Source: an uncultured Lachnospiraceae bacterium (GTDB lineage Bacteria > Bacillota > Clostridia > Lachnospirales > Lachnospiraceae). From it: 41,002 nt of DNA. Made by a program: the position numbers and the translations under genes. The stretch covers positions 1 through 41,002 of the forward strand of contig CBFFYP010000040.1 in the NCBI GenBank assembly GCA_965646165.1, given 5' to 3'. This document shows positions 1 through 41,002 of the stretch, in pieces. Positions within the stretch are counted from its first letter, which is position 1; each line of letters starts with the position of its first letter. Under the pieces are notes generated by a model. The model did no database searches. It was not told where the DNA came from and was given only the letters and a program-made list of their open reading frames with translations.

Positions 1-612
1 CGGGCTAAACACGCCCCTTTTTTTTCACACCCTGCATAGAAGCAGGATGTGAAAAAAATCTTAGGTTTTCGAGCAGAAGTCCAAGAACTTCTAACTTTTT
101 TCCAAAGTCACTGCAGGCTGCCCACCGTTTTCGAATCTGGCTGTTTCTTGACTCCGAAACAAAAAAGAATCACATTCTAACTTTTCTAAAAATCTGTTTC
201 TGTCCTGTAATAAAATATAATTTCTATCGCTATTCAATTAGCAGTCAGAGGCGGTTTGCTCCTGCCCTTTGCCTGCGACTTCGGAGAACGGTTAGAAAGT
301 CTTGGGTTTCTGTGGAATTACCTAGAATTTTTTGCATATCCTGCTTCTATGCAGGGTATGCAAAAAAAGGGGCGTGTTTAGCCCGGACGATAGGGAAGCG
401 GATGTTTTATGGTTGGTAATATCCTTCCTTACACCTGTTTCGTTTTGGTTGTTATGAGGGCGAATTGCGCCCCGGTTCGTCTGGTTGGATGAACCGAAAT
501 CAGAAGCCTTAGACTTTCTTACCGTTTGGAGCGGAGTAGGCAAAGGGCAGGAACAAACCGCCTCTGGCGTCCGGTGAAAGCCAGTATCCTATCTCCAAAA
601 GCCTAATGAAAG
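1..612. repeat. Family-1 composite structured repeat, copy A (may continue upstream of window start). Nested inverted repeats, two T-run/hairpin/A-run modules in opposite orientation, ends with ...CTGGCGTCCGGTG
   Basis: Blocks 1-60 and 328-386 are inverted copies of each other (CGGGCTAAACACGCCCC + T-run + hairpin + A-run). Blocks 246-300 and 515-580 are inverted copies (CAGAGGCGGTTTGCTCCTGCCCTTTGCC). The whole region recurs rearranged at 20437-21000 and 36003-36500. Confidence 0.8.
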
Positions 613-706
613 ATTGTATATCTTTTCTTTGCAATCTTTCTGTTCTTGTGCTAGAATAAAAGCAATAAGCTGTAAAACTGGAAATTGCCAGAAAGGACAA
701 GAAAGG

Positions 707-1042
707 ATGAAATGTAAGGAATGGCAGAAAATGATTCCCGGGTTTTTAGAGGATACTTTAGAAAATCGGGAAATGGAAGGCTTTATTGAACATGTACAAG
801 CTTGTGAAGATTGTTATGAAGAGTTGGAAATTATGTTTATGCTTTCCATTGGTTTGCAAGAATTAAATGAAGACAGAAATATCTCGTATAATTTCAGCCA
901 GTTGTTAGAAAATAAAATAGTAGAAGCAGAGATTCGTTTTGAACGAATTCGGCGGATTCGGAGTTTGAATCGGCTGGTTATTTTGATTTTGCATCTGTTA
1001 GTGATGTTAGGGGTTGCGCTTCAGATAGTAAGATGGATATAA
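707..1042 (+). CDS. Putative anti-sigma factor: zf-HC2 motif (HVQACEDCYEEL) plus C-terminal transmembrane helix
   Basis: H-x3-C-x2-C motif typical of zf-HC2 anti-sigma factors. Hydrophobic C-terminus LVILILHLLVMLGVALQIV. ATG at 707 preceded by GAAAGGA. The ORF track starts earlier at 614, inside the repeat. Confidence 0.45.
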   Translation: MKCKEWQKMIPGFLEDTLENREMEGFIEHVQACEDCYEELEIMFMLSIGLQELNEDRNISYNFSQLLENKIVEAEIRFERIRRIRSLNRLVILILHLLVMLGVALQIVRWI

Positions 1043-1054
1043 ACAGGAGAAAAG

Positions 1055-3715
1055 ATGGAGAAACTATTACTGATTGACGGAAATAATATTTTAAATCGTG
1101 CATTTTATGGAGTGCCGGATATGGCGAATTCTAAGGGGCAGCATACCAATGCCGTATTGGGATTTATCAATATTTTTATGAAAGTGGTAGAGGAAGAAAT
1201 ACCGGATTCTATTATTGTAGCATTTGATAGAAAAGAGCCGACTTTTCGGCATCAAATGTATCAGGAGTATAAAGGCAATCGAAAACCGATGCCGGAGGAA
1301 TTGGCAGAACAGCTTCCTAGGTTAAAAGAAGTTTTAACGGCTATGAAGATTCTTTATTTGGATTATCCGGGGTGGGAAGCAGACGATATTTTGGGGAGTT
1401 TGGCAAAAAAGGCTCAGGCAGAGGGGATGAAAGTAACTATATTGTCTGGAGATCGGGATCTTTTGCAGATTGCTGCGGATCAAATTCAGATTCGAGTGCC
1501 AAAGACCAAAAAAGGGGTAACAGAGGTAGAAAGTTATTATGAAGAAGATGTAAAGAAACAGTATGGCGTAACGCCAACACAGTTTATTGATATGAAAGCG
1601 TTGATGGGAGATACTTCTGATAATATTCCGGGTGTACCCAATATTGGAGAAAAGACGGCAGCAAAGATTATACAAAGTTTTGGTTCGATTGAAAATGCTT
1701 ATGCACATTTGGAGGAGATTAAGCCGCCTAAAGCACAAAACATGCTAAGGCAGCACTATGATATGGCACAGCTTTCTAAGGTATTGGCAACAATAAAAAT
1801 AGACTGTGAATTGAAGTATCAAAAAGAAGATGCCAAAAAGAAGGATTTTTTTACAAAAGAAGCTTATGATTTATTTCAGCAGTTAGAGTTTAAAAGTCTG
1901 ATTCATCGGTATTTTCGAAAAGCAGATTTTTTATCTGAACCAGTTGAGTTAAGCCGGGAGGAAAAGGAAACGTTTTCTCTTTTAGATGATTTCAGCAAGG
2001 CAGGAGAGATTCTGAAAAAAGCCAAGAAGAAAAGACAGGTAGCGGTTGCCGGAATTGCAGAGGATGGCACATTGATGGGATTGTCGCTTACTTTTTCGGA
2101 GGGACAGGCTTATTTTATTCCGGTACAGTTTTTTATGACAGAAGAGTATCTGATACAATGCTGGAAACAGCTTATGCAGACTTCAAATGAAAAGATCTTT
2201 TTAAATTTAAAAGAAAATCTGCCTTATTTAGATTCCTTTGATTTTGAAGAAAATGTTTTTGATGCCGGAATTGCTGCCTATTTATTAAATCCTTTAAAGG
2301 ACACTTACAGCTATGAGGATTTGGCAAAGGACTATTTACATCGCATTGTGCCAAGCCGAAATGAACTGCTTGGGAAACTTTCTTTAAAAAAAGTGCAGGA
2401 AGAAAAACCGGAGGAATTTTTAAAATATTGCTGCTACCAGAGTTTAATTCCGTTTTTAACAAAGCCGATTTTAAAAGAAGAATTAGAAAAAAAGGGAATG
2501 GAAAAACTATTTGAAACGATTGAAATGCCGCTGATTCCGACCTTATATCATATGGAGCAGTATGGAATCCGTGCTAATAAACAGGAACTGCAGGCATATG
2601 GAGAACGCCTTTCTGTTAAAATTAAAGAGGTAGAACAGTCTATTTATAAACAAGTAGGAGAAACCTTTAATATCAATTCACCAAAGCAGCTTGGCGAAAT
2701 TTTGTTTGAAAAAATGGGACTGCCCGGCGGAAAAAAGACCAAAACGGGTTATTCTACAGCAGCAGATGTATTAGAAAAACTGGCATTGGAATATCCGGTA
2801 GTGAAAGAAATTTTAGAATATCGGCAATATACAAAGTTAAAATCCACTTATGCAGACGGACTATCTTCCTATATTGGTGCAGATGGAAGGATTCATGGAA
2901 AATTTAATCAGACAATTACAGCAACCGGACGAATCAGCAGTACAGAACCCAATCTGCAGAATATTCCGGTGCGGATGGAACTGGGAAGGGAGATTCGCAA
3001 AGTATTTGTACCAGAGGAAGGCTATGTTTTTTTGGATGCTGACTATTCACAGATTGAACTTCGGGTACTGGCGCATCTGTCAGAAGATCCCCATTTAATC
3101 GAAGCCTATCAGGATGCAGAAGATATTCATAGTATTACGGCTTCTAAAGTATTTCATGTGCCTTTAGAGGAGGTAACGCCTCTGCAGCGCAGAAATGCAA
3201 AGGCGGTAAATTTCGGAATTGTATATGGAATCAGTTCTTTTGGGCTTAGTCAGGATTTAAGCGTTTCAAAAACAGAGGCACAGGAGTATATTGAGCAGTA
3301 TTTTCAGGCATATCCGGGAATTAAACGCTTTATGGAGCATTTGGTGACAAGCGCAAGGGAAAAAGGATATACCGTTACCATGTTTGGAAGAAGGCGTCCG
3401 CTGCCCGAAATTGCATCTTCTAATTATACACAGCGGTCATTTGGAGAAAGAATTGCTATGAACGCACCGATTCAGGGAACAGCAGCGGATATTATTAAGA
3501 TTGCTATGATTCGTGTGGATAAAAAGCTGCGGGAGAAAAAATTAAAATCTCGGCTGATTTTACAGGTACATGATGAACTTTTGATTGAAACACACCGGGA
3601 AGAAATAGAAACTGTCAGTCAGATTTTAAAAGAGGAAATGATGAATGCTGCTGATTTACAGGTAAAATTAGAGGTGGATATGCATATCGGGGATAGCTGG
3701 TTTGATGCAAAGTAG
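1055..3715 (+). CDS. polA: DNA polymerase I
   Basis: 886 aa. 5'-3' exonuclease N-terminus, Klenow motifs DYSQIELR and QVHDEL, good RBS AGGAGA. Confidence 0.97.
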   Translation: MEKLLLIDGNNILNRAFYGVPDMANSKGQHTNAVLGFINIFMKVVEEEIPDSIIVAFDRKEPTFRHQMYQEYKGNRKPMPEELAEQLPRLKEVLTAMKILYLDYPGWEADDILGSLAKKAQAEGMKVTILSGDRDLLQIAADQIQIRVPKTKKGVTEVESYYEEDVKKQYGVTPTQFIDMKALMGDTSDNIPGVPNIGEKTAAKIIQSFGSIENAYAHLEEIKPPKAQNMLRQHYDMAQLSKVLATIKIDCELKYQKEDAKKKDFFTKEAYDLFQQLEFKSLIHRYFRKADFLSEPVELSREEKETFSLLDDFSKAGEILKKAKKKRQVAVAGIAEDGTLMGLSLTFSEGQAYFIPVQFFMTEEYLIQCWKQLMQTSNEKIFLNLKENLPYLDSFDFEENVFDAGIAAYLLNPLKDTYSYEDLAKDYLHRIVPSRNELLGKLSLKKVQEEKPEEFLKYCCYQSLIPFLTKPILKEELEKKGMEKLFETIEMPLIPTLYHMEQYGIRANKQELQAYGERLSVKIKEVEQSIYKQVGETFNINSPKQLGEILFEKMGLPGGKKTKTGYSTAADVLEKLALEYPVVKEILEYRQYTKLKSTYADGLSSYIGADGRIHGKFNQTITATGRISSTEPNLQNIPVRMELGREIRKVFVPEEGYVFLDADYSQIELRVLAHLSEDPHLIEAYQDAEDIHSITASKVFHVPLEEVTPLQRRNAKAVNFGIVYGISSFGLSQDLSVSKTEAQEYIEQYFQAYPGIKRFMEHLVTSAREKGYTVTMFGRRRPLPEIASSNYTQRSFGERIAMNAPIQGTAADIIKIAMIRVDKKLREKKLKSRLILQVHDELLIETHREEIETVSQILKEEMMNAADLQVKLEVDMHIGDSWFDAK

Positions 3716-3717
3716 AG

Positions 3718-3793
3718 GAGGGGACGCCGAAAGCCGAAGGGAGTTCTATTCCGGGTTCGGAATGGATCTTTCGTTCGATTCCGGCGTCCTGAC
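3718..3793. repeat. Short palindromic family-1-type element straight after the polA stop (GGGGACGCCG ... CGGCGTCC outer stem with internal ATTCCGG/CCGGAAT hairpins). Likely doubles as a terminator.
   Basis: Outer 9-bp inverted repeat 3721-3729 / 3782-3790. Begins with the GGGACGCC hallmark shared by other copies. Confidence 0.6.
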
Positions 3794-3815
3794 TGGTAAT
3801 AACAAAGGTTGAAAG

Positions 3816-4421
3816 GTGTTTGAAATGGTGATTGGGATTACTGGCGGAATCGGAAGCGGGAAGTCTTATGTACTTTCGATTATGAGAGATCGGTTTCATT
3901 GTCTTACTCTGGAAGCGGATCAGATTGCTTGGGAATTAGAACGGCCTTCTGGTTTGTGTTACCCTGCGATTCTTTCTGTTTTTGGACAGGAAATTTTGGG
4001 GCTTGACGGGCAGATTGATCGGCAGAAATTGGGAAGGATTGTATTTTCGGATCGTAAAAAATTGGAGCAGTTAAACGGAATTGTTCATCCTGCTGTAAAG
4101 AAAACGATACAGGAGAGGATAGAACGATTGCAGATGCAGTATCCGAAACAGGATATTGTACTGGAAGCGGCACTTTTGATTGAGGAACACTATGATCAGA
4201 TTTGTGACGAGCTTTGGTTTATTTATTCGGAAGCGGCAGTTCGAAAAAGGCGGTTGAAGCAGCAGCGTGGATATTCGGAAGAAAAGATTGCGGCGGTTAT
4301 GGAAAATCAGCTTTCGGATGAAATATTTCGGAAGCATTGTGATTGTGTGATTTGGAATGATACTTCAGAAAAAGAATTGATTGAGCAAATAGAAAGCTGT
4401 CTTAGACGAAACAGACAGTGA
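3816..4421 (+). CDS. coaE: Dephospho-CoA kinase
   Basis: P-loop IGITGGIGSGKS, about 200 aa, conserved position after polA. Confidence 0.9.
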   Translation: MFEMVIGITGGIGSGKSYVLSIMRDRFHCLTLEADQIAWELERPSGLCYPAILSVFGQEILGLDGQIDRQKLGRIVFSDRKKLEQLNGIVHPAVKKTIQERIERLQMQYPKQDIVLEAALLIEEHYDQICDELWFIYSEAAVRKRRLKQQRGYSEEKIAAVMENQLSDEIFRKHCDCVIWNDTSEKELIEQIESCLRRNRQ

Positions 4422-4442
4422 TACAAAGGGGATAAGGATTTT

Positions 4443-6236
4443 ATGGATGAAGCAATGAAATATCCAGAGCATATGGTATTTGGTTTGGATATAGGGACAA
4501 GAAGTGTTGTAGGGACAGTAGGCTATTTGGAACGAAAGGTTTTTAAAGTGGCTGCTCAGTGTGTAAGATATCATGACACCCGGGCGATGATTGACGGACA
4601 GATTCATGATATTACAAAGGTCGGACAGGTGATCTATCAGGTAAAGTCCGAATTGGAACGGAATTTGGGACGGACGTTGAGTGAGGTATGTATTGCGGCG
4701 GCAGGGCGTGTATTAAAGACAGTAACAATTAAGGCAGAGCAGGAGTTAGAAGAAGAACGGATTGTCAATCAGGAGGATATCTATTCTTTGGATATGCTTG
4801 GTGTGGAGAAGGCTCATGCACAGCTTGCCGAGGAAGAAACGGAGAATATTCGTTTTTATTGTGTGGGTTATACGGTAATTCAGTATTATATGAATGACTA
4901 TGTAATGAACAATTTGGAAGGGCATAAGGCTCGAAAGATAGCAGCAAATGTGCTGGCTACTTTTTTGCCGGAGGATGTGGTGGACAGCTTGTATGCTGCT
5001 GTAAGGGAAGCTAATCTTCAGGTGGCAAGTCTTACTTTAGAGCCGATTGCTGCGATTCAGCTTGCGATTCCAGAGCAGTTTCGTTTGCTGAATATTGCTT
5101 TGGTAGATATTGGAGCGGGAACTTCCGATATTTGTATTACAAAGGATGGAAGCGTGGTTGCTTATGGAATGATTTCTTTGGCAGGTGATGAGTTGACCGA
5201 GTGTTTGGCAAAACAGTATTTAACGGATTTTGATACGGCAGAGAAGATTAAGATTTCATCCGGTAAAAATAAGCCTATTTTTTATAAGGATATTATGGGG
5301 CTGATTCATAAGCTGACTTCAGAAGAAGTGCTGGAAGTGCTAAAGCCGGTGTTGGATCATATGGCAGAAAGTGTTTCGGATAAGATTAAGGAATTAAATG
5401 GCGGAAAGGCAGTCAGTGCCATTTTTGTTGTAGGCGGTGGCGGAAAGATTACCGGATTTACGGCTCTTTTGGCGGATAAGATTATGATTCCTAGGGAGCG
5501 GGTGGCTCTTCGTGGAGAAGAAGTAATGGGAAATGTAGAGTTTTTGATACAGGATGCAAAAAAGGATTCTTTGCTGGTTACGCCGATTGGGATTTGTTTG
5601 AATTTTTATAATGAGCGAAATAGTTTTATCTTTGTTTATGTTAATAATGAGAGAATTAAACTGTATGATAATGATAAACTGACGGTTATGGATGCGGCTT
5701 TGCAGGCAGATATTTCCAATGCTTCTCTCTTTCCTCAAAGGGGACGGGATTTGAATTTTAAGGTAAACGGAAAGCCTCGGGTGGTGCGGGGAAGTGTCGG
5801 AGAAGGGGCGGTTATTTTGTTGGAAAAAACAGAAGCCAGTCTTCAGACACCGATTCGGCAAAATGATCGAATTTTTATAAAAGAGTCTACGGTAGGACCA
5901 GATGCGGTTTGTTCGGTTGGGAAACTGCCGGAATATGAGGGGAGTATTTCTTTTGTGGTAAATGAAAAGAAAGTGACTTGTCCGAAGTTTGCTCAGGTAA
6001 ATGGGAAGTTGGAATCTGGGTATTATGAGATACAGGAAAATGATGAGATTTTGTTTTTGAATTATTATACAGTGGAACAGGTCATGACTTTTTTGGATAT
6101 TGATACAGAGATGCTGAAAATTTATGTGAATAATCGGCTGGCGGAACTGACAGAAAGGGTTTATGAGAATTTTTCTCTTCGGTTTGAGAAGCTGACGGGA
6201 ACGTATGCGGATTTGGTGGAAGAAGGAGGGGTGTAG
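4443..6236 (+). CDS. Actin-fold (ASKHA) ATPase of the FtsA/PilM/EutJ type with roughly 230-aa C-terminal extension of unknown function
   Basis: Phosphate-1 FGLDIGTRSV, phosphate-2 LVDIGAGTSDICI, adenosine motif VVGGGGKITG. 597 aa is longer than canonical FtsA. Confidence 0.6.
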   Translation: MDEAMKYPEHMVFGLDIGTRSVVGTVGYLERKVFKVAAQCVRYHDTRAMIDGQIHDITKVGQVIYQVKSELERNLGRTLSEVCIAAAGRVLKTVTIKAEQELEEERIVNQEDIYSLDMLGVEKAHAQLAEEETENIRFYCVGYTVIQYYMNDYVMNNLEGHKARKIAANVLATFLPEDVVDSLYAAVREANLQVASLTLEPIAAIQLAIPEQFRLLNIALVDIGAGTSDICITKDGSVVAYGMISLAGDELTECLAKQYLTDFDTAEKIKISSGKNKPIFYKDIMGLIHKLTSEEVLEVLKPVLDHMAESVSDKIKELNGGKAVSAIFVVGGGGKITGFTALLADKIMIPRERVALRGEEVMGNVEFLIQDAKKDSLLVTPIGICLNFYNERNSFIFVYVNNERIKLYDNDKLTVMDAALQADISNASLFPQRGRDLNFKVNGKPRVVRGSVGEGAVILLEKTEASLQTPIRQNDRIFIKESTVGPDAVCSVGKLPEYEGSISFVVNEKKVTCPKFAQVNGKLESGYYEIQENDEILFLNYYTVEQVMTFLDIDTEMLKIYVNNRLAELTERVYENFSLRFEKLTGTYADLVEEGGV

Positions 6237-6254
6237 GCGGAAGATTTTTGAAAG

Positions 6255-6322
6255 GGGGACGCCAGATTTCGGAACGGTTGGGTACTGCTGTTCCGAAATC
6301 TGGCTGTTTCTTGGCTTCTGAA
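6255..6322. repeat. Family-1 fragment / hairpin (GGGGGACGCCAGATTTCGGAACGG...CTGTTCCGAAATCTGGCTGTTTCTTG)
   Basis: 14-bp stem. The 3' arm matches block 130-160 of copy A (TTCGAATCTGGCTGTTTCTTG). Sits 20 nt after the stop of the preceding gene. Confidence 0.6.
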
Positions 6323-6423
6323 GAGAAAGTCTTATCGAAATTTTTCCGGTAGATGAAGTGATATAGGATGCAGCATTTGTAATGATTTTATGGGAAAGGA
6401 TTAGAATTAGGAGGAAGAAAATT

Positions 6424-15007: not shown

Positions 15008-16471
15008 ATGGGCAGGAAGCAGAGCAGCGAACGAAATTTATCTATGGTAATGGATTTTTATGAAATGACAATGAGTAATGGTTATTTTCATAACGAAAAC
15101 AGAGAGGTAAAAGTTGTATTTGACGTATTTTACCGCCGAAATCCGGATCGGGCAGGATATGCTATTTTTGCGGGACTTCAGCAGATTATTGAGTATATTC
15201 AAGATTTGCATTTTTCAGAAGAAGATATTGATTATTTAAGAGAACAGCAGATTTTTGAAGAGGAATTTTTAGATTATCTAAAAAATTTTAAGTTTACAGG
15301 GGATATTTATGCTTTTCGGGAAGGGACAATTATGTATCCCAATGAGCCGATTCTTACGGTAGTTGCTCCTTTGATTGATGCACAGTTAATTGAAACGGCG
15401 GTTTTGCTTCAAATCAATCATCAGTCTTTGATTGCAACGAAGACGAAACGGATTGTAAAGACGGCACAGGGAAGAGGGGTTTCTGATTTTGGTGCTAGAC
15501 GTGCGCACAATATGGATGCAGCGGTATATGGTGCAAGAGCCGCTTATATCGGCGGGGTAGGCTCAACAGCTACGGTGCTTGCCGGACAGATGTTTGATAT
15601 TCCGGTAAGCGGAACAATGGCGCATAGCTGGGTGATGTTTTATCGGGATGAATTTACGGCATTTCAAAAGTATGCCGAGTGTTATCCAGATAATACGGTT
15701 TTATTGGTGGATACGTATGATGTCATTCGAAGCGGGATTCCAAATGCCATTCGTGTGGCAAAAGAAGTGTTAGAGCCGCTTGGAAAACGTCTGAAGGGTG
15801 TGCGGATTGACAGCGGAGATTTGGCTTATCTTTCAAAAAAAGCAAGGAAACTTTTGGATGCTGCCGGACTGACAGACTGCAAAATTGTAGCTTCAAATAG
15901 CTTAGATGAGTATACCATTACTTCTTTGCTGAATCAGGGGGCAAAAATAGATAGTTTTGGAGTAGGAGAACGTTTGATTACTTCAAAGTCGGATCCGGTA
16001 TTTGGAGCGGTTTATAAGATTGCTGCAGTAGAAGAAAATGGGGTATTTGAGCCTAGAATTAAGGTATCAGAAAATGTAGAAAAGATTACGAATCCGGGAA
16101 TAAAAGAAGTGTATCGGATTTTTGATGAAAGTAAAAAGGCTGTGGCGGATATGATTGCGAAAAAGGGGGAAGAGATTGATTTCTCGAAACCGGTGCGGTA
16201 TGTCGATCCGATTAAACCCTGGAAAAATCGGTTTTTTGAAAATTGTACGGCAAGGACACTGCAAGTTCCTGTCTTTTTGGAGGGGAGTTGTGTTTATCCA
16301 AAGGAAAGTTTGAAGGAAATTGCTGCTTATGTAAATATGCAGTTAGAAAATGAGATTTGGGAAGAAGAGCAGCGGTTGGAGAATCCGCATAATCACTATC
16401 TGGATATGACACCGGATTATTATGAGCTGAAGATGGGGCTTTTAGATGATGTGCAGAAGCAAAAAAAGTAG
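15008..16471 (+). CDS. pncB: Nicotinate phosphoribosyltransferase
   Basis: NAPRTase family signature regions (NLSMVMDFYEMTM, YAIFAGLQQ, GTMAHSWVM). Start chosen at ATG 15008 with GAGGAG RBS; the ORF track starts at 14966. Confidence 0.9.
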   Translation: MGRKQSSERNLSMVMDFYEMTMSNGYFHNENREVKVVFDVFYRRNPDRAGYAIFAGLQQIIEYIQDLHFSEEDIDYLREQQIFEEEFLDYLKNFKFTGDIYAFREGTIMYPNEPILTVVAPLIDAQLIETAVLLQINHQSLIATKTKRIVKTAQGRGVSDFGARRAHNMDAAVYGARAAYIGGVGSTATVLAGQMFDIPVSGTMAHSWVMFYRDEFTAFQKYAECYPDNTVLLVDTYDVIRSGIPNAIRVAKEVLEPLGKRLKGVRIDSGDLAYLSKKARKLLDAAGLTDCKIVASNSLDEYTITSLLNQGAKIDSFGVGERLITSKSDPVFGAVYKIAAVEENGVFEPRIKVSENVEKITNPGIKEVYRIFDESKKAVADMIAKKGEEIDFSKPVRYVDPIKPWKNRFFENCTARTLQVPVFLEGSCVYPKESLKEIAAYVNMQLENEIWEEEQRLENPHNHYLDMTPDYYELKMGLLDDVQKQKK

Positions 16472-16484
16472 TGTAAAAAAAGGG

Positions 16485-16512
16485 TTGTTTTTTGTTATAA
16501 AATAGTTATAAT
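16485..16512 (+). promoter_or_regulatory. Sigma-A-type promoter for thi operon (-35 TTGTTT 16485-16490, -10 TATAAT 16507-16512)
   Basis: 16-nt spacer. Predicted TSS just before the riboswitch. Confidence 0.55.
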
Positions 16513-16519
16513 GTAAGAT

Positions 16520-16612
16520 ATGGGGAGCTTATTAGAATAGGCTGAGAGTAAGCATGTGAGGCTTTTACCCTTAAAACCTGATTTGGATAATGCCAACGTA
16601 GGGACATAGTTT
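16520..16612 (+). promoter_or_regulatory. TPP (THI-box) riboswitch
   Basis: GGGGAGC...CTGAGAG...ACCCTTAAAACCTGATTTGGATAATGCCAACGTAGGGA matches the THI element consensus. Lies upstream of thiM-thiE-thiD-thiC. Confidence 0.88.
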
Positions 16613-16623
16613 GCAAAGATAGG

Positions 16624-16661
16624 ATGCAGATATGCTTTTTTGGCGTATCTGCATTTTTTGT
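16624..16661 (+). terminator. Riboswitch expression-platform intrinsic terminator (GCAGATA...TATCTGC + TTTTTT)
   Basis: 7-bp stem followed by a T-run between the THI box and thiM. Confidence 0.6.
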
Positions 16662-16670
16662 GTGTAATTA

Positions 16671-16706
16671 GGAAGGACGCCAGAAAATGGGGTACTGTTG
16701 TGTATG
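16671..16706. repeat. Family-1 fragment (GGAAGGACGCCAGAAAATGGGGTACTGTTG)
   Basis: Matches 6255-6290 (GACGCCAGA...GGGTACTGCTG). Confidence 0.4.
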
Positions 16707-16766
16707 TTAAAATAGAATAAAATTTGGCAAATTTATGTTTCTAAGTGAGAAGAAGGAGGAACTGAA

Positions 16767-17588
16767 ATGTTGAAAGAATGTTTAGAGGCTGTGGGAGAAA
16801 AGAAACCGTTGATTCATAATATTACAAATTATGTAACGGTAAATGATGTGGCAAATGTGCTGCTTGCTTGTAAAGCAAGTCCGATTATGGCAGATGATCC
16901 GCAGGAGGCAGCGGAGATTACGGAAATTTGCAATGGGTTAAATATTAATATTGGGACGCTGAATCAGCATACGATTCCTGCTATGTTTGCGGCAGGAAGA
17001 CGGGCTGCTGAGCTGGGGCATTGTATTTTGCTTGATCCGGTGGGGGCGGGAGCAAGCTCGCTTCGTACAAATACAGCATTGAAGTTGATGCAGGAGATTC
17101 CGTTTGATTGTATTCGGGGAAATAGTTCAGAGATTAAGACATTGGCATTGGGAAGTAAGACAACGCAGGGAGTGGATGCAAATCAGGCGGATACGGTAAC
17201 GAAAGAAAATTTGGATGAGATGGTTTTGTTTTTAAAGGCGTTTGCAAAGGAGCAAAAGAGTATCATTGTTTGTACAGGGGCGATTGATTTGGTTTCGGAT
17301 GGGAATCGTTGTTATGTAATTTATAACGGGCGTCCGCAGATGGGACGGATTACCGGAACGGGATGTCAGCTTTCTGGGTTAATTACTGCTTATTTGGCGG
17401 CAAATCCAGAAAGAAAGTTAGATGCTTGTGCAGCAGCGGTATGTCTGATGGGGCTTGCCGGAGAATTGGCATGGAAGCGAATGGAAGCAAGAGATGGAAA
17501 TATTTCCTATCGAAATCGAATTATTGATGAGATTGGGGTAATTAGCGGAGAGGAATTAGAGAAAGGGGCAAATTATGAAGTGCAATGA
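16767..17588 (+). CDS. thiM: Hydroxyethylthiazole kinase
   Basis: PLIHNITNYVTVNDVANVLLACKASPIMA signature. Strong RBS. Confidence 0.92.
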   Translation: MLKECLEAVGEKKPLIHNITNYVTVNDVANVLLACKASPIMADDPQEAAEITEICNGLNINIGTLNQHTIPAMFAAGRRAAELGHCILLDPVGAGASSLRTNTALKLMQEIPFDCIRGNSSEIKTLALGSKTTQGVDANQADTVTKENLDEMVLFLKAFAKEQKSIIVCTGAIDLVSDGNRCYVIYNGRPQMGRITGTGCQLSGLITAYLAANPERKLDACAAAVCLMGLAGELAWKRMEARDGNISYRNRIIDEIGVISGEELEKGANYEVQ

Positions 17589-18243
17589 TTTATTGTTGTA
17601 TGCCGTAACGGATCGAAGTTGGTTAAATGGAAAGACGCTGGCTTGGCAGGTGGAAGAGGCGCTAAAGGGAGGAATTACGATACTGCAGCTTCGGGAAAAA
17701 AGTCTTATGGAGGCTCAGGAGGATTTTTTTAAAGGGGGGATTTATCAAGAGGCTTTAGAGATTCAGAGATTGTGCAGACAGTATAAAGTCCCTTTTTTGA
17801 TTAATGATCAAGTGGAGATTGCCTGTCGGATGGATGCAGACGGGGTGCATGTAGGGCAGAGTGATATGGCAGCTTCTTTGGTGAGAGAGAAGATTGGGAA
17901 AGAAAAGATTTTGGGTGTATCAGTGCAGACGGTGGAGCAGGCGGTTTTGGCAGAGCGGCAGGGAGCGGATTATCTTGGAGTGGGAGCAGTGTTTACTACA
18001 AGATCGAAAGCAGATGCACAGGCAGTTGATAGAGATACTTTGTGCAGGATTTGTCAGGCAGTTTCTGTTCCGGTTGTAGCAATCGGAGGAATTACGGAGG
18101 AAAATATGGGACAGCTTGAAGGGACAGGGATTTGCGGGGTTGCAATGATTCGTGCGATTTTTGCACAAGCGGAGATTGAGCAGGGGGTAAGTCAGCTTTT
18201 ACAAAAGTGTCGGAAACTTTTTAAAAAGGAAAAAGGAATATAA
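17575..18243 (+). CDS. thiE: Thiamine-phosphate synthase
   Basis: ThiE/TMP-TENI fold motifs. Overlaps thiM by 14 nt. Confidence 0.9.
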   Translation: MKCNDLLLYAVTDRSWLNGKTLAWQVEEALKGGITILQLREKSLMEAQEDFFKGGIYQEALEIQRLCRQYKVPFLINDQVEIACRMDADGVHVGQSDMAASLVREKIGKEKILGVSVQTVEQAVLAERQGADYLGVGAVFTTRSKADAQAVDRDTLCRICQAVSVPVVAIGGITEENMGQLEGTGICGVAMIRAIFAQAEIEQGVSQLLQKCRKLFKKEKGI

Positions 18244-18273
18244 AAATCCGAAGGGAGGTTTAAAGTAATTAAA

Positions 18274-19074
18274 ATGGAACGGGAGAAAATAAAAGCAGTT
18301 CTTACAATCGCAGGAAGTGATTGTTCGGGTGGTGCTGGAATTCAGGCGGATTTAAAGACAATGACAATGCATGGAGCTTATGGGATGAGTGTGATTACAG
18401 CACTGACTGCACAAAATACTACAGGGATTTATGGTGTACATACTGTGACGGAGGATTTTTTAAAAAGGCAGATAGATAGTATTTTTACGGATATTGTGCC
18501 GGATGCGGTAAAGATTGGGATGATAGGTTCAAAGTTTTTTATAGATGTAATAGCAGAGCGTCTTTTTTATTATCGGGCAAAGAATATTGTTTTTGATCCA
18601 GTGCTGGCTTCTACTAGTGGGACAGAACTTTTGGATAAAGATGGCAGGAAGGATTTAGAAGAGAAGTTGTTTCCGATGGCAAGACTTGTGACGCCAAATA
18701 GACCAGAGGCGGAGATTTTTTTGGGGAAAAAGATAGAAACAGGAGAGCAAGTCGCAGCGGCAGCGGTTGAAATTGGACAGAGATATGGGTGCAGTGTGCT
18801 TTTGAAAGGAGGACATGGGGCAGGTCAGGCAGATGATTTTCTTTATAAACAGAAAGAGAATCGAAAGATTTGGATTAGCGGGAAGCGATATTTGGTTTCA
18901 AATACACATGGAACGGGGTGTACATTGAGTTCCGCAATAGCGGCAAATTTGGCAAAAGGAAGCAATTTGGAAGAGAGTGTGAGAATGGCAAAAGAATATA
19001 TTAATGGGGCTTTGCAGAATGAAATATATCTGGGAGCTGGAAATGGACCGCTGAATCATATGTGGTGTAAATAG
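18274..19074 (+). CDS. thiD: Hydroxymethylpyrimidine/phosphomethylpyrimidine kinase
   Basis: LTIAGSDCSGGAGIQADLKT ribokinase-like ThiD signature. Confidence 0.92.
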   Translation: MEREKIKAVLTIAGSDCSGGAGIQADLKTMTMHGAYGMSVITALTAQNTTGIYGVHTVTEDFLKRQIDSIFTDIVPDAVKIGMIGSKFFIDVIAERLFYYRAKNIVFDPVLASTSGTELLDKDGRKDLEEKLFPMARLVTPNRPEAEIFLGKKIETGEQVAAAAVEIGQRYGCSVLLKGGHGAGQADDFLYKQKENRKIWISGKRYLVSNTHGTGCTLSSAIAANLAKGSNLEESVRMAKEYINGALQNEIYLGAGNGPLNHMWCK

Positions 19075-19125
19075 AGAGTAAGTGAAGGAGATTATAAAAA
19101 ATAGCAGAGTCAGGAGGAAAAAGGG

Positions 19126-20424
19126 ATGTATACAACGCAAATGGAAGCAGCACGGAAAGGAATCGTAACGGAGCAGTTGAAAATAGTTGCCGAAAAGGAA
19201 AGAATGACAGCAGAAGAGTTAATGCCGCTTGTAGCAGAGGGAAAAGTGGTGATTTGTGCAAATAAAAATCATAGTTGTTTAGAACCAGAGGGAATCGGTT
19301 CGATGCTTCGTACAAAAATCAATGTAAATCTTGGTGTGTCAAGAGATTGTAAAGATTATGATACAGAGATGAAAAAAGTATTGGAAGCGGTTTCTATGGG
19401 GGCACATTCGATTATGGATTTGTCTTCTCATGGAGATACACAGCCGTTTCGAAAAAAATTGACGGCGGAGTGTCCGATTATGATAGGTACGGTTCCGGTT
19501 TATGATGCAGTAATTCATTATCAAAGAGATTTGGCAGAATTAAGTGCAAAAGATTTTTTAGATGTGATTCGGCTTCATGCGGAAAACGGAGTAGATTTTG
19601 TCACTTTGCACTGTGGAATTACCAGAAAAACAATAGAGCAGATTCGAAATCATAAACGAAAGATGAATTTGGTTTCACGGGGAGGTTCTTTGGTTTTTGC
19701 ATGGATGTGCATGACAGGAGAGGAGAATCCGTTTTATCAGTATTATGATGAAATTTTAGAGATTTGCCGGGAATATGATGTAACGATTTCCCTTGGTGAT
19801 GCCTGCCGACCGGGATGCCTTGCGGATGCTTCGGATGTCTGCCAGATAGAAGAATTGGTAAAGTTGGGGGAATTGACAAAACGGGCGTGGGAGAGGGATG
19901 TACAGGTTATGGTAGAAGGACCGGGACATATGCCAATGGATCAGATTGCTGCAAATATGAAAATTCAGCAGACGATTTGTATGGGTGCGCCTTTTTATGT
20001 ATTAGGACCTTTGGTAACGGATATTGCTCCGGGATATGATCATATTACGGCGGCGATAGGCGGAGCGATGGCGGCGGCTTGCGGGGCTTCTTTTCTTTGT
20101 TATGTTACACCGGCAGAACATTTGGCACTGCCAAATTTAGAAGATGTAAAACAGGGAGTGATTGCTTCGAGAATTGCAGCACATGCGGCGGATATTGCAA
20201 AAGGGATTCGAGGTGCTAGAGAACAGGACGATGCTATGGCAAAGGCAAGGAGGGAATTAGATTGGGAAAAACAGTGGGAATGTGCGATTGATCCGGAAAC
20301 GGCAAAGAGGATTCGGGCAGAACGAAAGCCGGAGCAGGAAGATACTTGTTCGATGTGCGGAAAATTTTGTGCTGTGCGGAGTATGAACAAGGCTTTGGCA
20401 GGGGAATATATTGATATTTTATAG
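19126..20424 (+). CDS. thiC: Phosphomethylpyrimidine synthase
   Basis: 432 aa, ThiC family, C-terminal CSMCGKFCA Fe-S motif. Confidence 0.93.
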
Positions 20425-20436
20425 GATGAGGGGGTG

Positions 20437-21000
20437 CTTTCACCGGACGCCAGAGGCGGTTTGCTCCTGTCCTTTGCCTGCTCCGCTCCAAACGGTAAGA
20501 AAGTCTAGGGCTTCTGATTTCGGTTCATCCAACCGGACGAACCGGGGCGCAATTCGCCCTCATTTCAGCCGAAACATAATTGGTGTAAGGAAGAATTTTT
20601 CCAGCTACAAAACAGCCTCTTCTCTATTCTCCGGGCTAAACACGCCCCTTTTTTTGCATACCCTGCATGGAAGCAGGATATGCAAAAAATTCTAAGTTTT
20701 CGAACAGAAGCCCAAAACTTTCTAACCGTTCTCCGAAGTCGCTGGCAAAGGACAGGAGCAAACCGCCTCTCGCTGTTGGCTGAATAACAGTAGAAGTTAT
20801 ATTTTATTACAGAGCAAGTTTTCCGTAAAGTTTAGACATCATTCTTTTTTGTTTCGGAGTCAAGAAACAGTCAGATTCGAAAACAGTGGGCAGCCTGCAG
20901 TGACTTTGGAAAAAAGTTAGAACTTCTTGCTTTTTGGAAACTGGAACAGCAGGCTGCTCACTGTTTTCGAATTTGGCGTCCTCTGACGTCCTCTGGTGTT
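20437..21000. repeat. Family-1 composite structured repeat, copy B (largely the reverse complement of copy A blocks, one hairpin module only)
   Basis: 20440-20510 is the reverse complement of A 515-580. 20510-20625 is the reverse complement of A 387-520. 20632-20690 is the T-run/hairpin/A-run module. 20690-20990 is the reverse complement of A 60-300. Ends ...TTTGGCGTCCTCTGACGTCCTC. Confidence 0.8.
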
Positions 21001-21043
21001 CTCCTTCCATTATCCAATTTATTAAAGTTATAGAAATAAATAC

Positions 21044-21072
21044 AAGACATTTTTCTTATTTAGGTGTATACT
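21044..21072 (+). promoter_or_regulatory. Possible promoter (-35 AAGACA, -10 TATACT, 17-nt spacer) upstream of the HD-domain gene
   Basis: Hexamers by eye only. Confidence 0.3.
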
Positions 21073-21202
21073 GGTATTGGCATGGAGAGGGAAGCGTGCA
21101 GTTTTCGTCTTAACTTTGACTTATGTATGGGTTAAGGGAAGAGTTTTAAACAGGAAGAGTAGAGAAGGAACCAGTTGATACAATAAAATGGAGGAGATAA
21201 AA

Positions 21203-21856
21203 ATGGAAAGAACCGTGTTTTATCCAGAGAAGATGTATACTTATATTCGTGGTTATGCTTCCGGGGCGGGGATGACACAGACATTAAAGGCATTGTCATT
21301 TGCAAGGGACAAGCATGAGGGACAGACTCGGAAAGGAGGAGAACCTTATATTGTGCATCCGCTTACTATGGCGTGCAATGCATTAAGTATCGGGATTCGG
21401 GAGGATAATATTATTGCAACGATTCTGCTTCATGATGTTTGTGAGGATTGCGGTATTAGTTTAGAAGAACTTCCGGTGGATGATGTTGTGCGGCGCAGTG
21501 TAGCATTGATGACATTTCGGGTTATGGAAGGAGAAACCAAAGAGATTGCCAAGAATCGTTATTATAATGGGATTTTGGAAAGCAGAGAGGCTGCTATTAC
21601 AAAATTGGTTGACCGCTGCCATAATGTTTCTTGTATGGCGGGAACTTTTTCGAAGGAAAAGTTAAAGGCATATATTGAAGAAACCAGACAGTATGTACTT
21701 CCGCTTCTTCGAAAGATAAAGCAGAGGTATCCAGATGAAGCAGATGCTTTGTTTGTGTTAAAATATCATATTGTAAGTGTGGTGGATTCAATTGATGCTA
21801 TGATTCAAATTTATGAAAAGGAAGCGGATACAGATAAAATAGAATGTTTTGATTAA
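21203..21856 (+). CDS. HD-domain hydrolase (RelA/SpoT-type hydrolase-only, small alarmone hydrolase-like)
   Basis: [17 protein letters not shown] ... [10 protein letters not shown] motif. GGAGGA RBS before ATG 21203. Confidence 0.7.
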
Positions 21857-21893
21857 ATGCTTAATGAAATGAAATGGTTAAGGAGAATTTGTA

Positions 21894-22553
21894 ATGAGAA
21901 TAAAAAGAAAATTAAAAAGGAAGAAAGGGATAGGACTCCTTTTTATTTCTGTTTTGGTAATTAGTATAGGGATGACAGGATGTGGAGCAGGAAATGCAGA
22001 AAATACTACTTCTGAACTGCAGGTAGAGCAAAGTACAGAAGTATATTTGACGGGAAAACATTATGTAGAGATTTCTGTAAAAGAAAAAGGAACGATTCGT
22101 TTGGAGTTAGATGCGGACAGTGCACCGATTACCGTTACGAATTTTATTAATCTTGTGGAGTCTGGTTTTTATAATGGACTTACATTTCATCGGGTAGTAG
22201 ATGGATTTATGATACAGGGAGGTGATCCGCAGGGAGATGGATATGGCGGATTGGAAACCAAAATTACCGGAGAATTTTCGGAAAATGGAATAGAAAATCC
22301 ATTAAAGCATACAAGAGGAGCAATCTCTATGGCACGTTCTATGATGCCGGACAGTGCAAGTTGTCAATTTTTTATTGTACATCAGGACAGCCCGGATTTA
22401 GACGGAAAATATGCCGTATTCGGATATGTAACAGAGGGAATGGAAGTAGTAGATGATATCTGTGCAACAGCTACCGGGCAAGATTTTAATGGAGTACTGC
22501 CGACAGAAAATCAGCCGGTGATTGAATCAATTTCAGTAATAGACGGAGAATAA
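21894..22553 (+). CDS. Cyclophilin-type peptidyl-prolyl cis-trans isomerase, lipoprotein
   Basis: Lipobox ...GMTGCGAG. FHRVVDGFMIQGGDPQGDGYGG cyclophilin signature. Confidence 0.9.
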   Translation: MRIKRKLKRKKGIGLLFISVLVISIGMTGCGAGNAENTTSELQVEQSTEVYLTGKHYVEISVKEKGTIRLELDADSAPITVTNFINLVESGFYNGLTFHRVVDGFMIQGGDPQGDGYGGLETKITGEFSENGIENPLKHTRGAISMARSMMPDSASCQFFIVHQDSPDLDGKYAVFGYVTEGMEVVDDICATATGQDFNGVLPTENQPVIESISVIDGE

Positions 22554-23029
22554 TGATAATGGAAATCAGAAGAGCAGAAGAAAGAGATTTGGAAGGAATT
22601 AATCGTTTGTTAATGCAGGTTTGTTTGGTTCATCATAAAGGCAGACCGGATTTATTCCGATATGGAGCAAAAAAATATACAGATGAACAGTTAAAAGAGA
22701 TTATCCGTGATGCTCAGCGACCAATTTTTGTGGCAGCAGATGAGAATCAGAATATTTTAGGATATGCATTTTGTATCTTTCAGCAGCATAAGAACGATAA
22801 TATTTTAACTGATATTAAAACACTGTATATTGATGATTTATGTGTAGAAGAAAACCAAAGAGGACAGCATATCGGCAGCAGTCTATATCAGGCAGTCTAT
22901 GCATTTGCAAAACAAAATTACTGTTATAATGTAACTTTAAATGTATGGAGTTTAAATGAATCGGCAATAAAATTTTATGAAGCGTGTGGTCTAAAGCCAC
23001 AAAAAATAGGAATGGAAGTAATTCTATAG
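22553..23029 (+). CDS. GNAT family N-acetyltransferase
   Basis: 158 aa. Q-R-G-Q-H-I-G acetyl-CoA-binding motif. Start overlaps the previous stop. Confidence 0.75.
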   Translation: MIMEIRRAEERDLEGINRLLMQVCLVHHKGRPDLFRYGAKKYTDEQLKEIIRDAQRPIFVAADENQNILGYAFCIFQQHKNDNILTDIKTLYIDDLCVEENQRGQHIGSSLYQAVYAFAKQNYCYNVTLNVWSLNESAIKFYEACGLKPQKIGMEVIL

Positions 23030-23040
23030 AAGAGGACGCT

Positions 23041-23174
23041 AAAATCCGAAGGAAGGTCTGCTCCGGGTCCGCTTGCGCTTAGCATTTCCTCGTAGCGGAC
23101 ACATAAGGCGCTAAAACACAGCGCCTAAGTGCCGACGGGAAATGATGACCCTGTGCAGACCTTCCTTCGGATTT
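23041..23174 (+). repeat. Family-2 structured repeat, copy 1 (20-bp perfect terminal inverted repeat AAAATCCGAAGGAAGGTCTG / CAGACCTTCCTTCGGATTTT, two internal hairpins)
   Basis: Internal stems GTCCGCT/AGCGGAC and TTAGGCGCT/AGCGCCTAA. Preceded by GAGGACGC. Sits 11 nt after the GNAT stop. Confidence 0.8.
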
Positions 23175-23251
23175 TGGCTGTGTATTTCTGGCAGAAGAAC
23201 AGAATAATTATAAATGTTCAGGAATTAAGTAAAACTTATATAGATAGTGAT

Positions 23252-23632
23252 ATGGAAAGTATTGCAAAATATGTTGGTTTAACTGCTGATAAAGGGAATT
23301 TTAGTAAGAATAAAAATATGTTGTCTGTATTAAAAGACATAGTTTGGGAATGTATGAAACGTTGGAGCAAACTTATAAGGAGGTATTTGATTAAGATGGA
23401 GAGATGGACGATTACAGATGAAATAAGAGAATATTTACCATATACTTGTGCATATGCTGAGTTGTATGGTAAAAAGGTGTCAGAGAATGTATATGAAGTG
23501 GATTTGATTAGTACGTTTGAAACGCCTTCAAGGTATGAACATCAACCAGAATTGTTGTATGAGGAATGTATTAGGCTAGGAAAGAAATGGACGGATATTG
23601 TTTCAAGAGTAAAAAAGGGTATGATATTATAA
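23252..23632 (+). CDS. Hypothetical protein (AT-rich, no recognisable motifs)
   Basis: The ORF track gives 23129-23632, but its 5' part lies inside the repeat. First plausible start is ATG 23252. Confidence 0.3.
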   Translation: MESIAKYVGLTADKGNFSKNKNMLSVLKDIVWECMKRWSKLIRRYLIKMERWTITDEIREYLPYTCAYAELYGKKVSENVYEVDLISTFETPSRYEHQPELLYEECIRLGKKWTDIVSRVKKGMIL

Positions 23633-23861
23633 AAGTTGCAGTTTTTTTCTATCTTTTGATTCAAAAGTTGTTTGGATTGGAAGAAAGGGAGAAAAGGAAG
23701 GATGTATAATCGGACAGTGATTGATGTTGTACAACATACTACAACTTTTCAAGCAAGAAATCCAAGTGGATATGCTGTAAAAAACCGACATGTTTCGTTG
23801 GTATTTTGTCTTGAGCCAGAAATGGAATCAGAGATTACTTGCTATGAGTAAAAAAGTGAAA

Positions 23862-24028
23862 ATTCTGGCTGGTAGAAACAGCTGAAATGGGAAGAAAGGT
23901 CTATGCAGGGTCATCATTTCCCGTCGGCACTTAGGTGCTGTATTTTAGCACCTTAGTGTCCGCTACGAGGAAATGCTAAGCGAGAGCGGACCCGGAATAG
24001 ACCTTTCTTCCCATTTCAGCGTCCCCCT
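23862..24028 (-). repeat. Family-2 structured repeat, copy 2 (inverted relative to copy 1; overlaps the last codons and stop of the GH2 gene)
   Basis: 15-bp IR GGGAAGAAAGGTCTA/TAGACCTTTCTTCCC. Internal hairpin TTAGGTGCT/AGCACCTAA carries a compensatory pair relative to copy 1. GGGGGACGC terminus encodes ...RGGR-stop of the GH2 protein. Confidence 0.75.
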
Positions 24029-25779
24029 CGAATTTTTTGATTCCATTCAATCAGGGTTTGAGCATCGATTTTTAAAATTTTTCTGTCATAGGTAAAGATT
24101 CCGTTGATTTCTTCTTCTACGTCGGAAAGCTGTGTATAAACGGAAGCGGAAAGTCCGTTTTGAAATGCTGGAAAAATCAGTGTTTCCATTAATTTATGAT
24201 AGCCGTTTGTCAAAGATTTTCGGTTAGGAAAGGTGCGGTAGCCAAATGTTTTTGAGGAATAGCTATGTTTTGGTACATGCCAAGCGTAGCCGCCAAACTC
24301 AGTCAGAGCAAGTGCACGTCTTTCCGGGTGGAGAATCAGTGAGAAAAAGTAGTAGTGAATACTTTTGATATCTCCTCCGCCTTGATCGAACCAGCCGCTG
24401 GCATGATCGATCAGTCGTTCTGGATCCAGACTGCGAATCAGTTCTGCTGCAAAGAGTGCCCGAAATTGTCCCCAGCCTTCGTTAAATGGAACCCAGCATA
24501 TAATGCAGGGGTGGGAAGAGAGAAAGCGGATGCTGGAAACCATTTCTTTTGCCCATTCTTTTCTGCCTTCTTTATTTTGACGTGAAAGCAGTGCATGAGG
24601 GTGATCGAAAACTCTTTTGCCGGAATAGTTAAAAAGGGTTGCCATATAAGTAACAAACCAGTGATGATAATGACTTCCGCCGTTTACCATATCCTGCCAG
24701 ACTAAAATACCAAGCCGATCACAGGTATAATACCAGCGTTCGGATTCGATTTTCAGATGTTTTCGTATCATATTAAAGCCTAGTTTTTTTACAGAAAGGA
24801 TATCAAAGATCATGGCTTCTTCGCATGGCGGGGTGTAAAGACCGTCCGGCCAGTATCCCTGATCGAGGATTCCGACTTGAGGATAAGGACGGTTGTTGAG
24901 AAAAATTCGCCGAATCCCATTAGAATCCGTTTGTATATCACATTTTCGAAGAGCAAAGTAACTAGATACTTGATCGGTGGCAGTTGTAATGGTTACTTGA
25001 TATAGATAGGGATGTTCCGGGCTCCATGGATAAAATTCTTTAATTGGAATCAGGAAGCTTTGATTGCTGGTAATGGAGTAAGAACATGTGCCGGACGGAA
25101 GAAGCAGCTTGATGGAAGCAGGACAAGTTTCTTTAGTAGAAATCTTGACAGTTATTTCTTTTTTATCATAGTTGGGAGTGAATTTTATATAGCGTATAAA
25201 ATTATCCGGTACAATTTCCATCCAAACCGTCTGCCAGATACCGCTTTGTGCCGTATAAAACATACCACTGTTATGCAGTTTTTGTTTTCCACGGCTGTGA
25301 TAGGAGGTATCGCTGGGATCGGTAACTCGAACAAAGAGATCACAGATCTCTTGAGATTGGAAGGTGTCTTGAACTGCTTCTGTAATATTTATAGAAAAAG
25401 GGAGATAACCTCCGCTGTGTGATCCGACTTCTTTTTGATTGATATAAACGGTGCAGGATTGATCGACTGCACCAAAATGCAGATAGAGTCGTTCGGTAGG
25501 TTGGAGTTGTAAAAAAGAAATCGTTCTGTGATACCAAAGAAATTCATTTGGTTTTAATTGGCGTTTTACTCCTGATAATTGGGATTCAGGAGAAAATGGA
25601 ACTAAAATTTTTCCCTTATAGGCGGAGGGAAATTTGGCGTTTCGGCTGATGGTATAGTCCCAATAGCCATTTAAATTGATATAAGAGGAGCGAACCATAG
25701 TAGGACGGGGGTATTCCTGCCAGACATTTGTTTCTGTAATATGTTTGGTCCAGTAGGTTTCTAGCGTATGTTTTTTCAT
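24016..25779 (-). CDS. Glycoside hydrolase family 2 enzyme (beta-glucuronidase/beta-galactosidase-like), cytoplasmic
   Basis: N-terminal sugar-binding LNGYWDY...HFGAVDQSCTVYINQKEVGSHSGGYLPF aligns with E. coli GusA LDGLWAF...RFDAVTHYGKVWVNNQEVMEHQGGYTPF. NE catalytic region WVPFNEGWG. Confidence 0.85.
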   Translation of the reverse strand: MKKHTLETYWTKHITETNVWQEYPRPTMVRSSYINLNGYWDYTISRNAKFPSAYKGKILVPFSPESQLSGVKRQLKPNEFLWYHRTISFLQLQPTERLYLHFGAVDQSCTVYINQKEVGSHSGGYLPFSINITEAVQDTFQSQEICDLFVRVTDPSDTSYHSRGKQKLHNSGMFYTAQSGIWQTVWMEIVPDNFIRYIKFTPNYDKKEITVKISTKETCPASIKLLLPSGTCSYSITSNQSFLIPIKEFYPWSPEHPYLYQVTITTATDQVSSYFALRKCDIQTDSNGIRRIFLNNRPYPQVGILDQGYWPDGLYTPPCEEAMIFDILSVKKLGFNMIRKHLKIESERWYYTCDRLGILVWQDMVNGGSHYHHWFVTYMATLFNYSGKRVFDHPHALLSRQNKEGRKEWAKEMVSSIRFLSSHPCIICWVPFNEGWGQFRALFAAELIRSLDPERLIDHASGWFDQGGGDIKSIHYYFFSLILHPERRALALTEFGGYAWHVPKHSYSSKTFGYRTFPNRKSLTNGYHKLMETLIFPAFQNGLSASVYTQLSDVEEEINGIFTYDRKILKIDAQTLIEWNQKIRGGR

Positions 25780-26021
25780 AGTAATTGCACCTGCCTTTTT
25801 TGGATAGAATAAATTATAAATAATAGGAAATCTTATATGCAGCTTGTGATAAAATTAGTATAAATCATATTCCAAAAAAAGAAAAGTCGTAGATCGCTGA
25901 AAAAAGTACTTGTAAGCGGTCATTTTTCTGTTATAATCATTATCGTACACAGATACTGGTATTTTTGGCAGAATCTGTGTACGATAAGAAAAGGGAGAAA
26001 GAGAAAAGATAGGAGAGTATA

Positions 26022-26588
26022 ATGCGAGTAATAGCAGGAAAGGCAAGGAGGCTTCCGCTTCAGACAATCGATGGAAAGGATACCAGACCAACGACCGATC
26101 GGATTAAAGAAACGCTATTTAATATGCTGCAGCAAGAGATACCAGATAGTTTGGTTTTGGATCTTTTTTCCGGCAGCGGAGGAATTGGAATTGAAGCATT
26201 GAGTCGTGGGGCAAAAAAAGCTTATTTTGTAGAAAATAATAAAAAGGCGGCTGCATGTATTCGTGCCAATTTGGAATTTACGAAATTAAAAGAAGATGCA
26301 GTTGTAATGGAATGTGATTATTTGACAGCACTTAATAGGCTGGAAGGAGAGGAAATTTTATTTGATGTTATTTTTTTAGACCCTCCTTATCGAAAGGGGT
26401 ATGAGAGGCAGGTTTTACAGTATTTAAGAGATTCGAAATTAGCAGGGGAGGATACTTTCATTGTGATAGAAGCATCTCTTTCTACGGAGTTAGAGGATGT
26501 ACAGATACTGGGATTTGCAATAGAGAAAGAAAAAAAGTATAAGACGAATAAGCATATTTTTTTAAAAAGAAACCAGAATAGAATATAG
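26022..26588 (+). CDS. rsmD: 16S rRNA (guanine966-N2)-methyltransferase
   Basis: LDLFSGSGGIGIEALSRGA and FLDPPY motifs. Followed by coaD as in many Firmicutes. Confidence 0.9.
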   Translation: MRVIAGKARRLPLQTIDGKDTRPTTDRIKETLFNMLQQEIPDSLVLDLFSGSGGIGIEALSRGAKKAYFVENNKKAAACIRANLEFTKLKEDAVVMECDYLTALNRLEGEEILFDVIFLDPPYRKGYERQVLQYLRDSKLAGEDTFIVIEASLSTELEDVQILGFAIEKEKKYKTNKHIFLKRNQNRI

Positions 26589-26618
26589 GCAAAAGAAATA
26601 TAAGGAGAAAAAGTTGTT

Positions 26619-27104
26619 ATGAATCGAGCAATTTATCCCGGCAGTTTTGATCCGGTGACATTGGGACATTTAGATATTATTGAGCGTTCCCTTGCCATTA
26701 CAGATGAGCTGATTGTAGGTGTCTTAAATAATAAATCAAAAAGTCCGTTGTTTTCCGTAGAAGAACGTGTTAATATGTTAAAAGAAGTGACAAGACACCT
26801 AAAACATGTAACGATTCAGTCTTTTGATGGTTTGTTAGTAGAGTTTGCTGTACAGTCACAGGCAAATATGATTGTCAGAGGTCTGCGTGCGATTACTGAT
26901 TTTGAGTATGAGCTTCAGATGTCACAGATTAATCATGCATTAAATTCAAATATAGAAACCGTTTTTCTTACAACACGTTTAGAATATGCCTATCTTAGTT
27001 CAAGTACAGTAAAAGAAGTAGCTGCAATGGGCGGAGCGATTTATAAATTTGTGCCGGAGTTGGTTGTGAGGAAGCTCTATGAGAAGTATGGAGTGAGTGG
27101 ATAG
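26619..27104 (+). CDS. coaD: Phosphopantetheine adenylyltransferase
   Basis: [18 protein letters not shown] nucleotidyltransferase signature, 161 aa. Confidence 0.93.
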
Positions 27105-27119
27105 AAGGAGAAATCGTAA

Positions 27120-27749
27120 ATGAGTGCAAATAATACCAGTAAGATCGAGCAGCTAATCGAAGAGATTGAGGATTTTATCGATGGCTGTAAACCGCAGCCC
27201 TTATCAAACACAAAGATTATTGTGAATAAGGATCAGTTTTTAGAGTTAATTACAGAACTGAAACTGCGCACACCGGATGAAATAAAAAAATACCAGAGCA
27301 TTATACGAAACCGGGATGAGATCCTAGCAAAAGCACAGGCAGATGCAGCGAAGCTCCTACAGGATGCCAAGACACAGACCAATGAATTGGTAAATGAAAG
27401 TGAAGTAGTACAGCAGGCTTATTTAAGAGCAAATGAGATTTTACAGATGGCAACACAGCAGGCGCAGGAGATTATTGATGCTGCAGCAATGGATGCCAAT
27501 AGTATTCGTATGGGTGCAATTCAGTATACGGATGATATACTTGCAGATACACAGAATATTATAGCGGACACATTGGAAAGTGCCGCTATGAAATATGATA
27601 GTTTTCAAAAATTATTGATTTCCACTTATGAACAGATTCGCACTAATCGGGCAGAACTGCTGCCGCCGGAAGAAAACAAACAGGATACCAGTTCGGACTC
27701 AGATCAGACACAGGCAGCAGAAAACTATAATGGAAATGAATATGAATAA
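27120..27749 (+). CDS. Hypothetical coiled-coil protein (Q/A/E-rich), conserved position between coaD and ylbJ
   Basis: ORF with RBS. No catalytic motif recognised. Confidence 0.5.
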   Translation: MSANNTSKIEQLIEEIEDFIDGCKPQPLSNTKIIVNKDQFLELITELKLRTPDEIKKYQSIIRNRDEILAKAQADAAKLLQDAKTQTNELVNESEVVQQAYLRANEILQMATQQAQEIIDAAAMDANSIRMGAIQYTDDILADTQNIIADTLESAAMKYDSFQKLLISTYEQIRTNRAELLPPEENKQDTSSDSDQTQAAENYNGNEYE

Positions 27750-27807
27750 AAGACAGGAAAAAAGTAGTCTACATAGTGGTTAATTTATGTACTGCATTTT
27801 TGATTAT

Positions 27808-28719
27808 TTATAGAAAGATAAAAAGGAAAACCGTACAAAGAAAGCAGGTAAGCAGTTTGCCAACCAAATAATAACGAGCCGGAATTTCTCCTTCTTTTAA
27901 CAGGGTATAGGATTGGGCAAAGCCGGATAAGCTGCCGAAAGAAACACAGGCACAGACAGCAATGACCCGAAGTTTAAGAGAAACAGGGAGTTTTCCAAGC
28001 AGGCTTGCCCCGGTTGTCAGTTCAATAACGGCTGTTAAAAACAGGCGAAGCGGTATAGGAAGAAATACTGCTGACTGAAGAAAAGCGGAAAGTACGGCAA
28101 AAAAAGTGATATAGCCTCCAAGACGGACAATCGTTTGAAAAGCGTTCATAATAGCGTGATCTAGATATTGAAATTGAAAAGCAGCAGGCGGGGAACTGCT
28201 TTGCAAAGAAAGGTCAGGTTCATTTGTCTGTTTTTGAAAAAGAAAGCGAAATAAAATACCAGTAATAAGGGGGGCAGAGTAAAACGAAAACAGGACAGGC
28301 AGCAAAAGTCCGTTTTTGCCGGAGAAAATACCATGACAGATAAAGCTGATTACAAAAGCAGGGCTTGCGTTGTTACAGAAGCTGACAAGATAAGCAGCTT
28401 CCTCTTTTTTTATTTTTTGGTGCTTTACTAATTCTAAACAGCTTTTGCTGCCCATCGGAAATCCACATAGAAAGCCAGATATTACAGCAAAACTGCCGTC
28501 TTTTGAAGTGCCAAACAGCAGATGGCACAGAGGAGAAAGCAAAGCGGTAAGATAGGAAACTGCATCTGCTTCAAATAACAGATTGGAAAAAATTAAAAAG
28601 GGAAGCAGGGAAGGTACAACAGAGTTTAACCATAGGTTTAACCCTGTTTTTGCACCAAGAACTGTAATTTCCGGATTAGAAAGCAGCATAAGAAATGCCA
28701 GAATCAGGAAAATTGCCAT
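27808..28719 (-). CDS. ylbJ: YlbJ-like sporulation integral membrane protein (nucleoside-recognition/Gate domain)
   Basis: Polytopic membrane protein of about 300 aa in the conserved ylbH(rsmD)-coaD-ylbJ neighbourhood. Confidence 0.55.
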   Translation of the reverse strand: MAIFLILAFLMLLSNPEITVLGAKTGLNLWLNSVVPSLLPFLIFSNLLFEADAVSYLTALLSPLCHLLFGTSKDGSFAVISGFLCGFPMGSKSCLELVKHQKIKKEEAAYLVSFCNNASPAFVISFICHGIFSGKNGLLLPVLFSFYSAPLITGILFRFLFQKQTNEPDLSLQSSSPPAAFQFQYLDHAIMNAFQTIVRLGGYITFFAVLSAFLQSAVFLPIPLRLFLTAVIELTTGASLLGKLPVSLKLRVIAVCACVSFGSLSGFAQSYTLLKEGEIPARYYLVGKLLTCFLCTVFLFIFL

Positions 28720-28818
28720 AAAAGATCTGCCTTTTTTCTTTATTTATTGCTAATGTATTCAAAAGTGAAGTAAATAGAACAGGCTGCCAAGAAAACAGGT
28801 TGATTTTTTTTTGATTTT

Positions 28819-30300
28819 GTGTCAATATTACATATAGTATGTTTTGAAGGAGGTATTGTTTTGTTGGAATTATTAAAACCGGAACGAGTATTTTATTATT
28901 TTGAAGAAATTTCAAAAATCCCGCATGGTTCGGGAAATACCAAAGCGATTAGTGATTATTGTGTTGCATTTGCAAAAGAGCATGGACTTTCTTATATACA
29001 GGATAGTTGGAATAATATTATTTTGATGAAAGAGGCTTCAAAAGGAAGAGAGCAGGATGATGGAATTATTCTGCAGGGGCATTTGGATATGGTAACAGTA
29101 AAGGATGAGGATTGTGATATTGATTTTTCGAAGGATGCTCTGCGTTTAAAAATGGATGGAGATGAAATTTATGCGGAGGGTACAAGTCTTGGAGGAGATG
29201 ACGGAATTGCGGTTGCTTATGCACTGGCAGTTTTAGAAGATGACAGCCTTTCTCATCCGCATTTGGAAGTGGTGCTGACGGTGGATGAAGAGATTGGACT
29301 TTTAGGAGCAGCGGGCATTGATTTATCGATGCTAAAGGGACAGTATCTGATTAATTTGGATTCCGAAGAAGAGGGTGTTTTTTTAACAAGTTGTGCAGGA
29401 GGTTTAAGAGGGGATATGGTTATTCCGGTTCGTTATCTGGAAGAAGAGGGGATTTTATATCAGATAAAGGTGACGGGACTAACAGGAGGACATTCTGGTT
29501 CTGAGATTGACAAGGAGCGTGCTAATGCGATAAAATTAACGGGACGTTTGCTTTTGGAGTTAGAGCAAAAGATTTCCTATGGAATTTGTAAACTGCAGGG
29601 CGGAGAAAAAGATAATGCGATTGCGGCGGAGTGTGCGTTTTCTTTGTTGGTAAAGGCAGAAGATGCTGGGCAGTTTGAGCAGCTTTTACAGGAGCGGATG
29701 GCGGTTTATCAGGCAGAGTATGCATGTTCTGATCCGAATCTTAGGATAGAGTGGAGAAAAAGGGATAGTAGGATAGAAAAGAGGATTGACTTGTCTTGTC
29801 AGAAGAATGTTGTTTATCTGCTGGCAAATCTGCCGAATGGGGTGCAGAATTGGAGCAGAATCATTCCGGGATTGGTGGAAACTTCTTTAAATCTTGGGAT
29901 TGTATTGCTGGATCAGGAGAAACTTACGGTTACGGCTTCAGTTCGAAGCAGTGTAGGAAGCCGAAAAGAGGCACTGAGCAATCAGCTTCGTTCGATGACA
30001 GAGTTTTTAGGGGGAGAATATACGACACGTGGAGAGTATCCGGCTTGGGAGTATCGGGCGGATTCAAAACTGCGGGAAACGGCAGTAGAGATTTATAGAG
30101 AAAAGTATAAAAAAGAACCGTTGGTACAGGCAATTCATGCTGGGTTGGAGTGTGGGATTCTTTTAGAGAAATGCCCAAGGCTGGATGCGATTTCTTTTGG
30201 ACCAGATATAAAGGATATTCATACTACACGGGAGCGGTTGAGTATTTCTTCTGTGGCACGGGTTTGGGAGTATTTGGTGGAGGTACTGGAAAAATTATGA
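28819..30300 (+). CDS. pepD: Aminoacyl-histidine dipeptidase (M20 family, PepD-like)
   Basis: GHLDMV, DDG, multiple M20 motifs. True start may be TTG 28861 after GGAGG (28848-28852). Confidence 0.85.
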   Translation: MSILHIVCFEGGIVLLELLKPERVFYYFEEISKIPHGSGNTKAISDYCVAFAKEHGLSYIQDSWNNIILMKEASKGREQDDGIILQGHLDMVTVKDEDCDIDFSKDALRLKMDGDEIYAEGTSLGGDDGIAVAYALAVLEDDSLSHPHLEVVLTVDEEIGLLGAAGIDLSMLKGQYLINLDSEEEGVFLTSCAGGLRGDMVIPVRYLEEEGILYQIKVTGLTGGHSGSEIDKERANAIKLTGRLLLELEQKISYGICKLQGGEKDNAIAAECAFSLLVKAEDAGQFEQLLQERMAVYQAEYACSDPNLRIEWRKRDSRIEKRIDLSCQKNVVYLLANLPNGVQNWSRIIPGLVETSLNLGIVLLDQEKLTVTASVRSSVGSRKEALSNQLRSMTEFLGGEYTTRGEYPAWEYRADSKLRETAVEIYREKYKKEPLVQAIHAGLECGILLEKCPRLDAISFGPDIKDIHTTRERLSISSVARVWEYLVEVLEKL

Positions 30301-30302
30301 TA

Positions 30303-30470
30303 AGGGAAACGCTGAAATCCAAAAGGGGGTCTGCTCCGGGCTCGCTTGCGCTTAGCATTTCCTATTTTCATAGCGGACACATAAGGCACTAAAATACAGC
30401 AACACAGTGCTTAAGTGCCGACGGGAAATGATGACCCTGCATAGAACCCCATTTGGCTTTCGGCTGTGTG
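30303..30470 (+). repeat. Family-2 structured repeat, copy 3
   Basis: Begins GGGAAACGCTGAAATCC 3 nt after the pepD stop. Outer arms GGGGGTCTGC / GCATAGAACCCC covary with copy 1 (AAGG/CCTT to GGGG/CCCC). Confidence 0.75.
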
Positions 30471-30647
30471 TACCTGATTGACATAATTTTTTAGCACCTG
30501 ATTTGTGCAGATTTTTGATTGTGTGTTGTTAGATTAGGGAAAGTTTTTTATATTTGGAGTATTTTGATTTAGAGGACGGGAGTTATGATGTTGTGATAGC
30601 TGAGAGAAAATGAAGTGGATTTATGATGAGAAGAAAAAGGAGACAGT

Positions 30648-31727
30648 ATGGCTAAGACAAACGAAAGAAGTGTAGGAAGACAAAAGGGAGCTTTTGCAAG
30701 GAAGCCGTTGTGGTATAAGGTTTTTATGATTACGGCACTGGTGATTATTTTGTGTTTGGTAGGAATGATATTTTATGTGTATTATCTGATGTCGCTGGCA
30801 AATTATGATGATGGTTCGGATCATGTTGTGCAGGAGGACTATTTTGAAACTGTACCAGTGGAAGAGTATACGCATTTACCAGAGGCTACATTGGAAACGG
30901 TTGCAGATAAGGATACGGATGGACGTTCGAAAGAGGGAATTACGAATATTTTATTGTTGGGATTGGATCAGGAGTCCGGGAATCTTTCGGATGCTTTGAT
31001 TGTAGTGACGTTAGATACGAATCATAAAAAAATTATGCTGACTTCTTTTATGAGAGATATGCTGGTGCAGATTCCGGGGTATTCGAATAATAAATTGAAT
31101 ACACCTTATCAAAAGGGAGGAATTCAACTGGTGTATGATGTATTTTCTCATAATTTTGATTTGGATTTGGATGGTTATGTGGCGATTAATTATAATATGC
31201 TGGAGAAGGTAATTGATAAGCTGGGAGGAATTTCGCTTTATATTGATGCGGATGAAGCGAATTTCCAGAACACATCGAATTTTATTTCAAATCCGGCTTA
31301 TCGAAATTTAATACCGGGGGCAACACAGACGTTAAATGGCTGTCAGGTAGTTGGATATTGCAGAAATCGAGTTAGTTTAAAGACAAGTGATTTTGGACGG
31401 ACACAGAAGCAGCGGGTTGTATTGAATGCGATTTATGAAAAATTTAAGGATCAGAGTTTGCCGGAGTTACTTTCCTTGATGGAAACGGTGCTGCCATATG
31501 TGACTACGGATTTGGATTTGATGGAGATGACTTCACTTGCTACCAAGGTGTTTGATGCTGGAGTGCTTTCTGCTGAGATGGAACAGTTTCGGATTCCTGT
31601 AGATGGAAGTTATACGGATAGCTGGTATAATGCAATGCTGGTGCTGGATGTGGATTTTGAGAAAAATATTGAGGAACTGCATCGATTTATTTTTGGAGAA
31701 GAGGAAGAGGACAAAGACGAAAAATAG
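30648..31727 (+). CDS. LytR-CpsA-Psr (LCP) family cell-envelope phosphotransferase
   Basis: N-terminal TM helix. LCP core ILLLGLDQESGNLSDALIVVTLD... Confidence 0.88.
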   Translation: MAKTNERSVGRQKGAFARKPLWYKVFMITALVIILCLVGMIFYVYYLMSLANYDDGSDHVVQEDYFETVPVEEYTHLPEATLETVADKDTDGRSKEGITNILLLGLDQESGNLSDALIVVTLDTNHKKIMLTSFMRDMLVQIPGYSNNKLNTPYQKGGIQLVYDVFSHNFDLDLDGYVAINYNMLEKVIDKLGGISLYIDADEANFQNTSNFISNPAYRNLIPGATQTLNGCQVVGYCRNRVSLKTSDFGRTQKQRVVLNAIYEKFKDQSLPELLSLMETVLPYVTTDLDLMEMTSLATKVFDAGVLSAEMEQFRIPVDGSYTDSWYNAMLVLDVDFEKNIEELHRFIFGEEEEDKDEK

Positions 31728-31785
31728 AAGAAGATTCTAGAAATGACATAGCTTAGGCTATGTCATTTTTGGTATACTCTTTTGT

Positions 31786-32766
31786 TTGAGAGAATATGAT
31801 GTAAGGAATTGTTTGGGGGATAAATATTTTAAGATAGGGGGGATGGGGTTGGAATATCGGATTGTACAGAAAGAGAAGCAGCGTAAGAATCGAAAGGCTT
31901 TTTATTGGCTGATAGGGCTTTGTTTGTTTTTTGCTTTTTTTAATGTGGTTTTAATAGAACAATTAGTTTTTCAGGGTACGGTGCGCAGACTTCCTTCCTA
32001 TGCAGAAGAAACGGAGAGATTTCGGGAAATGTGGATGAGTGAGGAGGCAATTTTGGATTTAAAGGAATTTCAGGAAAACTATGATGTTCCTTTGGAGGAG
32101 GTGCTTGCTGTATGGATGGGAGTGAGTGAATTTCGTTTGGATCGGTTTGCTGCTATGCCAGATTCTGTGCGGGAGATCGAGTATTTTCAGGATAGTAAGG
32201 AATGGTATTTAGAACGGCAGGAGGAGGCTTATCAGAAGCTGGTAGAGGCTTATCGGGCAGTGATTTCTGATATTTTGTATTTTCCTGTTCCAAAGAGCAG
32301 TAATAGAAAGGCAGCGGATATTTATTATAGTAATGGCTGGGGGAGTGAACGGGTCTATAAAGATGCTTCTCATGTGCATGAGGGCTGTGACATTATGGCG
32401 GGAAATAATGAACGGGGGTATTTTCCGATTGTCAGTATGACGGACGGAGTAGTGGAACGGATTGGATGGTTAGAGAAGGGCGGGTATCGAATTGGGATTC
32501 GCAGTCCGAGTGGAGGATATTTCTATTATGCGCATCTTTATCGATACGCAAAGGATTGGAAAGAGGGAGATAGTGTAAAGGCAGGGGAATTGATTGGATT
32601 TATGGGGGACAGCGGGTATAGTAAGGTGGAGGGAACGGTAGGGAATTTTGCCGTGCATCTGCATCTGGGTATTTATATTCAGACGGAACATTATGTGGAA
32701 CAGAGTGTAAATCCTTATTGGATTTTGCGCTATTTTGAGGAAAAACGGCTTGGATGGGAATATTAA
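31786..32766 (+). CDS. M23 family metallopeptidase (C-terminal LytM domain) with N-terminal TM segment
   Basis: HEGCDIMAG ... GDSGYS ... HLHLGIY (HxxxD / HxH). Start uncertain; possibly ATG 31843. Confidence 0.75.
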   Translation: MREYDVRNCLGDKYFKIGGMGLEYRIVQKEKQRKNRKAFYWLIGLCLFFAFFNVVLIEQLVFQGTVRRLPSYAEETERFREMWMSEEAILDLKEFQENYDVPLEEVLAVWMGVSEFRLDRFAAMPDSVREIEYFQDSKEWYLERQEEAYQKLVEAYRAVISDILYFPVPKSSNRKAADIYYSNGWGSERVYKDASHVHEGCDIMAGNNERGYFPIVSMTDGVVERIGWLEKGGYRIGIRSPSGGYFYYAHLYRYAKDWKEGDSVKAGELIGFMGDSGYSKVEGTVGNFAVHLHLGIYIQTEHYVEQSVNPYWILRYFEEKRLGWEY

Positions 32767-33698
32767 ATAATAAGTCTTTGAAGAAATTGTTCGACTTGGG
32801 ATTTTCCTTTTAATAAATCAAGCCATCTTTTGGGAATGGTTTCAAAGCCATATAAAATTCCGGCAAGTCCGCCTGTTACACAAGCTGTGGTGTCGGTGTC
32901 ATTGCCTAATAGAATGGCTTGTTTTACAGCAGATTCATAGCTGGAAGTATGGTTTAGAATCATAAATGCACTGCGCAGACAGTCTACTACATAACCTGAT
33001 CCGCTGCCTTGCCAAGGTTCGTCTGGGCGAATACTCCATTCTAGTTCTTGGTCGTATTTGGGCATAGATTGGTAAATAGAGCGCAGGGAAGAAAGAGCCG
33101 TGGCAAGGGCTGTGGGAAAGTCGAGGTTTTTTAGTAAATAGCGTGCGGTCAGGCAGTAGAGGGCACAGCAGACTTGATTGCAGGGATGTCCGTGGGTGAT
33201 AAGACATTGGTTGTGAGCATCGGTTACTAGCTGCAGATCTGTTCCAGTGTGATAGAGGGCGAGAGGAAGGACTCTCATAAGTGCGCCGTTTCCTTTGCCG
33301 TTTGGACGCAGAAGACCGCATTTTTCGCAAGGTGTGCCTGTATGGTACGCATGAAGTGCTTCACTGGTTTGGATGCCAACGTCAAATACGATTCCTTCTA
33401 TTGCTAAATAGCCGTTTTCATACCAAGCAGAAAGCCGATCAGAAAAGTCTTTTAGGCAAAATTTATAACAGGTAAGAAGGCTGTCTAATAGGCAGAGTGC
33501 TTGAGAGCCATCGTCTGACCATGTTCCGGCGGGGACGGATGCATGGGAACGGGGGAAATAAGGGGGCGGTGTCATTTCAATTTCAGAATAGGGCGGGATT
33601 TCTTCGGCGGGGTGAAATTCGTAGGGGACGCCTAATGCATCACCGATTAGAAGACCGTATAATCCACCGGCGATTTGATTGTAGTTTTTGTTTTTCAT
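32763..33698 (-). CDS. ADP-ribosylglycohydrolase family protein
   Basis: GGLYGLLIGDALGVPYEF and GTWSDDGSQALCLLDSL motifs. Start ATG at 33698 with AAGGAG RBS; the ORF track extends to 33800. Confidence 0.8.
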   Translation of the reverse strand: MKNKNYNQIAGGLYGLLIGDALGVPYEFHPAEEIPPYSEIEMTPPPYFPRSHASVPAGTWSDDGSQALCLLDSLLTCYKFCLKDFSDRLSAWYENGYLAIEGIVFDVGIQTSEALHAYHTGTPCEKCGLLRPNGKGNGALMRVLPLALYHTGTDLQLVTDAHNQCLITHGHPCNQVCCALYCLTARYLLKNLDFPTALATALSSLRSIYQSMPKYDQELEWSIRPDEPWQGSGSGYVVDCLRSAFMILNHTSSYESAVKQAILLGNDTDTTACVTGGLAGILYGFETIPKRWLDLLKGKSQVEQFLQRLII

Positions 33699-33744
33699 GG
33701 GAAACTCCTTTTTGTAGTTGTTGTTAGTGATTGATTTTGTTGAA

Positions 33745-33915
33745 GAAGGGACGCCAAAGCTCCAAGGAAGGTCTGTTCCGGGCTCGCTTGTGCTTAGCAT
33801 TTCTTATTTCCTCATAGCGGACACTAAGGCGCTAAAACACAGCAACACAACGTCTAAGTGCCGAGATGACCCTGCGCAGACCTTCCTTGGGGCTTTGGCT
33901 GTGTATTTCGAGCGA
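33745..33915 (+). repeat. Family-2 structured repeat, copy 4
   Basis: GGGACGCCAAAGCTCCAAGGAAGGTCTG ... CAGACCTTCCTTGGGGCTTTGG. Outer stem retains pairing via T-G wobble after a double substitution relative to copy 1. Confidence 0.75.
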
Positions 33916-33970
33916 AAAAAATTTTTTCTTATGATTGATTATATTACTACGGCTATTAAAAGTCAATGTT

Positions 33971-41002: not shown

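Follow-up and report, generated by a model that had tools for sequence, protein, structure and literature searches.

What kind of element occupies the three large non-coding regions that recur within a 41,002-nucleotide stretch of DNA from an uncultured Lachnospiraceae bacterium (GenBank contig CBFFYP010000040.1, positions 1 to 41,002, hereafter the window)? A preliminary description, made from the letters alone, had presented them as a roughly 500-bp mosaic repeat and had placed them with MITE/BIME-like elements or with a structured RNA family. Based on the comparison of the three regions with one another and with related loci, we argue that they probably represent a non-coding palindromic repeat of the REP/BIME kind that is lineage-specific, present in high copy number and much larger in scale. 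Repeats of the REP type are known above all from Proteobacteria, as hairpins of 20-40 bp. The genomic grammar of REPs would now be present in an uncultured gut Firmicute, in tagged palindromes ten times larger. In layout the repeats are like the REP/BIME repeats of E. coli, and their conserved fold is of an RNA-like type.

Layout of the repeats in the window

BLAST within the window bore out the presence of the repeat at the three places described. Positions 82-581 (copy A) are the reverse complement of positions 20436-20929 (copy B; 87% over 500 nt) and positions 5-303 that of positions 36009-36309 (copy C; 86%), and positions 271-530 match positions 36196-36457 in direct orientation (78%). 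All three regions represent a single non-coding element of about 770 bp that consists of two hairpin units of about 335 nt, placed head to head and inverted around an AT-rich spacer of 86-94 nt. As the element thus forms a large inverted repeat, direct and inverted matches lie side by side. We call head the unit end with ...AAGAAACA and tag end the one with GCGTCC. With a profile made from the first six units, the order unit (-), spacer, unit (+) was recovered in each region and recurrently in related loci. The blocks are therefore collinear, and the shuffling between copies that had been reported is only apparent: it results from the orientation of the copies, the window edge, one internal deletion (B) and one IS-associated truncation (C). 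The identity of the blocks, given earlier as 85-95%, actually ranges from 78 to 96%.

All the dimers seen have their heads facing and their tags outwards (A, B and C, three in locus L037, and those in L041, L046, L049 and L055; L-numbers denote the loci fetched for comparison with the window). Units mostly occur as heterodimers, whose partners differ in their outer stems (types S1 and S2), and the spacers of the S1+S2 dimers are homologous at six loci. Copy A corresponds to B or C read on the opposite strand and is cut by the window start, which falls in the most conserved stretch of the element. The full copy was found at L002 8755-9524, on one of the contigs of the same organism that were retrieved through the exact PolA protein, and it is preceded there by a tRNA and two ordinary terminators. 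In copy B, the tag end of the left unit lies about 12 nt past the thiC stop codon (20424), and what remains of the right unit is the outer stem, as a 24-bp hairpin (20875-20898/20949-20972). This is the 24-nt stem quoted in the preliminary description, and variants of it occur at 113-136, 36178-36201 and 36469-36492. The sequence GGGCGCAATTCGCCC occurs exactly three times (458-472, 20545-20559 and 36384-36398), and both it and the quoted stem were absent from every shuffled sequence. The truncated left unit of copy C adjoins an IS5-family element (35043-35937); at the same position, L055 carries an intact unit (5304-5656) with ruvAB upstream. The coordinates are collected in Table 1, which includes a second family of units (family 2) and the shortened derivatives treated below.

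Table 1. Positions of repeat units and their parts (window coordinates unless a locus is named)
Feature	Position	Strand	Remarks
Copy A, left unit	1-158	-	S2-type outer stem; nhmmer profile columns 2-159; head-proximal 158 nt only
Copy A, left unit, complete version	L002 8755-9093		
Copy A, spacer	159-229		AT-rich; homologous to the spacers of B, C and three other dimers
Copy A, right unit	230-583	+	S1-type, complete
Copy A, right unit, P1	244-279/533-568		
Copy A, right unit, P2	280-312/501-532		
Copy A, right unit, P3	328-367		T6-7, hairpin, A7-8
Copy A, right unit, P4	369-384/458-473		
Copy A, right unit, variable domain	385-457		
Copy A, right unit, tag	569-575		GCGTCC
Copy B, left unit	20435-20786	-	S1-type, complete
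Copy B, spacer	20787-20852		
Copy B, right unit	20853-20990	+	S2-type, internally deleted (without model columns 78-285)
Copy C, left unit	35952-36084	-	S1-type, truncated (model columns 3-143)
Copy C, spacer	36085-36155		
Copy C, right unit	36156-36509	+	S2-type, complete except for a 3-nt loss in P4
Copy C, right unit, P1	36173-36207/36463-36497		
Copy C, right unit, P3	36256-36295		
Copy C, right unit, P4	36297-36309/36384-36399		
Copy C, right unit, tag	36498-36504		
Family 1 mini hairpin	6255-6312	-	Termini GGACGCCAGAT...ATCTGGCTGTTTCTTG; 19 nt past a stop codon
Isolated tag remnant	10113-10124	-	GGGGGGACGCCAGA; 30 nt past a stop codon
Isolated tag remnant	16672-16683	-	GGACGCCAG; between the TPP riboswitch terminator and the first thiamine gene
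Family 2 unit	23026-23193	-	
Family 2 unit	23866-24033	+	
Family 2 unit	30298-30478	-	
Family 2 unit	33741-33913	-	
Family 2, mini version	3716-3790		

Fold of the unit and the strand that folds

A consensus fold was predicted with RNAalifold from an alignment of 28 distinct units. It comprises 88 pairs, and 39 of these show compensatory double changes, so that the covariation for which the preliminary description had proposed a test is strong. With the structure held fixed, standard pairs fill 99.1% of 2424 pair cells, compared with 87.4% in the shuffle control and at most 50% when the partners were slid; for all five pairing measures, none of 500 shuffles reached the real alignment. This covariation support matches that of many accepted RNA families.

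The outer stem (P1) has a conserved base of 7 bp, GCCAGAT/ATCTGGC, above which about 25 bp are wholly different between the subfamilies (S1, S2a-f and S3) and are still complementary. The second stem (P2) is conserved. P3 consists of a hairpin between runs of T6-7 and A7-8, with an invariant U.G pair between covarying pairs. In the long-range helix P4, GGGGCGUGUUUAGCCC is paired to GGGCGAAUUGCGCCCC, and GC-to-AU and GC-to-UA changes at 147:252 and 148:251 support this helix. The sequence previously described as a conserved small hairpin is indeed conserved, but it does not pair with itself: covariation pairs it over a long range with GGGGCGTGTTTAGCCC, which makes it one arm of this larger helix. 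The domain enclosed by P4 measures about 75 nt, and its identity between copies is only about 63%; the majority-base conservation is 0.98 in the P4 arms versus 0.76 in this domain. A short hairpin lies 3' of P4, and the unpaired 3' tag GCGTCC closes the unit. The cores of the hammerhead and hairpin ribozymes were also considered; they did not fit by eye, and Rfam reports neither.

G.U pairs outnumber A.C pairs by 185:11 overall and by 41:7 in P1 and P2, where the pairing is independent of the strand used for prediction. An excess of this size identifies one strand as the folding strand. All 27 units tested were more stable on the strand 5'-ACAGCC...GGCGTCC-3', with a mean gap between strands of 19 kcal/mol under RNA parameters versus 5.5 kcal/mol under DNA parameters, and the z-score of the folding strand is -14. 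Replication-linked base skew is excluded as the cause because both partners of a dimer show the bias, and deamination of the non-template strand during gene-sense transcription would, by reasoning, bias the pairs in the opposite direction. We conclude that the element is constrained as a single strand of fixed polarity, either RNA or single-stranded DNA.

Such a constraint could be read as that of stand-alone genes for a structured non-coding RNA of 335 nt, with a four-way junction and a cellular function, transcribed from the head outwards (divergently from the spacer in the dimers) and only secondarily present in high copy number. The combination of covarying stems, invariant junctions and loops and an unconstrained internal domain is the pattern of a functional RNA. 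Invariant U.G and tandem G.U pairs with covarying Watson-Crick pairs on either side (115:132, 151:248 and 152:247) point the same way, and so do the z-score and the much larger strand asymmetry obtained with RNA than with DNA energies. However, we found no conserved promoter, of the sigma-70 type in particular, at the unit heads or in the spacers and no terminator after the tag. Furthermore, hundreds of copies would be unprecedented for a bacterial RNA gene, deletions or truncations affect many of the copies, and the RNA would run antisense into the upstream gene. On balance we consider RNA genes of this kind unlikely.

Copies, their genomic setting and a second family

The reading frames across the units shift between copies and are not conserved, and a coding role was rejected for that reason. 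A 10-codon ORF (MQGVKKKGRV) was likewise discarded, as no Shine-Dalgarno sequence was recognized for it by eye and two copies carry frameshifts in it. When the spurious ORFs of the units were used as protein queries, only 40 clusters were matched among 5.8 billion proteins, all of them from NCBI or ENA assemblies and none with a Pfam domain; these matches served to fetch further loci. A scan of Rfam (release 15), at the gathering score and at E<=10, gave no real match on the repeats, in agreement with the preliminary description, which had recognized no known family. The chance matches on the hairpins were to miRNA-precursor models and scored 22-28 bits, where the gathering scores are 85-103. 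No matches came from pattern scans of the JGI metagenomes and of IMG/VR, two for each, or from BLAST searches of plasmids and phages with the units. Genome contigs were also scanned for the GC-rich 18-mer GGGCGAATTGCGCCCCGG, and among the matches listed, those in high-GC genomes were due to chance and only L019 was real. This locus (4700-5021) holds a unit of about 80% identity with a third type of outer stem, about 45 nt past a histidine-kinase-like ORF, in a MAG labelled Erysipelotrichaceae whose contig ends within the unit. The MAG has no other nucleotide similarity to the loci studied here, which indicates that at least two organisms carry the family. The search for further copies that had been suggested at the outset thus yielded many in the same organism as well as one in a second organism. 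The possibility that the variable stems act as guides was examined and rejected, since short BLAST searches with eight stem types against 687 kb of loci returned only remnants of the repeat.

About 14 unselected sites were counted in about 175 kb of non-redundant sequence, that is one per 12-13 kb, which would amount to a few hundred units if the genome is of typical size. Many metagenome contigs end within units, and the repeats break short-read assemblies of the host organism. Gene callers also turn them into spurious small proteins. To the left of the block downstream of copy C, three neighbors were found in different assemblies, namely the IS5-family element, an inverted polA and ruvAB. 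The polA context corresponds to a 36-kb inversion between A and C with its crossover within an S2 unit, and context switches of a like kind were seen in L037, L038 and L039. These contexts may reflect recombination between copies, and they could equally be assembly chimeras, because identical stretches of about 175 nt exceed the k-mers of the assemblers. The repeats may also drive inversions and other rearrangements between strains. At L048 (9588-10409), a single unit follows spoIIIAC, where the spoIIIA operon appears to end, and unrelated genes come next; either the locus was rearranged at the repeat or the assembly is chimeric. A dimer with a spacer of 255 nt lies at L049 10003-10934, in a 2.4-kb rnpA-dnaA intergenic region that is presumably the origin region.

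Copy C adjoins genes for IS5-family and IS630 transposases, and one unit of L041 lies beside a tnpA/tnpB pair of the IS605 type. The repeats might on these grounds be the flanks of insertion sequences or prophages, or else an artefact of assembly. However, most copies lie between housekeeping genes with no transposase nearby; polA, thiC, dnaA, dnaB and ruvB are among the genes that they adjoin. IS ends carry different hairpins, the lack of phage and plasmid matches speaks against an origin from either, and the same loci were found again in independent assemblies from several samples. This explanation, whose IS and prophage variants were among the findings that the preliminary description had named as overturning its view, is largely refuted and we hold it to be very improbable.

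In 9 of 11 single units or minis, 3-45 nt separate the tag end from the adjacent gene's stop codon (a manual tally from the gene tables, the sequences read and the ORF list of the loci). Of the two tags of a dimer, one comes after the upstream stop codon and the other points towards the next gene. The copies are found at operon boundaries, and the earlier statement that all of them sit directly after stop codons is correct for one tag end of a dimer but not for the other, which faces the start of the next gene. With the tag end at the gene stop, an upstream mRNA enters the unit through GGACGCC and carries the less stable strand.

The same position would suit operon-boundary cassettes that terminate or insulate transcription, with head-to-head dimers stopping polymerases from both sides. 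On the gene-sense strand, a GC-rich helix ending in CGCCCC is followed directly by U7-8, which is the complement of an A7-8 run beside GGGGCG that is invariant in the 28 units. The helix forms at the 3' end of a model of the truncated gene-sense RNA (L001 4950-5170), so that a terminator or insulator role is possible. Canonical terminators are rare in the window, the best being 31737-31772, that of the TPP riboswitch, and the family 1 mini hairpin (6261-6304), which was the best terminator-like site of the window scan and the sole piece of family 1 to pass the standard scan; none was found between thiC and the next gene. Nevertheless, selection favors the folding of the other strand, which this role does not explain, and it accounts neither for the long outer stems nor for the T6-7/hairpin/A7-8 arrangement. 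A span of about 100 nt, as in this helix, would be unusual in an intrinsic terminator, copy A comes after two ordinary terminators, and the orientation bias is weaker, only about 2:1, in family 2. A primary role in termination or insulation seems quite unlikely to us.

Family 2 is a second repeat of the window, of about 165 nt, with 16 distinct copies in the loci. Its core is unrelated to that of family 1 and its termini are as in family 1, 5'-ACAGCY...RGCGTCC-3'. The outer stem is again hypervariable and covarying (22 of 54 pairs with more than one Watson-Crick type), and G.U pairs exceed A.C pairs by 74:15 with the same polarity as in family 1. Two inverted copies between 23026 and 24033 have their tags outside and 666 nt between them, with an orphan ORF (23129-23632, 126-167 aa), the sole gene seen to lie between two inverted copies of a repeat. 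The ORF was tested as a candidate for the mobilizing enzyme and turned out to be an orphan without a family: it has only 7 close relatives among 5.8 billion proteins, no match in Pfam, NCBIfam or PHROG and no HUH motif by eye in its translation.

Copies of family 1 decay by internal deletion. We take the mini hairpin of the window to be a deletion product in which only the outer stem is left. Other shortened derivatives were found at L049 15120-15190 and L037 10437-10629, 16195-16262 and 19155-19401, and the deletion junctions of the shortened units differ. L044 lacks a whole hairpin that is present in L041 and retains the flanks of the element itself. Both this difference and the shortened units are long-palindrome deletions and not empty target sites. 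The 13-mer TTAGAACTTCTTG is present once at the junction in the right unit of copy B and twice in copy C (36220 and 36436), a direct repeat that could mark the core as a transposon inserted into an empty hairpin. We judged such an insertion less likely than a deletion, since the junctions of other shortened units are not the same, the 13-mer is a quasi-palindrome found in both arms of every unit and the L049 mini hairpin has the full 3' arm and only part of the 5' arm. At several tag ends, the 10-nt tag motif CTGGCGTCCT was observed in 2-4 tandem copies, forming C-rich, G-poor tracts with a 10-nt period (for example at 20973-21000 of the window and at about 3080-3125 of L039).

Relation to known repeats and possible mode of spread

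The closest parallels are the tagged REPs of Proteobacteria, GTAG- or CGTC-tagged palindromes that measure 20-40 bp and have stems of 5-13 bp and loops of 2-20 nt (Di Nocera et al. 2013, PMC3733652). Their hairpins carry the unpaired tag at the 5' end, with the polarity 5'-CGTC-stem-CCA, and occur mostly as HH dimers, often heterodimers, with the tags outside and conserved spacers of 20-100 bp; they lie within 20 bp of the ends of upstream ORFs, and no dedicated transposase is known for the CGTC class (PMC3733652). The repeats described here are likewise intergenic palindromes in high copy number; one end carries a short conserved tag that stays unpaired, and the subfamilies are set apart by their stem sequences. 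The S1+S2 dimers are tags-outside heterodimers with a conserved spacer, and the copies lie near the 3' ends of upstream ORFs. They differ in size, with units of about 335 nt (about 165 nt in family 2), 88 predicted pairs and a conserved multi-helix core, and in the tag, which reads 5'-GGACGCC-stem (or stem-GGCGTCC-3') and contains CGTC only in the opposite polarity. Moreover, the present host is a Firmicute, whereas the survey of tagged REPs lists no Firmicutes (PMC3733652). Since the grammar is common to both but the size and the sequence and polarity of the tag do not agree, we assign the repeats to the REP/BIME kind and to no named family.

REPINs are mobilized by RAYT transposases (Bertels and Rainey 2011, PMC3116915). 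Going by the outline of REPINs in that account, two inverted hairpin units with their spacer form the repeated entity there as here, single units look like remnants, and a folded single strand is the presumed substrate. By the same outline, the present copies differ in being tenfold larger and diverged, and they do not form a cloud about a master sequence. In the available loci, neither a RAYT gene nor any other HUH gene was seen with units on its flanks.

Bacterial MITEs and the Correia, ERIC, BOX, RUP and bcr1 repeats are non-coding, lie in intergenic regions or 3'-UTRs, and carry terminal inverted repeats that can form long hairpins; in MITEs, the terminal repeats are the conserved part of the element. 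Our repeats resemble them in being non-coding, intergenic and able to form long hairpins, whereas their inverted termini are hypervariable except for 7 bp. No target-site duplication was recognized, as the flanks of units at different loci contain no direct repeat and clean empty sites were not seen, and the available loci yielded no autonomous IS that shares its ends with the units. Accordingly, the original assignment to MITE/BIME-like elements or a structured RNA stands as a class, by virtue of the covariation and the BIME-like layout, but the hallmarks of MITEs were not found. The attC sites of integrons conserve their structure rather than their sequence, have a conserved stem base and function through one folded strand. 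These three traits are shared by the present units, which differ from attC in size and in having a conserved core. By eye, the unit termini contain no GTTRRRY core sites; neither a cassette array nor an intI gene was found nearby, and the copies occur singly between housekeeping genes.

Returning to a large repeat of the REP/BIME kind, which we prefer, the element would act as a folded single strand of fixed polarity (5'-ACAGCC...GGCGTCC-3') and would have spread in this form. The termini and the stem base might constitute a recognition handle for one trans-acting factor, and the sharing of the termini by two unrelated cores does point to a trans-acting partner. A candidate would be a structure-specific nuclease or recombinase, as in the REP/RAYT pair, or an RNA-processing or RNA-binding protein; handle and factor together could be how both families spread and are kept. 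The marking and insulation of operon ends would then be a likely side effect or an adopted role, and the copies may in addition serve as substrates for homologous recombination. Several observations weigh against this reading. No mobilizing enzyme was found, and the nearby transposition genes belong to the IS200/IS605 (tnpA/tnpB, IscB), IS630 and IS5 families. Nor were near-identical paralogues seen in the short-read assemblies, which is weak evidence because such assemblies break at these copies. The folding strand is antisense to the upstream gene, so that a read-through mRNA would carry the less stable strand, and the promoter or terminator of a stand-alone RNA, for which none conserved was found, is missing for this reading too. 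The near-invariant core around an enclosed domain of about 63% identity suggests that selection on each copy in place fits better than neutral selfish decay, or else there may be turnover of an active population hidden from short-read assemblies. We put forward only tentatively, and as rather doubtful, that both the 335-nt and the 165-nt families are functional large structured RNAs or single-stranded DNA elements selected at several hundred sites, with a hypervariable closing stem between invariant termini that a dedicated protein would recognize. They would then be a Firmicute counterpart of the REP/RAYT partnership, with an ornate fold the size of a ribozyme and possibly processed at the GCGUCC tag. 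In any case, a trans-acting partner for the common termini is worth seeking.

Other mobile elements lie close to the repeats. The IS630-family transposase gene (33971-35017, -) directly adjoins the IS5-family element, in which two ORFs (35650-35937 and 35043-35528) make up a split transposase, and these genes are wedged between a family 2 copy and the truncated left unit of copy C. Nothing like the unit termini was noticed alongside them, in a comparison for which the ends of these elements were not delimited. Further along the window, a match to HEARO, the omega RNA of IscB, is cut by the window end (40853-41002); at L057 6147-7418, the HEARO locus runs on into an RRXRR+HNH (IscB) gene. The hairpins at the ends of the IS200/IS605-type elements (the IscB element at the window end and the tnpA/tnpB pair of L041) are unrelated to the units, and the end hairpin of the IscB element, cccatcccctaaagggaatggg, is found again in L041, where it lies at the tnpB end of the IS605-type element. 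Three further features of the window were recorded. A TPP riboswitch and its terminator (16511-16683) precede a thiamine operon (thiM/thiE/thiD/thiC-like, 16767-20424). A gene at 10630-13890 for a 1086-aa protein with LRR and choline-binding repeats contains six tandem repeats of 66 nt (13295-13822) with 63-88% identity to the reference copy. Finally, positions 6382-8922 encode an 846-aa protein with major-vault-protein shoulder and repeat domains (PF11978 and PF17795), which is unusual in a bacterium.

Follow-up and report, generated by a model that had tools for sequence, protein, structure and literature searches.

A lineage-restricted, apparently undescribed superfamily of non-coding hairpin repeats in Lachnospiraceae

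Proteobacteria harbor abundant REP-like repeats, and both the repeats and their enzymes have been well studied. REPs of E. coli that lie within ~15 nt of a stop codon can stall terminating ribosomes. Bacterial MITEs with stable hairpins, namely Correia/NEMIS, ERIC, RUP, BOX and bcr1, carry conserved terminal inverted repeats that match a parent insertion sequence and are associated with defined target duplications. The CGTC-REPs, found mainly in alpha-proteobacteria, are defined by a 5' CGTC tag, 8-9 bp stems opening with A/T pairs, loops of 4-5 nt and a CCA tail (Di Nocera et al. 2013, PMC3733652). That survey makes no mention of Firmicutes or Clostridia, and our search of the literature found no description in Lachnospiraceae of elements such as those reported here, which form a lineage-restricted and apparently undescribed superfamily of non-coding hairpin repeats.

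The DNA analyzed, referred to as the window, is a stretch of 41,002 nucleotides from an uncultured Lachnospiraceae bacterium. A first-pass annotation had noticed that hairpin elements in it share a terminus, and this is borne out in substance: the 7-mer GGACGCC occurs at 13 sites on the two strands of the 41-kb window where 1.22 are expected, none of 100 shuffles matched that number, and 10 of the 13 mark the ends of repeats (3722, 6257, 10116, 16675, 20445 and 33749 on the plus strand; 566, 3783, 20975 and 36495 on the minus strand). The other three (3393, 17329 and 33626) are intragenic, approximately the number expected by chance. The 7-mer is therefore concentrated at element ends rather than being a common k-mer without end enrichment. 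The exact 8-mer GGGACGCC is found five times against 0.34 by chance, at 3721, 6256, 10115 and 33748 and, within a gene, at 33625. Three further sites that had been counted as copies of the hallmark are variants differing by one or two bases, GAGGACGCT (GGACGCT) at 23032, GGGGGACGCT (GGACGCT) on the minus strand at 24021 and GGGAAACGCT (AAACGCT) at 30304. The inverse terminus GGCGTCC was correctly placed at 566, while the copies assigned to 20981 and 36490 lie at 20975 and 36495, those coordinates having been only approximate.

Repeat detection and self-BLAST of the window upheld the two repeat families that had been proposed, together with short forms; the fragment at 14026-14053 had been missed. 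Family 1 elements are mosaics of roughly 550-760 nt and family 2 elements measure ~150 nt (Table 1). The hairpin repeats with GGACGCC/GGCGTCC ends are real and non-coding, and together they make up 6.2% of the window (~2.5 kb). Similarity between copies of the window genome is only 85-87%.

Table 1. Hairpin elements and their component parts in the 41,002-nt window.
Feature	Position (nt)	Strand	Group	Remarks
Composite copy 1	1..581	.	Family 1	Left unit cut by window start; full element L001:5997-6757, GGACGCC...GGCGTCC
Copy 1, E-type unit	M1 1-112; E arm 113-135; tail TCTGGCTGTTTCTTG 133-150		Family 1	Followed by spacer 151-245
Copy 1, inverted A-type unit	A arm 250-276; M1 277-538; A' arm 539-562		Family 1	
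Copy 1, right end	GGCGTCC 566-572; conserved GGTGAAAGC 573-581		Family 1	
Degenerate 5' fragment of a further unit	582..625	+	Truncated 5' fragment	..CCAGTATCCTATCTCCAAAAGCCTAATGAAAG; TCTCCAAAAGCCTAAT stretch also behind the foot at 10116
Short symmetric element	3716..3793	+	Short or truncated form	GGGGACGCC...GGCGTCC; 1-6 nt past polA stop; two family-2-type left arms fused head to head
Short module-free unit	6251..6320	+	Short or truncated form	Foot GGGGGACGCC-AGA, 14-nt arms, 10-nt loop, tail TCT-GGCTGTTTCTTGG
Truncated 5' fragment	10110..10155	+	Short or truncated form; truncated 5' fragment	Foot, arm and M1 start; then TnpB pseudogene remnant
Truncated 5' fragment	14026..14053	+	Truncated 5' fragment	GGACGCA and family-2-type arm GGAATCCAAAGAAAGATCCAC; just upstream of IS607-type serine-recombinase gene
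Decayed short unit	16672..16710	+	Short or truncated form; truncated 5' fragment	AGGACGCCAGAAAATGGGGTACTGTTGTG; between TPP-riboswitch terminator and thiM, not behind a stop codon
Composite copy 2	20436..20987	.	Family 1	Starts ~10 nt past thiC stop
Copy 2, left A-type unit	20436-20790		Family 1	Foot 20445-20454, A arm 20455-20481, M1 20482-20743, A' arm 20744-20770
Copy 2, right part	Spacer 20791-20858; inverted E-type unit 20859-20987		Family 1	M1 internally deleted; GGCGTCC 20975-20981
Unit with M2	23030..23185	+	Family 2	1-4 nt past GNAT stop
Unit	23878..24030	-	Family 2	Gives GH2 gene its last codons (RGGR) and stop
Unit	30302..30475	+	Family 2	Directly past pepD stop (TGATAA/GGGAAACGC, slash marking the junction); site empty in L017 and L020
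Unit	33744..33909	+	Family 2	Between two minus-strand genes, adjoins IS630 copy; exception to co-orientation with upstream gene
Composite copy 3	36009..36507	.	Family 1	Left unit truncated beside IS5-like remnant; A-type remnant 36009-36075, then spacer
Copy 3, inverted E-type unit with M1	36160-36507		Family 1	GGCGTCC 36495-36501

The plan of the unit was completed with ~60 kb of additional sequence from the same genome, obtained through exact-protein look-ups; L057 (NCBI GCA_951800365.1) is 99.98% identical to the window across 14.4 kb. From 5' to 3', a purine run leads into GGAC and GCY-AGA; an arm of 15-25 nt, a module and the complementary arm follow, and TCT-RGC and TGTTTCYT close the unit. 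These parts give a foot with the consensus RRGGACGCY-AGA and a T-rich 3' tail, TCT-RGCTGTTTC. GCY-AGA pairs and covaries with TCT-RGC, GCC being found with GGC and GCT with AGC. The module is M1 in family 1 and M2 (~95 nt) in family 2, and the short unit at 6251-6320 has none; the first impression that internally different elements have a common terminus thus holds, as unrelated cores stand on the same foot and tail. M1 measures ~180 nt in L017-type genomes and ~260 nt in the window species, where it is longer because of an apical insert. Each unit forms one long rod-like hairpin whose modules hold fixed bulges and internal loops: M1 keeps an internal loop of CAATTC opposite TAAACA, flanked by covarying helices, and M2 contains long stretches without change. 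A single unit has different ends (GGACGCC versus GGCTGTTTC), and family 1 elements begin with GGACGCC and end with GGCGTCC because they are composites of two units inverted around a spacer, in the order unit, AT-rich spacer, reversed second unit. Tandem repeats often make up the spacer; those of L017 are unrelated to one another and have periods of 66, 45 and 39 nt. Composites were identified at 1-581 (L001:5997-6757) and 20436-20987 and at L001:2202-2623, L017:8470-9127, L045:5640-6412 and L012:7230-7715.

The predicted folds of single units and of composites are far more stable than those of shuffled sequence (z = -9.6, -13.1 and -3.75). An alignment of nine family 2 (M2) sequences contains changes on both sides of 23 of its 57 pairs, with 50 double-change cells and nine one-sided (G-U) cells, and the corresponding values for seven M1 sequences of the short type are 41 of 90 pairs, 82 cells and seven cells. 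For both alignments, none of 500 shuffles reached the observed covariation, and slid controls gave 3-10 pairs. The arms are the fastest-evolving part of the unit and yet remain paired, while the foot and modules evolve far more slowly. L017 contains three units whose arms are complementary at 25 of 25 positions and mutually unrelated; two of the M1 modules of these units are ~95% identical, as judged by eye. Across genomes the arms show recognizable themes that diverge stepwise with compensation (for example GGCGGTTTGCTCCTGTCCTTTGCC, GGTGGTTTGCCGGTTTCCTTTCTTT and GGCGGTGGGCTCGTTTCCTTTGTCT). This drift of homologous themes, together with a lack of matches elsewhere in the loci examined, led us to reject the idea that the arms are spacer-like guides.

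The covariation signal is not specific to an RNA strand: mismatches are strand-symmetric, wobble intermediates are rare and the antisense energy is often lower. By our tally, G.U and A.C cells number 9 versus 11 in family 2 and 7 versus 8 in M1, and the reverse complement is lower in predicted energy for seven of ten family 2 units. This pattern fits a fold that acts on DNA, on either strand or via hairpin-templated correction; a fold selected solely in the sense transcript fits less well, a role for the RNA being possible. Self-templating of the whole hairpin at every transposition is contradicted by M1 and M2, whose bulges and internal loops are conserved. When the window was searched with Rfam covariance models at the gathering score, no element was matched, and only HEARO and the TPP riboswitch passed; permissive matches on the elements were to microRNA-precursor-like models, with E >= 0.015.

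Pfam matches place the elements among polA, coaE, an FtsA/MreB/PilM-like (actin-like) gene, thiC and genes for a GNAT protein, a GH2 protein and an M20 peptidase (pepD). GGACGC starts 6 nt past the stop codon of polA, 20 nt past that of the actin-like gene, 32 nt past that of a gene encoding a 370-aa protein, 20 nt past thiC, 4 nt past the GNAT gene and 5 nt past pepD, and at the GH2 gene it overlaps the stop codon itself. Pfam gave no match for the 370-aa protein, which leaves the earlier label of that protein, "hipA-like", without support. The claim that nearly all elements lie 0-30 nt after a stop codon was likewise overstated, applying to seven of 12 window loci; the loci at 1-581, 14026, 16672, 33744 and 36009 are not directly behind one. 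When all loci are pooled, 16 of 24 independent left ends fall at most 71 nt downstream of a co-oriented stop. Single units mostly sit foot-first behind the gene, the exceptions in this small sample being 33744 and L045:2478. The minus-strand unit at 24030 follows a minus-strand gene, which favors a link with transcription over one with replication. Elements insert at the 3' ends of genes and, in one instance, have inserted into coding sequence: as the first-pass annotation had proposed, an element supplies the C-terminal codons and stop of the GH2 gene, which ends in ...EWNQKIRGGR* in the window and in ...EWNQKIKNLFL* or ...KNLIE* in orthologues, so that one element copy has replaced the last five codons.

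The short unit also resembles a terminator. Its hairpin at 6261-6304, with 18 pairs and the tail TGTTTCTTGG, scores highest among terminator-like sites in the first 20 kb of the window. Long units exceed the loop limit of the terminator scanner, and their tails hold 4-6 T in 8. Ordinary terminators occur elsewhere in the window, at 31737-31772 and 16621-16657. By analogy with the E. coli REPs, units located 0-6 nt past the stops of polA, the GNAT gene and pepD could similarly stall ribosomes.

Some lineages, but not their close relatives, have acquired the elements. L017, a syntenic relative whose genes are ~80% identical to those of the window, carries M1-type units behind thiC (the same site, with other arms), a NAPRTase gene and an M23 peptidase gene, and its family 2 sites are empty. 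No units were present in 10.8 kb of L020 or 9.6 kb of L022, where the family 2 and thiC sites are empty, nor in 21 kb of L014; in L020 the GNAT and GH2 genes are separated by an ordinary bidirectional terminator. The same families were recovered from the metagenome-assembled genome "uncultured Lachnospiraceae bacterium MGBC128194" in a genome-collection scan (at least three stretches), and six real stretches were found among the 20 matches listed in a metagenome scan. The viral contigs, plasmids and phages searched gave no element match, and a plasmid, phage or viral carrier was rejected on this basis. The presence/absence polymorphism that had been anticipated exists among related genomes (L017, L020 and L022) but not among near-identical strains, in which every examined site is occupied. 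The empty sites come only from genomes of ~80% identity, in which intergenic DNA is too diverged for the exact element ends, the target site or a target duplication to be read from an alignment.

Comparison with described systems shows both shared and distinct features. Like REPs, BIMEs and REPINs, the elements are abundant extragenic palindromes behind genes, frequently paired in inverted orientation so that a larger hairpin can form; they have a conserved unpaired tag beside the stem and pairing that is kept by compensatory change, they may likewise terminate or stabilize transcripts, and they are probably substrates for rearrangement. REPs are 20-40 nt in length, whereas the units described here, at about 70-350 nt, are 3-10 times longer and have large conserved apical modules; only the shortest derivative, the 44-nt hairpin at 6261-6304, approaches REP length. 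The stem is variable and the foot and apex are conserved, the reverse of the situation in REPINs. There is no 5' GTAG, the 5' tag being a purine run followed by GGAC, and CGTC is found solely on the complementary strand, at the 3' side. No RAYT was found in the ~100 kb examined, and the host is a Firmicute (Lachnospiraceae). The likeness to REP/BIME elements drawn in the initial reading therefore stands with respect to inverted pairs and fails with respect to the REP-defining length and GTAG tag: to say that these elements work like REP/BIME is reasonable, but to say that they are a RAYT system is unproven.

The CGTC-REPs also offer a parallel in some respects, since the inverse terminus GGCGTCC contains CGTC, and in that group head-to-head dimers predominate and no dedicated transposase is known (PMC3733652). 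The elements read 5'-GACG on the element strand, however, and have stems of 30-100 bp and the tail TGTTTC. Integron attC sites share with them short conserved ends, a variable but self-complementary center and conserved unpaired bases that mark the strand; attC sites are read as folded single-stranded DNA, as is proposed for the elements, and, like most of the elements, lie just past the stop of the preceding gene. The elements differ in having no RYYYAAC/GTTRRRY core sites and no cassette array beside intI, in being scattered behind housekeeping genes whose synteny is conserved in relatives, and in having apical modules. Similarity to Correia/NEMIS, ERIC, RUP, BOX and bcr1 lies in small size, non-coding interspersed and mosaic character, lineage-specific expansion and, probably, frequent co-transcription with flanking genes. 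In contrast to such MITEs, the units have asymmetric ends and hypervariable arms, and neither a parent insertion sequence nor a duplication was found.

A single enzyme that recognizes the ends had been suggested at the outset. The short foot and the fold are conserved, as that suggestion predicted, but no enzyme was found. Neither the 41-kb window nor the ~60 kb of additional sequence from the same genome contains a RAYT or IS200/IS605 Y1 tnpA gene, and no transposase or recombinase candidate flanked by units was identified in the examined sequence. The 167-aa ORF at 23129-23632, located between two family 2 units, was considered as a transposase and rejected: it has no Pfam, NCBIfam or PHROG match and only two homologues in 5.8 billion proteins, and it corresponds to a fragment from the C-terminus of a larger gene, which is present in L056 without flanking units. 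The IS607-type serine recombinase (14103-14816) was rejected as unit cargo, as the foot and arm upstream of it have no counterpart arm or tail downstream. No tnpA adjoins the IscB/HEARO element at the end of the window; the end hairpins of this element, CCCAYCSCC-TAAA-GGSARTGGG at both ends, are unlike GCCAGA..TCTGGC, and its ends were rejected as relatives of the foot since the hairpins are unrelated. GGAGGACGCC is found within the IscB 3' end and looks coincidental. The ends of IS630 do not match the units, and the same is true of the IS630, IS5-like and IS607-like copies in the window taken together. TA[AG] occurs within 14 nt upstream of 11 of 32 ends, with no consistent TA or TAR flank.

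The data presented above lead us to regard the elements as probably non-autonomous mobile DNA, or DNA that was formerly mobile, of the REPIN/MITE kind and recognized by its fold. We propose a model whereby a trans-acting enzyme would recognize the folded single strand by its foot and module, and would move or copy the unit. Because such an enzyme would read the foot and module, the arms would be free to drift in sequence, their pairing being restored by selection or by hairpin-templated correction. Copies would persist chiefly behind stop codons, co-oriented with the upstream gene, where promoters are spared; there, the hairpin and T-rich tail may act as a terminator or protect the mRNA end, and copies are probably also substrates for rearrangement. 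The window species shows no sign of current activity, because near-identical strains do not differ and the copies in its genome are only 85-87% alike. The similarity of modules within a genome could reflect gene conversion instead of recent transposition, and the strong conservation of M1 and M2, with their internal loops, could equally reflect a host RNA function. A more far-reaching form of the proposal, which we consider doubtful, is that the elements represent a new Firmicutes class of structure-recognized mobile hairpins, in which an enzyme specific for single strands (HUH, tyrosine or other) would recognize a foot of 10-13 nt together with the apical module, while arms of 20-25 nt would be free in sequence and kept perfectly paired by hairpin-templated correction.

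It is unlikely that the units are instead functional structured RNAs of 3' UTRs (terminators, mRNA stabilizers, RNase III substrates or small-RNA precursors), whose fold is selected and which have spread by duplication or recombination. Extensive compensatory covariation, conserved loops such as CAAUUC/UAAACA in M1, the position of most single units close behind stops in the orientation of the upstream gene, and a T-rich 3' tail, with the short unit scoring as a terminator, argue for such RNAs; but no Rfam family is matched, mismatches are strand-symmetric with rare G-U intermediates, and the antisense strand folds equally well or better. Perfect 25-bp helices are unusual among functional bacterial RNAs, close relatives use ordinary terminators at the same sites while the window also has ordinary ones, some copies are truncated, nested or anti-oriented (33744; L045:2478), and one coding end has been damaged. 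A true REP/BIME-RAYT system, in which a single-copy IS200-like Y1 transposase encoded elsewhere would bind single-stranded DNA at the hairpin foot and its unpaired 5' tag and would copy units as inverted pairs (REPINs), is less probable still. Such a system would account for dense extragenic repeats often in inverted pairs, for an unpaired conserved 5' tag (GGAC) beside a conserved stem base and for conservation of pairing rather than sequence, and the window contains relics of the IS200/IS605 superfamily (HEARO/IscB and a TnpB remnant). Against it stand the length of the units, about 70-350 nt with big apical modules rather than 20-40 nt, the lack of a GTAG tag, the occurrence of CGTC only as the 3'-side complement, unlike in published CGTC-REPs, the absence of a Y1/RAYT gene from the ~100 kb examined and the unrelated IscB end hairpins; the REP survey names neither Firmicutes nor Clostridia (PMC3733652). 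Very improbable, finally, is that a DDE transposase (for example IS630/Tc1-like, at TA) mobilizes the elements as ordinary MITEs, acting on double-stranded terminal inverted repeats, with the hairpin a by-product. An IS630-family transposase gene does lie beside a family 2 unit in the window, several left ends abut TAG or TAA, and there is a TA inside the conserved family 2 tail; yet the arms, which would be the inverted repeats, are the least conserved part, with only ~10-13 nt of foot kept, the ends of a unit are unlike each other and match neither IS630, IS5-like nor IS607-like ends, TA[AG] is near 11 of 32 ends only, and conservation of the tail runs past the TA. Rod-wide compensatory evolution is also unexpected if double-stranded ends are recognized.

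With foot and apex conserved, arms unconstrained in sequence but paired, and two unrelated cores on the same ends, recognition of fold rather than sequence becomes directly testable, and the patchy presence of the elements among close relatives allows the enzyme to be sought by phylogenetic co-occurrence. Their location a few bases from the stops of polA, thiC and pepD means that they may affect the expression of these core genes. Should they indeed constitute a new class of mobile hairpins, a density of about one unit per 3-4 kb (roughly 70 kb sampled) would correspond to ~5% of the genome, among the heaviest small-repeat loads in the phylum. The elements also break metagenome assemblies of the window species, many metagenome contigs ending inside them, and mark apparent rearrangement junctions. 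Three contigs join other flanks across an element: L002/L046 shows an inversion of 36 kb bounded by the inverted copies 1 and 3, L045 has a ruvAB junction, and L053 has an unrelated upstream gene at the pepD site. These alternative joins are either real recombinants or assembly chimeras; we favor real events, because copies that are 85-90% alike are unlikely to share exact 141-mers. The elements nest, become truncated and take insertions of other insertion sequences. Three truncated fragments or their neighbors adjoin mobile-element relics (the TnpB remnant, the IS607-type recombinase gene, and IS630 with the IS5-like remnant), and in one metagenome contig an insertion sequence has landed inside M1.

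Contigs that join different flanks across the repeats were found in L002/L046 (ERZ27298417 k141_216240), L045 and L053, all of them stretches compared with the window. The alternative junctions include a 36-kb inversion between the inverted family-1 composites, copies 1 and 3, a fusion of ruvAB to copy 3, and an unrelated 822-aa gene lying upstream of the family-2 unit behind the pepD stop; such joins may reflect either genuine recombination or chimeric assembly. Short tandem duplications occur directly at outer unit ends: GGCGTCCTCTGACGTCCTCTG in the window, two copies of GTCCGGTGAAAG in L001, and four copies of GATGGCAGGGGAG in L017, the syntenic relative. In L029, an M1 module is split by an insertion sequence of ~1.6 kb with ends CATAAGTGAGAACTTAAG; the interruption point is GGGCTAAACAC, which is duplicated on either side of the insertion sequence.

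Two convergent family-2 units flank an AT-rich segment of the window that codes only for the C-terminal portion of a larger gene. The segment is missing in the relatives L017 and L020, and a longer form of its gene, lacking flanking units, is present in L056. L017 carries a full M1 unit and a 66-nt tandem repeat upstream of the TPP riboswitch, while the window has a decayed unit downstream of it. In L017, moreover, the NAPRTase gene directly adjoins the vault-like gene, with the intervening island missing. The 846-aa vault-like protein, also kept in L017, combines Major Vault Protein shoulder and Vault_3 repeat domains, a combination that is unusual for a bacterial protein.

Features of the window and compared stretches
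Feature	Position	Remark
Junction contigs	L045:5560-6620; L053:1-2492	
Outer-end duplications	window 20975-21000; L001:2617-2665; L017:19766-19818	
Insertion sequence	L029:530-2140	
AT-rich segment	window 23186-23877	
Vault-like gene	window 6382-8922	
Island	window 8971-14816	missing in L017
Orphan protein, 370 aa	within island	
TnpB pseudogene remnant	window ~10290-10530	in island; contains IAVEDLNVKGMMK
BspA-LRR/choline-binding surface protein, 1086 aa	within island	
IS607-type serine recombinase gene	within island	without tnpB
TPP riboswitch and its terminator	window 16511-16621	upstream of thiM-thiE-thiD-thiC operon
Radical-SAM gene	window 38083-40002	
HEARO (IscB omega) RNA, with the IscB gene in L043	window 40853-41002; L043:5880-7430	RNA begins 22 nt past adh_short stop

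In the window the radical-SAM gene (Radical_SAM_N and DUF3362) is broken up, giving one ORF of 379 aa and another of 258 aa. Since the same-species contigs L043-L048 hold it as one ORF of 638-639 aa, the break suggests that the window assembly has acquired a stop or a frameshift here, or that this copy is a pseudogene. The HEARO RNA is truncated by the window end; in L043 it is followed by the IscB gene (RRXRR and HNH, 423 aa), with no tnpA adjoining that gene. Both end hairpins of the element read CCCAYCSCC-TAAA-GGSARTGGG, and the element is probably multicopy, because contigs from other samples end ~230 nt inside it.

Follow-up and report, generated by a model that had tools for sequence, protein, structure and literature searches.

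An apparently undescribed family of hairpin-forming repeats in Lachnospiraceae genomes

Several MITE-type intergenic repeats fold into long RNA hairpins, among them Correia/NEMIS of Neisseria, ERIC of enterobacteria and RUP of pneumococcus. These repeats are 100-200 bp long, non-coding and equipped with inverted-repeat arms, and they are inserted in either orientation, beside gene ends or inside operons. Correia and RUP are flanked by TA. In ordinary MITEs the termini are conserved, while the interior is free. A second group of related systems comprises REPs, BIMEs and REPINs, extragenic multi-copy palindromic units that are mobilised by RAYT transposases of the Y1 HUH type. A REP measures 20-40 nt and carries GTAG directly 5' of an imperfect, bulged hairpin; a REPIN contains two terminal REPs and measures about 100 nt. 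Inverted doublets are favoured, most copies have no linked transposase, and compensatory changes that maintain the hairpin are common in REPINs (PMC3116915). RAYTs of group 1 have been reported in Clostridia (PMC5581495).

Here, we describe what is apparently an undescribed family of hairpin-forming repeats, termed family 2, with units of 160-260 bases that are widespread across Lachnospiraceae genomes. The analysis starts from a stretch of 41,002 nt from an uncultured Lachnospiraceae bacterium (assembly GCA_965646165.1, contig CBFFYP010000040.1), which we refer to as the window. Family 2 resembles the MITE-type repeats in size, in being non-coding, in its inverted-repeat arms, in its insertion by gene ends and in operons in both orientations and in the long hairpin that its transcripts would carry; one subfamily is TA-flanked, as are Correia and RUP. 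Unlike ordinary MITEs, it has free arms and an apex that is conserved across genera, and no parent IS was found for it. With REPs and REPINs it shares the extragenic, multi-copy palindromic unit, the preference for inverted doublets, a hairpin maintained by compensatory changes and copies without a linked transposase. The GTAG of REPs has a possible counterpart (CGTAG-CGGACAC…GTGCCG), but the structure around this hairpin is far larger, so that the likeness counts as a lead and not as a test. The family 2 unit is larger than a REP or a REPIN, is itself a three-way-junction hairpin and conserves an apex and a basal motif instead of two terminal REPs. Furthermore, a search of 96 loci returned no RAYT or Y1 gene. 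Like the structured RNAs of Rfam, family 2 has conserved junctions and loops, co-varying helices and an apical hairpin of variable length. It differs from them in lacking a family match and a wobble asymmetry, in occurring in both orientations and in being gained or lost between species.

Anatomy and spread of the family

A family 2 unit consists of a conserved basal motif (GGGAC-GC…GC-TGTGT, in its fuller form 5'-RRGGGAC-GC…GC-TGTGT…-3'), paired arms and a conserved three-way-junction core. At the outermost positions the two sides of the motif differ, GGGAC against TGTGT, and the motif is common to copies of many genera (T after the stem in 20/20, C before the stem in 18/20). The arms are 22 to over 80 bp long and free in sequence provided that pairing is kept; 2721 Watson-Crick pairs were counted against approximately 450 mismatched or gapped positions. 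The asymmetric apex of about 100 nt is conserved, including its bulge, mismatch and loops. It is composed of CGCTnnnnCGCT, helix P2, GTAG-CGG(A)CAC-UAA, a variable hairpin and UAAGUGCCGA, in this order, and its core has a conserved bulged A and a conserved A·A mismatch. Indeed, unpaired core positions and the basal motif are near-invariant across genera. Some relatives carry CGTTTTT after the inner hairpin, and this feature is variable.

An exact 20-base core pattern was recovered from at least 96 loci, most of them in Lachnospiraceae MAGs. Among the matches listed for this pattern many lie at contig ends, as is usual for repeats that break assemblies. A covariance model built from 73 relatives detected 123 copies in 100 loci. 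One genome (MAG_249) carries at least 15 nearly identical whole units of 260 bp, flanked as TA-GG…CC-TA. Neither 72,556 plasmids nor viral contigs gave a family 2 match. The first-pass annotation of this DNA had left room for an already known Rfam element. Searching Rfam 15 with the whole window and 15 diverse loci at the gathering threshold revealed no family that overlaps the element, and copies 1 and 2 searched at E values up to 10 gave chance matches only (19 bits or less).

The four copies in the window

The covariance model recovered exactly four copies in the window, the number that had been claimed, and the next-best match reached 13.5 bits (Table 1). The sequence contains the strings that had been quoted for copies 1 and 4, along with the T·G wobble of copy 4, and the LCP, M23 and ADP-ribosylglycohydrolase genes do lie between copies 3 and 4. 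Three of the four copies begin 0-6 nt past a stop codon in sense orientation; copy 1 starts 1 nt past the stop codon of the GNAT gene (23027-23029). The TGA stop codon of the GH2 gene (24018-24016) lies inside the 5' arm of copy 2, an example of how family 2 rewrites the 3' ends of genes. Copy 4 is antisense to both genes beside it. After the outer stem the window copies continue with GCTGTGTATTTC…, and direct repeats of inconsistent length flank copy 1 (GAAGA on both sides) and copy 4 (TGATTGATT on both sides).

Table 1. Position and state of family 2 copies, parts of copy 1 and related hairpins in the window
Feature	Position	Strand	Remarks
Core-less related hairpin	3716-3795	+	same basal motif, homologous arms (GGGGACGCCGAAAGCCGAAGGGAGTTCTATTCCGGG…GGCGTCC)
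Family 1 nested hairpin repeats	20436-20984		further copies at 1-581 and 36009-36507
Copy 1	23030-23193	+	intact; covariance model 81.1 bits
Copy 1, basal motif GAGGAC	23032-23037
Copy 1, 5' arm	23038-23069
Copy 1, CGCTTGCGCT	23070-23079
Copy 1, P2 5' strand	23080-23092
Copy 1, GTAG-CGGACAC	23092-23102
Copy 1, apical hairpin	23103-23129
Copy 1, TGCCGA	23130-23135
Copy 1, P2 3' strand	23136-23147
Copy 1, 3' arm	23147-23178
Copy 1, tail TGTGTATTTCTGGCA	23179-23193
Segment between copies 1 and 2	23194-23865		672 bp; small ORFs only
Copy 2	23866-24033	-	intact, tail-to-tail with copy 1; covariance model 94.9 bits
Copy 3	30301-30479	+	chimera; covariance model 66.7 bits
Copy 4	33745-33913	+	outer stem intact, core degenerate; covariance model 40.1 bits

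Copy 1 folds as well in DNA (-51.9 kcal/mol, z = -9.96) as in RNA (-86.5 kcal/mol, z = -8.95). The outer stems had been described as varying while they stay paired. This holds for copies 1, 2 and 4, where changes are matched on both strands and the intact outer stem of copy 4 includes one U·G, but not for copy 3, which folds no better than its shuffled versions (z = -1.69, 12 of 200 shuffles fold equally well). Two copies have been joined in copy 3, a chimera that has exactly the 3' half of the copy on the L099 contig; there, the 5' arm pairs with this shared half, whereas the 5' arm of copy 3 does not. Hence, copy 3 pairs poorly because it is recombinant, and it illustrates that family 2 mediates rearrangements. 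Its apical hairpin carries an 8-nt insertion. In the core of copy 4 one half of the inner helix P2 is lost: the P2 3' strand lacks 8 nt (CGGGAAAT), and the 5' side carries an insertion. In all same-species contigs that were fetched the copies were identical, including the decaying copies 3 and 4. The reported C-G to T-A change that separates the inner hairpins of copies 1 and 2 was confirmed (GGCGCT/AGCGCC versus GGTGCT/AGCACC), although the strands had been mixed; read along the strand of the element, the 5' side is TAAGGCGCT, so that the conserved A·A mismatch is left.

The ORFs in the segment between copies 1 and 2 have no Pfam match and no homologue in other loci. This segment is, together with both copies, absent from the sister species L113 and may represent the cargo of a composite insertion.

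Covariation and wobble pairs

At least 120 copies from approximately 60 genomes revealed strong covariation in four helices. Double changes were found in 18 of the 27 pairs tested, and 89.5% of the cells were paired, compared to 71.5% after shuffling (0/500) and 31-41% after sliding; the covariation score was 0.452 versus 0.141. The outer stem of nine copies of the window subfamily behaved similarly: 19 of its 30 pairs are changed on both sides, and 93% of the cells are paired, a value reached by none of 500 shuffles (76%), while sliding the partner column left 29-52%. The four co-varying helices and the asymmetric three-way-junction core corroborate the view that the element is more than a plain DNA palindrome.

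The first-pass annotation had taken compensation that tolerates G-U pairs to point to selection on RNA structure. This reading is not supported. An A·C on the element's strand is a would-be G·U on the opposite strand, and an unbiased count over the arms of about 85 copies yielded 99 G·U and 107 A·C on the element strand. In helix P2 the numbers were 47 and 43, and a count by direction of transcription gave a non-significant 43 versus 31. Only about 2% of the cells hold one-sided G·U states, compared to about 20% with double changes. With respect to the flanking genes 31 copies are in sense and 13 in antisense orientation (about 30%), 9 are convergent and 7 divergent. Neither promoter nor terminator signals are prominent at the copies. 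The suggestion of a transcript-terminating element was likewise not supported: the window copies have no terminator-like U tail, a terminator scan flagged none at the copy ends, and an intrinsic (Rho-independent) terminator would require a G+C-rich stem with a U run directly behind it. The covariation pattern is more readily reconciled with a mobile DNA element than with a dedicated RNA gene. Textbook 'RNA covariation' in what appears to be mobile DNA thus makes a clean case against inferring an RNA gene from compensation alone.

Selection on the RNA fold itself would make the element a cis-acting module, be it a 3'-UTR or intercistronic stabiliser, a processing site (e.g., an RNase III substrate) or a small RNA, and its mobility would be mere spread. 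The four co-varying helices are in line with this, as are the conserved junctions, bulged A and A·A mismatch, the strongly asymmetric core, the sense placement of three window copies just behind stop codons, the sense bias and the slightly higher G·U count on the transcribed strand. In particular, an apparently orthologous pair of copies just after pgk (L026/L091) has cores that are 96% identical, where neutral sites are saturated (54% at pgk third codon positions). This could mean that the core is selected where it stands, perhaps as RNA. Yet G·U is not in excess over A·C and is rarely one-sided, nearly a third of the copies are antisense, and doublets ignore gene orientation. Copies 3 and 4 are degenerate, none of the four window sites is occupied in sister species, copies in the pgk-tpiA spacer point either way, and promoter or terminator signature and Rfam family are lacking. 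Hence, covariation is the one hallmark of a structured RNA that was found, while strand-specific G·U tolerance, constant orientation and an own promoter or terminator were not, and we regard an RNA module as rather unlikely.

Occupied sites, empty sites and probable mobility

Sister species with flanking proteins that are 72-80% identical carry no copy at any of the four window sites, and the covariance model has no match in the sister-species loci. The spacer between the M20 peptidase (72-80% identical) and LCP genes measures 21-64 nt there compared to 347 nt in the window, and the GNAT-GH2 spacer of 58 nt stands against copy 1, 672 bp and copy 2. Copy 4 and the IS are both missing; this IS630-family element, which adjoins copy 4 in the window, has ends unrelated to family 2. 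Close pairs of copies are tail-to-tail in 14 cases, tandem in 3 and head-to-head in 0, independent of the orientation of flanking genes. The pgk-tpiA spacer is a hot spot, occupied in four of seven species, in both orientations and with unrelated arms. A scan of 117 neighbouring ORFs revealed diverse, mostly metabolic and regulatory genes with no family present more than twice; the 25 families listed for them include no transposase or recombinase family and no Y1_Tnp. Furthermore, no transposase, recombinase or reverse transcriptase was seen beside any copy examined, and phmmer searches with approximate IS608 and IS200 TnpA queries against the ORFs of the 96 loci returned nothing.

The same core is found inside unrelated arms in different genomes, and the arms of the L026/L091 pair cannot be aligned. 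The core might therefore be a mobile or exchangeable module that enters the apex of existing hairpins such as terminators or other hairpin repeats; the arms would then be largely host or other-element sequence, and for this reason differ and still pair. Nested arrangements in L037 and L058, where the apex of an outer hairpin that shares the basal motif holds a core-bearing unit, point in this direction. So do the small hairpins just after the stop codon at the empty sites L113 and L119, and the core-less hairpin with homologous arms in the window (Table 1), which has a tetraloop at the core's expected place (DNA fold z = -3.3) and gives no covariance-model match. Against this, arms and core multiply jointly in some genomes, as in the near-identical units of MAG_249. 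Homology links the arms of window copies 1-4 with one another and with copies at other loci in other genomes, the basal motif lies outside the arms and still travels with the core, and no filled/empty pair with a core-sized insertion in an otherwise identical hairpin was found. An exchangeable core is for these reasons doubtful.

Pairing could also be kept in neutral DNA palindromes by template-switch correction of quasi-palindromes, with no selection on function or mobility. Template switching can produce multi-base compensatory changes in one step (PMC8794818), and the symmetry of G·U and A·C mismatches and the decay of copies after insertion are compatible with it. This would leave unexplained the near-invariant unpaired core and basal motif across genera, the copy-number expansions and the strict tail-to-tail doublets, and is very unlikely. 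A role as a single-strand DNA signal that folds in a plasmid or conjugative element, such as an ssoA-type lagging-strand origin or a transfer origin, would fit the highly structured region and the loose likeness of TAGCGG to CS-6 (TAGCGT) and of GTGCCGACG to part of RSB (TTATGCCGAGAAAATTT), but it is close to refuted by dozens of chromosomal copies amid diverse metabolic and regulatory genes, by the missing plasmid and viral matches and by a motif order reversed relative to ssoA, where RSB precedes CS-6 on a rolling-circle plasmid (PMC4598088).

We favour, with modest confidence, the reading of family 2 as a non-autonomous, multi-copy mobile DNA repeat, a foldback element like MITEs, REP/BIME and REPINs. 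As is typical of MITEs, it is short, non-coding and multi-copy, its arms form terminal inverted repeats, though with an asymmetric outermost motif, and its insertions are polymorphic between related species; an autonomous IS with the same ends was not found in the 96 loci (up to 8 kb) or the window. The inverted doublets are those of REPINs. We further infer a single-stranded intermediate and a trans-acting enzyme. Such an enzyme, encoded elsewhere in the genome, would recognise the unit folded and single-stranded, and if only base, apex and pairing matter, lineages with perfect hairpins would multiply. Template switching or repair might in addition copy mismatches across within a hairpin, and we propose that both processes gave rise to the 'compensatory' differences between copies. 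Once inserted, individual copies decay and recombine. If a copy is transcribed, the message would contain a long double-stranded hairpin, either at its 3' end or between cistrons, and this may change the stability of the message as a side effect. Several observations speak against mobility: the conserved part is located at the apex and not at the termini, unlike in ordinary MITEs, the sense bias is moderate (31 versus 13), the L026/L091 core is kept at 96% identity, and no linked enzyme gene, autonomous parent, clean target-site duplication or same-species pair of filled and empty sites was obtained.

More speculatively, the repeats might be the visible half of a structure-recognising mobile system that is so far undescribed in Firmicutes, or the apex a protein-binding module of a new type, RNA or DNA, that is carried along by hairpin repeats; we hold either idea only tentatively. 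In the former case the folded single strand may be read at GGGAC-GC…GC-TGT and the apex core by an unlinked, possibly domesticated enzyme, which may be RAYT-analogous or of a new kind, and the apex could pass from one hairpin to another or persist under selection. In the latter case the module could have been recruited at some loci, for instance in the pgk-tpiA spacer. Finding a trans-acting partner would either show REPIN/RAYT-like biology in Firmicutes as well or uncover a new mechanism.

Lachnospiraceae count among the most abundant bacteria of the gut, and knowledge of their genomes comes mostly from fragmented MAGs. A repeat that breaks assemblies and occupies gene ends and core operons such as pgk-tpiA is relevant to annotation, strain typing and studies of genome stability. 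A covariance model of the family now exists, and the copies provide a natural data set for telling selection from template-switch repair.

A further set of nested hairpin repeats in the window, family 1 (Table 1), has the basal motif CCGGAC-GCCAGAGG…CCTCTCGC-TGTTGG, with the reverse complement at 20860-20984. Since family 1 carries the basal motif of family 2, both belong to the same superfamily and differ in the apex.

Copies of Family 2 and their anatomy

Repeat finding, alignment and a covariance model trained on 73 non-redundant copies agreed on exactly four Family-2 copies in the window (see table). A partial repeat-finder match at 3720-3801 was rejected as a fifth copy and is a core-less relative. 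Copies 1, 2 and 4 fold into hairpins with a nearly perfect outer stem of ~28-32 bp (copy 1: z = -8.95 as RNA, z = -9.96 as DNA), whereas copy 3 gave z = -1.69. The first-pass annotation had quoted the strings of copies 1 and 4 correctly and had proposed that the outer stems vary yet remain paired, which holds for copies 1, 2 and 4 and fails for copy 3.

Family-2 copies and other repeats and mobile elements of the window
Feature	Position	Strand	Remarks
Copy 1	23030-23193	+	repeat finding, alignment, covariance model
Copy 2	23866-24033	-	repeat finding, alignment, covariance model
Copy 3	30301-30479	+	repeat finding, alignment, covariance model
Copy 4	33745-33913	+	repeat finding, alignment, covariance model
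Core-less hairpin, Family-2-like arms	3716-3795	+	just 3' of 886-aa ORF; DNA fold z = -3.3
Solo arm fragment GGACGCAGGAATCCAAAGAAAGATCC	14026-14052	+	3' of 1086-aa repeat protein
Family 1 nested hairpin repeats	1-581, 20436-20984, 36009-36507	both	basal motif GGACGCC… / …GGCTGTT
IS630-family insertion sequence	33942-35086		31-nt terminal inverted repeats starting at TA; adjoins copy 4
DDE_3 transposase of IS630-family element	33971-35017	-	

Copies 1, 2 and 3 are all in sense orientation, and the upstream gene's stop codon precedes each of them by 0-6 nt; copy 4 runs antisense to the genes on both sides. The GH2 ORF stops on a TGA located within copy 2's 5' arm (24016-24033, minus strand) and its final residues are therefore element-encoded; the protein has 587 aa in the window and 628 aa in sister species (locus L113, 298-2184). 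For the 672 bp that separate copies 1 and 2, neither a homologue in any of the loci nor a Pfam match was found. A 9-nt direct repeat, TGATTGATT, flanks copy 4 (33728-33736 and 33932-33940) and may reflect target duplication or mere coincidence. In the same way, GAAGA lies on either side of copy 1 (23030-23034 approx., and 23194-23198). No tRNA or tmRNA was found in the window.

The element is built from a basal motif, RRGGGAC/GC…GC/TGTGT (C before the stem in 18/20 copies, T after it in 20/20); paired arms of 22 to >80 bp, essentially free in sequence; the motif CGCTnnnnCGCT, with pairing between its two GC dinucleotides; and the inner helix P2, which encloses GTAG-CGG(A)CAC-UAA, a variable hairpin and UAAGUGCCGA. 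Variant copies (e.g. loci L041 and L032 of other genomes) show covariation in the GC pairs of CGCTnnnnCGCT, where a C-to-T change is accompanied by G to A. The last of these parts, P2 with what it encloses, has a conserved A·A mismatch and a conserved bulged A. The C-G to T-A exchange proposed earlier for the inner hairpin was real, but the 5' strand of this hairpin had been mis-transcribed; read correctly, it keeps a conserved A·A mismatch. The Family-2 structure is conserved and more elaborate than a plain palindrome.

Exact search with the core pattern TAGCGGACAC…TAAGTGCCGA matched at least 96 loci in one-genome-per-species contigs. Among the matches listed, nearly all were Lachnospiraceae MAGs, a few were labelled Eubacteriaceae, Selenomonadaceae or Clostridia, and many lay at contig ends. 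They include MAGs assigned to two cultured species, Anaerostipes hadrus and [Clostridium] symbiosum, as well as the isolate Eubacterium sp. AM49-13BH. The covariance model recovered 123 copies in 100 loci. An outer hairpin with the same basal motif can hold a core-bearing unit in its apex, and the Family 1 repeats and the core-less hairpin carry the Family-2 basal motif too. Because this motif is common to both, the two families distinguished at first look like one superfamily whose members would differ in their apex modules.

Covariation of the stems and the RNA question

In the core alignment of 73 sequences, 18 of 27 pairs showed double changes and 89.5% of cells were paired, compared with 71.5% after shuffling and 31-41% in slid controls; the covariation score was 0.452 versus 0.141 when shuffled. 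The outer stem of the window subfamily (9 sequences) had double changes in 19 of its 30 pairs and 93% of cells paired (shuffled 76%, slid 29-52%). In neither alignment did any of 500 shuffles reach the observed pairing. We conclude that the covariation in Family-2 stems is genuine, and the earlier suggestion of compensation is borne out.

From the tolerance of this compensation for G-U pairs, the first-pass annotation had argued for selection on RNA. Structured RNAs under purifying selection carry G·U in large excess over A·C, and an A·C on the element strand is a G·U on the opposite strand. For every copy we aligned the 5' arm with the reverse-complemented 3' arm, both transition mismatches being weighted equally. 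Watson-Crick pairs numbered 2721 in the arms, where G·U occurred 99 times and A·C 107 times; the corresponding mismatch counts in P2 were 47 and 43, so that G·U was not in excess. When the copies were divided by flanking-gene direction, the transcribed strand was favoured by 43 to 31, a difference that was not significant. The step from covariation to "therefore an RNA" is consequently not supported. If the mismatches are mostly neutral decay after insertion, the test counts against an RNA function maintained locus by locus and would, in that case, not be evidence against every RNA role. A transcript-terminating element had also been proposed; none of the window copies has a terminator-like tail. 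The Rfam search suggested as a check returned no known element for the window copies or 15 diverse relatives at the gathering threshold, nor for copies 1 and 2 with E up to 10.

Relative to neighbouring ORFs, 31 copies were sense, 13 antisense, 9 convergent and 7 divergent. Orientation by GC skew was 50 to 31, a bias no stronger than the gene-based one, and a replication-linked orientation of the IS200/IS605 type was rejected.

One observation, from the pgk-tpiA spacer of the glycolytic operon, points the other way. In two loci of other genomes, L026 (3951-4173) and L091 (7261-7483), a sense copy lies directly 3' of pgk. The pgk genes are 97-99% identical at first and second codon positions and 54% at third positions, with synonymous sites saturated, whereas the element core (79 nt) is 96% identical. 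The arms share ~31% identity with pairing retained in each, and the downstream spacer ~38%. Two readings fit this pattern: the core is under selection in place, or core lineages move without their arms. Among five further pgk-tpiA spacers, two hold antisense copies with unrelated arms (L115, 2771-2899; L116, 2829-2943) and three are empty (L117-L119). Both orientations, unrelated arms and empty spacers mark the spacer as a recurrent insertion site, which weakens the orthology argument for core selection without removing it. We regard a cis-acting RNA module as unlikely. That cores insert into hairpins already resident, a reading which an independently moving core lineage would fit, appears more doubtful still.

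Probable mobility and recombination

Contigs of the same species all hold the four copies with identical sequences. In sister species, whose M20 peptidase is 72-80% identical, the M20-LCP gap is 21-64 nt as against 347 nt in the window, and GNAT and GH2 lie 58 nt apart around a small terminator hairpin where the window has copy 1, the 672-bp segment and copy 2. Sister species also lack both copy 4 and the adjoining IS630-family element (locus L111). The arm of copy 1 shares an 8-nt string, AATCCGAA, with the terminator of the empty L113 site; this identity was judged chance, because the string also occurs in copies at other loci and in other genomes.

Locus L099 has the LCP gene as in the window behind a different upstream gene, which encodes a cell-wall-repeat protein absent from the window. 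The 3' half of its copy (2486-2660) is identical to that of copy 3 and pairs with the 5' arm of the L099 copy over 24 bp with two A·C. Therefore, either copy 3 of the window arose by recombination between two copies, or L099 is an assembly chimera, induced by the repeat, that joins copy 3 to another copy; on both readings, the arms of copy 3 derive from different lineages.

Close pairs of copies were arranged tail-to-tail in 14 cases, in tandem in 3 and head-to-head in none, irrespective of flanking gene orientation. The tail-to-tail doublets (L001, L002, L010, L042, L047, L071, L072, L077, L081, L082, L085, L087 and window 23030-24033) have ~35-850 nt between core matches and often combine a canonical core with one of a variant type, in which CGGTAC or CGGCAC replaces CGGACAC. 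One MAG carries at least 15 near-identical 260-bp units with ends TA/GG…CC/TA. The Family-2 element thus behaves as mobile, recombining DNA.

Possible origins and the search for a partner

We consider a non-autonomous foldback repeat the best explanation for Family 2, and somewhat favour it overall. An enzyme encoded at an unlinked site would recognise the folded single strand by its base and its apex, and compensation could arise from replicative selection for intact hairpins together with template-switch correction (PMC3116915, PMC8794818). Palindromes of purely mutational origin seem very improbable for an element with conserved basal and core motifs. An sso- or oriT-like signal is hardly credible; ssoA was rejected for the wrong order of motifs.

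All-against-all clustering of the ORFs from the 96 loci returned common families only (such as ABC ATPases, response regulators, MCP and AraC) and no linked gene. The 117 neighbouring ORFs scanned with Pfam were diverse, mostly metabolic and regulatory, and among the families listed no transposase, recombinase or reverse transcriptase recurred. TnpA queries (IS608, IS200) found no phmmer match in the ORFs of these loci. A 2-kb candidate "autonomous" element with matching ends in L013 turned out to be two ordinary copies around toxin-antitoxin genes. Mobilisation by the IS630-family element next to copy 4 was rejected, its 31-nt ends (33942-33972 and 35056-35086) being unrelated to Family 2. 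A phage or plasmid origin was likewise dismissed, with the core pattern unmatched in viral contigs and blastn unmatched in plasmids. Integron attC sites, group II intron domain V, kink-turns and self-cleaving ribozymes were considered and dropped, their defining sequences or partners being missing in Family 2. Literature searches for MITEs, repeats or RAYTs of Lachnospiraceae and Clostridia yielded no description of the family.

A HEARO RNA (omega RNA of IscB, IS200/IS605 superfamily; 98.6 bits) at 40853-41002 (+) is truncated where the window stops; a link with Family 2 was rejected, since the sequence flanking this RNA does not resemble the element. A TPP riboswitch (16511-16621, +, 69.4 bits) lies upstream of a thiamine gene cluster, with a ThiC-like ORF at 19126-20424. 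At least six tandem 66-nt repeats at 13295-13822, within the 1086-aa ORF (10630-13890), probably encode a repetitive surface-protein domain.
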